Shown in pieces: positions 1 to 64,000 of a stretch of DNA of 64,000 nucleotides (the stretch's first letter is position 1; every line of letters begins with the position of its first letter). Source of the stretch: Prasinococcaceae sp. CCMP 1430 (lineage: Eukaryota > Plantae > Prasinodermophyta); contig RQSC01000005.1 of the NCBI GenBank assembly GCA_013416795.1, positions 326,733 through 390,732 of the forward strand. Direction: 5' to 3'. The notes under the pieces were generated by a model, which was given only the letters and a program-made list of their open reading frames with translations, made no database searches and was not told the origin of the DNA. The position numbers and the translations under genes are program-made.

Positions 1-1
1 C

Positions 2-427
2 GCCTGCCGCAACCTCGGCCCGCTGCTGGGCTCGCGCCGTGGCAAGTGCCCGGCTGCCACGCAGCTGGCCCTGGCGTGCGCGTCGTGCGTGACATCCATG
101 GGCGTGTCGGACAGGCCCATGCTGGTGGCGTGCCTCGCGGCCATGAATCCGCGTGGGCTGTGGGCCAAGGAGAGCGCGGGAGGCGACAGTGCCCCCCCTC
201 CACCCGGCGAGGTGCTCATGCTGGCGCTGCTGGCGTGCGGCACCAACGTCACGGGCGACGCCGCGAGCGCGCCTGCGTGGTTGGGCGCCATGGAGAGATT
301 CGTGGCGGCGCTCGCGCAGCTGCCGGCGCCGGGCGCCCCGAAGCGCGTGTTCGAGGCAGCGCTTATCTCGGCGGAGGGCACCGCGGCAGAGGCCCTCAAG
401 GCGCTCGCCGCGCGCGCCACATGGTGA
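2..427 (+). CDS. 3' end of a hypothetical protein (partial, enters from the left edge)
   Basis: Frame open from base 2 (ACRNLGPLLG...) to TGA at 425-427; TGTAA at 489-493; no family recognised. Confidence 0.55.
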   Translation, partial: ACRNLGPLLGSRRGKCPAATQLALACASCVTSMGVSDRPMLVACLAAMNPRGLWAKESAGGDSAPPPPGEVLMLALLACGTNVTGDAASAPAWLGAMERFVAALAQLPAPGAPKRVFEAALISAEGTAAEALKALAARATW

Positions 428-557
428 AGAGGCCAGCGGAGGCGAGCGTGGCCGAGGAGCCACCGCAGCGTTCGGTTTCGTAACACCTTGTAACAAGACG
501 CAAAACGTCACACCATTCTCACAACGCGAGTAGTCGAATGCGCGCGCGAATTTACTC

Positions 558-1916
558 CTACCCCTCATCGCTGTCGGTGGGCGTCTCGACCATGATCTCC
601 GCGACGAGCTCCTCCAGGTGGCGTTCCTCGACGGCGAATCCGTGCACACTCTTCTCGAGGAGTTCCACGGCGCACGCGTCGGCGTCGTGCAGCCGGACGA
701 AGCGGCCGAAAGACAGCGGGCGGGCGGCCACCTCCTCGCGTGGCCACAGCGTGCGCGCGTAGTTGTCTGAGAGCTTGAGCATGAGCGGGTCCGAGCAGGC
801 GCGCAGCTCCTCCATGATCAGCGGCGGAATTATGAGGCTGTCGCAGCCCGCCAGTTCGCGCACCTCGTGGATGTTGCGAAAAGACGTCGGCGTCACCATG
901 GAGGGGACGCCCTCCTGGTGGTAGAGCGTGTAGAGGCGCTTGGTCCTGAGCACACCTGGGTCCTCGTGTGCGGGGTAGTGATCGCGAGCGTGCTCGGCCC
1001 TGTGCCAGTCGAGCGTGCGTCCGACGAATGGCGTCACGCGGCTCGCGCCTGCGTCGGCGCATGCGATGCCCTGCGCGAGAGAGCACACGAGCGTCATGTT
1101 GCACTGAACACCCTCCTTCTCGAGCGCCTCGCACGCCTGGATACCCTCCCAGGTCGCGGGCATCCGCACGCACAGCTTGGACGCGGCGTCCACGCCACGG
1201 CGTTCAAGAGCGTCCGCGAGCCCCATCGCCGCGTTGATTAACTCGTGCGTATCGAAGCTCAGCATCGGGTCCAGCGGCACAAGTACGCGGCCGTCGGCGG
1301 GCAGCACCGCCGCGAGGTCCTCTGCGAGGTCGAGCGTGAGCGCAGCAGCGATGGCCGCAGGCGACGCGCCAGCCTTGGAGGCGGAGCGCACCGCCTGGAC
1401 CAGGCGCGTACGCAGCTCGCCCTCGTCATCGCCCTCAAGCACGTCCTTGAGGTGCAAGGCGCCCTCACCGAGCTGGTGAGCGATGTCGTTGTGCTTGAGG
1501 CGCAGCTCGGGCATGGCCGCGGCGCAAAACTCCGCCAGTACGAGCGCGGGGTGTGCGCACGCGTCGCGCACCAGCCGTCCGCCATCTGGCGCTGCGAGTT
1601 CCTTCACGAGCGCCACATCGGCGGTGTTCGCGACGAGGCGCGAAGTGGTCGCCAGCGCCTGCAGCTGGTTGCTCGCGCCCGGGAGCGCCACACACGGCGG
1701 AGACGGCTCGAACGGATCGCACGCGTCCACGCGAGACGTTGCGGGCTCGGACGGCAGCGCCGGCTCAGAGCCCGCCGCGGCTGCGATGTGGCCGCGCGCA
1801 CGCGGGCGGCGCCCCCCCGGCGGATCGCCACGCGGGTGGTGCTTCCTCGGAGCTGGCACCGCCGTCGCTGCCGCCGCCGCCCGCGAATGAGTTAGGAGGA
1901 ACGCCGCGTGCGCCAT
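558..1916 (-). CDS. Transaldolase-family protein with degenerate active site and transit-peptide-like N-terminus
   Basis: Aligns by eye to TalB-type motifs: PATWEGIQACEALEKEGVQCNMTL, TPFVGRTLDW, EDPGV, SFRN. ATG chosen at 1916 (MAHAAFLL...). Confidence 0.85.
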   Translation of the reverse strand: MAHAAFLLTHSRAAAAATAVPAPRKHHPRGDPPGGRRPRARGHIAAAAGSEPALPSEPATSRVDACDPFEPSPPCVALPGASNQLQALATTSRLVANTADVALVKELAAPDGGRLVRDACAHPALVLAEFCAAAMPELRLKHNDIAHQLGEGALHLKDVLEGDDEGELRTRLVQAVRSASKAGASPAAIAAALTLDLAEDLAAVLPADGRVLVPLDPMLSFDTHELINAAMGLADALERRGVDAASKLCVRMPATWEGIQACEALEKEGVQCNMTLVCSLAQGIACADAGASRVTPFVGRTLDWHRAEHARDHYPAHEDPGVLRTKRLYTLYHQEGVPSMVTPTSFRNIHEVRELAGCDSLIIPPLIMEELRACSDPLMLKLSDNYARTLWPREEVAARPLSFGRFVRLHDADACAVELLEKSVHGFAVEERHLEELVAEIMVETPTDSDEG

Positions 1917-2362
1917 TCCCGGCTGCGCAGCAATGTCGCGCGCACGAATATAATCTCCAACAAGCGGCGCCCCCGCGCGTCCCGCCGATAGCGGCTGCGG
2001 CACCGCTTTGCCTGCGCCCCGCCCCCCCTCCCCTCCTCGCCGGCGCGCGCCCTTAGAAAGCAGGGAGTTGCCGAACGCGTGCCGCGTGCGCCGCGCCTCG
2101 TTGCGCGCCCGCCGCCGCACAGCGCGCGCGCGGTGCGGCCGGCGGCGGCGGCAGTGGTGGCCTCTGGGCGCGGGGCGCCTCGCCCTCGGCGGCGAGCCGG
2201 CGTGCGCTCTTACTGCCGTCGCAACAGCAGCAGCCGCAGCCACAGCTACCGCTGCAGCAGCGGCAGCGGCAAGAACGAGAGGAATCTATTTCCGATCGAC
2301 ACCGCCAGCTTGGGCAACGACGGGATGAGCGGGATGAAGGCCGAGGGCAGCAACAGCCGGCG

Positions 2363-3703
2363 ATGCGACTGGCCTTTCTGGTGCAGGTCGCGCGGCTACC
2401 CGACGCCGCGCGCGCCGCGCAGCTACGGCGGCTGCTCGCCCTTGTCTCTGACGGCGGCGCCAACGCGGTCGCTCTTCACCTCGACGCGAAGGCTCCCGAG
2501 GAAGACGTGCGCCGACTGCGCGAGGTGCTGCGCTCGCCCTCCACAGCAGCCTTGTCGATATCGTCGGCGTCGTCGCCGCCGCCGCCAGGACCAGGGCGCG
2601 GTCGCGCGGTTACCACGCGCGGTTTCAACTCCACAAAAGCGGCGCGGCGGGGTCTTCGCCAGGTTGATTCCTCGCGGGAGCGCGCGCTCGGCGAGGTCAT
2701 ACTGCTGAGGCGCTCTAGGGTGACGTACATGGGCATATCGATGGTTGACGTGACGCTTCGCGGCATCTCCGCGTTGCTCGCCTCCGGTGGCGATTGGCGC
2801 CACTTCATCAATCTCTCACTCGAAGACTACCCAACCATGCCCATGGACAACGTGCGGAGGCTACTCGCGGGCTTCTCGCCCCTCGCCAACTTCATGGAGC
2901 TCTCCCTCGGTCGCTTCGGCTTTACTAATGTCGTCATCGACCCTGGACTCTACATCGCTGACAGCGGGGAGCTCGAAGAGCACGGCTGGCGTGGGAGGCC
3001 GACCCAATTCTCGGTGTGCAAGGGATCCGCGTGGATGATCCTCAGCCGCGACTTCGCGCGCTACGCTGCCGGCGGCGGCGCCCTCGACATGGCGCCCGTC
3101 AACAAGCACAGCACCGCAACCATAGTCGTCAACGGCGAAGAGTACGACGGCTTTCCGCGCTCGCTGCTCCTCTATTTTGCGAACTATCCGAGGCCGGCCG
3201 AGTCGTACTTCCAAACACTCATCGCGCACTCGCGCTACGCGCGCACGCTCGTGCCTTTCCCGATGCGCTACGACTACTGGCCGCAGTGCGGCAGCGGCGG
3301 CTGCCAGCACCCGGCGGACCTGGGCATGAAGCATTTGGCAGGAATGCTCGAGGCAGCGCCGCTGTTCGCGCGGAAGTTCAAAGCGGACCCGAGCGCCTTC
3401 GCCAGCAGCGGCGATGAGCGATCGGAGCTCACGCGCTGGGTGGACGCACGCCTGCACCGCGGCGGCCAGGGCAACGCAACTTACCTCGTGGCCGCCCTCG
3501 CCGCGGCGGACACGTGGGTGTTCGACCCCGCGCGCGACACGGAGATTGCGTCGCCCGTGGTGCCGACGTCGTGCCACTCCAGCCTGGCCATCGTGCGCGA
3601 CGTGGAGCGCGCCTCGTACGCTGACGGGCGCTCCAGGGGCGCCAAGGTGGTCGCGCGTGACAGGAACGCGCTTGTGGTGCCCCTGGCCGGCCAGCGGGTG
3701 TAG
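2363..3703 (+). CDS. GT14 core-2/I-branching or xylosyltransferase-like glycosyltransferase
   Basis: RLAFLV...LHLDAK, DWRHFINLSLEDYP, KGSAWMILSRDF, ESYFQTL, FARKF. The frame is open without an ATG back to 2057, so the true N-terminus is unresolved. Confidence 0.8.
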   Translation: MRLAFLVQVARLPDAARAAQLRRLLALVSDGGANAVALHLDAKAPEEDVRRLREVLRSPSTAALSISSASSPPPPGPGRGRAVTTRGFNSTKAARRGLRQVDSSRERALGEVILLRRSRVTYMGISMVDVTLRGISALLASGGDWRHFINLSLEDYPTMPMDNVRRLLAGFSPLANFMELSLGRFGFTNVVIDPGLYIADSGELEEHGWRGRPTQFSVCKGSAWMILSRDFARYAAGGGALDMAPVNKHSTATIVVNGEEYDGFPRSLLLYFANYPRPAESYFQTLIAHSRYARTLVPFPMRYDYWPQCGSGGCQHPADLGMKHLAGMLEAAPLFARKFKADPSAFASSGDERSELTRWVDARLHRGGQGNATYLVAALAAADTWVFDPARDTEIASPVVPTSCHSSLAIVRDVERASYADGRSRGAKVVARDRNALVVPLAGQRV

Positions 3704-3828
3704 TGGTACTGTGCGCAGCTCATCAACGCGACTGGTAAATAACTTAACTTGGCTCTGCGCGCGCCACATGGCTGCTCGCGTCGCCCGTGTCGCCGCCGCC
3801 TCGCGCGCGCGCGCGAAGGAGAGAGAGC

Positions 3829-4382
3829 TCACTTGCCGCCGCTGATGGAGAATCGCCCCGGGCCAGCGCAGACAAAGTACAAGAATGCGAGGGCGTAGAG
3901 GCCCGCGGTCTCGAAGCCGTACTGGTGCGCCTCCACCACCGCCAGCGGGAAGCCCTCCAGGCCAGTGTCATGGATGTGGAAGGCCACGGCCAGGCCCATC
4001 GTGCTGAAGAGCGCGAACGCCGCAGGCCTCGCGAACACCCCCAGCGCGAGCGCGACTGCGGGCGAAGCATCGACAGGGGCGGGCGACCAGAGCGCTGTCA
4101 GCGTGGGCGAGCGCGCAACACGTGGCGCCCATCAGTCGAGGCCGAATCGCGCCTCGAAAGCGCGCTCGCGCTAACGCGCGCGCGCGCGCGCGCACCCGGG
4201 CATACGAGCTCGGCCGCAGCTGCCGCGTATGTCCACAGCAGCGGCTCGGGCAGGAAGGACAGGTGCTCGGCGACCACGAACTTGGCGAAGCCCTCAGGGT
4301 CCTGCAGCTTGTCGAGGCCGTTGTGGAACATGAACACGGAGACACCCACCCGCAGGAGGAGCACGCCCAGCTCGGCCGGCAC
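3829..4382 (-). CDS. DoxX-family membrane protein (5' exon unresolved)
   Basis: LLLRVGVSVFMFHNGLDKL...ELVCP, intron 4054-4195 (GT..AG, phase 1), then VALALGVFARPAAFALFSTMGLAVAFH...GPGRFSI. Confidence 0.8.
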
Positions 4383-4964
4383 GTCGAGCGGCGTCGCTGC
4401 CCAGGACGTGGCGCAAAAAGCACTTGATGGCTAACCCGTGGGTGCGTGCGCGAGCTCTTCCGCGAGGCCGCCGCCATCGCCACCCTCGCCGCCATCGCCG
4501 CCGCCACGCGCACCACAACCCCCCGCTCGACGCTCGACCCGCCCAACCGCGCGCGCGTCCGCCTGGGACCGCCCTCCCCCCGGCCCGGCCCAGCGCGCGT
4601 GTCTGGCATGCGCGCCTTATCCTCGACGACGACGACGACGCGCACCCGAGTGGTTGGAGGAGATACGGCCCGTCGGTTGAGGTTTTGTTTTCGAGTACAT
4701 TAGTGTCTAAAATGTAGGGTTCACCACCCATGTCAAATTACATGCACACGAGCACGTCCGCACGCGCCGGACCTCGCAGGACCAAACACAAGGGCGACAA
4801 CAGTGCATACATTTGCATGTGTCTGGGTAGAGTTTCCCGTGGTTACATATGATGTCATGAAGAATGCATTGAGCACGCGGAGAATCCGATCGGGTGTGAT
4901 GCGCGCGTGATGAGGTGCGGCAGATTTGGCGCGCAATCGGCGCTGACGTGGCGCCGGCGGCCAG

Positions 4965-5870
4965 CGCGGCGCGCGCGCGATGGCCGAGGAGGCGAATGAG
5001 GCGTACGCGGGGGCGGTGGCGAAGCAGAAGCACTGGTCGAAGGAGCTGCAGACGGCGCGCTGGCAGCGCGCGGCGTCGGCGATGGGGGCGGAGAGCGGCG
5101 AGAAGCCGGATATGGGCGCGGAGCTAGAGCTGCCAGCGCTGCTCACAGAGGAGGAGCTTGCTGAGGTTGACGAGAACAAGGCCCAAAATCAGATCTCTGT
5201 GCTCGAGGCCGAGCTCGCAGAGAAGGACTACGACATCAAGGCCGTGCGCGAGTACCGCGAGAAGGAGGCCGAATACAACCAGCGCGTGGCCGCCCTTGAG
5301 AGCGCCACCACGCAGCGCGACGCTCTGCGCAAGGATCACGACGGGCTGCGCAAGCAGCGTCTGGACGAGTTCATGGCGGGCTTCCACACCATCTCGCTGA
5401 AGCTCAAGGAGATGTATCAGATGATCACCCTCGGTGGCGATGCAGAGCTCGAGCTTGTGGACAGCCTTGACCCCTTCTCCGAGGGCATAGTCTTCAGCGT
5501 GCGCCCGCCCAAGAAGTCGTGGAAGAACATCGCGAATCTCTCCGGTGGCGAGAAGACGCTGTCCTCGTTGGCGCTCATCTTTGCGCTCCACCACTACCGC
5601 CCCACGCCGCTGTACGTCATGGACGAGATTGACGCCGCGCTGGACTTCAAGAACGTGTCGATCGTGGCGCACTACCTGAAGGAGCGCACCAAGGGTGCGC
5701 AGTTCGTGGTCATCTCGCTGCGCAACAACATGTTCGAGCTCGCGGACCGACTGGTGGGCATTTACAAGACACACAACGCTACGAAGAGCGTCACCGTCAA
5801 CCCGCATGCATTCGCTCTCAAGGACAGCAACGGGCAGCGGATGCCCACGCAAGGGGCCGTGGCGGTGTAA
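4965..5870 (+). CDS. SMC4: SMC4 condensin subunit, C-terminal coiled coil and ATPase head only
   Basis: FSVRPPKKSWKNIANLSGGEKTLSSLALIFALHHYRPTPLYVMDEIDAALDFKNVSI. Branch site GCTGAC and acceptor CAG at 4962-4964 precede the exon; no N-terminal half is visible upstream. Confidence 0.9.
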   Translation, partial: RGARAMAEEANEAYAGAVAKQKHWSKELQTARWQRAASAMGAESGEKPDMGAELELPALLTEEELAEVDENKAQNQISVLEAELAEKDYDIKAVREYREKEAEYNQRVAALESATTQRDALRKDHDGLRKQRLDEFMAGFHTISLKLKEMYQMITLGGDAELELVDSLDPFSEGIVFSVRPPKKSWKNIANLSGGEKTLSSLALIFALHHYRPTPLYVMDEIDAALDFKNVSIVAHYLKERTKGAQFVVISLRNNMFELADRLVGIYKTHNATKSVTVNPHAFALKDSNGQRMPTQGAVAV

Positions 5871-6173
5871 TGGGCCGCATGCACCACGAGGCGTCCGTGC
5901 AAATCGCGCATGGGATTGTCCATGCCCCGCGAGCGCGCACACGTCCCGTCGCGTGGGGAGAGCAGGATGCGAGCACGCAGCGCCGAGACGAGCGCGCGCG
6001 CCGCCCTTAGAACAGGTACCATAATGTTTAAGGCGACTCGAGCACCAAAATACAGAAAAGAATGCGCGCGGCGGCGGCGCCCGTCGCTAGGGCGCGGGGT
6101 GCGCCGCGCCATGTCCTAGCGGCGCGTCCCTCCGCTGGGAGGCGGCGCTCGAGAAGCCTGCCGTTCCATTGCC

Positions 6174-6366
6174 TCACCAGCCCAGGCCGGAGAAAGCATC
6201 AGTCTTCTTTGGCGACGGCTTGCTCATCGGCGCGGGGCGCTGGCTGCTGCCGTTGCCCACGGCCTGCTGGGCGCGCTGCTGCTGTTGCCCCTGGGCGTAC
6301 TGCATGTGCGGCACGTGGGCGTACTGCTGCTGCATCTGCGGCATCTGCTGGTACTGCATCTGCGGC
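6174..6366 (-). CDS. Gln/Met/Tyr-rich C-terminal tail of an unidentified protein, cut by a single-N join
   Basis: PQMQYQQMPQMQQQYAHVPHMQYAQGQQQ...KKTDAFSGLGW-stop; the frame runs into the N at 6367. Confidence 0.55.
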
Positions 6367-6407
6367 NGCGCGGCGCGGCGGCGTCGGCGACGCACCACGC
6401 GCGGGGG

Positions 6408-6686
6408 ATGGGCCACGACGCCGGGGGGTGCAGCCGAGCGCCCGAGGAGTGGCTGCACCCGCACCTGGCGCGCCCGCACGGGCCGCTCACGTCGCTCCAC
6501 GCCGCGCAGAGGGAGCGCGAGCACGCGCAGGAGCTCATCAGGCGCGAGCTCGAGAGCCACGCGAGGCCGTCGCCCTCGCTGGAGCCGCACGTGCCCAGGG
6601 GCCTCAGGGCGAGGCACCTCAGAGAACACGAGCGGATCAAGGAGGCCTGCGACGAGCCGCACATGCGCGGCCTCGGCCTCTTCTAG
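6408..6686 (+). CDS. Small hypothetical protein (92 aa)
   Basis: ATG after a GC-rich leader, strongly GC3-biased codons (MGHDAGG...PHMRGLGLF); no family recognised. Confidence 0.45.
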   Translation: MGHDAGGCSRAPEEWLHPHLARPHGPLTSLHAAQREREHAQELIRRELESHARPSPSLEPHVPRGLRARHLREHERIKEACDEPHMRGLGLF

Positions 6687-7713
6687 AGGGGAACGATCGA
6701 AGGAAGGATAGAAGGAAGGAGGCACCGGAGGAAGCACCGAAGGAAGCGACTTCGTCCCGTACGCGGCTGGGCAAGCAAGACGCACCCAGCGAAAGGCCGA
6801 GCGGGCGCCGGAAGCTCGGCAGGAACAAGGCACGCGCACGCACACGTGACGACAAGCAGCAGCGACAATTACAAAATTGCACGGCACCAAGCCGACGGCA
6901 AAGCGAAAAACGAGCGACCTCACTGCGAGTGACGCCGTGCACCGACCGTCTAAGCACACGAGCATGGCGTCGCGAGTGCACGGCACAGCTGTGAAATGTG
7001 CACGCAAGGAGCAGACGCCGCGGCCCGAGAGGAGGAGCGAGAGCGCGTTTGCCCCGAGGGCTGACGCCGGGCTCGACTCGTGGCGGCGAGACCACTCAGC
7101 GCTCGCGACAACAGTTCGACAAGCAGAACATGCAGCCGCGTCAAGAAGCGGCCGCGACCGTAGCAGCAGCACCATCATCAGCAGCAGCAGCAGCAGGCGC
7201 AGCGGCCGCATCCGCGGCCGGTGCGCCCGAGAGCGCGGGACGCAAAGCGCGCCCCAGCTCGTGTCAGGACCCAAGCCGACGTCACCGATACACGCAACGA
7301 GCGCGGAGAGCACTGCAACGAGCACGGCCTCTCTAGCGAGGAGCCACGAAACGCCACACACCGATCGACCTCGCCAAAACCATCGGAGCACCGATCCATT
7401 CCATTTGAGAGCGCGCGCGCCGGCGGCGGCCAGCTGGCGGCCTCGACGCGCGTGCTCGCCACCGCAAACCCCACCCCTACAGGAACCACCCCCGCACCCG
7501 ACCAAGAAGAGCGAGGCAAGCCCCCCAAAGCCAGCCTTTTGTTCCATATTGTTTTTGTACCTCCAGCTTGCGATGCCCATAGCGAGACGGCTAAGACGGC
7601 ATCTCCAAGCGGCGACGGCTGGAGCTGAACTTTGTGTATACTTACGTTGTACGTACAGTAACTTGTGAAATATTACACTTTGACGGGCAGCGAAGAGCGC
7701 GGCGCGAGCGCGC

Positions 7714-10533
7714 TCATGGTGCGCCTCCGCTTTCGAACGAGGCCACGACCGTGGTGTCGGTGCCAGGGTCGCCTGCCCGTGCGTCGACCTCCATCACCGC
7801 CTCGCCCCCATCCTCAAGCGCGCCATCGAGCATGGGCTCCACCTCGGCAGCCTCCTCATGCAGCTGGTCGACCAGATGCTCGTGTGTCGCAGCAACCTCA
7901 GCGTACTCCGGCCGGGCGAGCGCCACCTGTTCCGACGTGCCCGCTTCCGCATTTCGCTGCCGAGCCGAGCCTGGCGAACAGCCACCCCCCTCGACGTCGG
8001 CCGAACCCTCTTTCATCGGCACCGCCGCGGCCTCGCCGACCGCCTCGTTGCAGGCCGGACTTCCACTTCCCCCCGAGCCGCCGGCGGCGACGGGGTCACC
8101 CTCTACGAAGAAGCCGTCCACCAGCGCAGCATCTCCTAGCGGCGCGGCCTCCTCCCCGCTGACGGAAGGCCCCTCGCGTGCGGGGCGCTCCGCCTTTTGC
8201 TGCCCATGACCCTGGCACGGCCGCTCCCGCGGCTGCGCCGGCTCTTTGTCCTGCTGGCGCCCCTGGCGGGCCTCGGGCTGCGCGCCGGCAACCGCTTTCG
8301 CAGCCTCAGTGCCCCCAGTATCATCGGCGCGCGTTTGGGCGCACGCGTCAGCGCCACCAGCTGCAACGCGCGTGGCCTCCAAGCCCGCGCAATCCCCACC
8401 CGCCGCGGTCTTTGCGATCTCCGCCCCGGCGGCCTTCGCCTCGGCAGCCTCCTTCTTGGCGGCTTTCTTCGCCTCTCGCTGCGCCCTGCGCTCCTCCTTC
8501 CGCGCCTTCTGGCGCGCCTCGTGCTCCTTGCGCCTTTTCTTCTCCTCCTCTTCGGGATCATCCAGGGGAGGCATCGTGGGTGCCAGCAATTGAGTGGGCC
8601 AGGCGTCGAATATCATCACGGCGTCGGCGTTCACGAAGCACACCTTCACGTCAGCGTCGAAGCCGCGCGGGCAGCGCGCGCGCCAAGCGCGCAGTGCCGC
8701 GGGGCACGGCGCACACCCGCCGATGATTGCGAGCCGGAAAGCGGGCGCGGGCGAGTTGCGCTTGGAAAATTGCGCGTTCGGAAGATGCACGTCGAACAGG
8801 ATGGGGAAGCGCGCCAGCGCTTCCGACTCAGACTCGGTGAACCCGGAGTCGCGGTACGTTGCAGCGATCGTGGGAACAGCGCCAACCGGCTTGAGATGGT
8901 CGGAGGATGCAGAGGGAGCGCCCACAGCCTGGACGCCCCCGTGCAGCTCCCGCTCAAGCACACCGCGCTGCCCGGCCCACGATCGAGGCCAACGCAGCGA
9001 CCTCGCCCCGTCGCCGGGCGACGCGCGCGCGCCAGCGACTGCCTTCACGCCCGCGGCCGTATCGGCATCCGCGTGCGCGCACGTGACCCACGGGTGATAC
9101 TCCACTCGTGCACCTCCACGTCCGAGCACGCGCGGCCACCAGGTGCGGTCAGCAGGTCGCCTGCCGCATGCGGGTGGCGCGGGCACCTCGAGCGCGTGCA
9201 TCCAGTCCTCGGGCGGCAGCGCAGGTGGCACCGCCAGAGGCGCGCCGCTCGCGTCCTGCCGGGCCGGAGGCGGCATCTGCCGGCGCGCCTGCGCGTCGTC
9301 CGTTTCCGTCGTGGCGTTGTCCGCTTCGCAGCCCATGCCTGCGGCTGGTCTAGCGTCCGCACGCGGGACCTCAGACGGCGGCCCCTCGAGCGCATCGGCG
9401 ATCTGCGCACGCCGCACGATGTAGCCGTGCTTTATGAGATGTGCGAACGCATGGTACCACCTCAGCTTGAATCCGAGTCCGATCATGAGAGCGTAGACAT
9501 CTTGCACGGACATGAGCCAATCGCCCACAAACATGACCGCCACGGCGTTCTCCACCAAGAAGAGCGCTTCCTCGATGCGCAGCCAAGTGCGCCCGCCGGC
9601 CGAGTAGCCCATCGAGGTGAGCCACTTGCCCTTTGAGCTCGTGGCCTCGGCGCGGCAGCGGGAGGCGTCCCACACGAGCGTGATGAGCTTGCTTCTTGCG
9701 CAGCGCCGTGGCTCGCTGATGATGTCGTACATGCCCTTTGTGCGCGCGCGGATCTCCTTGAGGTCCGCAGCGAAGTCCTTTGGCCCGTCATGGTCGCCTC
9801 GTTTCTCGCCGCGCTTGAAGACCGACATGACATCCTTGGTAGTTTCGGGGTCCTTGCCCTCACGCAGCGCGCGCTTGGCGGCAGCACGGTCCTTTTGCGC
9901 GATGGCGTTCTTTTTGGCGGTCTTCGCGGCCTCCAGGCGCATGTACTTTTGCAGCTGTGCCTGTGCGACGCGGACGTTGTGCTCGGCGATGCGCTGCGCC
10001 TTGGAGCTCGCGGCGGCCGTCGCCGCGAGCACTGGGTCGGAGGGCGCAGCCTTGGCGGCAGCCTCGTCGCGCTCAGCGTCGCGGGCCGCATCGCGCGCAA
10101 TGCGCTCGGCGTCGCTCAGGCCGGCGTGCCAGCGCGAGAGTGGCTCGGCTCCGTTGGTGCCAGCGCTGGCGCCGCGATCCGCCGCATCGCCGCCAGCGCC
10201 ACCGTTTGTGCCGGCCTGCTCATTGTCGGTGCCGGCCGCCCCGGCCGCGCGGGCGCCCCCCCCTACCAAGAGCGCGTACAGACCGACTGCCGCCGCTCTG
10301 GCCGCGCCAAGCGCGCTCATCGCGGCCGCCGCGACGGGCGCAAGCGCGCCGCCCGCCGTGAACGCCCCGCTCTCGTCGATGCGCCGCCGCTTAGCTGCGC
10401 GCCTCCTTCCGATTTCCCCGCCGGAGCCCGCGTGCACGGCGCCATCCTCGTCGTACAGGAGCGCGCCCGGCGCCGCCTCGGCCGCCTCCTCCTCCCCCGA
10501 TCCTGAGCCCGCGCCCGCCGCCGCGGCTGCCAT
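7714..10533 (-). CDS. TSEN54: tRNA-splicing endonuclease subunit Sen54-like protein
   Basis: KGKWLTSMG...WLRIEEALFLVEN...SVQDVYALM...YHAFAHLIKHGYIVRR and C-terminal FDVHLPNAQFSKRN motifs; TGTAA (minus strand) at 7673-7677. Confidence 0.75.
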   Translation of the reverse strand: MAAAAAGAGSGSGEEEAAEAAPGALLYDEDGAVHAGSGGEIGRRRAAKRRRIDESGAFTAGGALAPVAAAAMSALGAARAAAVGLYALLVGGGARAAGAAGTDNEQAGTNGGAGGDAADRGASAGTNGAEPLSRWHAGLSDAERIARDAARDAERDEAAAKAAPSDPVLAATAAASSKAQRIAEHNVRVAQAQLQKYMRLEAAKTAKKNAIAQKDRAAAKRALREGKDPETTKDVMSVFKRGEKRGDHDGPKDFAADLKEIRARTKGMYDIISEPRRCARSKLITLVWDASRCRAEATSSKGKWLTSMGYSAGGRTWLRIEEALFLVENAVAVMFVGDWLMSVQDVYALMIGLGFKLRWYHAFAHLIKHGYIVRRAQIADALEGPPSEVPRADARPAAGMGCEADNATTETDDAQARRQMPPPARQDASGAPLAVPPALPPEDWMHALEVPAPPACGRRPADRTWWPRVLGRGGARVEYHPWVTCAHADADTAAGVKAVAGARASPGDGARSLRWPRSWAGQRGVLERELHGGVQAVGAPSASSDHLKPVGAVPTIAATYRDSGFTESESEALARFPILFDVHLPNAQFSKRNSPAPAFRLAIIGGCAPCPAALRAWRARCPRGFDADVKVCFVNADAVMIFDAWPTQLLAPTMPPLDDPEEEEKKRRKEHEARQKARKEERRAQREAKKAAKKEAAEAKAAGAEIAKTAAGGDCAGLEATRVAAGGADACAQTRADDTGGTEAAKAVAGAQPEARQGRQQDKEPAQPRERPCQGHGQQKAERPAREGPSVSGEEAAPLGDAALVDGFFVEGDPVAAGGSGGSGSPACNEAVGEAAAVPMKEGSADVEGGGCSPGSARQRNAEAGTSEQVALARPEYAEVAATHEHLVDQLHEEAAEVEPMLDGALEDGGEAVMEVDARAGDPGTDTTVVASFESGGAP

Positions 10534-12236
10534 CGCGTCCGCCCGCACACGCGGCCCCTGCCAACGCCTGGCCCTGTGGCGCACCCCGGCGCGCCCGCAC
10601 AGCGGACACAATGACTGGATAAGACGCTTTTTGTGCGTGCGTATTTTGTGTGCATTTTCAGAGTCGAAATTCCGTCGGAAAGTTTTTTTGCGGCGGCGGC
10701 TGCCGGCGGCGGCTGAGGGGGGGTACGCCGGCCGCGCGGCCGGCCGCGGCGGCGCGCGGCGGCGCAGCTGTGGCCCCGATGGAAGGGAGGGATGATCCCC
10801 CCCGCACACCCCTCCCCCTCCTCTCCCCGCCGCCCTCTCCCCGCCCCTTCGCCCACACGCCCGTGCGGCCGCTGCTCTGCCCCTGTCGTGCGAGCGGCGC
10901 GGCGGCGGCGCCTCAACCAGACCCTAAACACACGCGCAAAAATACCCCAACCCAACCCCGAAAGCCTCCACGCTTTCAAATTCATTACCAACCCAAACCC
11001 CCCTTGCCCCTCCGTGCAAACCCATATCAAAATCCGTCTGGGTTGTCCCACGCGCTGGCGCGCGCGTCGCGCCCTGCGGTGCCCAGCGCACGACTTTTTT
11101 TTTTTGAATTCGAGCGCGCGCGCGTGCGTCACCAATCAAATGAAATGACATTAATTTTAACCACGGGAGAGTACGCATGCATCTTAAGTGGGCAACGAGA
11201 GGTTGTGTTGTGATGTTTTTTTTTTTTTAGTGATGTGCGTTTTTGGTTGTGCTTTTTGACTGCATGCGGCGCCGGGCGGGGGCGTCCTCGCGCGTTGCTG
11301 ACACCCATGCGCCTTGAATGTGCACCCCTGAAGAGCACTACGGTGGTCGGCTGTTAGCCGTCTCGCCGCCGACGGATCAGATCGCGCGGCCGCAGCGCGG
11401 GCGCGCGCGCCGCGGAGCGCGGCGCGTTTCGCGCAATTTGCCGGCGTTTCCTCTTTTCCCGACAAGCGCGCCGCCGCCCACCGCGAGACTTTCGCGCGCC
11501 CCGAAAGCGGAAATCCGCTTCGCTGCCGGGGCCTTCCTCCGCCTCCGTCTCGACGAGACGGCATTTTTGCGCCTGCAATTAATTGAATGCATCGCTTCCG
11601 CAGCCCCGCCTGGGAGAGCGCGCGAGGCGCCGCGTGATGTGGGCGTGGCATCGATCGACGCCCCGATGAGGATGGCGGCGCGGCGCGGGCCGCGGTGTGC
11701 GTCTGTCGCTCTCGGCGCGGGGTGTCGAGCGAGGGACCTGCGGGGGTCATTCGTTTGTTCGCCGCCATGAATTCATTTGCGCCGCGGATCTGCGTGCGCT
11801 TCGGAGGCCCGCGCATGCCGAAGTGCTCGTGGGCCTGCGCGGCTGGAGGTAATTACTGCCGGAGGCCACAGAGCGGCCGAACGGACGGCGGCATCGCAAT
11901 CGCTCGTGGCAGGTGAGTCTGAGGCGGAGATATTTTGTTTTTTCGCAGGCTGCGCAATCATTGTTGTCGTTTGTGATTGTTGATGTGCCAGATGTGACGG
12001 CGATGTTTCGCCGGACTCCTGTCACATCGGCGGTCGGTGCGTGCGCCGCCCGCCGCGCCGCCGCCGCGCATGCGCGCTCGGCTCACAAGGGCCATCGGCG
12101 GCACCAGGGCGGCGCTCGCGCACACGGGCGCGCGCCACACCGCACCTGGGCGCGCTGGGCGTCGCGCGCTCGCCCTCGCGCGTGCGTGCGCACATCACCA
12201 GGGTGCGCACGCGCCACCGCGCCGCTCCAGAGAGCC

Positions 12237-12238
<2 letters not shown>

Positions 12239-12291
<53 letters not shown>

Positions 12292-12296
12292 GAGAG
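12239..12296. repeat. (AG)n-(AGAC)n-(AG)n microsatellite just upstream of BBS8
   Basis: About ten direct AGAC units visible. Confidence 0.95.
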
Positions 12297-12328
12297 CGTG
12301 CGTTTGGGGACGAGCGTGGCGCGACGCC

Positions 12329-14005
12329 ATGCCGCCGAACGCGGCAGCACGCGCGCAGCTGGACCCCGCGTGGCACGCGGCGTGCCACGTGCGCCAGCGG
12401 CGGTACGAAGCGGCGGTGGACGCCGCCACCGCGCTGCTTGAGCGCAATCCCTACGATCAGCAGGTGTGGTGGCTCAAGGCGCGCGCTCTCACGCTGCGCG
12501 ACTGGATAGACGACACCGAGGTGGAGGAGGAGGGTGCCGCCGAGGTCCTGCTCGACGAGAACGCCGTCGCGCAAGCGCCGCGCCCTGGCACCTCGTTGGC
12601 ACGCCCTGGCACAACGACGCGGATGGGCGCTGGATCGTCGGGGCCTAACCAGTCGGTGCGGCCGCTCTCGTCCGCGGGCCGCCCGCTGACGGGCTTCGCC
12701 CGCCCGGGCACACAGTCGGGCAGCGGCTCACGGCGCGACGTGGGCTCGGCGCTTGGTGGTGGGCGGCCGGGCACGTCGCGGCCGGTCACGCAGTCGGGGA
12801 GGTTCGTCAGGCTGGGCACGGCGTCGATGAAGAGCCAACCCGGCGGCGCGTTCATCAACGTGGAGCGCCTCGACCTACGCAAGTACGCGAGCCGCGCGCC
12901 GCTCGCCAAGGTGCTGTGTGACTACCTGCTCTACCACGAGCACAACCCAAAGAAGGCGCTCGAGCTGGCCGCACATGCCACCGCCATGTCGGACTTCAAG
13001 GACTGGTGGTGGAAGGCCCGATTAGGGAAGGCGTACTACCAGCTCGGCCTGCTGCGCGACGCCGAGAAACAGTTCCGCTCGGCGCAGCGCGAACAGCCGA
13101 TGGTGAGCGTGGCGCTTGAGCTCTCGAAGGTCTCGGTGCGCCTCGACCAGCCCCTGGCGGCAGTGGAGACGCTCGAGGCGGCACAGAAGGCGCACCCTAC
13201 CGACCCTGGAGCGCTGCTGGCACATGCACGCGTCATGGACGCGATGGGACAGGGCGAAGAGGCGGTCAAGCTGTATCGCCGTGTGCTCGAGAAGGACAGC
13301 TCAAGTGTCGAGGCCCTCGCGTGCCTCGCTAACCACGCATTCTACACCGACCAGCCAGAGACGTCCCTCAGGCACTACCGACGGCTGCTTCAAATGGGCG
13401 TGGTCAGCACCGAGCTGTGGAACAACCTCGGTGTGTGTTGCTTCCACGCAGGGCAGTACGACATGACGCTGTCGTGCTTCGAGCGCGCGCTCGCGCTTGC
13501 TGAGAACGAGGAAGCGGCGGACGTATGGTACAACATTTCGAACGTGGCAGTGGGCATTGGCGACCTCGGTCTTGCTTACCAGGCGTGCAAGGTGGCGGTG
13601 AGTGTTGACGGGACGCATGCGGAGAGCTTCAACAATCTGGGCGTGCTCGAGCTGCGCAAGAGGAACATAGACCAGGTGAGAAAGGCGCGCACGAGCGACA
13701 TAGGTACCCTTTGCCATGCGCGCACGTGCGCTCCGGCTGACGGTCGGGCGCCTCGGCGCACTGGACGCCCCACCCCCCCCTCCACTGGCACGCGTTGCCC
13801 GCAGGCGCGTTCCAACTTCCAGACTGCGGCACAGATGGCGCCCCACCTCTACGAGCCAACCTACAACGGCGCATTGCTCGCGTACAAGCTCGGCGACCTG
13901 CAAGAGAGTTTTGCGCTCGCCAACAAGAGCAAGGAGGCCTTTGACAGCCACACCGACACGCACGAGCTACTCAAGCAGCTGCAAAATCACTTCACAATGA
14001 TGTGA
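12329..14005 (+). CDS. BBS8: BBSome subunit BBS8/TTC8 (TPR protein), two exons
   Basis: LLERNPYDQQVWWLKARAL, LLDENAVAQAPRPGTSL, GRFVRLGTASM, WWWKARLGKAYYQLG, TPR repeats; intron 13676-13804 (129 nt, in frame); TGTAA at 14011. Confidence 0.95.
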   Translation: MPPNAAARAQLDPAWHAACHVRQRRYEAAVDAATALLERNPYDQQVWWLKARALTLRDWIDDTEVEEEGAAEVLLDENAVAQAPRPGTSLARPGTTTRMGAGSSGPNQSVRPLSSAGRPLTGFARPGTQSGSGSRRDVGSALGGGRPGTSRPVTQSGRFVRLGTASMKSQPGGAFINVERLDLRKYASRAPLAKVLCDYLLYHEHNPKKALELAAHATAMSDFKDWWWKARLGKAYYQLGLLRDAEKQFRSAQREQPMVSVALELSKVSVRLDQPLAAVETLEAAQKAHPTDPGALLAHARVMDAMGQGEEAVKLYRRVLEKDSSSVEALACLANHAFYTDQPETSLRHYRRLLQMGVVSTELWNNLGVCCFHAGQYDMTLSCFERALALAENEEAADVWYNISNVAVGIGDLGLAYQACKVAVSVDGTHAESFNNLGVLELRKRNIDQVRKARTSDIGTLCHARTCAPADGRAPRRTGRPTPPSTGTRCPQARSNFQTAAQMAPHLYEPTYNGALLAYKLGDLQESFALANKSKEAFDSHTDTHELLKQLQNHFTMM

Positions 14006-14010
14006 ACATC

Positions 14011-14015
14011 TGTAA
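14011..14015 (+). terminator. TGTAA poly(A) signal (example; others at 489, 37350, 39999, 44448, 55256, 59364 on + and 7673, 27715, 46925, 49592, 62669 on -)
   Basis: Found on the correct strand within about 5-190 nt of twelve stop codons; UGUAA is the established chlorophyte signal. Confidence 0.8.
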
Positions 14016-14143
14016 TTCGGTATTGATATCGGTGGGGGGATTGCTACGCGCGCACATGCACATGCGCGTGCGCATGCGATGCGGCGCGCGTGCCGCTTGC
14101 AAATCTAGTCACCCTCCTCACACGCGGGAGACGGCCAGAGCAC

Positions 14144-16636
14144 TCACGAACTGGCCTCTTCATCCCCGCTAGCCATCATCGCGGATAGCGCAGCGTCCTC
14201 GCTCTCCGCGGCGATGTCAGGGTTAAGCTGCAGAATCTTGTCGAAATCGTACTCCTCCACGGCGGTCACCTCGGGTTGCGGCAGCGAGCTCCCGCTGCTA
14301 CCGGCGCCGCCCGGCGAGAGGTCGTGGTCCAGCCGGTCGGCGGCGTCTTGAAACGCCTCGCTGTAATCGCCCACCCAACCAGGCGCGCCGGGCACCGGAG
14401 CGGCGACGGAGGCGTACGCAGCCGCGCCTTGCGCCTGCGCATCCACCGTGTCGGGGGAGTCGTCCTGCGGCGGCGACGGCGCCGGCGATGGCGACAGCAC
14501 GTCCACCGGCGGCTCGCCACCCGCGCCAGCGTCATCGCCACCACTCGCGCCGTCAGCTTGCGCGCCACCGCCCGCGCTGCCAACCAGCGAGTCGACGCCA
14601 AGGATGTCCGCGCCCACCTGCGGCTCTTGCGCGGGCTGCGGTTCCGCACCCTGCGTTGGCGTCGGCGCTACCTCTGCGGCGATATTGTATCTCTTGAGGA
14701 GCGTGTTGATGTCTGTCGAGCCTGGAGGGGAGTCGCTGCTGCCACCAGCCTGTGAGGGGGACGGCGTACTGCCTTCGTCTATGGCGATGCCGTAGCGCGA
14801 GAGCAGGCCGCGAAGGTCGCGTTCGAGGGCAGCGTCGCGATCCGAGCCGCCCAGCGAGCTGCCCTCGCCGGCAGCCCCGCCACCCTGCGCGTCACCAGCG
14901 CCGGGCGGCGTTCCCTCCTCCGAGTCGCCGCCATCAAACTCAGGCGGCATCACGCCCGCCATGAGGAGACGCTGCGCGCGCTCAGCCTCGTGTTTGGCGT
15001 AGAGTTCTGCGGCAATCTCAGGGATGGGCTCAGACTTGGCACCGATCTCGAAAGCCTCACCGCCACGGCGCAGCTCGGGGTTCCAAGGACCGTGTTCGGG
15101 CACCTCGCCATCGGTGGCGCGCTTCAAGCTGGCGCGCGCCTTGTACTCGGCCGCAGCCTGGCGCGCGCGCTCAGCGGCGCGCGCCTCGTGGCGCTCTTCG
15201 CGCGCGCGGCGAGCCGCACGAAGCTCCTCGCGTGCCTCCGCGCGCCGCGCCGCAGCAACGGGTCTGGCGCGCTCGAGTTTCGTCGGCTTGCGCGAGGTGC
15301 CGACGCGGCGTGCGACCGCCAGCGAGCTGCTGGGCATGACCCTGCAGTCGGCGCCCACGCCGCCGCGGACTGCTGCCGCCTTGGCCGCCACGCCAGCGCT
15401 CACTGTTCGCGGGCGGAAGCTGTGCGGGTCCTCCTCGAGGGGGATGGACGGCCGCGGCACGGCGCCCACGGCACTCTGGACTGGCGCCTTCGAGCCGTAG
15501 CCGCTCGACGGCACGGTCATGTAACGCGCGGTGACCAGGTCGTCTACCGTCACGTCAGCCGCCTTCACGGCGGCGTCCTGTGGCTGCGCGGGCACGGAGT
15601 AGGCCAGTCGCGGCTCGGGGCGGGTCTGATGGTTGCTGCTGCTGGCCGTCGACGCCCGCCCTAGCACCTGTGTCCGACCACCATTTCGGGTATACGAGCC
15701 TGTCCTCGCGCTCGGCGGGGAAGAGGTAGTCCGGGTCGCCGCGATGCGCGACCTCCGGGTCGTCGCCCTCGTCGGGGTCCAGCTGCATTTCGGGATCGCC
15801 ATCGCGCCACGCGCTTCTCGGGCGCGGGTGGCGCCCCGCGCGCCCCGCGCGCGCCGCGCGCGCCGCCCACTTCCCGGATGGCCCGCGGCGGGCGGAGGCT
15901 GCGCGCCCGTGGCCGACCTTAGGCGTCGGGGCGAGCGCCGCAGGCGGTGAGAATCCGCCCGTCGCGAAGGGCGCCTTCGCGGCAACGCCCTTCTCGGCGG
16001 CCTTGCGCGCGACGGTCGCGGGCGACGGCGCAAAGGCCGCCGCCGGTACAGACGCGGTCGTCGTGCTGGGCGTGTAAATAGTCGAAGGTGCGCGGGGGGG
16101 CGGGGATGTCGTCACGAAAGGAGACGCGGCAGGCCCGGCGGGAGGGACAGCGGGTGCCGCCGGTGCCAGCGCCTCCCCGGGCGCTTGGGGCGGCGCGTCC
16201 GTGCCATCATCCTCGTGGCTGAGCTCGGGCGTGGCCGGGGTGCTCCTGCGCGCCTGCGCTGCCTTTTTCACCGCCGGGGAGTCCGCAGCGCAGCTGCCGA
16301 GCGGCACGGGCGCGTCGACGTTCACGTCCGCGCGGATCTCCGCGAGCGTGCCTCGCAGGTTTTCGATCTGCTGTTCGATGACGGGCACCTTCTCCTCCAC
16401 CGCCACCGCCGCGTGCGACGCCGCCACCACGTCGTGCAGCTCCTGCACGCTCAGCGGACGCCCGCCGAACTCGGCCTGCAGGCTCGCGATGCCGCGCAGC
16501 ACGAGCAGCTTGGCGACGTACGGCTGCACGCTCGCCGTGTACTGCCCCATGAACGAGCGCACGGCGCGGTTCTTGTACAGGCCCTCCAGCGTGGTGCCCG
16601 CCCGCGCCGCGCCCCCGCCGCCGCCGCGGCGCGCGC
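14144..16636 (-). CDS. Multi-exon hypothetical protein with coiled-coil and low-complexity segments; start lies in or beyond the N gap
   Basis: Two long overlapping frames (15555-16562 and 14144-16033) with coding-like codon use (LYKNRAVRSFMGQY...; GPWNPELRR...EEYDFDKILQLNPD). Splice junctions not resolved. Confidence 0.55.
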
Positions 16637-16687
16637 NNNNNNNNNNNNNNNNNNNNNNNNNNNNNNNNNNNNNNNNNNNNNNNNNNN
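16637..16687. other. Assembly gap (N run)
   Basis: 51 N. Confidence 1.
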
Positions 16688-16773
16688 CCGCGCGGCGGGG
16701 CGAACGCCACGCGCGCGCGCCGCGGGAGGCGCGCGCGCCGCGCGTCGAAATCCCCCTCCGTAAAATGAGCCCG

Positions 16774-16807
16774 AATCAAAATCAAAATCAAAATCAAAAT
16801 CAAAATC
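16774..16807. repeat. (AAAATC)n hexamer microsatellite
   Basis: About 5.5 direct units in a divergent promoter region. Confidence 0.9.
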
Positions 16808-16848
16808 GCACCGCGCGCCGCTGCGGCGTGTCGCGACCGAGATCCCAC

Positions 16849-16910
16849 TGAGTTTGACGTGGGGTGCGCCGGCGTGCGCCTGACGAAGATCGGATTGAGT
16901 TTGACGTGGG
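16849..16910. promoter_or_regulatory. Duplicated 15-bp element TGAGTTTGACGTGGG containing an ACGT core (TGACGTGG)
   Basis: Exact copies at 16849-16863 and 16896-16910 between divergent genes. Confidence 0.5.
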
Positions 16911-17269
16911 TCGCCGCGGCATGCGCTCTGATGGCGCGCCGCGCGGCGCGCATGGCGGCGTATGGCCGCGAGGTTCGTTCGCATGCGCGCGTTCGGCGGC
17001 CGAGCCGTCGGCCGCGCGGCGCGCGTGGGACTGCCTGCCGCCCCTTTTTCCGCGCGCCCGCACACGGCTTTTGAACTGCTAATCCATGGCAGAGTCGAAC
17101 TGCCGGCCTTTGGGCGCGCAAGGGCCGCCGCGCGGCGACCGCGGGCGGTGGCGGGGGGTGGGCGTTTTTTTTTGGCGGCGGCGCAGACCGCCCGCGCGCC
17201 CCCCACCCCACCCCCCTGCCCACGGGCACACACACACACAGGGGCGAGCTGCGCACGCTGCGGGCGGCG

Positions 17270-18594
17270 ATGGGCGGAAATGACGCCGGCGGATCGCAGG
17301 GCGAGGCGCAGTGGCCGACCGCGGCGTCCTCGTACAGCCTGATCGAGGACGTCGGCCAGGGCGTCAGCGCGACTGTATGGCGCGCCAAGTGCATCCCGCT
17401 GAACAAGACGTGCGCCGTGAAGGTCGTCGACCTCGAGAAGTGCGCGGCGTCCATCGACGAAGTGAGGAGGGAGGCGCAGACGATGGCGCTGATGTCGCAC
17501 GCGAACGTCGTGTCCGCGTACACTTCCTTCACCTCGGGCCAGAACCTGTGGGTGGTCATGCCGTACCTCGCCGGCGGCTCGCTGCTGAACGTCATGAAGG
17601 CGGCCTACCCCAAGGGCATGCCAGAGGACGCCATCGCGATCGTACTGCGCGACACGCTGCGCGGCCTCGAGTACCTGCACAAGTCCGGGCACATTCACCG
17701 CGACGTCAAGGCGGGAAACATCCTGCTGGATGACAAGGGTGGCGTCAAGCTGGGCGACTTCGGCGTGTCGGCCGGCGAGTTCGGGTTCGGCCGCTCGCAA
17801 CAGCACCAGACGTTCGTCGGCACGCCGTGCTGGATGGCGCCCGAGGTGATGGAGCAGGTGCAAGGCTACGATTGGCACGCCGACATATGGTCGTTCGGCA
17901 TCACTGCGCTGGAGCTCGCGCACGGCCACGCGCCCTTCAGCCGCTATCCTCCCATGAAGGTTCTGCTCATGACCATCCAGAACCCGCCGCCCTCGCTGGA
18001 CAGCGCGGACGACAAGGGCCGCTTCTCGCAGGGCTTCCGTGATGTTGTGGCCATGTGCCTTCAGAAGCACCCCGCGCGTCGGCCGAGCGCCACAGAGCTG
18101 CTCAAGCACAAGTTCTTCAAGAGCGCCAAGGACAACTCGTACCTGCAGCGCATGGTCATCGACAAGCTACCCCCGCTCGGCGAGCGCGTGCAGTCGCAGC
18201 GGCGCGCAGACGTCGCCAAGACCAAGGCCGCCATGGAGGAGGAGAAGCGCAGCTCCATCGAGTATCGCAAGGGCGTGAGCGGCTGGAATTTCGACCTGGA
18301 CCAGCTCAAGGCGGAGGCGGCCGCGCTCGATGCGGCGGAGGCGGCTGAGCAGCAGGCGGCGGCGGCCGCTCCGGCTGCGGCGCCTACGGCCCCCGGCCCC
18401 CGCATCGCGAGCCGCGGCCGCTTCACCATCGAGGAGGAGGACTCATCGCCGTCGACGCAACAGGCCTCGGCGTCCGCCCCCGCGGTGACACCCGAGTCGA
18501 CGGGCCGCCCCGCCAGCCGCAGCACTGTGGTACAAAAAGGCCGCTTCCATGTGGAGAGCGAGGAGACCGACACGCCCGACGTGGGCGCGCAAGC

Positions 18595-18629
<35 letters not shown>

Positions 18630-19048
18630 CACAGCAGGCACCCTCTGGGCGCGCGGTGCAGCGCGGCCGCTTCACCGTGGAAGAGAATGCGGATGAACCC
18701 CATCCCGAAGACTCGGGCAGCGGCGGGCAACAGCAGAGCGCGGTGTGCGTCAACGACGTCCTTCCGCAACTCCAGATGCTTCTACTGCAGACGGCCAATC
18801 AACAAGACTCGCTGCGCTCGCTCATCAACACTATCCTCCCTGACCGCCCCGAGGCACCCGACCCTGGGAGCAATGGCGCCACGCAGCGCGAATTGCACCA
18901 GATGGTGGTCGACCTGCAGGAGCGCCTGCAAACCGTCGTCTCCGAAAACAAGGACCTACGGGAACGCAACACAAACCTCGAGAGGCAATTGAACCACATG
19001 AGGCAGCTCGAGCTGGAGAAGGAGGACAACGAGGACGATGAGGAGTGA
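17270..19048 (+). CDS. STE20-family (OSR1/SPAK/BLUS1-like) Ser/Thr kinase, single exon
   Basis: GQGVSATV, AVK, HRDVKAGN, DFG, TFVGTPCWMAPE, GHAPFSRYPPMKVLLMTIQNPPP; poly-Q; C-terminal coiled coil. Confidence 0.95.
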
Positions 19049-19191
19049 TGCGCGGCAGCTCCTTGCGGGTGGGGTGGCGGCCAGCTCGCGGACATAATGT
19101 GGCGGATTTGAGACGAGATGTGACCGTCCACGGACGAACTTGCCTCTGATCTGTTTTACGCTCGCCTGGTCGTATGCGCACTTTGAGATGC

Positions 19192-21069
19192 CTATGCTGC
19201 ATACGATGAGCCATACGACACGCAGGGCATGCGATAGGAGATGTAGCCGCTCTCTTGGTTGTAGTAGTCCAGGCAGCCGAGCATGGGCATTTGCAAGGCG
19301 ACGAAAAACAGCCCACCTTGCACCGCGATGACGTACGCCATGCACGTCAGTGTCAATTTGGGCACTTTGCTCAGCTTGAGCGCGTCTATGTCGATGTCCA
19401 GGTTCCGCGCGAGCGTGCCAATCTCTCCGATGGTTGCCAACACGAGCACGAGCAGAACCATCACGCGTGCAGAGATTGGGAAGACTGCGTAGCTCTCATC
19501 CTTGATTCCCATAATCGGCGCTATGATCGCGATTTGCCCGACCGCGACGATGTTCACCACCATAGTGATTAAGGACTCCGCGCCCATCAACTGTCTCTGC
19601 GAGTGGGTCGCGAGAAGCAGTTCGGCCTTGCGCTTGCCTAGGAGGAGACGCCACGGGTACAAGTCGCGATGCGGGAGGGTGAGCTTCGTGCACAGAGAGT
19701 AAAGGCTAGAGATGATGGAAGCAACCCCGACGTTGCTGATATCTGCGAGGGCGAACGAGGCCATCCACAAGTAGCGCGAAGCGAGGTCGAGAAACATTAA
19801 TTGGTAGAGCATCCATGAGTTCTGCCTGGGTGTGTGCCGCGCATTCTGCATGATGGGCAGGCGCACCACGAGGCGCATCATGCACGTAAGCAGCTCGAGC
19901 AAGATAGGCAAGGACACGTAGCGTTCGATGTAGCGGCTGATGGCAGGGCGGTCCGTGTCTGCAACGCCGGACCCTGAACTCTGCCAGAGCAAGACCATGG
20001 CATCGGCCATGGTAGTGAAGAGAAACAGGTATACCGAACAGCACATCAGTTGCACGGTTGCCCACGGGATGCCCACGGCGCCCTGCAGGTGGAGCGGAGC
20101 GAGCAAGAACCTAACGAGCAAGAAAACAGACACCTGGTTGAAAAGCCTCGACGGCTCCCCGTCGTACACCATCTAATAAGTCACCATCCCCAACGCCATG
20201 GCGGCGAGGGCGCCCATGTAGAGGCGGGAGGCAGGGCGCTTCGGGTACATTTGCCCCCAGGCGAAGACGTCCGTGAACACTGGCGCGCGCGTGTGCCAGA
20301 GCGTGTTTTGTGCGTGTATGCGTTAGCACGCGCGCCATCCCGAGCGCATCGCCGTTCAAGCCATGACGACGTGCTCTCTCGCGGGCGCATGCTCGCGGGC
20401 ACACGCTGTTCGCACCTAAGCCCACCTGAATGAAGTGCACCACGAGCTTGACCCAGAAGACCACGCGTGCATCGGGCGCGTCCTCGACCGGCGTGGATTC
20501 CTTCGAGAAGAGGGATCGGAGAAATGGAAACGTCATTGCGGAGCCAGTGTGGCCAGCTAGAATTTCGTCCTGCGGTCATTTTCGCGCACAGGGCGCGCGC
20601 GCGTGTGGGCCGCGTGATGAGTCAGACGTGCACATAAAGCACGTGGGCGTGGGGCACCACGGCGGGACGGAGACGTGCGCGTCAGCTAAAGGGAGGAGAA
20701 TGGCGGCTGCGCGGGAGAGCGAACGCTCGCTCGTACTTTGAAGATGTAGTTGTTCACCACTAGCATGTATGCGTACCCAACTCCTCCAGCTGCTAAGAGA
20801 CACACGACAGCGAAGGCAGCGTACGAAAGCACGAGCTTCATGCCAGCGGCCGCGCGCGCCCGCGCAGCTCGCGCATCGACGACGGGGAAGTGCATGTCGA
20901 GAGGGCTCAGACATGCCTTCGACGCGCTTCCCTTCGAGTCAGCCCGCACCGCGTCGGAGGCTAGAGCATATTCGTCGAGGAGAGGGTGGGCGCGCATCGT
21001 CTCGGCGTGCCCGTCTTCAACCTCGTCATCGCCGGATGCGCGGGGCCCGCCCCCGGCCCGGGAATTCAT
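19192..21069 (-). CDS. Multi-pass membrane protein, three exons, with an in-frame TAG (possible pseudogene)
   Basis: Introns 20570-20736 and 20280-20415 join hydrophobic exons in frame; TAG at 20173-20175 interrupts exon 3. Start codon uncertain (21069, 20997 or 20895). Confidence 0.6.
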
Positions 21070-21257
21070 CGGGCGCGCACGCGCGTGAATGCCAGAGCAC
21101 GGTGCTTGTTTAGCGCTGGCGGGTACCCTCGAGTGCGCGACGCGTGGCGAAGAGGATCGGTCCGTCTGCGCGACGCGCGTCCGGCCTCGCACGCGCTCTG
21201 GCGCGCGCGCGCCCACGCGCGGCGCCCCCGGCCGCTGCGCTTCGCGGCTCGCCGAGC

Positions 21258-21736
21258 NNNNNNNNNNNNNNNNNNNNNNNNNNNNNNNNNNNNNNNNNNN
21301 NNNNNNNNNNNNNNNNNNNNNNNNNNNNNNNNNNNNNNNNNNNNNNNNNNNNNNNNNNNNNNNNNNNNNNNNNNNNNNNNNNNNNNNNNNNNNNNNNNNN
21401 NNNNNNNNNNNNNNNNNNNNNNNNNNNNNNNNNNNNNNNNNNNNNNNNNNNNNNNNNNNNNNNNNNNNNNNNNNNNNNNNNNNNNNNNNNNNNNNNNNNN
21501 NNNNNNNNNNNNNNNNNNNNNNNNNNNNNNNNNNNNNNNNNNNNNNNNNNNNNNNNNNNNNNNNNNNNNNNNNNNNNNNNNNNNNNNNNNNNNNNNNNNN
21601 NNNNNNNNNNNNNNNNNNNNNNNNNNNNNNNNNNNNNNNNNNNNNNNNNNNNNNNNNNNNNNNNNNNNNNNNNNNNNNNNNNNNNNNNNNNNNNNNNNNN
21701 NNNNNNNNNNNNNNNNNNNNNNNNNNNNNNNNNNNN
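21258..21736. other. Assembly gap (N run)
   Basis: N run in a divergent promoter region. Confidence 1.
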
Positions 21737-21885
21737 CCGACCGCGCCCTCTGTCCCGCCGCGCGGCTGCGCGGTTGCCGCGCCGGTGGCCGCGGCCGCGC
21801 CGGCGTGCGCGCGAGAGAAGGGCTGTGTGTGGGTGTGGGGGGGGAGGGGTTCAGGGGGGGCTGCTGCGCGCACGCACGCGCCGCC

Positions 21886-22416
21886 ATGGCGGAGGTGCAC
21901 GTGATCGGCGAGATCGTCGGGGCGGAGGGGTTCTCCGCGTCGAGCCTCTTCTGCAAGTGGGGCGCCGTCGCGGGCAGCCAGTGGGTGCTGCTGGAGGGCG
22001 ACGAGCAGGGGCAGACGCACGTCGACGTGGCGGAGGACGGCGCGCCGGCGGTGTGGGCGCACCCGCTCGACGTACACTACCTCACCAAGGGGCTGACGGG
22101 TTGGCCGAAGCTCTTCTTCCAGGTGTGGTCGCAGGACGTGCACGGGCGCTCCGACCTCGCGGGCTACGGGTTCGTGCACGTGCCGACCGCGGCGGGGGTG
22201 CATGAGGTAGAGGTGGCGACCTGGCAGCCGGAGGGTACTGTGGGGGAGCGCCTGAGCGCCGCGCTCGTGGGCGGCGCGCCGCGCCTGCTGCAGGAGGAGC
22301 TCGTCTACGCCGCGGGCGACAGGTACCGCCTGCAGACGCGCTCCGCGGGCACCGTCAGGCTCAACCTCAGCGTCATCTTCAAGGACTTCGACCAGCACAA
22401 CATCAGCTGGAGCTGA
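21886..22416 (+). CDS. B9D2: B9-domain transition-zone protein B9D2/MKSR2
   Basis: MAEVHVIGEIVGAEGFSASSLFCKW...GQTHVD...WAHPLDVHYLTKGLTGWPKL...DRYRLQT. Confidence 0.95.
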   Translation: MAEVHVIGEIVGAEGFSASSLFCKWGAVAGSQWVLLEGDEQGQTHVDVAEDGAPAVWAHPLDVHYLTKGLTGWPKLFFQVWSQDVHGRSDLAGYGFVHVPTAAGVHEVEVATWQPEGTVGERLSAALVGGAPRLLQEELVYAAGDRYRLQTRSAGTVRLNLSVIFKDFDQHNISWS

Positions 22417-22751
22417 GCGCAGCCTGCAACGCCGCAGCGTCATACGCAGGCCCGCCGGCCGCCGCGACCCGGTCTGCACGGACATACCGCGTGCGCGCGG
22501 GGCCGGGCGGCGCGCGCGCGACGTGTCGCACTGGGGCGCGGGCGGGCTCGCGCGCGAGCAGCAGGCGCGTGTTGGCGGGCGCAGGCGCTGTGCCCTTGCG
22601 CGGTGCCTCCACTGTAGAACCAAACAAGCTCTGCCGCAAGCGGGCCATCGAGGGGGGCGCGCGCCGCGCGTGAGCGCGGCGCGAGAGGATAAATTGGCAC
22701 GCGCTTTGCCAGGCAAGCCGGCCAGCCAGCGGCTCGCGGAGGGGGTGGGGC

Positions 22752-24770
22752 GTGTGTGTCCACGTGGTGTGCGTGCCTCGATGCGCCTGGTCGCAGCTGA
22801 TCGCAAATGAGTTACCCGATGGCGTGCGCGCGCGCAAGAAGCGCTCTCAACGACGGAGCGTGCTTCCGCTGCCGTGCCGCAACCGCCGCGACTCAGGCGT
22901 ACGCGAGGGCTGGCATGGCAGCTGCGAGCCGCGCGGCGCACGCGTCGGCGCTGGGCAGGCCCTCGCCCCTCCCGCCGCTGCCTTCCCACGCACCGCCGCC
23001 GCGCACGAGCGGCTCGACGCGCGCGTGGTGGCGCTCGGTGCGGATGACGCGCTGCACCTGCAGGCGACGCGCTACACCCGCACGCAGGCCTTCACCTCAA
23101 ACACGCCGCTCATCACCGAGGATGGCAGCGGCGGCGCCGCTGGTGCACTCGCTCTCGACGTGCGGACATTTCGCAACTGGCGCGTAGAAGATGTCACGGG
23201 TGGCGCCGTGCTGGAGGTGCAGTTCTCCAAGCGTGACGTGCCGCGCATCGTCAGGCGTCCATCGGCGGCGCTGGCGGGTCCTGCCGCCTCGCTGGCCGGC
23301 GACGCAGCGCCAACCAAAGGAGAGCGCTCCACTGGTCTCACCAAGGTCATCGATGGGAGCAGCGTGCGAGACGGCGCACTCGTGCGGCCTCACGAGCGCG
23401 TGCGGCCTCACGACCGCACTAAGCGCAGGCTGCTGGCTGAGGACGCGCCCGTACTGCGCGCGGTGGGGGTGGCGGACGCTCAAGGCCGTGTGAAGCCCTC
23501 GCGGCGCGCCAAGTACGTGCAAGTGTGCGAGTTCCTGCGCGTGCTCGACTCGGGCACGCGCGCGGCGCTCAAGGCGGGTCGTCTGCCCCCGCCCACCCGC
23601 GAGCGCCCCTGGCGAATGGCCGACCTCGGTTGCGGCAACGCTTACCTCACCCTAGCAGCGTACACGCATCTCTGCGCGCTCGCGGGGGAGCTCTGCGGCG
23701 GGGCCGAAGATGCGGGCTCGGACTCGGACTCGGGCGCGCACAGCGAGGGCGACAAGGGTGTGAGCGCGGCGGGAGCTCACAGCGTGCTTGTGGAGGCGGT
23801 GGGCGTCGACCTGAAGCGGCAAGCGCGAGAGCGAAACAGCGCGCTTGCTCGCGAGCTCGGGTGGGACCGCAGCGTGCGCTTCGTGGAGGGGCTGATCGGC
23901 CCTGCTCCGCTTGCCTTCCCGACGAGGCGATCAGAAGATGCGGAGGAGGTACGCGGCCTCGTGCGGGTTCTCCACCGCATAGTCTTGCATTCATCCATCC
24001 CGATCCACCCACGCGCACTCACGAACAGGCTGCCCATGTACATCGGATGTTGCACTCGCTGACACTACTGCGCGTGCTCGCACGTCACCCGCGTAGGGGG
24101 GCTTCCCAGACATTGTACTAGCGCTGCACGCGTGTGACACAGCGAGCGACGATGCGCTGGCCGCGGGTGTGCGCTGGCGAGCACCGCTTGTGCTCGCCGC
24201 ACCGTGCTGCCACAAGCAGGTCCAGCGGCAGCTTGAGAGGGCCGCAAAGGTGCGCACGCGCTGGCTTGCGAGCAAAACGGGCCACTCGGCCGGCGACGGC
24301 CGCAATGGTAGAGCGATTGCCGTTGCTGACGAGTTCGCGGACTCGCTTTTTTGCACTTGGCTCAGGGCAAGCGAGGCGGCGCCAGCAAGCACAAGCAGGG
24401 CGTATCAGCAAAGGGCGGCGCGGCGACGGCCACCGTGGACACCTCTGACGATGAAGGTGCGCTCACCGAGCCCGCGTTGATGCCTCTGCTCAAGCAGGGT
24501 CTTCTCCGCGAGCGCCTGGGCGACGTGGTCGCAGACGCGTCGCGCGCCCACGTGCTGCGCCTGCTGGGCTGGCGAGTGGACGCCATCGAATTCGTGGACG
24601 CCACACACACGCCCAAGAACGTGTTGCTGCGCTGCACGCGCACGGACGCACCCGCGCCGCGCGCGGCGTGGGAGGAGTGGGACGCCATGCGCGCCCTGCT
24701 GCGGGTGGCGCCGCACCTGGCGGAGCTGCTGGCGGAGGATCTCGCGGCGGCCAGGCCCGCACCTAGGTAG
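22752..24770 (+). CDS. Class I SAM-dependent methyltransferase (Methyltransf_32-like, bacterial-type family); start uncertain
   Basis: MADLGCGNAYLT, DIVLALHACDTASDDAL, APCCH, IEFVDATHTPKNVLLR; introns 23949-24096 and 24250-24365 splice in frame. Confidence 0.85.
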
Positions 24771-24872
24771 AATGGATCCCCGCGCGTGTGGGTGCACCTA
24801 TGGTCTTTCTTACTCTTGCCTCAATGACTCGCCACTGAGTCGCCAGCCGCCATCTCTCTGCCGGCGCCTGAC

Positions 24873-25766
24873 CTACGCTCGCGCGCTGCTTTCGCGCGTC
24901 TGCTGCGCGTTGGTGCGCTCATCGCTCGACACGCTCGGGCGCGTGCGCTGCTTGGAGCGCTTGTCGCTCTCTCTGGGACCTCCGAGCGGGCCCAGCGCCA
25001 GCAGCACAGCAAGGCCCAACGCCTCTGCGAGTGCCACAGCTCTCCAGACCCTCTTCGCTCTGCAGGGGCGTCTGTCGGCCAAACTAGTTGTGTCATGCGA
25101 TGAAGACGCTCTGCGAGTGCCTCCCTTGGAGGGCGGTACATCGGGTGATGAGGCATCTGAATCGATCGATCGCGTGTCGATGTGGTCGGTGTAAGCGGTG
25201 CCTGCCATGGCCGCTCTTGTATCGTCCTCCGCTGGGGCCACCGGAACGAGGGTCGACACAGGCGACCCCGGGGCAGGTGCACGCGCGCTCCGTAGAAGGC
25301 TGCCCGTGTTGCCACCTTTGCCCATGATACCGCTGCCCCCTTGGCGTTTTTGAATGCCGGCCGTCGTCGTGAGAGACCGTTGCGAGGAGCTGAGGTCGCG
25401 CTCGTCGAAGCTGCGCGAACGCCTGCTTGTGTCGAGCGGGCGTCGCGGCTGCGCAGTTTGAGTCTGGGAGGGGCTAGTGCTAGATGCCCTTGCTCTGCCT
25501 CGGCCGCCGCCGTTGATGACCCCAATCTCCTCTTCTTCGAGCATTCGCGTGCTGAAGGCGCGCAAGCGGCGCTCAGCTGAGCGCGCGCGGCGCTCGGCGG
25601 CCCTCCGTCGGCGCTCGAGCTCGTCGGCCGCTGCGAGCGCTGCGCGCACGGCGCTCTCCGCGGCGGCGGCGACAGCTCCTGCATCCGCGCCCACATCAAC
25701 GCCAGGCGCCCTGGCACGCTCGGCGAGCGGCGTACCCATCCTCTCCTCGGCCGCGCACCCGCTCAT
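24873..25766 (-). CDS. Hypothetical protein with N-terminal coiled coil and C-terminal hydrophobic stretch
   Basis: 297-aa ATG-initiated ORF (ELERRRRAAERRARSAERRL); no family recognised. Confidence 0.45.
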   Translation of the reverse strand: MSGCAAEERMGTPLAERARAPGVDVGADAGAVAAAAESAVRAALAAADELERRRRAAERRARSAERRLRAFSTRMLEEEEIGVINGGGRGRARASSTSPSQTQTAQPRRPLDTSRRSRSFDERDLSSSQRSLTTTAGIQKRQGGSGIMGKGGNTGSLLRSARAPAPGSPVSTLVPVAPAEDDTRAAMAGTAYTDHIDTRSIDSDASSPDVPPSKGGTRRASSSHDTTSLADRRPCRAKRVWRAVALAEALGLAVLLALGPLGGPRESDKRSKQRTRPSVSSDERTNAQQTRESSARA

Positions 25767-26030
25767 GGTTGTCTGTCAGGGGCCGTGCGCGCTCCCGCCC
25801 CCGCCGTGGGCCCCCGCGGTGCGCCGGGTCAGTTCGCCCCCGGCGGGAGGGGGGGAGGGGGTACGGGAGGAGAGGGGAAGGACGGGGGGGTCACACGAGG
25901 GGGTGAGCGCGATGTTCGCGCGCAGTGGCGCCCCCCCCCCCCCGGTCCCTCGCCCGCCGACCCCCGCGAGCGCCCCGCGCGACGGCACCGGTCGCCCGCT
26001 CCCGCTGCCAACAGCCTCGCGCGCAAAGCG

Positions 26031-26060
26031 AAACCAAACCAAACCAAACCAAACCAAACC
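26031..26060. repeat. (AAACC)6 microsatellite
   Basis: Six exact units. Confidence 0.95.
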
Positions 26061-26264
26061 TGAGCGCGTGACGTATATCATAGAAATATCACATATACCA
26101 ACGGGAGAGTCTTTTTCCACATCGGATTTCGATTCCGATTTGAGCTGCGTTTCGACGCTTTGGCGGGCAACGTTTGTTGTCTCGCGTCGCCGCGCGCCGC
26201 CCGCGCTCAGTGCTGCCACAGCGCAGGTCCCGTGCGCGGCGAGCGCGCGGGGGCGAGGGGCGCC

Positions 26265-26376
26265 ATGGGGGCACCCTCGGCGCTGGCGACGGCGTATCTG
26301 GTGGGGTACAACGCCGCGGCCGCGGCGGGCTGGGCGTACGTGCTCGCGGCGGTCGTGGGCTACGCGGCGGCGCTGC
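26265..26376 (+). pseudogene. 5' fragment of a HACD/PTPLA (PASTICCINO2-like) 3-hydroxyacyl-CoA dehydratase
   Basis: MGAPSALATAYLVGYNAAAAAGWAYVLAAVV resembles the HACD first transmembrane helix; no HACD continuation downstream. Confidence 0.6.
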
Positions 26377-26383
26377 CACGAGC

Positions 26384-27541
26384 CAGGAGGAGGCCGCCAA
26401 GCTCGTGCGTCGCGCGCCCCTTCAAGCGCATGCCGCTTCGTCTCCCACCGCCGCGCGCGCCGGGCGCCGCCACATCATGCCGCGCCAGGCGCTCACGCGC
26501 ACATGCTCACTCGCGCCGCATCCATGTCCCCCCCCCCCCCCCCCCCGTCTGAAGGCTGAGTTCGAGAAGCGCGTCGACCCCTCTAACAAGGAGCAGATGT
26601 CGCTGCTCGAAGAGATGGTACGCCGCCGCCGTACGCGCAGCGCATCGTGTGCTTCCACGACGCGCGAAACCAGGGCGCCGAAGCGGCGCTCCCTCCCTCC
26701 ATTCCCTCCCTGCGTGGCGCACTGACTCTACCCCCGTTCCCTCCCCCACCTCGCAGCGCGAGCACACCAAGAAACTCGAGGAGGCACGCCAATTCGAGGA
26801 TCCGAGGCTGTCGTTCTCCACTCCTGAGTTCAAGGAGGCGAGCCGCATCTTCACAGAGCAATGTGCGTGCCGCGCGCGCGGCATGTCTGGGGCGCGTCTT
26901 AGTCAGAGCTACTTTGGTGGAGTAAGAGGAGTGGGAGGGGAAGGGAGAGAAGGGGTGTGGAGGGCACGGTGTGCCCGCGAGCGCGTGCGCTCCGATCGCA
27001 ATACATGCGTGCGGGAAGGCGAAGCGACGCGTGCGCGCGCGCTATCTCGTGCAGGGCCTCTCGCGTCGCACCTTGACTCGCGACGAGTAGCAGCGACGAC
27101 AGTGCGCGGGGCCACCCACTGCAACGCCTTTGGCTCGCGCACGCGCGCCTACAGCTACGCCGCGCTAACGCACGCACGCGCGCTCTCCGCTACCCCCTTT
27201 CCACCCCTCCGCAGTCCAAAACAATTTCGGACGCCCATTCGAGTGGGCCTTGGTGAAGCGCCATCCGTGGTCGGAGGAGGTGCTTGAGAAGCTGACGGAC
27301 GAAGACGGGAACCCTGCACCCGTGGATAAGGTGCGCGTGCATGCACAGGCGCGTGTGCATGCGCACGCGCATACGAGTGCGCTTGCGCGTACAGGCTGTG
27401 AGCTGGAGCCACGCGTATCCTCGTACATGCAAATCCTTGTTGTTGACCCCACCACGTATCTGCACGCGCACGCTCTCACGCACGCAGGATGGCAACCCGT
27501 GGCCGCTGGACAAGGATGGCAAGCCCATCCTCACGCAGTAA
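26384..27541 (+). CDS. 3' five exons of an unidentified small protein
   Basis: Introns 26405-26554, 26618-26756, 26863-27214 and 27331-27487 give QEEAAKLAEFEKRVDPSNKEQMSLLEEMREH...FSTPEFKEASRIFTEQFQNNFGRPFEWALVKRHPW...GKPILTQ-stop. Confidence 0.75.
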
Positions 27542-27749
27542 GCGTCGAGGCGGCAAGGGCCTGCGACGTCGCGTCGCGTCGAAGGCTGGCGGCGATACAG
27601 GCGTCCGCGCGCGCGCGCGCATGCTCACGTCGACACAGAGAGAGAGAAAAAAAAAAATAGACGCACGCGGACGTGCGCACACATGCGCGCCTCTCCATTG
27701 CTAATGTTCACCGTTTACATGCGCGTGTGATCCCACGCGCTGCCATCGT

Positions 27750-30266
27750 CTATGTGTCCCCGTAGCACTCGTCAGCGACTGTATCGCCAGCACCCTCGGC
27801 CGTGTCTTGCCCGGCACCTTCGCCGGCGCCTGGAGCGGCGGCGCCCAGGGCAGCAGAAACGGCCGATGGCGTCTCAGCGCGGTCAGGACACTCATTCTTG
27901 TCTGAGCCAGCCGCAGCGGCGGGAAGGACGACAGCGGCAGCGGGTACGGCAGTCTCTTTGCCCTGTTGAGTAAGCAGGGGCTCGTGAGTCTTGTGGGCCT
28001 CGCTCGCCTTGTTGGCGAAGCTTGGCGGCCGAGAGGCCAGACTCTGCTCGACGCTCGCTTCCACGAAGAGCGATCTGCGCTTGAGTGCGCGTGCGACTGC
28101 TGACTTGGCAATGCACGCGCCCGGATGCGCCACAGGCACGCGCAGCCGCGCGGGGCCAAGCACGCTCGCGCTCGCGCGGCGATCGCCATTGACGTAGCTG
28201 CTAATCTCGCCGAAGCTCCCGCGGCTTGGGCACCTACGCAGCGGCGTGTGCAGCGGCGCAGCGACGCCTGGCCTCGACTGCAGCGGGTCGAACGCTGGCA
28301 GCTGCGGCAGGCCGCTCTGCGGAGCAGAGCCGTCATCGGCGTCGTCGTCGTTGCTGCCATTCTCGTTTCCCACAGAGGCCTTCCGTAATGCATGCTTCGA
28401 GGTGAGCCCCTCTGTGTTTGCAGCTTCGAACGTCGTGCGCAGGCCGGCCTCAGTCTCCTTGAACACCACTTGCACGAGCTCGGCCACAGACTGGCGCGGC
28501 ACAGAGGACGCGGAAAGTCTCGGAGCCTCTTTGACGCACGAAGTTTCCGCGCCAGTGCGCACCGCATCCCTTTTTGCGCGCACGGCCATCACCACGGCTT
28601 CTGCCGCCTTCACGCTCAGCTCGACAGCCCCGACTCGAGTGCGTGCCTCGTTGACATCCTGCGCCAGCTCCGCGCCTAGAAGCTCGTCCACTTCCGTGGA
28701 GACCTCCTCGTCTGCCACGCTGATCAAAAGGTTCAGTGCGTCCGCAGCGTGCCTCTGCGCTTCGTAGCTGCCGCGATTGGCGAGCGCGCACAGCAGCACA
28801 GGCACAGCACCGGCGCGCACGCAAGCGCGCGCACATTTGTCGGGCGCATCACTGTCCGCCACGAACGTAGCCAGGAACTTTGAAGCTGCACCCTGCTGCA
28901 TCGAGTCTGCCCGCGTCGGTGCCAGAGGAAGCGCCAGGTCGTCATCGTCCGCAGGCGCTGTGGATGCCGCTCCTTGGTCTGCAGTCCAATCGCTGCTCAC
29001 ATGTTGGACATCCTTGCCACCCCTGGGACAAGCAGCGTGTTCTCCTTCGCCGTCGTGGCCTCCATAATCACCATCGCCAGTGCCAGTATTGATAAAACAC
29101 ACGTGTGACTTCCTTCTGTGGGAGCTGGTCGCGTTGCGCTCGGCCGCCGCCTCGGCCTCGTTCTCCTCGCGGATCTCATCGGCTGTCGCGTGCGCAGCAG
29201 CGTCCATTGCTTCACACAGGGCGCGTGCGATCACATCATCGACACAACTAACACCCTCGTTGATTGCGCCACTGGGGGCACCGATGGTGTTGGGCGGCGG
29301 CGTGCAAAGCGCGCGCAACAGCTTTAAGAGTGCATTGGCTTCGTCTTGCACCGTGAGGTTGGAGCTTCTCAGCATTGCCACCGCCGCCCCCACACCCGCT
29401 CGAGCAAGTGACGCGAATGCATTACGCTCACCTTGGTCATTAGCACGGGCGCCGACAATTTGGCGTGGCGCACCTGGTGGGTTGACGATTTCGTGCGTCG
29501 ACGAGAAAAGCGCTCGCGTTGCCTGCGCAGCGCGACACTGTGCAGAGTTCAGCGTGGCTGCTGTGCCATCAGCCTCAGCCTCCACGGCCTCATCGTTCAC
29601 CTGACGGAGCGCCGTGAGCGCAGTGACGAGGATGTGCGTCGCAAACGTGTGGTTGCTGCGACCCAGATTGACAAGCAGTAGCTGTGCGGCGGCCTGCGTG
29701 GGCTCTTCCTGCGCGCCGACCAGCGCGCTGGCCACCAGCAACGCGCCGTTGTGGCGGCAGAGCAGCTCCCTGTAGCGCCGCCCCGCACTGGCGACGTGGT
29801 GCAGCAGCTGCAGAGCCGCACACTTGTCGGCCTCACTCAGGGCATCCACAGCGAGGATGTCGAGCGCAGTGATCACTCCGCCCGTCTCGACGAACTCGGC
29901 CAGGAAACGGCTGGCATTGCTCTCAGCCACGAAGATGGAGATAGCAGCCAGAAGCGACTGCACGCCCAAGCCTAGCAGGTACGTGAGCCTGAGCCACGCG
30001 CTGAGCCGCGCGAGCAATAGCGATGCGCCGTCGCCGTACTCAAGCTCGAGCTGCGGCCCCGTGCGGTTGCGGTTGGAAGCGGTGAAGGCGTCGAGCATGC
30101 GCAGCCGCTGCGAGCGCGTGCCACTATCCCACAGGCGCAGCCACGGCAACAATCCTGCTCCCCCCGACGCGCCGCGGCCAGCGGCTGACGAGCTGCTTTT
30201 GCGCCCCACAGCTCGCAAGGGCGCTCTGGACGGGGCCATGTCCGCCTGCAACCGCACCTGCGACAT
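27750..30266 (-). CDS. ARMH1: ARMH1/C1orf228-like armadillo helical protein
   Basis: WLRLWDSG...RMLDAF...ELEYGDGASLLLARLSAWLRLTY...RFLAEFVETGGVIT...SAGRRYRELLC follows the ARMH1 N-terminus as I recall it; TGTAA (minus) at 27715. Confidence 0.75.
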   Translation of the reverse strand: MSQVRLQADMAPSRAPLRAVGRKSSSSAAGRGASGGAGLLPWLRLWDSGTRSQRLRMLDAFTASNRNRTGPQLELEYGDGASLLLARLSAWLRLTYLLGLGVQSLLAAISIFVAESNASRFLAEFVETGGVITALDILAVDALSEADKCAALQLLHHVASAGRRYRELLCRHNGALLVASALVGAQEEPTQAAAQLLLVNLGRSNHTFATHILVTALTALRQVNDEAVEAEADGTAATLNSAQCRAAQATRALFSSTHEIVNPPGAPRQIVGARANDQGERNAFASLARAGVGAAVAMLRSSNLTVQDEANALLKLLRALCTPPPNTIGAPSGAINEGVSCVDDVIARALCEAMDAAAHATADEIREENEAEAAAERNATSSHRRKSHVCFINTGTGDGDYGGHDGEGEHAACPRGGKDVQHVSSDWTADQGAASTAPADDDDLALPLAPTRADSMQQGAASKFLATFVADSDAPDKCARACVRAGAVPVLLCALANRGSYEAQRHAADALNLLISVADEEVSTEVDELLGAELAQDVNEARTRVGAVELSVKAAEAVVMAVRAKRDAVRTGAETSCVKEAPRLSASSVPRQSVAELVQVVFKETEAGLRTTFEAANTEGLTSKHALRKASVGNENGSNDDDADDGSAPQSGLPQLPAFDPLQSRPGVAAPLHTPLRRCPSRGSFGEISSYVNGDRRASASVLGPARLRVPVAHPGACIAKSAVARALKRRSLFVEASVEQSLASRPPSFANKASEAHKTHEPLLTQQGKETAVPAAAVVLPAAAAGSDKNECPDRAETPSAVSAALGAAAPGAGEGAGQDTAEGAGDTVADECYGDT

Positions 30267-31210
30267 GACGCTCCACGCGCTGCAGCCCTCGCGCGACCCT
30301 CTGGTACGAGGGCGCCCGAAAGGGTGCGCGGGCGAAGGCAAGGCACTTCGCGGCACACGCGTGCGCGCGCGCGGGGCGCCGGGCGCGTGCCGGCACACCC
30401 GCAGTCGCGCCGCCGCGTCGCCCGCCCGGTCGCAGCCCTACCCCGTGTCCTGTGGTGCCTTCATTCATGCGCCCCGCCCACACCAGCGTCGGGGGCAGCC
30501 GCTGCTGCCCCGCCGCCCGCTGCGTCGACGCCTCACGCGCGTGGGGCGCAGCAGGAACGAACGGGCACGCACGCGGCGCGCGGCGCCACGGCTGCACCCG
30601 GCTGCCACGCCCGGCTGGCAGGCGGGCGTCTGCGTTCGCGCATCCCCAACTCCAGATCAATTGCCCTGCCACCTGGCTGGCTTGGCACCCCCTGCCGGGT
30701 CGGCAGGTCGGTCGGCCGGCCGGTCGGTGGGTCGGTCGGGGCACGATCTCACTACTCTCTCTGACTGACTGCCTGATGGATATTGTTGGTTGAAGGTGGC
30801 GTGCGTCGCCGCCGCCGGCGCGGCGCGGCGCGGCCCCCATCCATTCCATCCGCGCGCAGCCGGTGCGGCGCGGCGGCGGCGTCGGGCCGCCGGCCGGCCG
30901 GTTCTCGCGCGCGTCGGTCGGGGAACCGCCCGCGCGCGCCAGTCATCCCTCAGCCAAAAGTCCCGGTTTGCCCATTTTCCCCTGCGACGCTCCGCGAAAC
31001 GCGCGGCCGGCCGCAAGCCGCGCGTGCACCCAACCGCCGCGGCACCCGCCAACAAAATACTCTGAAAATTTTGAGATTCGCAACATCTTTTTGAAAAATC
31101 GGCGATTTTTTCCATCGAGGTTCGGTTCGCCGCGGCTGGTTTTCAATTGATGATTTTTTGAGGGGGGGAGGTACATACAGTACAGGCACAGGCCATGGAG
31201 GGTGGGATGC

Positions 31211-31624
31211 TCAGCTTTGAGAGTGCCCCAGGCTCAGCGCCAGCAGCACCAGCATGGCGGCGACGCAGGAGCGGATCGTCGGCACTTCCGCGCCGGTGAG
31301 CAGCGTATAGCCGGTCGCCGCCAGCGCGCCCGCCCCCGCCGCAACCAGGGGCAGCCGCCAACGCAGCGCCAGGGTCGGGCTCAGGGCGAGCAGCTTGAGC
31401 ACCAGCAGCATTGCCGCCGCGGTCACCGCGGTCACGTGCAGCCCACTCACCGAAAGCAGGTGCGCAAGCCCCGAGCGTTGCATTGCCTCGACATCGCCCT
31501 CCGCGATCGCCCCCTGGTCACCCGTGGCGAGCGCACTGGCGATACCGCCCGCGCTGCCCTCGACTCGCGACTGGATATGCGCCGAAAGCGACGCCCGCAG
31601 ATCGGCGCCCGCCGCCCGCGCCAT
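31211..31624 (-). other. comEC: Internal fragment of a bacterial ComEC/Rec2 competence gene, alphaproteobacterial-like
   Basis: GIASALATGDQGAI...AMQRSGLAHLLSVSGLHVT...YTLLTGAEVPTIRS is the ComEC Competence-domain signature; similarity spans about 31226-31615. Confidence 0.9.
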
Positions 31625-31921
31625 CGTCCGCCCCGCCCGCGCCCCTCCCCACTCCCTCTTCCCCTCCGCGCGCAGCGCCTACTCTCTCGCCCTCTCTCTC
31701 CTCCCCTCCCAGATCCCTTCCTTTCCCCCCAACCCCCCCACCCCACACCACCCCACACCACCCCGCGCTCGCGGCGCGCGGTGTGCCACCCCCGACACCC
31801 CACCCCACCCCACCCCACCCCGCACCCCCCACCCCCACCGCCCGCCGCGCCGCGCTGCGCCCCCGCACCGGGCCGACCTATTCCGCGCCCTCGCGCAAGC
31901 CGTAGCTTGCGCGCGCGCGCA

Positions 31922-31936
31922 TGCGTTTTGATGGCG
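31922..31936 (-). promoter_or_regulatory. CGCCATCAAAACGCA motif copy
   Basis: Same motif at 38081, 49502, 54106 and 54161. Confidence 0.55.
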
Positions 31937-32604
31937 GACTGGACGCTATGAGGGGGGCTGCTGCTGCTGCCCGCTCCGTTCGCTCCGCCCACCACCCCCG
32001 GCCTCGGAGAGGGAGGAGTGCGCGCGCGCGCGGGGGGGGGAGGGGGGTCGGGCGGCGGTGGTGGTCGGGGCACGAGAACCTTTGGCTCGCCCTTGCGCGC
32101 GCGCGCCGTCCTCCCCCCCTCCTCCCTCCCGCGCGCGCGCGCGCCGTTCGCCTGCCCCCACGGCGGTCGGGCGCGCGCCGGATTTCGGCGGGCGCCGGGG
32201 CGCTGGTGCGGCAACTGGCGCGCGCGCTGCGCGGGGGGAACGGGAGGTTGGCCTCGAAGCGCGCGCGAGCGTCGCATTTGCACGGCCACCGCGCGAGTGA
32301 AGGTCGCTGCCGTGCGCCAAGCCGCCGGCGTGCGCATTGCTGGCTCGAGACTGCGGGGCCGATTTCGCCGGCTGGGTGCTAGCTGCGTCCAGCACGTGCA
32401 CGTGCGCCGGAAGGAGAGATAGAAGAGGGGGAGAGGGAGGGAGGGAGGGAAGAGGGTGGTAACCGGGGCGAGGAGCGCAGACAGAGACCTGCAACGGCGC
32501 TCCTCCCGCCCTCACATGCGAGCGCAGCACTAACGGCTGCCAAACCCCTCGCCCCGGCGCGCGTGCTCTGTGGTCATCCACGCCCGCGCCGCCCGCCCGC
32601 AGCC

Positions 32605-35600
32605 ATGGCTCTCGGAGGCTTTCAGGCCAAGGTGGCACTCGAGGCCCACCTTCGACACCAAGAAGAGGACAATGAAGATAGGGAGGAGGAAGAGGAAGGC
32701 GTGATCGACATGCTGTCGGGAGCGAGCCCAGCGTCCGACTCGGACTCAAGGCAGCAGGCGCGCATCGACCGCGCGCTCAAGGCGTCGCACGACCGCGAGG
32801 AGGGTACTTCGGCGGCGATGCCGCCGGCCATCGAAGGCAAAGCAACCCTCCCGAAGGCCGTGCTTCGTGACATCCGGGCGCTGTACAAGAAACGCATCAA
32901 GCGCCGATCGCACTATTTGGACCTTTTCGCGTTCCTGCTGTACTCGTGCCTGTACTTGGCCATCCTCTTTTTGCAGCGCCAATCGTACTCCGCGTACGAG
33001 TTCAACTTCACCATGGTCAACTCTTTCGTGCCGCAAGATGACGGCCAGCCGGCGACGGCCATGGGCAGCACCGAGAGCATCTATCTGTGGCTGCAGGGAT
33101 TGCTCGAGGACACGTGGTCCGACCCTGTGTGCGGCGACGGCACGTGCGAGTTCCCGTACGAGTTCCCCTCGTACGGCCGCTTTGGCTGCCAAGCAGACTG
33201 CGGGCAGCTCGGCACCAACGAACCCGACGCCGCGCAATTACGCATCGAGATATACGCCGACTTCTCGCACTACTCGAGCTCGCTGTCTGCGACCGAGCTC
33301 ATGGTCAAGACGACGTGGAACCTGTGCCCCGTGCCCGGCACTGCTGCGCACGGCCTGGACTGTTGGTTCGACTCGGACCAGAAGTTTTCGTCCACCCTGG
33401 TCGATCGCACCGGCACGAATGCCTTCACGCTCAGCGATGTGGTGCCTGACGGCTTCGCGCGGGAAGAGGACGTGGTCGGCACTGGCTGGGAGCTGAGGGT
33501 CAAGGGGGACATCTTCCACAAGGTTCGCGGTCGCGTCTTGGACCAACGCCGCTACCTGCTCCGCGAGACCGTCCTGGCCAAGCGCGACGCGCGCGATGAA
33601 CAGGAGACAAGCTGGGACGAACAGCTTGCGTTCTTCGAAGACGCGCGCGAGTTCTTCCTTCAGGAGAATCTCACGGATGACACGCTGCACGACGGTGACT
33701 ACTTCTACGAGGCGCTCACCGAGCTCAAGCGCGCCGCGCCCATCGCCGTCAAGACCGCTGCTGTGCGCATCGAGAAGGAGGTCAAGAACGACAACACCAC
33801 CACGATCCCGTACATGCTTGAATTCGTCAACGCCCGCGCGATCGAGGCGGAAGAGCGGATCGCGTCCGAGCGCGTGTCGTCCAACGATGCGCGCCTGTGC
33901 GGCGTTGGCAAGGTCGTGTGCACCAATGCCTTCCTGGTCGACGTGCGCCAGCTGCAGGCCGGCCAGCTGCCGTCCGTGTCGGACTGTGACAGCACAGCTT
34001 TCGATTGTCAGGAGTGGAGCATTGAAAACCTCCCCGACGAGATCGTGTACGTAGACTCGATCCCATTCCCGGCGGACGACCTCGAGGACCTCAAGGCCTA
34101 CGCTCTTGCCACGGGCATGACCGAGTACGAAGTCATCAACCACCCCAACAACTGGCGCGGAGGCCGCGGTGAGTACCTTGAGTGCAGTATCTGCGACCGC
34201 ATCGACGGCGGCGAGAACGACGAGATCTGCCGCTGCCAGCGCGGCACGATGTCGCCATCGAACTTCTGCAACTGTACTCTGGACGTTGTCCAGCCCCACT
34301 GCCTTGAGTACATCGCCACACTTCCGGGCTACGGCGGCGACACCGAGCTTCGCCGTCGCCGCCTGTCGGGGACAATGCTTGGCTACGTGGCCGCGTACGA
34401 CGAGCTGTCGGCCTTCAGCGCTGAGGCGTCGCGCGTGCTGCGCAACTCGCCCGACGGTCCGCGCCGTGGCCTGCATGCTGCCGCGCTGTCCGCCCTGGAC
34501 GACACGCTCGCCGCCGTCACGCCTCTCGTCGCCGCCGAGGAGGGCAACTCGCGACGCCTACTCTCGCTCGACGACAGCGCCGAGAGCGCCGCTCGTGTCG
34601 CGAGCACGCACGGTCTGCACGAGGACCGCGCCGCCGTTATCGGCGAGGTGGTCACCGGCGTGCACGACGCGGTCATCGAAGACGCGATCGCGGCCCATGA
34701 CACCCTCGCCGCTACCCTGCGCCAGCTGAGCAGCGAGGCGGACGCCGACGCCCAGGGGGTCGGTGGCAGGCGTTCTCTTCTGGAGGAGAGCAACGTAGAC
34801 GACGTATTGTTCGCGCTGTCGGGCGTGAGCACTCAGACGGAGGTCCTGCGCCGCGAGCTCGACGGCCTGCAGGACGAGGTTGTCGCCGCGAGGACCGTGG
34901 CCGAAAATGCTGCGGCAGACGACACGCTGCTCAAAACGCTGAACTCTGGCTTCTCCGAGATCGCCTCGGGGCAGGACGTGTTGACGAATCTGCTCAACGA
35001 GGTGCTTGGCAAGCAGACGCAGGCCACCGCGGTCGCCGCCGCGGCTGCCGCCGCGCAGGCGGAGATCGCAGCGCTCTCCGGCGCGGCCGCATCGGCTGAA
35101 CTGAGCGTCGTCACGAAGTCCGAGGCACAGGCGCAGACATTCGCGGACGCGCTGGCCATCGACAGACTTACGCAGGAGCAGTACGACATCATCATCAAGG
35201 AGCTGAACGCGCGCAAGTGGCTCGAGCTGCGCAAGGTCCAGCTGGCGGCAAGGCCGTGCTCGACCACCACGCGCTCGTTCCAATTCCCGCTGAACAAGTA
35301 CACCTCGCAGCGCAACTACGACCGCACCGACCGCATGCGCAAGATCGGTAGCACCAATCGCGTGGTGGCAGGCCTGCTGCTGCACCTCACGCGCTACGAC
35401 GAGACCAAGTGCTCTTCGGACTCCTTCTCGAACATCGTGGACACCTGCCTGGGGGGCATCTCGCGCGAACCCTTTGGCACGGATCCCATGTTCAAGCGCG
35501 GCACCAACCTGTACAACATCGAGCTCGACAACGACGAGAGCAAAGCCATTTACTACAACTGTACCTTCCAGGCGGAGCTGGACGGCGTGCCGCCGACCAG

Positions 35601-37311
35601 CGAGTTCTACCCGCTATATGGCGCGAACATCTCGCGGGGTGGCGAGAGGTACCGCGAACCTTTCTGCCCCAAGCTGTTCAACACCAAGGAGGTGCCGTAC
35701 GCCTTCCACTACATGCCCATGGATGGCTTCGCTGACGGCTTTCCCGTCTTCTTCGACATTAACCTGAGTGAGGATGGCGCGATGAAGTACTTCACCTACG
35801 TGCTGGAGGGCCTCTACCTCGACGACCTGGCCCAGAAACTCACCGTCCAGCTGGTGACGTACAACGGCGAGCTCGAGTACTTTGCCAACGCGCGCGTCCA
35901 GTTCTCCTTCAAGGAGGGCGGCACCATCTCCGTCGCGTACAACGTGCAGACGGTGAAGGTCACACTGTATGAGGACCAAATCGACTGGGTGCGCTTCGGC
36001 CTCGAGGTAGCGCTCGCCCTTGGCGTGGTGATCGCCGCCTTTCAAGAGTCCAAGGAGGCCGTCACCACGTGGCGCGAGACCGGCTCGCTGATTAACCACT
36101 TCAAATCGGTGTGGAACTACATCGACGCGCTGTCCATCGGCCTGCAGATCGTCGCGCTGTTCATCTGGTGGGACTTCGTGCTCTCCAAGGCCAACACCTT
36201 CGAGTGCGACCTGCGCTACGACGTGTACAAGGACCTGAGCAGCCCCGCGCGGCTCCTGCAGTACAACTACACCAACCCCATCTACCTCGACTCGCCGGCG
36301 ACGGAGCTCGCGGGCACGTACGGCCTAGACCTCGAGCGCCTGGTCAGCATGTACGCCGCCATCAACGAGATGACGCAGATGCAGATCTTGTACATGACGC
36401 TCAACGGCGTGAACATCATGCTCACTCTGCTGCGCATCCTCAAGCTGATGGATTTCCAGCCGCGCATGGGCGTCGTCACCCGCTCGCTCGGCCTCGCGGC
36501 GTCCGACCTGGGCCATTTCTTCATCCTAGCCATCATCATCTTCATCGGCTACTCGATGATGGCGCACCTCATCTTCGGCTACTCCATCCAGAAGTTCTCC
36601 ACCCTCGGGCTGGCCATCAACACCTGCTTCGAGATCCTGCTGGGCGAAATCAGCGTCAACGAAGACCTCATGCGCCTTAACTCGCTCGAGAAGATCCCGG
36701 CGGTCATCTTCTTCTGGTCGTACGAGATCCTCGTGTTCATGATCTTGCTCAACTTCCTGCTCGCCATCATCGTCGACGCCTTCTCGGACGTGAAATCGCA
36801 GATCGAGGAGACGCAGGGCCTGCCCGGGGAGGTGGCGAGCTACGTAGGCGAGGGCTTCGCCGGTCTGATGCACGCTCTCAACCTCGGCTCCAAGGACTAC
36901 GTGGCGGACTCCACCATCGTCAAGCAGCTCGAGCAGTGGGGCGGCGAGGAGGACGAGGAGGACGAGGAGGAGGAGATCGAGCGCGTGCTTAACGTTGGCG
37001 AAGAGTCGCTCGAGCTGTACGAGCTGCAGCAGCTTCTCTCCACCGCTGCCGACAGTGTGAGTGAGGCCGAAGGCGCCGCGCTAGGCGCGCTGGACGCGAA
37101 CCAGCTGGAAAGCGTCGCGACGGCCATCATCGCGCGCTTCGGCGAGGAGGTTGACCACGAGGAGGCCGAGAGGCGGCGCAAGAAGGAACTCAAGCAGCGC
37201 TCGCGCGAGGCGCTCGTGGACAACCTCGCCGCCGTACTCGACGGCCAGGAGAAGATCCTCAAGAAGCTCGCCGAGGGGCAGCGCATCCACAAGGAGATGA
37301 ACCGCCGCTAG
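32605..37311 (+). CDS. PKD2: Polycystin-2-like TRPP cation channel with a very large extracellular loop (Chlamydomonas PKD2 type)
   Basis: First TM, Cys-rich PVCGDGTCEFPYEFPSYGRFGCQADCG, then FKSVWNYID, LRILKLMDFQPRMGVVTRSL, GYSMMAHLIFG, FMILLNFLLAIIVDAF; single exon; TGTAA at 37350. Confidence 0.9.
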   Translation: MALGGFQAKVALEAHLRHQEEDNEDREEEEEGVIDMLSGASPASDSDSRQQARIDRALKASHDREEGTSAAMPPAIEGKATLPKAVLRDIRALYKKRIKRRSHYLDLFAFLLYSCLYLAILFLQRQSYSAYEFNFTMVNSFVPQDDGQPATAMGSTESIYLWLQGLLEDTWSDPVCGDGTCEFPYEFPSYGRFGCQADCGQLGTNEPDAAQLRIEIYADFSHYSSSLSATELMVKTTWNLCPVPGTAAHGLDCWFDSDQKFSSTLVDRTGTNAFTLSDVVPDGFAREEDVVGTGWELRVKGDIFHKVRGRVLDQRRYLLRETVLAKRDARDEQETSWDEQLAFFEDAREFFLQENLTDDTLHDGDYFYEALTELKRAAPIAVKTAAVRIEKEVKNDNTTTIPYMLEFVNARAIEAEERIASERVSSNDARLCGVGKVVCTNAFLVDVRQLQAGQLPSVSDCDSTAFDCQEWSIENLPDEIVYVDSIPFPADDLEDLKAYALATGMTEYEVINHPNNWRGGRGEYLECSICDRIDGGENDEICRCQRGTMSPSNFCNCTLDVVQPHCLEYIATLPGYGGDTELRRRRLSGTMLGYVAAYDELSAFSAEASRVLRNSPDGPRRGLHAAALSALDDTLAAVTPLVAAEEGNSRRLLSLDDSAESAARVASTHGLHEDRAAVIGEVVTGVHDAVIEDAIAAHDTLAATLRQLSSEADADAQGVGGRRSLLEESNVDDVLFALSGVSTQTEVLRRELDGLQDEVVAARTVAENAAADDTLLKTLNSGFSEIASGQDVLTNLLNEVLGKQTQATAVAAAAAAAQAEIAALSGAAASAELSVVTKSEAQAQTFADALAIDRLTQEQYDIIIKELNARKWLELRKVQLAARPCSTTTRSFQFPLNKYTSQRNYDRTDRMRKIGSTNRVVAGLLLHLTRYDETKCSSDSFSNIVDTCLGGISREPFGTDPMFKRGTNLYNIELDNDESKAIYYNCTFQAELDGVPPTSEFYPLYGANISRGGERYREPFCPKLFNTKEVPYAFHYMPMDGFADGFPVFFDINLSEDGAMKYFTYVLEGLYLDDLAQKLTVQLVTYNGELEYFANARVQFSFKEGGTISVAYNVQTVKVTLYEDQIDWVRFGLEVALALGVVIAAFQESKEAVTTWRETGSLINHFKSVWNYIDALSIGLQIVALFIWWDFVLSKANTFECDLRYDVYKDLSSPARLLQYNYTNPIYLDSPATELAGTYGLDLERLVSMYAAINEMTQMQILYMTLNGVNIMLTLLRILKLMDFQPRMGVVTRSLGLAASDLGHFFILAIIIFIGYSMMAHLIFGYSIQKFSTLGLAINTCFEILLGEISVNEDLMRLNSLEKIPAVIFFWSYEILVFMILLNFLLAIIVDAFSDVKSQIEETQGLPGEVASYVGEGFAGLMHALNLGSKDYVADSTIVKQLEQWGGEEDEEDEEEEIERVLNVGEESLELYELQQLLSTAADSVSEAEGAALGALDANQLESVATAIIARFGEEVDHEEAERRRKKELKQRSREALVDNLAAVLDGQEKILKKLAEGQRIHKEMNRR

Positions 37312-37794
37312 GCACCTCCCCCCCGCCCGAGATGATGTATGATCGCCACTGTAATTTAAGACAATCCGTCACACAGACGACGACCGAGACCACGTCGCAG
37401 CTTCGGCACCCCTGCTGGCTCTGGCCCTTGATGCACCTACGGAAAGCACGAACTCCAGATATTTTCGCGGGTGCTGGGCGCCGGCCGGCTGCGCACCCGG
37501 CGGCTCAGTGAGTGCGCGCTCAGTGGGCAGGCTCCCCCGCCGCTCCGCGCCCGCCCCCGCCGCCCGTCACCCGCTCCGCTGGTGGCCACGGCGCGCGCGC
37601 GCGCAGCGGCGGTTGGTCGGGCGGCGCGCGCGCGCGCGTTTGTGTTCATCAACCCAATACGTATTATTGTACGGATTAAGAGGGTTCACATGCACCTTTC
37701 CTCGATCCTCGGCGGCGCGGCGGGTGCGTCCTGATGGCCCGCGGCGCGCGCGCGTTGAGGTTCAGAGCATCTTCATGAAAATACCAAACAATCC

Positions 37795-37992
37795 ACCAAT
37801 CATGATTGGTACCTACTGTAGGTATCACCATGAAAATGACTGAAACGCCACGATGGCACGAATAAGGGTAACAAAAATCAGGGTTCGAATGAATTTCCCG
37901 TGGATCGAGGTGCGGGCGCGGGGCGGGCGCGCGGCGCGGCGCGGCGTCCGCGCGTTTAGGTTGACGGTGCGGTGGACAGTACCAATTGGTAC
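37795..37992. repeat. Cluster of perfect palindromes in an AT-rich island
   Basis: ACCAATCATGATTGGT (37795-37810), TACCTAC-T-GTAGGTA (37810-37824), GTACCAATTGGTAC (37979-37992). Confidence 0.8.
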
Positions 37993-38141
37993 AGCACATC
38001 TCCTTTGCATGGATGGCTTCGATTGAAGGGGAATTAGGGTAATCGCGGTGATGAAGGGTTTGAAAGTCGTCGTGTGCGGGTGCGTTTTGATGGCTCGCCC
38101 CGCGCGCGCGCGCGCGCGCGCGCCGGGCGCGCGCGGGCCAC

Positions 38142-38553
38142 NNNNNNNNNNNNNNNNNNNNNNNNNNNNNNNNNNNNNNNNNNNNNNNNNNNNNNNNNNN
38201 NNNNNNNNNNNNNNNNNNNNNNNNNNNNNNNNNNNNNNNNNNNNNNNNNNNNNNNNNNNNNNNNNNNNNNNNNNNNNNNNNNNNNNNNNNNNNNNNNNNN
38301 NNNNNNNNNNNNNNNNNNNNNNNNNNNNNNNNNNNNNNNNNNNNNNNNNNNNNNNNNNNNNNNNNNNNNNNNNNNNNNNNNNNNNNNNNNNNNNNNNNNN
38401 NNNNNNNNNNNNNNNNNNNNNNNNNNNNNNNNNNNNNNNNNNNNNNNNNNNNNNNNNNNNNNNNNNNNNNNNNNNNNNNNNNNNNNNNNNNNNNNNNNNN
38501 NNNNNNNNNNNNNNNNNNNNNNNNNNNNNNNNNNNNNNNNNNNNNNNNNNNNN
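38142..38553. other. Assembly gap (N run)
   Basis: N run upstream of PGK. Confidence 1.
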
Positions 38554-38629
38554 TACGCTGACACGGGCCGCCCGCGCGACTCCGCACGCATCGCATCGCC
38601 GCTTCTCCGCACGCATCCAACGTGCGCAG

Positions 38630-39169
38630 ATGGCCGCCACCACCATGTCCGCCGTGAACATGCGCGCGTCCGTGCGCTCGGCGCGCGTGGCGCGCGCCGC
38701 GCGCTCGGCGCCGCGCACCGTGCGCGCCGTCGCGGCCATGGCCAAGAAGTCCGTGGGCGACCTCACCAAGGAGGACCTCGAGGGCAAGAAGGTCTTCGTG
38801 CGCGCCGACCTCAACGTGCCGCTCGACGCCGACCTCAACATCAGCGACGACACGCGCGTGCGCGCCGCCATCCCCACCCTCAAGTACCTCGTGGACAACG
38901 GCGCCAAGGTGCTCCTCACGTCGCACCTGGGCCGCCCCAAGTCGGGCCCGGAGGACAAGTTCCGCCTCAACCCGGTGGTGCCGCGCCTCTCGGAGCTGCT
39001 CGGCATCGAGGTGAAGAAGGTCGACGACTGCATCGGCGAGGAGGTCGAGGCCGCCGCCAGCAAGCTCGAGAACGGTGAGGTGCTCGTGCTCGACAACGTG
39101 CGCTTCTACTCGGAGGAGACGGCCAACGACGCCGACTTCGCCGAGAAGCTCGCGGCCAACGCCGACCTG

Positions 39170-39204
<35 letters not shown>

Positions 39205-39943
39205 GCACGCGTCCACCGAGGGCGTCACCAAGTTCCTGTCGCCCGCGGTGGCCGGCTTCTGCATGCAGAAGGAGCTCGACTACCTCGACGGCGCCGTGGC
39301 GGAGCCCACCCGCCCCTTCGCGGCCATCGTCGGCGGCTCCAAGGTGTCTTCCAAGATTGGCGTCATCGAGTCGCTCCTCAACAAGTGCGACAAGCTCTTC
39401 CTGGGCGGCGGCATGATCTTCACCTTCTACAAGGCGAAGGGCCTCGACACCGGCTCGTCGCTCGTTGAGGACGACAAGATCGACCTCGCCAAGGAGCTCA
39501 TGGCCAAGGCCGAGGAGAAGGGCGTTGAGATCGTGCTGCCCACCGACGTCGTCGTCGCCGACGCCTTCGACGCCGAGGCCAACACGCAGGTCGTGTCCGC
39601 GGAGGAGATCCCCGAGGGCTGGATGGGCCTGGACATCGGTCCGGACTCGCTCAAGACCTTCCAGGGCAAGCTCGAGGAGTGCAAGAGCGTCATCTGGAAC
39701 GGCCCCATGGGCGTGTTCGAGATGGACGCCTTCGCCAAGGGCACCTTCGGTGTGGCCGACACCCTCGCCAAGATGGGCGAGAACGGCGCGATCACCATCA
39801 TCGGTGGCGGCGACTCGGTGGCGGCGGTGGAGAAGGCCGGCCTCGCCGAGAAGATGTCGCACATCTCGACCGGCGGCGGCGCGAGCCTTGAGCTGCTTGA
39901 GGGCAAGACGCTCCCGGGCGTCGCGGCCCTCAACGAGGCGTAA
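38630..39943 (+). CDS. PGK: Chloroplast phosphoglycerate kinase
   Basis: Ala/Arg/Ser-rich transit peptide, [53 protein letters not shown]; TGTAA at 39999. Confidence 0.97.
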
Positions 39944-40223
39944 GTCCTTTCGGGCAGCTAGCAGCCGAGGCGACGCTTTTTTAACAACACACCTTCCCTG
40001 TAAACTGACGGACCACGGTGTCTCGCGCTCGGTGGCCCTCGCGCCCGTGGCGGCACGACGGCGCCCGACCATCCCGCAAGCACGCCCGCACGCTCGCGCA
40101 CGAGCCAGCCATAGAGGGTCCGTGTGCGGCTCTCGTCTGAAGGGGGGAAAAAATTGTTATATTTTGCATGGCAGAGCACCGCGGCCAACAAAGAGCGAGA
40201 TGAGAGCAGCCTCGGGTTGTTGC

Positions 40224-40944
40224 CTAGTCCTTTTTCTCCTCCTCCTTCTTGTCCTTGTCGGCGTCCTCAAACTCGGCGTCCTGGGCGGCCTCGCCACCCG
40301 CGGCGCCGCCGGCACCCGCGTTGAGCGCCTCGCCGATCTTGGTGAGCGCCTTGCGCAGCGCGGCGACCGACTCCATGATCTTTTCGGCGTCGTCGCCGCC
40401 CATCACCTCGCGCGTGTCGGCGATCGCCTTCTCGATGTCGGAGACCACATCGGCGGGGAGCTTGTCCTTGTGCTCCGAGAGGTTGCTCTCCGCCGAGTAG
40501 ATGGACGTGTCGGCCTCGTTCTTGGCCTCAATGACGGCCTTGCGCTCCTTGTCCTTGGTCGCGTGCTCCTCGGCGTCCTTCACCATCTGCTGGATCTGCT
40601 CCTCGCTCATGCCGCCGCTCGACTGGATGACAATCGAGTGCTCCTTGCCGGTCGCGCGGTCGCGCGCGTGCACATTGACGATGCCGTTGGCGTCGATGTC
40701 AAAGGTCACCTCGATCTGCGGCACGCCGCGGGGGGCGGGCGGGATGCCCACGAGGTCAAACTCGCCCAGCAGCTTGTTGTCGGCGGCCATCTCGCGCTCG
40801 CCCTGGAGCACCTTGATGCCCACCTGCGACTGGTTGTCCGCCGCGGTGGAAAACACCTGCGACTTCTTGGTGGGGATGGTGGTGTTGCGGTCGATCAGGC
40901 GCGAGAAGACGCCGCCCAGCGTCTCGATGCCCAGCGAAAGCGGC

Positions 40945-40980
<36 letters not shown>

Positions 40981-41307
40981 CGCAGCACGCCGCCCTGGAT
41001 GGCCGCGCCCATGGCAACCACCTCGTCCGGGTTGACGCCCTTGGACGGCTCGCGGCCGAAGGCGTCCTTGACGATCTCCGTCACCTTGGGCATGCGCGAC
41101 ATGCCGCCCACGAGCAGCACCTCCGAGATCTCCGAGGTGCTCAGCCCCGAGTCCTTCAGGCACTTGCGGCAGGGCTCCTTGGTGCGCTCGAGCAGCGGGC
41201 CCACCAGGCTCTCCAGCTTGGCGCGCGAGATGGTCGAGTTGACGTGCTTGGGGCCCGTCTGGTCCGCCGTGATGAAGGGCAGGTTGATGTCGGTGGTGGT
41301 GGCCGAC

Positions 41308-41339
<32 letters not shown>

Positions 41340-41424
41340 GCGGATGCGCTGCAGCGCCAGCTTGTCCTCGCGCAGATCGATGCCCTGCTCCTTCTTGAAC
41401 TCGTCGATGAGCGCGTCGGTGATC

Positions 41425-41462
<38 letters not shown>

Positions 41463-41619
41463 GTTGGTGGCCTTGACCTCGAACACGCCGCCCGAGATCT
41501 CGAGGATCGACACGTCGAAGGTGCCGCCACCCAGGTCGTACACCGCCACCACGCCCTCCTTCTTGTCCACGCCGTACGCCAGCGCCGCGGCGGTCGGCTC
41601 GTTGATGATGCGCAGCACG

Positions 41620-41651
<32 letters not shown>

Positions 41652-42203
41652 CGCCTGGCGCTGCGAGTCGTTGAAGTAAGCAGGCACCGTCACGACCGCC
41701 TGCTGCACCTTGCTACCCAGGTTGGCCTCGGCGGTCTCGCGCATCTTGTTGAGGACGAACGCTCCGATCTGCGACGGGGAGTACTTCTCCCCCTGCGCCT
41801 CGACCCACGCGTCGCCGTTGTCGGCCTTGACGACCTTGTACGGCACCGTGCCCATCTCCTTCTGCGTCTGCGGGTCATCGAAGCTGCGGCCGATCAGGCG
41901 CTTGGTGGCGAACAGCGTGTTCTTGGGGTTGGTGACCGCCTGGCGCTTGGCGGGAATGCCCACCAGGCGCTCTCCCTTGTCGGTGAAGGCGACCACCGAA
42001 GGGGTGGTGCGCGCGCCCTCCTGGTTCTCGATCACCTTGGCGTTCTGACCGTCCATGACGGCGACGCACGAGTTTGTCGTGCCAAGGTCGATGCCAATGA
42101 CCTCGCCGCCCGCGGCCGCCGCAAAGCCGCGGTGCGGCAGCGACGCCTGTACGCGGCGCGGAGCAGCGCGCAGCGCGTCGGCGCGAAGCGGCGTCGCGCA
42201 GAG
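40224..42203 (-). CDS. mtHSP70: Mitochondrial Hsp70 (start lies in the N gap)
   Basis: [60 protein letters not shown]; no EEVD tail; presequence-like stretch upstream. Confidence 0.95.
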
Positions 42204-42810
42204 NNNNNNNNNNNNNNNNNNNNNNNNNNNNNNNNNNNNNNNNNNNNNNNNNNNNNNNNNNNNNNNNNNNNNNNNNNNNNNNNNNNNNNNNNNNNNNNNN
42301 NNNNNNNNNNNNNNNNNNNNNNNNNNNNNNNNNNNNNNNNNNNNNNNNNNNNNNNNNNNNNNNNNNNNNNNNNNNNNNNNNNNNNNNNNNNNNNNNNNNN
42401 NNNNNNNNNNNNNNNNNNNNNNNNNNNNNNNNNNNNNNNNNNNNNNNNNNNNNNNNNNNNNNNNNNNNNNNNNNNNNNNNNNNNNNNNNNNNNNNNNNNN
42501 NNNNNNNNNNNNNNNNNNNNNNNNNNNNNNNNNNNNNNNNNNNNNNNNNNNNNNNNNNNNNNNNNNNNNNNNNNNNNNNNNNNNNNNNNNNNNNNNNNNN
42601 NNNNNNNNNNNNNNNNNNNNNNNNNNNNNNNNNNNNNNNNNNNNNNNNNNNNNNNNNNNNNNNNNNNNNNNNNNNNNNNNNNNNNNNNNNNNNNNNNNNN
42701 NNNNNNNNNNNNNNNNNNNNNNNNNNNNNNNNNNNNNNNNNNNNNNNNNNNNNNNNNNNNNNNNNNNNNNNNNNNNNNNNNNNNNNNNNNNNNNNNNNNN
42801 NNNNNNNNNC
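42204..42810. other. Assembly gap (N run)
   Basis: N run covering the Hsp70 5' end. Confidence 1.
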
Positions 42811-43796
42811 ATCCGCGCGCACGCGCGACGCCCCCGTCCGCGCACGCGCGCGGGGCGGAATTTTCCCGAGCCGCGGGGCCGATCGGCCTGCCGGCCGGGG
42901 GCGCGCGCGCACCAACGCGCGCCAACCCAAACCACCCACCCAAGGAATCAGCATGACCTCTCTCAGAATGACCTCCCATCACATACGAAACGAACCCGTA
43001 TTCGAACAAACCGTAAACGCGACTCCAGCCAGTCCAGCCATGCTCCGCCATGCATGCTCCGAAAGGCACAAGGAAGCTTCCGCAGACGCGTGGGGAAAAG
43101 GGTTACAAGGTGTGAGCGCTGATTTGAGGTTTGGCGCTTGGAGCGGGAGAGGAAAGGGTTCCACAAAATACGCGTACAGACCCTGATATTCAATGCATTC
43201 TGATGGTGATGTTGCAGAGTCGTGGCACCCCGCTGCGCCCGCACAAAAGCGGCCGGCAATGTCTGGTGGTGCGTGCGGGCAGGCGCTGTGCCAGGTCGCT
43301 GCCACAGCGCGGGGCGCAGCGCCCTGCTGCCCGCCCGGCCCAAGCGCCAGCACAGCGGACCTGCATCCGTGCCCGCCATGGCGGCGGCGACCGCGCGCGC
43401 GCCCCTGCTCACCCCTCCCTCACTCCCTCCCTCCCTCACTCACTCACTCACTCGAGCGCGCGCACCGCGCGCTCTCCGCCCAGGCCAGCCCACCCCCCAG
43501 CCCCCCACCACCACCCCGCCGCACCCCTCGCCGACCAACGTCAGGAGGGGCGCAGCGGAAACGCGGCAGGCGGCGTCGCGTGCGCGCTTCCTGCGCGCCT
43601 CCTGTGCGCTTCTTGCGCGCGCGCGTGTGCGTGCGTCCGCGTGCGCGCGTGCAGGTGTGTGTGGCAGCGGGGAAGAGGAAGGGAGGGGGGGGAGGAAGGG
43701 CGTCGCGCCCCCGCGCCCCCTCGCGCGCGGTGTGGCGCCGCGCCGCCCCGCGCAGCATGCCCGCCGCCGGGGCGCGCGGCTGTTGGGCGCGCGGCA

Positions 43797-44409
43797 ATGG
43801 CGCCGCTGCGGGGGCCTGCGAGCGCCCCGCACCGAATGCGGGCCAACACGGTGTGCAAGGGCGACACAGCGAAGAAGGCCAAGAGCAAGGCCAAGAGCAA
43901 GGCCAAAGGTAAGGACAAGAAGAGTGAGAAGAAGCTGGCCAAGACCGAGGCTAAGACTAAGACTAAGACCAAAGCCAAGGACAAGAAGAAGAAGAAGAAG
44001 CATAAGAACATCAACTCAGCAGAGGTGCGCTCGATGCGCCCGCAGGAGAGGTGCTGCGCGTGCGAAGGGAGGAGATGTTGAAGATGCGCGCTGTGTGAAC
44101 CTGACACACCCGGGACTTTGCGACTGGCAGGTTGGGGCGGTCGAGCTCGCCGCCGAGAAGGCAGCCGCGGCCGTGCTCGTGGAGTCGGTGCTCGAAGCAG
44201 AACGCGCTGCGAATGGTAGCTCTGCCCCAACAATGACATCCGCTGTCGGCGGCGGGCCCAGCTCCTCCCCGATACTCTCGGCCGCGACGACGAGCGGCGG
44301 CGCCGCGCAGGTTGCGGGCGCTCTGATAGTCTTCTCGCTCGGAGCGTGGGCGGCCGCCGCAGTTGCCATGGGAGACTTTGCGGCGTTTCACCTCGTCATG
44401 GGACTGTGA
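43797..44409 (+). CDS. Small Lys-rich protein with a C-terminal transmembrane anchor, two exons
   Basis: KKAKSKAKSKAKGKDKK... exon, intron 44025-44130 (phase 0), then ...VAGALIVFSLGAWAAAAVAMG; TGTAA at 44448. Confidence 0.6.
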
Positions 44410-44520
44410 TGTGATAGACATTAGTTATGAAGGTTTGTGTCGTGGGCTGTAATCCACCGCTGCCACGACGCACACCGCTGCACGAGCGAGCGAGGACGCG
44501 CTGGCGTGCACGCACGAGCC

Positions 44521-45834
44521 TCATGCATCCGCCGACAGGCAACCCGGGCAGTTGTGTAGCGTCTGCAGGTACTGGTCACACGCGACGCACAGGAGTGTGC
44601 CGCAGCACGGTCGCCGTAGCACGACCTCGCCCGCACTGCTGCTGGTTGTGGTTGCCGCGCTGCGGTCGCTGTTTCCGCCGAGCACAAAGGTGCTGCCGCA
44701 TGCGCCACACGCTGCGCCCGCCGCCACGGATCCAGCGTCCGCGAGCACTGAGCGCGGGAGAGGAAACAGGTGGTGGTACGAGCGAGCCATCTGCAAGCTC
44801 GACGCCAGCGTGAGGTCGCACGTCGCGCAGATGGCCGGGAGCTCGGCCGCGTGCGTGCGGCAGCGCGGGCACACATTCACACGGGCGCCGTCCCCGTCGC
44901 CCTGAGATCCAGTGCCCGCCGCGCTAGCGGCGGTGGCCGCCGCGTCCTGCGCTTGCTTCGGGAAGCCCATGCAGATGAGAGACGCCGGCACGAGGTCACG
45001 TAGCGCCGGTGGCGGCTTGGCGTGCTCGAGCACGAGCGCGCGGAAGTGAGCCGCGTCGATCGCGACGCCACAAGTGCCCTTGGTTCGCTCGGCCAGCGTG
45101 CGGCACACGTACATCTCGGCGGAGAGCGACACTACGCTTGCGCGCACCTTGGCGCGCACGCATTGCGTGATCTCGACATTGATGTCGCCTGGGTCACACG
45201 TCGACAGCGTCGACGTCAACAGCAACGTCTCTCGCAAGCCGTACGTTGGCACGGCGGCGAGGGCCGTGCGCGCCATGTGTAGCGCGTTCTGCACGCTCGC
45301 GTCGCCTGACGGCGAGGGTGCCGCGCGAATGGCGGCGAGGTGGGTGTCCGTGCTCGCGCTGAGCTCAGACAGGCGCACGCACACCCCGTCGTGCATCGCC
45401 AGCACCGCCATGTGCGACAGCGGGTTTGCGTCGAAGAACTCGCGCACGAGCGCAGCCGCGGCCACCGCCGTCGCGCCTGCTCGGCTCGGCCTCACATCGG
45501 TTGCCGCCGCCGCCTTCGAGCAGTCCAGCACGAGGACAACGTAACGAATGACGCCACGCCGTGCGCGCTTCGCAGCTCGCGCAAGCTCCTCAGGGGTGTG
45601 CTGCGCCGCGAGATACGCCGCGCCCGCACCCGCCGCGCCGCCCTTTCGCGCCGTGCCGCGCAGGTTGCCATGCTCGTCCTCAGAGAGCTCCTCCCACGAG
45701 CGCTCGTCCACGAGCGCGCGGCGGTTCGCGCCCGGCGCCGCAGGAACTCCGCCACCCGTGCCACCCACGGCAGCGCCGCCGCCCGCCCCATCAGCCTGCA
45801 CGGCGCGGAAGACGGCGTCGAGGCGCGCCGACAT
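44521..45834 (-). CDS. GTF2H2: TFIIH subunit p44/Ssl1
   Basis: ERSWEEL, RGVIRYVVLVLDCS, FFDANPLS, GDASVQNAL, LSTCDPGDI, LICMGFP, CPRC..ELPAICATCDLTL, LARSYHHLFPL-like zinc fingers. Confidence 0.93.
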   Translation of the reverse strand: MSARLDAVFRAVQADGAGGGAAVGGTGGGVPAAPGANRRALVDERSWEELSEDEHGNLRGTARKGGAAGAGAAYLAAQHTPEELARAAKRARRGVIRYVVLVLDCSKAAAATDVRPSRAGATAVAAAALVREFFDANPLSHMAVLAMHDGVCVRLSELSASTDTHLAAIRAAPSPSGDASVQNALHMARTALAAVPTYGLRETLLLTSTLSTCDPGDINVEITQCVRAKVRASVVSLSAEMYVCRTLAERTKGTCGVAIDAAHFRALVLEHAKPPPALRDLVPASLICMGFPKQAQDAAATAASAAGTGSQGDGDGARVNVCPRCRTHAAELPAICATCDLTLASSLQMARSYHHLFPLPRSVLADAGSVAAGAACGACGSTFVLGGNSDRSAATTTSSSAGEVVLRRPCCGTLLCVACDQYLQTLHNCPGCLSADA

Positions 45835-45958
45835 CTGCCAGGGGCGCGCGCGCCCCGCGGCGGNGGGGGGCGGCGGCGCGCCACACGCGGCGCGGCGCGG
45901 CGGCATTGGCGGCGGCGGCGCGGGTGGGCGCGGGGGGCGTTCCCCTGGGCGGGGCGCG

Positions 45959-46846
45959 ATGGCACTCAGGCTGTACACGTACCCCAACGGCGCGAACGCG
46001 ATGAAGGCTCTGATCGCGGCGGAATTCTCGGGCGCCGCGATTGAGCTGCCCCCGTTCGAGATGGTGCGGCCGATCAGCGATGGGCGCGCTTGCGCCTGGC
46101 GCCCGTACGGCCGCCGCCACGCGCGCGTGCTGACCGCGCTGATGAACGCCGCGGCGCGCGCTGCTGGGCAGGGGGTGACGAACAAGACTCCCGACTTCCT
46201 GAAACTCAACCCGCGCGGGAAGGTGCCGACGCTCGAACTGCCGTGCGGCCGCGGCGTGTTTGAGTCCAATGCCATTGCGCGCTACGTCGCGCGGGTCAAC
46301 GGCGGCGGCGGCGCGGCGCTCTTTGGCGCCAATGCGAGGGAGTACGCGGCGACCGAGCAGTGGCTAGACTTTGCGCAGAATGAGGTGGGCAGCAATGTCG
46401 GCGCGTGGCTGTGGCCGCTTTATGGGTTCCGCGCGTACGATGCCCAGGCGGAGGCGAAGGTGAGGGCCATGACACGTTGGGCAGCGAAGACCGCGCCGGT
46501 GCCAGCGCATTCATACAGTATGTGGGCGTGACTGACGCCCACGCGCTCGTACTCTACAAAACGCTTCGTCTGCCTCCCCCAGGCGAAGGCCACCCTGAAG
46601 AAGGCGCTGCAGGTGGTGGAAAAGGTGCTCTCCAAGCAGGACTTCCTTGTGGGCGGTGCGCTGACGCTGGCGGACATCGTGATGTGCTGCACGCTGCTCA
46701 ACGCCTTCCAGTCGCTTTTCGACGAGACCTTCCGCAAGGACATTCCGTCGATCACCAAGTACTTCGAACGCTGCGCGAAGCTGCCGCAGTTCAGGAAGCA
46801 CATGGGCGAGGTGGTGCTGTGCAAGAAGACGATGCCGAAGCAATGA
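45959..46846 (+). CDS. Stand-alone eEF1B-gamma-type GST-like protein (no EF1G C-terminal domain), three exons
   Basis: KALIAAEF, NKTPDFLKLNPRGKVPTLE, VFESNAIARYVAR, QWLDF, FLVGGALTLADI; introns 46064-46171 and 46460-46582. Confidence 0.85.
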
Positions 46847-46961
46847 GGTCGCGAGCCAGTGGCAGTGCTCGCGGCGATGCGCAGGCGCCTGGCGCATGCG
46901 CGCTCGGATTCTAGTTCTGGCATGTTACAGTACTACTTTATGGTACAGTACGAACTGGAGC

Positions 46962-49318
46962 TCAGTCAAACTTGCGCGATCGCACGCCGGCCATGAGGCC
47001 GCTCCTGCTGATGAGTTTCTTCAGACCGCGCGAGCTGAGCAGAGAGTACAGCGCCGCCCCGGCGAGCGCGATTGCTAGCAACATCCCGTATGGCGGGTGC
47101 GCCTCAGTGTAGCACACGAGCTCCGTCTGCAATCCCGCAGCAGCGTCGCCAAGCATCTCGTGCACGGCGCGAAGATCGTGGCGCGAGGAGCGCACGTAGT
47201 ATGCGCTCGAGTTGAACGAGTGCAGGCTAGCGAGCGTGGCCGCCTTGCGCAGCTTGTGCGTGAGCAAATTCCAGCGGCGCACGAGCGCGTCATGGTCGGC
47301 TGGCGAGAGCGTCGCATGCTCGTCGCCTAACGCGGCGAAGCGGCTCAGCTCTGAGTGTGCAACGCGGGCATGTGCGTCGATGGCTGAGTGTAGCACGTGG
47401 CGAATCGCAGGGTCGGCCACGGAGAATGGCAGCATGGTTCCCGATGCCAGCGGGCCCAGCGGCGAGTGCCCCTGCAAAGCAAATGCGCACAGCATGCCAA
47501 GCGAGCACACGAAAGCAGAGCGTTAGCGACCGCCGGCCAAGCCAACACGTACCCGCAGGGGGGCGCAGAGTTCGCAAGTGCGCACGTACCACAGTCCAAA
47601 GCGCATCATAGCGCAGCTCGCCCCCGCGCGTCTCACTGTCACTCCCGCTCCACCCCGCTCCCGCGCGTGGCACTCCGTAGAGCGCCTCCAGCAGTGCTCC
47701 AAGAATGTCGCGTGGCAGGTCATTCGGGTCGATCACAGCGGCGACTCCACCGCACTCGCTCTGCGAAACGGCTGGATCCGACCTCGAGCGCGACGCAACC
47801 ACCTGATCGGCCGCAGCCGATGCCGCGATACCGCCGTCAAGCAGCAGCGAGTCCGTCATGTGCGCCATATCGAAGACGTACACTGGTACGACCCTGCGCT
47901 GCTTGATGCCGCCACCGCCGTGCTCGTCGAGTCCTGCAGGCGCGCGCTCAGCGTCCGCAACCGAAGGCCCGAAGGTTGCAACAACCTTGCGTTCGCCTAT
48001 AGCAGCGGCCAGTACACTGTGGCGCATCGCGCGCATGTCCCAGTGCAGCTGCTTCGAGTCGAGAGTGACAGGGCCATGCGCGGCGGCCGCCGTTGCAGCC
48101 GCCCCCGGCGCGGGCGCTGCGGATGTAAGCGCCGCTGCGTACGCCGCGGAGCATGCGTCGCATCTCTGCAGGTCAGTAACCACGGCTGTGAGGGCGAGCG
48201 TCTGTCCATTGAGCAGCAGCGGCTCGAGCTCCTCCACGGCTGACGCAACGGCCCGCTTGAGCTCGGCGTGACGCTTGGGATCGGCGTGGTCCATGACGTG
48301 CACCAGATTCACCTCCGTCTCCACCACAAGCGCCTGCCGCCGCACCATCGGAGGGGCCACCAGCGCCCGCACGGTGCGCAGTACAAGCGCTGCAACATCC
48401 ACAGGCAGGCGCTCCGCGTGCCGCGGCGCCCCAGCGCCAACGGCCGCGCGTGGCAGGCGCGCTGCGCGCGGCAGCGTGTCTGGAAGCACCACGCCCTCCC
48501 CGACGCCTGCCGGGCCGTAGTGCACAGGACCGGCAGTGAGGTCGATCCACGCGTAGCGCTCCCGAGATGCGTACAGCGTTCCGTCGCAGCCACCGTCGCC
48601 GGTTTGGCCGTATCTGTACGTGTAGTTGCGCGGCATCGCCTTGGGGTTGAGCACGTACACGGCGTATGCGAGACTGCTCTCGTGGTGGTCCGCCGCGATG
48701 ATGTCGTCCACGGCGGAGTGCGGCAGCTGCAGGGTCGCGCCGGGGGGCACGCGCCCTCCGGATGCCTCCGCTGCCGCCGCCGCCCCCTCGTATGCATCAC
48801 CCAGGGAGCGCTCTATCATATCGGCAAAGCGATCGCTCGCCTTACGAACGTTGAAGTAGAACGCCGTCTCGATCGGCAGCGCATGCGGCGCTGCGCGCGC
48901 GGCGAGGCGAGTGTCGTCAGGCGCATCGCCCAAGAGCACGTGCGCGCTGTCCGCGAGGTTGGCAGCCTCTAGGTACGTGGACACGTCTGCCGCCTCGAGC
49001 TGCGCGCTCCCGCCATGATGCCCACCGAAGCCGACGAGGATGACCTCGACGGTCGACGACGTGCGGAGCGAGGACATGTCTCTGAGGAGCGAGCTGAGCG
49101 CAGCGTCTGCGTGCGTGGGCGCGCGCCACGTGGCCTGCTCGGCGGGGCTGAGCCGCTCGAACGTATCCACCGCTCCAAGCGGATCCACCTCCGCGCCGTG
49201 CAGCCGCGCCTCGTCGCGCCGCGGCACCCCATAGGCGCCGTCGGCGCGCGCGCGCGGTCACGCAGCAGCCCAGCGCCGCCGCACGCGGCGCCGCTCGGCC
49301 GCGCGCGCGGCGCCGCAT
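46962..49318 (-). CDS. Conserved plant-type secreted/TM-anchored protein of unknown function; apparent frameshift near the 5' end
   Basis: RYAWIDLTAGPVHYGP, VVPVYVFDM, C-terminal TM helix; intron 47472-47589; the signal-peptide-like start at 49318 is out of frame by one CG unit. Confidence 0.7.
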
Positions 49319-49639
49319 TGCGGGCGGTTAGATCCCACCGGCAACCCCGAGGAAGGGGGTCGGTCGGTCGAGGGGTGGGGTGGCGGTGGTGGGGAGGAGG
49401 GCACGGCGTGCGGTGTGGACCGAGACGCTGGAGCGGTCCGTTGTGGGGCCGGCGGCCTAAATTGCTGGCGCGAAGCGCGACAGCGCCGCGCCCAATGCCG
49501 GGCGTTTCGATGGCGTCCGGCACGCCCGCGAGGGGGGCGCCCGCTGCGACGCAGCACTGGCGCGCGGGCGACCCCTGAGCTCTACGCTAATTTACAACAT
49601 GGTCGCCGCACTCGCAGCGCGCCCTGCGCGCGGGCGGCG

Positions 49640-49963
49640 CTAGGCGGCCAGCGAGCGCGAGCGCTTCTTCTGGGCGGCGTCGTCGGCTGCCTTGGCGACG
49701 CTCGCGTCGCGCTTCGCCGCTCTGTCGCCGGCGGCCTTGGCGGGCACCGAGCTGCGCGCAGCCGCGCCAGTGGCGCCCATGTCCACCCGCTGGCGCTTCG
49801 CTGCATGGCTTGCACCGTCTTGCGCGCCTTCAAGCGCGGGCGCGGAGGCGTGGGCACGCGCAACCGTCACCTGACCGCGCGTGACCTGCCGCTGGATCTG
49901 CGCCGTCGCTATGTGCTGTTTCCCGCAATCCCCTGGCTGCGGAGGTTTGTGCTTCGGTAGTAT

Positions 49964-49994
<31 letters not shown>

Positions 49995-50000
49995 GGCTGT

Positions 50001-50036
<36 letters not shown>

Positions 50037-52090
50037 GTCGGCGTCGGTTTCGAAGCGTCGAAAGGCTGGTGGGGTGGCAACTTGGGCGGCTGGTGCGGCT
50101 GCTGTTGCTCTGACGGTTGCTTGATGGCCGGCGCGCTCTTTTGCACGCCCGCGTTCGAGGGGCTGGCCTCGTCGCGCAGAAAGGGGTGCGCCAGCGCCTG
50201 CTGAGCGGTCAGGCGCTGCGATGGGTCGTACCGCAGCAGGCCCCTCAGGAGGTCCACGCAGCTGTCCTGCAGATCGTTCGAGGCCGACACGGGCGCCGAG
50301 CCCAACACCGATGAGACCATGTCCGCTAGCCCTCGCATGCGGCGGACCGCGCGCTCCCCCTCGAGGCTTGACCGGCCGTCACGCGCGGGCCAATCGAGCT
50401 TGAACACGCGCCCACCACCGCTGACGGGCGTGCCGCCTGCGGCAAAGTCGCGGAAGTACTCAGTCCCGATGGCTCTGTCGCACCGCGCAGCCATAGATTG
50501 GTCCATTCGCCCGAGCACCTGCTGCATCATCGCCAGATGCTCCAGGTTGTCGTGGGTCTGGAAGAGCGCGTCTCCCGTCAGCAGCTCGACCAAGATGCAC
50601 CCGATGGACCATGCATCGCACGGGTAGCTCCAGCCGAGGCCGAGTATCACCTCCGGCGCGCGGTAGTGGCGCGTCGATACCACGCGGCTGTGGTGTTGGC
50701 GCTCAAACGTAGCTGATCCGAAGTCGATCAATTTGATCGTGTTGGACTTGGGGATTCTATACGAAGACTTGCTGCCGTACGGGCAAGCCACCTTGGAGTA
50801 CGATGGGTTGGTGAGGAGCACGTTCTCCGGCTTGAGGTCCGTGTGCGTCAGCTCTAGGCTGTGCATGAACGCGACCGCCTCGAGCAGCTGGCGACCGAAG
50901 GCCCGCACAGTCTGCAGCGGGAACGGGCGGTAGCGGTTTTTGTGCAAGAAGTCAAAGAGCGAGAGCCCCAGGCACTCAAACACCATGCAGACGTGCCCAC
51001 GGTACTCGAACCAGCGCAGGAGCTGCACACAGCGCATCGCGCCCTTGGGGTCCTTGCGGGCGAGCGCGCCCAGCGCCTCGATCTCCATCATGGCCGCGTC
51101 ACGGTACTTGGGTACATTGCGAATGATCTTGATGGCCACACGCCGCTTGGTCTCGCGGTCGGCGCACTCGAGCACGCGCCCGAAGGTACCTTCACCCAGC
51201 TTGCTCAATATCTTGTATCGCGGCGTAAGGCTCTCGCCGAGCTCAAACACGTAGTGCCCGTCCTCATCGTCAGGCCGCCACGGCGGGCTTGGCCTGTCGT
51301 ACCACCGCGGGCGCTCAGGACCCCCCTCGTGCCCCGCAGCGTCGCGCAGGGGCGCACCTCCGTCGCGACCCCCGCCGTCTCGTCCCCTCCTGTCGTCGTA
51401 CCTCGGCTGCTCGTGGCGTCGTTCTCGCTCTCGCTCTCGCTCTCGTTCTCGCTCTCGATCCCGCTCTCTCTCCCGGTCCCGCTCGCGCTCGCGCTCCCGC
51501 TGCTCGCGCGAGCGGTCGCGCGCCCTTTCTCGCCTGCTGCGGTCCGACAAGCGGCGCTGGCTGTCTCTCGGCAGGCTGTCGCGTCTGCTACTCCTTCCGC
51601 CCTCGCCGCGACTCCGCCGGCCTGCGCTGCGGCTGCTATAGCGGTAGTCGCTGAACTCTCTCTGCCGCAGGGAACGCGAGTCGCGGCCGCTCGGCCCCGC
51701 CCGCTCCATGGTGCGGCTGTTGTAGCGCGCGTGGCTGTCGCGCTCGTGGCCGCGGGAGCCGCCCGCACCGCCCGCGCCCCGGCTGTTGCTCAGCGGGCGC
51801 GGTCCCGCCCCTGAGGGCGACGCAAGCCCGCGCCCCGCGCCCCCCAAGCTCCCGCCACGGGCCCCGCCTGTGCCGTCCCGTGGCGCGAGGCTCTGCGAGA
51901 GCGTGCGGATGGCACTGCGGCTGTGGCTCGCATACCGCAGCGGCTGCACCGAGCTCGACGGCCGCGCGCTGTGGGGCGGTGGGTGGCGGTAGTCCCCCAC
52001 CGGCGCGCGCGCCTGCTGCGCGGCGGCGCGCTCCGCCTCCTGAGCCTGCTGCTCCCCGCCCTCCCGCGCCGCGCTGCGCGTGCGGCTCAT
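49640..52090 (-). CDS. AFC: LAMMER/CLK/AFC dual-specificity kinase with RS/RE-rich N-terminus and poly-Q tail
   Basis: DDEDGHY, GEGTFG, HTDLKPEN, IDFGS, VSTRHYRAPE, FQTHDNLEHLAMM; TGTAA (minus) at 49592. Confidence 0.95.
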
Positions 52091-52494
52091 CCTCGCCCCG
52101 CGCGCTGCGCGCGCGTGCGCTTTTTCCGCCCCTCTTCCGGCCGTGCGCCGCACGCGTCGCGCACGGCGCCCTGCTACCACGGGCCGAGGGCCCGGCCGCG
52201 CGCCCCTCCCCATGCGCCTCGACCTCGGCATCCGCCGGTCAGTCAGATCTAGATAGCTAGAGTCAGTTCCCGTGCCCCGCGCCAAAAAACGCCATCCGGA
52301 ATCCGAATGATGATCCTTATCTTTCGAAGATTCTGGTGGTCATCAGCGGGAGCATCATTCTGCGCGGGGAAACTTTTGCTCAATTAGGGTTACGTTGGGT
52401 GCAGGGTTACGTTTGGCACTCGGGCGGCGGGCGTGGGCGCGGCGGGGCGGGGGCCGCGGCACGGTGCGCGCGCGGGGCGCGGGGCCGGCGCGCC

Positions 52495-52818
52495 ATGGAG
52501 CTCAGGCTGGTGAAGACGCTGTGGGGGGTGGACGACGCGGCGCACCCAGAGCGCTGGCCGGCGCTCTTCGCGCGCATCAAGGCCGAGGGCTTCGCGGCGA
52601 TCGAGTGCCCCTTCATCACGTGGATGCAGGACGAGGCGGCGTTCACGGCCGCGCGCAAGGCCGCGGGCCTCGACCTCGTCGTGCAGGTGCACACCACGGC
52701 AAAAGTCGACGCGACCGGATTTCACTACATGACGTCTCGCGCGCTCGATGACCACACGGCATCGCTCGACGCGATGGTCGACGGTACGTCGTGCGCACCT
52801 CACTTCGCTGAGTTCTCT

Positions 52819-52849
<31 letters not shown>

Positions 52850-53722
52850 CCCCCTCCCGCCACGCCGCGCGGCTGACGATCCTCGTTCCGCGCTCAGACG
52901 CGGTGCGCATGGGTGCATGCCATGTCAACGCGCACTCGGGCTGCGATTGCTGGGACGTGCCCACTGTTCATGCATACCTCAGGCACGCGCTCGCGACTGA
53001 GGCGCGCGCGGGCATCACCATCAGCCACGAGACGCATCGCAGGCGCCTCTTCTACTCACCGTTCGCCTTCAGGGATTGCTTTATGGGCGCCACGGATACG
53101 GCGGGGCTCGAGGGGGTGAAGGTTAGGCCCGCGCGCGTGCGCGGCTGCTAGCGTTTCCGTGCCACAGCGCCCCGAGCGCGCAGCGCTCGCAGGCGCGCTG
53201 CTGAAGGCCGCGCCATGCGCACGGCAGGCGTTGCGTCTGACCCCCGTGCGCCGGCGCACGCGCTCTCCGTGCACGCGCCGCAATGCTCGCTCGCACGTGC
53301 AGGTGACGGCGGACCTGAGCCACTGGGCGTGCGTGTGCGAGCGCGTGTTTGGAAACGCAGCGTGCACCGACGCAAATGGGTCGGACGACGAGTGGTGGCT
53401 GCCCACGCTCGCGGAGGTTGGTCGGCGCTGTGCGCTCGTGCACGCGCGCGTGGGCTTCGCTGAGGGTCCCCAGGTGCCCGATCCGTCGGCGCCGGAGTAC
53501 GCGGGCGAGGTTGAGGCTCACATGAGCTGGTGGGCGGCCATCTGGAACGCACGCGCCGCCGCGGGCGACGCAGTCGTGCTCGCCGAGCCCGAGCACGGTC
53601 CGGCCCCGTACATGTGGAGCCTTCCACACACGCGTGCCCCGGTCGCCGACCTGTGGGAGGTCAACAGCTGGGTCGCCCGGCAGCTCAAGGAGCGCTTCGC
53701 AATGGAGGAGCTCTACGAGTAA
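52495..53722 (+). CDS. Sugar-phosphate isomerase/epimerase TIM-barrel (AP endonuclease 2 family), bacterial-type, three exons
   Basis: KTLWG, VNAHSG, SHETHRRRLFYSP, TADLSHWACVCER, HARVGFAEGPQVPDP, EPEHGPAPY; introns 52784-52897 and 53122-53302. Confidence 0.85.
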
Positions 53723-54105
53723 GCGCGCGGGGACACGCTGGCGCTCCTCTCGAACCAGGCGCGCGCCACGCCGCCGGCGGTGGGCCGCGAGCAGTCCGAA
53801 AGTGCTCCGACGCACTGCACCACCAGCACTCGACTGCGCTGCGGCCGCGACCGAAATAAGACAGACCCTAATACGATGTTCCTTACCATAACTCGCGCCT
53901 CTCGAAGTTGCGGTTGTCTTTTTTTTTTGCACACGCCCATTTTCCGCTGCGTTTCTTGCCAGAAATGCACCGAAAAGGCTCGTGCTCCGCACCGGGGCTT
54001 CCTTTCGCATTGCCCCTCCGTGGCCTTCGTAGTCACTTTCATCTCTCGAACCCGCGGCTTCCGCGCATTTCGCGCGCCAGATCGGCGCCCTCACGCACAA
54101 AAAAG

Positions 54106-54175
54106 CGCCATCGAAACGCAGGCGCCCCGCGCGGCGGCTGGCCCGCGGGGCACACGGAAGCGCCATCAAAACGCA
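54106..54175 (+). promoter_or_regulatory. Two CGCCATC(G/A)AAACGCA motifs upstream of RPL41
   Basis: Copies at 54106-54120 and 54161-54175, 120-190 bp before the ATG. Confidence 0.65.
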
Positions 54176-54297
54176 TGCGGCCGCCGTGCGCCAGGCCGGG
54201 CGGGGTTCCGCTCCGCCGCCTCGCTCCCCCGCTAGGGCGGCGCGCGCTGGTGTGGTGCCACAGTGTGTCCAGCCGGCACACCCCCTAGAGAGTCACC

Positions 54298-55070
54298 ATG
54301 AGGCCGAAATGGTGCGTGCGGCGCCGCGCGGGGGCGGGGGCGAGGGTGGGTGGAGGCGAAGGGGTAGCGCCGTGCTCGGCGGCCTGCCTGCCATAGTGAC
54401 AAACTTTTCTGGCTTTACGGGCTTCTGCGACTCCTGCCCGTCGGCGACTATACCGCCGTGCGCGTCTCCGACACCGGCACCGGCATCCCGCCCGAGATCC
54501 TCGCCAAGATCTGGGAGCCCTTCTTCACCACCAAGGAAGTCGGCAAGGGCACCGGCCTCGGCCTCTCCACCGTCTACGGCATCATCAAGCAGTCGGGCGG
54601 CTTCATCTTCGCCGACAATGGCCGCCACGGCGGCGCCGAGTTCACCATCTACCTCCCGGTCCATGCCGCGACCGAGGCGCCGGTGACCGCGCTGGTGCCG
54701 GGCATCAAGGAAAAGCCCGCCGACACCTGGGGCACCGGCACGATCCTGGTCGTCGAGGACGAGGACATGGTCCGCGCCATCGCCGAGCGCGCGCTCAGCG
54801 GCTCGGAGATACCTCGGCGAGCAATGCGGCCTGCTCCCCTGCGCCCTGGGGCTGAGCCGCCGCGCGGAACTGCCGCCGCCGGTCGTGCCCCGCGCGCGCG
54901 CGCGCGCGCGTCTGGCCCTTTGGTTTGCCGTGTTTTTCGGCGATGAGGGTGAGGCCCAACCGAGGCTGACCGATCTGTGCGCTCCACCGCACGCGTGCAC
55001 CCGCAGGAGGAAGAAGCGCATGAGGCGCCTCAAGCGCAAGAGGAGGAAGATGAGGCAGCGCTCCAAGTAG
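54298..55070 (+). CDS. RPL41: 60S ribosomal protein eL41, two exons (54298-54311 and 55007-55070)
   Basis: ATGAGGCCGAAATG|GTGCGT ... GCTGAC ... CAG|GAGG... gives [25 protein letters not shown], the canonical 25-aa L41. Confidence 0.95.
54434..54799 (+). other. cckA: Internal fragment of a bacterial CckA-type hybrid histidine kinase inside the RPL41 intron
   Basis: [18 protein letters not shown]...[34 protein letters not shown]...[19 protein letters not shown] covers HATPase G1/F/G2 boxes plus the start of a receiver domain. Confidence 0.9.
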
Positions 55071-55577
55071 ATTGCTCGCCGACACGCCTCCTGGCGCACC
55101 CGCGTGCGGGTGTGCCGGTGCGGCTTGGACGCACGCAACTCTGCTTCCTCTAAATATGAGCGCTGGGCGGCATGCCGGCGGACCGTGGCCCGCTTGTGAG
55201 TGAGAGGCCGCGCCGATGAAGTGGATCGCTCTGATCAACATCACCGACGCTGGTATGTAACAAACGACGGGCTGAGCCGACGACGGCCGGCTGCCTTTGC
55301 GTCAACTCGATCCGTGTAGTGTCCGCGCCGCCGTGGCCGAGGACAGGCCAGGCAGACCCGCCACCTCGCGCTCGAGACAGTGCTCCCACCGCGCGCGTCA
55401 AACGTCGCACGCCGGGTCGAGCCGCGATTATGCCCACTTGTGCCGCAAGCCGACGCACTCGCGCCAGGGAGCGGTGGGCCTCGGCGGGCATCAATGCGAG
55501 TCTTTACTGTCGCTCGCATCAGGCGGCGCGCGGTCGCCCTCGTCGCTCCGCCGCATCAAGATTCGGCGCACAACTGT

Positions 55578-56867
55578 TCATTTGCTGCCACCCGCCGCCT
55601 GGCTCGCTGCCTCCCGCTTCCTGTCCTGGTTCTTGATCATGTTGTACACGAACACCCCGACGAACGCGAGGCCGTAGCCGAACACTTGCGTGCTCGTCAC
55701 CGGCGAATGGTACAAGACGTAGGACAGCACGATGAGCAGCCAGTCCTTGATCACACCAGCGACGTTCAGGGACAGCGCCGACTGGCCCTTGATTACCTTG
55801 AAGACCGTCACGTTGAGCGCGAGGGCGATCGATGCGTTGGTGACCATGACCAACGCGAAGCTCAGAGTGAGGGGTGGCCCCGTGCGCACGATCTTGCCGC
55901 CCTCGAGCAACATCGCGAAAGGGAGCAGGAAGCCGCCGGTCACGGGCGCGATGTACATGAGCGTCTGGAACGGGTTCAATTTGAGCCCTGCGCGCTGCAG
56001 CAGCACCTGCAATGAGCACACGCGCAGCGACTCCAGCACGAGGGAGGCACACAGCAGCAAGAAGCCGTGCACAACGAAGTGAACTTCTCCGTAGGACGCG
56101 ATGGCCACGCCGGTAACGATCATGACGAGGATGCCGAGCTTGGTCACGCGGAAGCGCTCCAGGCCGAAGCCCAAGCCGACAAAGTACACCAACACGGGCA
56201 TGAATGCCTTGACCATCTGGATGAATGATACACTCAGGTAGAGGTAAGCCGCGTTGCCAAGCCACAGCACGCCGGCGAACATGGCGCCGATGGGCACGAT
56301 GCGCTTGACGTAGTCCTCCCAGGATATGTCGACCTTCTCGGCGCCGGACACCCCAATCGACGACGCGCCCCACATCATTGACGTACAGAATATCTGGTGC
56401 CACGCCGTTAGCGCGATGGGGAAGCCGAAGCCATAGAATGCCAGAATGAACTGGGCGGGCGGGCGGACAGGTGACACGGTGTGTGCGCCGAGCGGGGGCA
56501 CGAGCGCGTGCGTGCGAGCGTGCGCAGGGGCGGGAGCGCGAGCGTGCGCGAGAGTCAGCGCTCGCACAAAACACGCGCAGGCGCGTAGTCCGCACCGGGA
56601 GCCACCTGCACCGACGCGTGCATGCGCTTGCGCGGTGCGGTGAGGTGCGGTGCAGCGTGCGCGAGTGAGAGTGCGCACCCGCACACGGGCTCAGGCGCCG
56701 AGCCTCACTTTATTGTACAAGATGAGAGCCGAGCTGAGCCCAACCCAGAGCCCGATCTGCCCGAAATTGCGGAGCGTTTCTGTGACGGCGGCGGCCTGCG
56801 CTCTCTCTCCGCGCGCGGCGTCGGGGGCGGCCGTCGACTGCAGCGGGAGCGGCGCGACCGTCTTCAT
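55578..56867 (-). CDS. TPT/nucleotide-sugar transporter family protein, two exons
   Basis: WVGLSSALILYNK, intron 56451-56708, GFPIALT, WLGNAAYLYLSVSFIQMVKA, SALSLNVAGVIKDW. Confidence 0.92.
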
Positions 56868-57561
56868 GGCCGCGGCCCGCAGCCCGCCCGCCTATGGGCC
56901 CCCTGCCCTCCTGCCCGCCCGCCGGGGCTGCTCCCCCCCGCCGCGTCTCCGCGCGACGCCAGCGGACGGCTCCTGCCGGTGCCTGAACCGAGGTCGCGGG
57001 GGAGGGAGGAGTGGGAGGTGGGATATCGCGCAGGCGAGCGCGCCAGTGGGGGGGCGAACGCGCCGCACGAACTTGCCGCGCTCCTCGGCGCCGCTGGGGA
57101 ACGCGTCCGGCCCGCCGCGATCTCGCACGGCCGTGGCCGTGGCCCCGCCGCCTCTAATCGCTCTTTTCGCGCCCCTCATCATTTCTGGATGTTTTACCCC
57201 CTGTCCGCGCCCCGCGCGCCCCGGCGCCGCCGGCGATCGCCGCGCGCCGCCCCGGGTCGTTTCCAGGGTGCCCCGCCCCGCGGGGCGCCCCTTTTCGGAT
57301 GCGGTTTGAGTTTCGTTTTCGAACGGCGCGACGACGCGTTTTCGCGCCCGGCCGGCGCGCGGGCAGAGGGGGGGTCCCGCCGGCGAAGACGGAGGGCGAG
57401 GGCGAGGCCAAGGAGGGCATCACCGAGGCGGGCGGCACCAGCAGCACACGGCGCGCGCCCGCGGCGGCGGGCGGGTGTGGGGCGGGGAGGCGAGGGGAGG
57501 GGAGTAGAGAGGCGAGGAGGGAAGGGGTGGGGTGGGGGGGTGTTCGGGGGGCGGGGCGGCG

Positions 57562-59340
57562 ATGCGCGTCAAGGTGGAGCAGATCGTGTGGCACGAACGG
57601 CTGCCGGTGCTGTCGTGCGACATCCGGCCCGCGGAGAGCACCAGCGGGGCTGGCGGCGCGAGGCGCGGCGGCGGCGCGATCACGCTCGCGACCGCGGGCG
57701 GCGACCGCGTGGTCAACCTGTGGACGGTGTCGCCGCCGCCACCGCCCGCCGCCGAGGAGGGCGACGGGGAGGGCGCCAGGCAGGCCGCGGGGGCAGGAAA
57801 TGGCGCGGCCACTGCGGGTGGCGTGCAGCACCAGCAGGCGCTCACCTACCACCACAAGACCGTGAACGTGGTGCGGTTCTCGCCCGACGGCTCGATGCTA
57901 GTGTCGGGCGGCGACGGCGGCGAGCTCTTCGTATGGCACCTCGCATCGGTTCCGGGCGGCGGCAAGCAATGGCGCACGCGTCACGTGCTGCGCGGCCACA
58001 CCGCCGGCGGAGACATCTTTGACGCGGCCTGGTCCCCGGACAGCGCCTATATCATTAGCGGGTCAGTGGACAACGTGGCGATTGTGTGGAACGTGGCGAC
58101 AGGCAAGGTGGTGCACCAGTTCTGCGACCACTCGCACTATGTGCAGGGCGTGGCGTGGGATCCGCTGGGGCGATACGCGATCACTCAGAGCGCCGACCGC
58201 AGCTTCCGAGTGTACGGTAAAGTCGCCGCCGAGAAGGGTGGAAAGCCGCCCAAGGGCAAGGTCGCGACGGGGCCTTTCTACTTGAAGCACATCGTCTCCA
58301 AGTGGGAGGCGCCCACCAAGGCGCCCGTGCCGACGCCAACCAAGGAGGCAGTCGGGGGCGAGGGCTCAGGCAAAGACACGGGCGACGGCAAGGGGGCGGG
58401 GGCGGGCGGCGCCGAGGCTCCCAAACAGAATCGGCACGCGCTCTTCCACGATGAGTCGTCGGGGAGCTTCTTCCGGCGACTTGCGTGGGCGCCGGACGGT
58501 TCCTTCGTCGTGACTCCGGCGGGCATGCACCGCTCGGGGGCGAAGGGGCTGACCTCGACAGCGTACGTCTTCAAGCGCTCGTCGCTGTCCTCACCAGTCG
58601 CGCATCTACCCACGACGAAGCCGGCAATCGCGGCGCGCTTTTGCCGCTCGGCGTTCGCGCACGACGCAAGCGCGCAGGAGGAGGCAACCAAGGGGCTGTT
58701 CGCGCTCCCGTACCGATTGCTGCTCGCGGTGGCGAGCGTGGACAGCGTCGTCGTGTACGACACAGGGAAACCCGAGCCCATCGCGGTCATTGGCGGCATT
58801 CACCTGGCGCCGCTGTCGGATCTGAGCTGGAGCTCTGACGGCCGCTGCCTCGCCATATCCAGCCAGGATGGCTACTGCAGTTTCGTGTGGCTCGACGACG
58901 AAGAGGTAGGCGAACGAGCTGAGCTCGATCTGCCGAAGGTCACGACACAGTTGATGGCGGCGGACACCGCCATGCTCGCTGCCGCGCCTGGGCCCTCGGC
59001 TGGCGACGGATCGGAGCCCCCCGCGGCTGTTACGCTGGCAACGGGCGCCACTGGTGCCGCGCCTCGTCGCCTCGTCCCACAGCAGGTCCAGCCCGATGCT
59101 CCGGCAGGCGGCCCGCGACGCATCGTGCCGCAGCAGGTGCGGCCAGATTCCGCGAAGGCTGGCGGCGCCAACCCTGGGCCGAAGCGTCGGATCGTGCCCC
59201 AAGAGGTGGGGGCGGGGTCCTGCGCACCCACGGCCACCGGCGGCGGCGCGGCCACCGATGAAAACGGACAGCCGCCAAAGCAGAAGCGTCGCATCGTGCC
59301 CATGGCTGTCGCGGGCCCTGCCCCCACGGGCTTCTCATGA
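57562..59340 (+). CDS. CHAF1B: Chromatin assembly factor 1 p60 subunit (WD40)
   Basis: QIVWH..PVLSCD, LATAGGD, YHHKTVNVVRFSP, DHSHYVQGVAWDP, FHDES..SFFRRLAW, C-terminal RRIVP motifs; TGTAA at 59364. Confidence 0.93.
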   Translation: MRVKVEQIVWHERLPVLSCDIRPAESTSGAGGARRGGGAITLATAGGDRVVNLWTVSPPPPPAAEEGDGEGARQAAGAGNGAATAGGVQHQQALTYHHKTVNVVRFSPDGSMLVSGGDGGELFVWHLASVPGGGKQWRTRHVLRGHTAGGDIFDAAWSPDSAYIISGSVDNVAIVWNVATGKVVHQFCDHSHYVQGVAWDPLGRYAITQSADRSFRVYGKVAAEKGGKPPKGKVATGPFYLKHIVSKWEAPTKAPVPTPTKEAVGGEGSGKDTGDGKGAGAGGAEAPKQNRHALFHDESSGSFFRRLAWAPDGSFVVTPAGMHRSGAKGLTSTAYVFKRSSLSSPVAHLPTTKPAIAARFCRSAFAHDASAQEEATKGLFALPYRLLLAVASVDSVVVYDTGKPEPIAVIGGIHLAPLSDLSWSSDGRCLAISSQDGYCSFVWLDDEEVGERAELDLPKVTTQLMAADTAMLAAAPGPSAGDGSEPPAAVTLATGATGAAPRRLVPQQVQPDAPAGGPRRIVPQQVRPDSAKAGGANPGPKRRIVPQEVGAGSCAPTATGGGAATDENGQPPKQKRRIVPMAVAGPAPTGFS

Positions 59341-59391
59341 CGCGCCCCGGTGGATCATGCGCATGTAATTTGCTTCTTCTACATTCTGGCA

Positions 59392-61324
59392 TTATCGCAC
59401 CCAGCCGCCAACCGCTACCCCACGCGCGTCAGTGCGCTTGGGCGACAGGAGTGGGCCACGGCCGGCACGCCCGGCTGGCCGCAGCGCCGACGATGGCGAC
59501 ACAACAACGCTGGGGTTGAAAGCGACCCTCCCAGCATTGCCCTTGCGCACGGGCGGCGTGAGCTCAACTCCGGCTGCTGCGGCTGCGCGACGCGGCGTCT
59601 CCGACTCAGCGACGAAGTGCTCTCGCGCGTTCGCAGCAGCCTCCTCGGCGCGAGCGCGCCGCCGCTGTGCGGCAACCACAGAGCGCACCTGGCCCGCACC
59701 AGGGGAAGCCGCTGCGGCGCCCGCGGCCAGCACGAGCGCGCGGTCACTACCACTGCCCTCAGCGCTACTCTTTCCGTCCACGAGTAGCCCGTTTTGTCGC
59801 GTTGTGGCGGCCTCGCGGGCGCGCGCCTCGTCGAGGGCTGCGTGCGTGGCAGACAGCTGTACTTCGAGTTCCTCGCGCGCGGCGCATCCTCGCGCATGGT
59901 CGCGGCGCGCCGCCTGCAGCTCGCCGTGCAGGGATGCCACGCGCGCCTCCGCGTCGAGCATGCGCTGCGTGAGCTCTGAAGCCACTGCGGCGGTGCCGTC
60001 GAAGGCGAGTTGGCCTCCAGGACTGCCGCCGTCTCCGGGTGCGCGCAGCCTTGCGAGCATGCCCTCCAGCGCAATCACCCGCGCGCCTTGCTCGTCGCGG
60101 GTGCTCTCGGCCGCCTCAGCGCGCACGCGCAGGGCGTCCGTGCGTTGCCTCCACACGGCCGCGTCCTCTCCGTCGCTCCCGACGTCGTCCTCTCGGGCGC
60201 CGGCGCGTCCCTCGCCCGCCCTCCTGCGCGCATCGGCAGTAACGCGGGCCGTAGCGGCCTCGGCGGCGGCCGTCTCTGCCGCCCCGAGGGCCGCCGCGAG
60301 GCGCGCCTTCAGAGCGCCCGTCATCTCGCGCTCGCGCTCGGCCTCCACGCGGGCGCGCCCCGCCGCCTCGTGCGCGTTCGTCCGCGGCCGCCGCGCGTCG
60401 CTGCGCGCACTCGGCGTCCAGTGCGACCAGGCGCACGCGTAGCGCCTCGCATTCGACCTCCGCTGCCGCCCCCTGCGCGGCCGCCTTCGCCTCCGTCGCC
60501 TCGAGCTCCGCCACGCGCGCCTCCAGCCGCGCGCGCGCGTCCTCCGCGTCGCGCGCGCGCGCCCTGGCCTCCGCTAGCCCAAGCGACGCCACCTCCCCCT
60601 CTCGCTCGCGCGCCGAGGTGCGCGACGCCGCCCCCTGCAACGCGGCGTCGCGCTCCTGCTCGAGGTCCCTGCACAGCGTGGTGAGCCTGTCGACATCGGC
60701 GACCAGCACGGCGGCGTCGCGGTCACGCTTGGCGTCCTCCTGTTCGACCTGCGCCAGCACGTGTCCGAGCTTGGCCTTGAACTTAGCTTTGAGGCGCGCG
60801 CGCTCGGCGCGCCATGCGGGCTGGGGGTGTCGCGTCGGGCGCGGGCAGGCGCGGGCGCACGAAGTCAGGCACAGATGTTCCGCGACGGCCAAAGTAACGA
60901 CGCCCGGGCTGCTCCCCCTTCCCCCTTGACCTCCTGACGGCCACGCGCGCGCAGCCCGCCGCGCACGCACCTTGAACTCATCAGGCAGGTCCGCTAGCCC
61001 CCCGCTACCGGCGCTGCCGCGCTCTCTCGCTCCGCTCGTTTGCGATGGCGCGCGCTTGAGGCCACCCACCGCCGCGTGCGCCTGCGTGTGTGCGCGCAGC
61101 GCCGCTGCCGACATCCTTGAGGGGGGCCCCATCGCCGCCGCGTCCGACCCGCCGCCATCGCAATCCCTGCCGACTCTTCCCTCACCCACATCATCTCCAC
61201 TGCCGGGCACGCCGCTGGCACCGTTGGCAGACCACCGCTTCGGGTCGGCACTGGAGCTAGCAGTGCCATCGCCAGCAGCCCCTTTGTCCTCCGCAACCGG
61301 CACGGCCGCGGCGAGCTCCGCCTT
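59392..61324 (-). CDS. Long coiled-coil hypothetical protein; 5' end cut by a single-N join; apparent frameshift at about 60375
   Basis: Ala/Glu/Arg-rich frames 60116-61324 and 59392-60348; intron 60821-60970. Confidence 0.6.
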
Positions 61325-61504
61325 NGCGCTCGGCGCAGGCACGCGGCGCGAGGCGGCGCCCCCGCGCGGAGGCGGGTGGGGGGAATTAGTGGAGGGGGTT
61401 GTGGACGGCGGAGGGAGGTGGAGAGGGAGGTCCCGGCGGAGGGGCGGGCGGGCGGGCGGGCGAGCGGGCGGGCGGGCGCGCCCAGGGGGGTAGCCTCTGG
61501 AGCC

Positions 61505-62381
61505 ATGGGCATCCTCATGTCGCGGCTGTTCGCGAGCCTCTTCGGCGAGAAGGAGGCGCGCATCCTCGTGCTCGGCCTGGACAACGCCGGCAAGACCACC
61601 ATCCTGTACAGGCTGCAGGTCGGCGAAGTCGTGTCGACCATCCCTAGTGAGTGACGCGCGCCGCCGCACGCGCTGCCTCTAGTGAGTGACGCGCGCTGCC
61701 GCGCGGCGCAGGCGCGTGCATGGGGAGTCTTACCTAGTGCGGCCCCGGGTGCGGGGCGCCAAGGCTCGTGGCGCACGGCGACGTGCTGCGCGCTCCCCGC
61801 GCGCCTTGCCTGCTCTGTGTGGCCTGCGCGGCATTGAAAGGCTGGATCCGCGGCGCCAAGGCCTACGGCATGCCGTGTCGCGGCGCCCGCCCCCCTGTGT
61901 GTACTGTGGTGGCCTGCGTGCGCGTATGACTGACTCCCGTTCTTGTACGCGCGAACGTCCGGGAACTTAACATCATGCAGCGATCGGCTTCAACGTGGAG
62001 ACAGTCACGTACAACAACATCAAGTTCCAGGTGTGGGATCTCGGTGGGCAGACGAGCATCCGCCCGTACTGGCGCTGCTACTTCCCAAACACGCAGGCGA
62101 TCATCTATGTGGTGGACTCGAGCGATGTGGAACGTATCTCCTTCTCTCGCCAAGAATTCCACGCAATCCTGGAGGAGGAGGAGCTCAAGGACGCCGCGAT
62201 CTTGGTGTACGCCAACAAGCAGGACCTGCCTGGCGCGCTCGATGCGGCGGCTGTGTCAGAGGGCCTGGGCCTGTCGTCCATCAAGAACAGGCAATGGTCT
62301 ATCTTCCGCGCGAGTGCCATCAAGGGCGAGGGCCTTTTCGAGGGGTTGGAATGGCTGAGCAATGTTCTCAAGGCGCGGTGA
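61505..62381 (+). CDS. ARL1: ARF-like GTPase ARL1, two exons
   Basis: MG myristoylation start, GLDNAGKTT, intron 61647-61980, [35 protein letters not shown]. Confidence 0.95.
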
Positions 62382-62783
62382 GAGGGAGGGCCGCGCATGC
62401 TCAGACGTCGCCGGTGGGAGAATGCCTGCCCAGGGCGCAATGCAGCGGTGGCTGCTGCGCGCAATAAGGGGGTGGGGGTGGTAGAGGGTTGTGATCGCGC
62501 GTCCCGCCCGCCTCCCGCGCTGTGCAGATGTTACCAGTGATGCAAAGAGCACGATTCTCGCAGTCATGGCATGCCGCCCCAGCCCGTCAGACGGGGCGCT
62601 CGTTCTGTCGAGCGCGCACCCGCTTGGCTCGAGTCGAGGTCGGCGTTGAGCATGTCAGATCGGCCATATTACAGGGATTGAGCGGACGCGGGCCATCGCA
62701 GCGGCTGTCTAACGCCGCGCGGTCGACCCTGCGTTCGCACTCGCGGCTCGCGCACGGTACAAGCAAGCGCCCCTCGCGCGTGC

Positions 62784-63410
62784 TCACCACGCGCGCGCGC
62801 CGCCGGCGCTCGCCCCGCCCGCGTCCTCAGTGTAGCCGAAGGTGGCCATGTCCTTGGTGAGCACGTTGAGCGTGACCTTCGCGGTGCCGGTGGACTTGAC
62901 GCGAGTGACTTCTCTGCCGTCGCCGCGCGCGGGGAACTTGATGTCGGTGAATTCGGCGGGCGTTCCGGCAAGCCAGCTCGTGAACTGCTGCAGGGCGCTC
63001 GCGCTGAGCGGCCTGTACAGGTGGATCGTGCGCTCGTAGCGGCCGGCCGCCGCGGGCAGGTGCACGCAGCCGTAGCCCTTGATGACGTCCCTACCAAGCG
63101 AGTCAACCTCGAACACCGACACCACCAGCTGCGGCCATCCGAACGCGTTCGTCGACTTGTAGGTCACGTCGAGGGGGAAGTTCCACACGAGCGCTCCGTC
63201 AGCGGCGCCGCCCTTGCGCGTGATCTGTGTAATGCCGTCCTCCATGCCGTCAACGACCGACCAGTCCTCGCCGTGCACCAGCAGGTACTTGCAGTAAGCA
63301 TTGTTGGCCTCGGGGATGTCCGCGCTCTCCAGCTGTCCGCTCGCCATGACCAAGAAGTACGACGCGTCGCCGCCCGTTGGCGGCTGCGTGCCGCCCGCTG
63401 CCGGCGCCAT
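62784..63410 (-). CDS. B9D1: B9-domain transition-zone protein B9D1/MKSR1
   Basis: YCKY...GEDW...EDGITQI...VWNFPLDVTYKSTNAFGWPQLVVSV...GREVTRVKSTG; TGTAA (minus) at 62669. Confidence 0.95.
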   Translation of the reverse strand: MAPAAGGTQPPTGGDASYFLVMASGQLESADIPEANNAYCKYLLVHGEDWSVVDGMEDGITQITRKGGAADGALVWNFPLDVTYKSTNAFGWPQLVVSVFEVDSLGRDVIKGYGCVHLPAAAGRYERTIHLYRPLSASALQQFTSWLAGTPAEFTDIKFPARGDGREVTRVKSTGTAKVTLNVLTKDMATFGYTEDAGGASAGGARAW

Positions 63411-63495
63411 CGCGCCACTCTGCGCCACGCACGCGCGCGCGCCGCCTCCTCTCCGCCCCCGCCCCAGATGCTGCGCGCGCGCGGGCGTTCGCGCG

Positions 63496-63679
63496 NNNNN
63501 NNNNNNNNNNNNNNNNNNNNNNNNNNNNNNNNNNNNNNNNNNNNNNNNNNNNNNNNNNNNNNNNNNNNNNNNNNNNNNNNNNNNNNNNNNNNNNNNNNNN
63601 NNNNNNNNNNNNNNNNNNNNNNNNNNNNNNNNNNNNNNNNNNNNNNNNNNNNNNNNNNNNNNNNNNNNNNNNNNNNNNN
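63496..63679. other. Assembly gap (N run)
   Basis: Lies between the B9D1 and IFT80 5' ends. Confidence 1.
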
Positions 63680-63767
63680 GAAAAAAAAAAAAAAAGAGGG
63701 GATGGGCGCTATGCTTTGCCGGAGGCACCTGCCCTGAGCGCTCCGAACCCCTCGCCGACGGCGCCAG

Positions 63768-64000
63768 GACGACAAGGCGGTCACGCGCTGGGGGGGCGAC
63801 CTGTCACCGGCGGGCCGCGTGCTGGTGCCAGAGGCGCTGGATGCGCACGTCACGTCGTTGCACTGGCTGCCGGGCGCGGCGCGCGGCGGCAGGGGCGGCG
63901 GTGCAGGCGGGGCGGGTGGCAATGACGCGTTCGCGCTCGGGTCGACCGATGGGAGGGTGAGGATAGTCTCGCGCGCAGGGCGCGTCGAGAAGACCGTCGA
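63768..64000 (+). CDS. IFT80: Intraflagellar transport protein IFT80, exon near the N-terminus (partial)
   Basis: After CAG at 63765-63767: DDKAVTRW...VTSLHWLP...DAFALGSTDGRVRIVSRAGRVEKTV, matching the IFT80 first WD repeats as I recall them. Not reported in the ORF track. Confidence 0.85.

Follow-up and report, generated by a model that had tools for sequence, protein, structure and literature searches.

Lys132 forms the Schiff base of transaldolase (family residues are numbered here after Escherichia coli TalB), and four further residues are needed, namely the general acid/base Asp17, the water-activating Glu96 and the substrate-hydroxyl ligands Asn35 and Ser176. Among the described systems closest to the locus reported here are TalB itself (PDB 1onr, 1ucw, 1i2n-1i2r) and the human and mouse transaldolases (1f05, 2cwn); of these entries, 1ucw is the trapped intermediate and 1i2n-1i2r are mutants of the TalB residues just named. 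Closer still in ancestry are green plastid-type transaldolases, for example those of Chlamydomonas reinhardtii (CHLRE_01g032650v5), Chlorokybus (Chrsp122S01804) and Prasinococcus capsulatus (P0399), which carry N-terminal extensions, share about 55-63% identity among themselves and keep every catalytic residue. Fructose-6-phosphate aldolase and the short TalC-type proteins (1l6w, 1vpx) share the Pfam family and the barrel but are much more distant (E 1e-6 to 1e-11), being decameric, lysine-dependent and only about 220 residues long. Full-text literature searches found no described dead member (pseudoenzyme) of the transaldolase family.

Here we describe a candidate for such a member in the marine green picoalga Prasinococcaceae sp. 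CCMP 1430, encoded on the minus strand of the window, by which we mean the whole 64,000-nucleotide stretch of DNA that was analysed (Table 1). As the sequence-only reading had claimed, the frame is unbroken: it gives 452 amino acids from the first in-frame ATG without an internal stop, its length is equal in all 10 haplotypes described below, and EukProt holds an identical 452-residue sequence. The protein matches Pfam TAL_FSA (PF00923) over residues 172-435 with an E-value of 2.8e-47 (161.9 bits, the gathering cut-off being 27), and HMMER matches it to E. coli TalB structures at E about 3e-47. Its affinity is clearly with the long TalB type and not with TalC. With TalB and the mammalian enzymes it shares the family, the barrel and about 30-40% identity, the residues Asn154, Thr156, Phe178 (here Phe297), Arg181, Ser226 and Arg228, and the motifs TWEGI, PFVGR, DPGV, SFRN and LAGCD; it differs from them in five pocket residues, in the replacement of Arg300 by His, in two insertions of 7 and 30 residues, in its 82-residue leader and in a large share of otherwise conserved positions. 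That the 30-residue insertion might stem from a hidden intron was considered and rejected, the GT..AG pair at 1468/1395 spanning 74 nt and breaking the frame; furthermore, contigs X1 (1212-1748), X2 (1348-1651) and X4 (1372-1522) from other data run across the insertion without a joint.

Table 1. Features of the transaldolase-like gene and its surroundings, in positions of the window; TalB equivalents are given for single residues.
Feature	Positions	Strand	Basis
Transaldolase-like CDS, single exon, 452 codons + TAG stop (558-560)	558-1916	-	ORF translation, EukProt record, colinear RNA-type contigs
N-terminal leader, residues 1-82, organelle-targeting-like	1671-1916	-	Upstream of first conserved family motif NQLxxL (alignment)
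Transaldolase (beta/alpha)8-barrel domain, residues 83-452 (predicted)	561-1670	-	Pfam, AlphaFold2, Foldseek
Asn97 (AAC), TalB Asp17 position	1626-1628	-	Alignment; covered by X1, X2, X4 contigs without differences
Lineage-specific 7-residue insertion, residues 110-116, between strands beta1 and beta2	1569-1589	-	Alignment
His122 (CAC), TalB Asn35 position	1551-1553	-	Alignment, DNA reading, contigs
Lineage-specific 30-residue insertion, residues 140-169, predicted helical	1410-1499	-	Alignment; pLDDT 67-71
Pro214 (CCG), TalB Glu96 position	1275-1277	-	Alignment; covered by X1 contig 1212-1748
Arg251 (CGG), Schiff-base Lys132 position, predicted strand beta4	1164-1166	-	Alignment; X2 contig 864-1261 without differences; 10/10 haplotypes
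Asn273 and Thr275, kept TalB Asn154 and Thr156	1092-1100	-	Alignment
Thr295, TalB Ser176 position	1032-1034	-	Alignment
Arg300, kept TalB Arg181 (phosphate site), inside kept PFVGR motif	1017-1019	-	Alignment
Ser345-Phe346-Arg347, kept TalB Ser226/Arg228 phosphate site	876-884	-	Alignment; also kept in partial orthologue L019
His425, TalB Arg300 position (dimer interface); Ser in partial orthologue L019	642-644	-	Alignment
Intergenic/promoter region, divergent, common to Core-2/I-branching-enzyme gene (2363-3703, +)	1917-2362		Indel-rich, highly polymorphic

The most striking feature of the protein is its pocket. We read the replaced codons straight from the DNA and set their positions by HMMER and MAFFT alignments to TalB and to 9, 88 and 287 relatives; Asp17 and Asn35 were assigned by motif-level MAFFT alignment together with AlphaFold strand positions, the significant local alignments from Pfam and HMMER beginning only at about residues 172-200. 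Each of Asp17, Asn35, Glu96, Lys132 and Ser176 is identical in 88 of 88 aligned homologues, and none is kept in the Prasinococcaceae protein. The sequence-only reading had listed K132R, D17N, N35H and E96P, and both the DNA codons and the alignments agree with all four; S176T, a conservative change, joins them as a fifth. Among 287 fetched proteins, Arg in the Lys132 column is confined to the gene's own cluster of 99%-identical sequences. Two proteins with an apparent Gln in that column (P0148 and P0240) were set aside as variants, since both are truncated gene calls that begin right at the site. As the pocket has lost its lysine, its two carboxylates and two of its hydroxyl ligands, classical class I Schiff-base catalysis is very unlikely, and we infer from the replaced residues that transaldolase activity has been lost.

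Before such a conclusion is drawn, one has to ask whether the substitutions are genuine or an artefact of sequencing or assembly error, an unrecognised intron or bacterial contamination. Window GC is 66.3%, close to the 66.8% published for Prasinoderma coloniale (Li et al. 2020, Suppl. Table 7, PMC7455551), and DNA of about 67-70% GC yields long open reading frames by chance in every frame, so the unbroken frame on its own is weak evidence for a real gene. On the other hand, 17 independent contigs from different studies (Tara Oceans, other seawater assemblies and Logan runs) carry the gene, and together with the window they make up 10 haplotypes, culture-derived and oceanic, all of 1359 nt, all free of indels in the coding sequence and all with the five replacements. 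Neither Lys nor Asp appears at the key codons in these contigs or in the transcriptome-like ones, and the contigs X1, X2 and X4 show the replaced codons without differences. Additionally, the insertions are crossed without joints, GC3 reaches 0.85 in the transaldolase-homologous frame, the protein falls inside the green-algal clade and synteny is kept in a related species, the last two points being set out below. We thus regard an artefactual origin as effectively refuted.

While the pocket has changed, the barrel around it is predicted to be intact. An AlphaFold2 model built from an 89-sequence alignment reached a pLDDT of 91.4 and a pTM of 0.90, with low confidence (67-71) in the large insertion only, and Foldseek matched it to the mouse and human transaldolases (2cwn, 1f05) at a TM-score of 0.90 and to TalB (1onr) at 0.86, with a probability of 1.00. 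In this model the five replaced residues sit at the C-terminal ends of predicted strands beta1-4 and beta6. A substitute catalytic lysine was looked for and rejected: the nearest candidate, Lys247, corresponds in the alignment to TalB Arg128, at the other end of strand beta4. The Foldseek matches also included PDB 9qpk, an R300E variant; TalB Arg300 is a dimer-interface residue, and its replacement by His425 here, and by Ser in the partial orthologue introduced below, may have changed the usual dimer contact.

How much weight the kept residues can bear is a separate question. The sequence-only reading had argued that the phosphate site is kept, and this is correct as an observation, with Arg181, Ser226 and Arg228 all present, but weak as an argument. 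In the 88-homologue alignment, the protein departs from the family at 40 of the 101 columns conserved to 95% or more, and of the 11 known pocket residues it has changed 5. Given that 40% of conserved columns have changed, the probability of keeping the three named phosphate-site residues by chance is about 0.2, and their retention is no more than chance would produce. Pocket residues are neither lost nor kept more than other conserved positions.

An alternative to loss of catalysis is a change of catalysis, in which the protein would turn over a phosphorylated substrate without a Schiff base, for instance by isomerisation, epimerisation or hydrolysis via Arg251/His122, with selection acting on the new activity. 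In favour of this, the fold and Asn154, Thr156, Phe178, Arg181, Ser226 and Arg228 are kept, the gene is under purifying selection (see below), and the replacements do not look random, with Lys to Arg and Asn to His preserving polar or cationic groups in the pocket. Against this stand the loss of both pocket carboxylates, the usual acid/base groups, with Glu96 even turned into Pro, and the lack of any other Lys near the catalytic face. Furthermore, our literature searches found no TAL_FSA member that uses non-Schiff-base chemistry. We therefore consider a neofunctionalised enzyme unlikely, though worth keeping in mind.

As regards its origin, the best matches of the protein are green-lineage transaldolases with N-terminal extensions, all of them catalytically intact, led by those of Chlorokybus (43% identity) and Edaphochlamys (40%); identity to the plastid-type proteins named at the outset is 40-43%. 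In a maximum-likelihood tree (LG+C20, 42 rows), it lies inside a Viridiplantae transaldolase clade of 22 rows with support of 95/100, and weakly as sister to Prasinococcus capsulatus (75/74). Its terminal branch measures 4.66 against a median of 0.55, or about eight times as long, a result with which a quick tree agrees, whereas the branches of the plastid-type enzymes range from 0.16 to 1.0. The tree tool flagged both this long branch and the odd composition of the protein, which makes the precise sister uncertain, but nothing in these comparisons points to a bacterial origin.

One bacterial protein nevertheless deserves mention as a parallel case. P0231, from a metagenome-assembled genome (GCA_965193605.1, locus L021), is also a TAL_FSA member that lacks the Schiff-base lysine, in this case replaced by Ser, and it shares a few secondary changes with the Prasinococcaceae protein (DPxLS, LVCSL and xP before SF). 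It differs in having also lost Arg181 and Arg228 and in being set in a sugar ABC-transporter operon. Its origin is independent: P0231 is sister to a proteobacterial transaldolase (98/94) and no closer to the Prasinococcaceae protein than to normal transaldolases.

If the gene is a diverged paralogue, an intact transaldolase might be expected elsewhere in the alga. No Prasinoderma coloniale transaldolase was among the best 120 matches of a green transaldolase query, and the related Prasinococcus has the canonical P0399. Two candidates for the alga's intact enzyme were considered and are unassignable: P0139/L020 has 66% GC and window-like codon usage, but no culture-genome source in its cluster, and P0324/L023 falls with Prasinococcus, yet its GC is 53%. 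A K00616 (transaldolase) gene is listed among the orthogroups unique to P. coloniale (Li et al. 2020, Suppl. Table 6, PMC7455551). Such a listing is what a diverged copy would produce, and the species may have two copies.

Orthologues with the same substitutions were sought by a word search, by an HMMER search of 1.84 billion representatives and by a fragment search with residues 200-305, and none was found beyond the 99% cluster; nor did a scan of JGI metagenome contigs reveal a relative of the gene. The search for such orthologues, which the sequence-only reading had proposed as a check, brought up one C-terminal fragment that does not cover the lysine site. This fragment, P0131, is 124 residues long and was the sole closer relative outside the cluster in the exhaustive HMMER protein search. 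L019, the 1.6-kb metagenome contig from which it comes, shows synteny with the window: the neighbour gene, again convergent, is present and 87% identical in DNA. L019 covers only the C-terminal third of the gene, the homology ending abruptly at L019:296 (an intron or a break), and the upstream exon is absent from the contig. Over the 140 codons that can be compared, L019 and the gene share 74% amino-acid identity together with derived states (MVTP before SFR, LIxPP and LWPRE), and Ser226/Arg228 are kept.

These 140 codons and the haplotypes allow the mode of selection to be examined at two time scales. Between L019 and the gene, dS is 0.66, dN 0.16 and dN/dS 0.24, equal to the ratio at the 3' end of the neighbour gene (0.25). 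Within the barrel domain, the 10 haplotypes segregate at 11 synonymous and 5-6 non-synonymous sites, out of 282 and 837 respectively, giving a pN/pS of about 0.15-0.18 (binomial p 3e-4, rising to 6e-3 if a generous transition bias is allowed for), albeit from small counts. The dN/dS comparison that had been proposed as a check on the pseudoenzyme reading therefore came out on the side of purifying selection. Moreover, 24 SNP columns and 26 gap columns are found in the 220 nt upstream of the coding sequence, against no indels within it. In all, these observations support the view that the gene is under purifying selection, unlike a gene in decay.

The main challenge to this view is that the gene could be a dispensable, slowly dying duplicate which lost its function recently and has yet to accumulate disabling mutations. 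As far as the protein and fragment searches reach, the gene occurs in a single genus, a pattern also expected of a dispensable gene, and its branch is extremely long, with two in five conserved columns changed. Nevertheless, a dying copy would hardly match its neighbour in dN/dS at a dS of 0.66, nor would it show so low a pN/pS in the domain and so clean a reading frame beside indel-rich non-coding DNA. The confident fold prediction and the presence of RNA-type contigs from both culture and sea, to which we now turn, speak against it as well. We consider a dying duplicate distinctly unlikely.

Two small transcriptome-like runs of the same organism, X1 and X2, whose RNA type is guessed, yielded contigs colinear with positions 558-1748 and none over 1780-2445. 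Two seawater metatranscriptomes contributed further pieces, at 719-874 and 1372-1671; the contigs show neither strand nor transcript ends. Expression of the gene is thus supported both in culture and at sea, with the RNA status of X1 and X2 remaining a guess. The green lineage of the host branches deep, and its abundance is sufficient for it to turn up in Tara Oceans metagenomes as well as in seawater metatranscriptomes.

The N-terminal leader bears on where the protein might act. The sequence-only reading had called it transit-peptide-like, and its composition is in keeping with this, the 82 residues being rich in Ala, Arg and Pro and poor in acidic residues. The leader is presumably translated, the RNA-type contigs extending 5' only to position 1748. 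Across the 10 haplotypes it has four synonymous and five non-synonymous polymorphic sites and no indels, giving a pN/pS of about 0.5, and selection on it is looser than on the barrel domain. A plastid location of the protein is plausible, as judged from this Ala/Arg-rich leader and from the N-terminal extensions found throughout the clade to which it belongs.

Taken together, the lost catalytic residues, the intact frame and predicted fold, the purifying selection and the RNA-type contigs lend support to the earlier proposal of a pseudoenzyme. For the more specific roles put forward in the sequence-only reading, a putative sugar-phosphate sensor or a regulatory subunit of the active transaldolase, the results offer no support. 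The reading that we favour, with modest confidence, is that of a selectively held, catalytically dead paralogue of a green plastid-type transaldolase, which would be imported into an organelle and serve there as a putative binder of a phosphorylated metabolite. Its history may have begun with the duplication of a plastid-type transaldolase in the Prasinoderma lineage, after which one copy would have evolved very fast, losing the whole Schiff-base apparatus and gaining two insertions while the barrel, the phosphate clamp (Arg181, Ser226 and Arg228) and Asn154, Thr156 and Phe178 were kept. Purifying selection and transcription would have followed. The protein would then be imported into an organelle, probably the plastid, where it might bind a phosphorylated metabolite and leave it unconverted. 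To judge from its residues, the protein probably binds something instead of converting it. With two carboxylates lost and an Arg and a His added, the pocket would be about two charges more positive than that of TalB, and a ligand with more negative charge, for instance a sugar bisphosphate or a phospho-acid, would suit it better. By binding this ligand, the protein might sense, sequester or regulate.

A far more speculative extension of this idea concerns the wider metabolism of the alga. The KOs of GPI, FBPase, PGM, GAPDH, enolase and pyruvate kinase are likewise found in species-unique orthogroups (Li et al. 2020, Suppl. Table 6, PMC7455551). One could imagine that dead or strongly diverged sugar-phosphate paralogues of Prasinoderma, with transaldolase, triosephosphate isomerase and ribulose-phosphate epimerase folds, form a non-catalytic, metabolite-binding layer that regulates or scaffolds plastid carbon metabolism, and that the transaldolase-derived member reads a bis-anionic sugar phosphate. 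We put this forward as a long shot, and very improbable as it stands.

The interest of the case has its limits, as dead-enzyme paralogues are common and this one is so far found in a single genus, with no function in sight. That said, transaldolase is a textbook Schiff-base enzyme, and a descendant that has kept the barrel and the phosphate clamp, and that selection still maintains although its chemistry is apparently gone, would represent a natural experiment on what this scaffold can be used for beyond catalysis. For the alga itself, the protein is a candidate regulator that would act by binding a metabolite.

The 130-nt spacer that separates the stop codons of the lysine-less transaldolase gene (the 452-aa TalB-type homologue in which Arg replaces the Schiff-base Lys132) and its convergent left neighbour carries a single SNP across the 10 haplotypes we compared, and it may hold overlapping or shared 3' UTR signals. 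In an alignment of the same haplotypes, 24 SNP columns and 26 gap columns fall within the 220 nt that precede the start codon; on this side the neighbour is a divergently transcribed glycosyltransferase gene. In a related alga's 1.6-kb metagenome contig (L019), which carries a syntenic partial orthologue, homology to the gene ends abruptly right past the conserved LDW position and gives way to sequence of lower GC. This segment is either an intron missing from the intron-less gene of the window or a rearrangement.

Features of the window and of the other loci
Feature	Location	Strand	Details
Spacer between convergent stop codons	window 428-557		130 nt; gene 558-1916(-) and left neighbour
Core-2/I-branching-enzyme (PF02485) glycosyltransferase gene	window 2363-3703	+	E 2.9e-22
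Break of homology in related alga	L019:1-296		1.6-kb metagenome contig
Transaldolase of the P0139 protein cluster	L020:6001-7260		419 aa; 44-kb marine eukaryotic contig
P0231 and operon	L021:5001-6041 and L021:8149-8802		bacterial MAG GCA_965193605.1

Loss of the lysine is also seen in a bacterial TalB-type protein, P0231, where Lys132 is replaced by Ser, Arg181 by Pro and Arg228 by Gly (E. coli TalB numbering), and whose operon partners are a sugar ABC transporter, a GATase1-like gene, an AAA_18 kinase-like gene, a 682-aa protein without assignment and a short FSA/TalC-type gene. This lysine-less relative is a separate case, independent of the window gene. The transaldolase on L020 (a contig of 66% GC) is of green type, with catalytic residues intact and a long branch; its codon usage is close to that of the window (cosine 0.92), and no member of its cluster comes from any culture-genome source.

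Other architectures were also encountered: three metagenomic transaldolase proteins of 462-650 aa (P0129, P0279 and P0313) appear to contain two tandem transaldolase domains each, and in two further proteins (P0028 and P0406, one of them from an Elainellaceae cyanobacterium) transaldolase is fused with EF-hand calcium-binding domains.

The KOs in orthogroups unique to P. coloniale include GPI, FBPase, PGM, RPE, transaldolase, GAPDH, enolase and pyruvate kinase (PMC7455551, Supplementary Table 6), and so many central-carbon functions may point to a broader group of paralogues that have diverged strongly.
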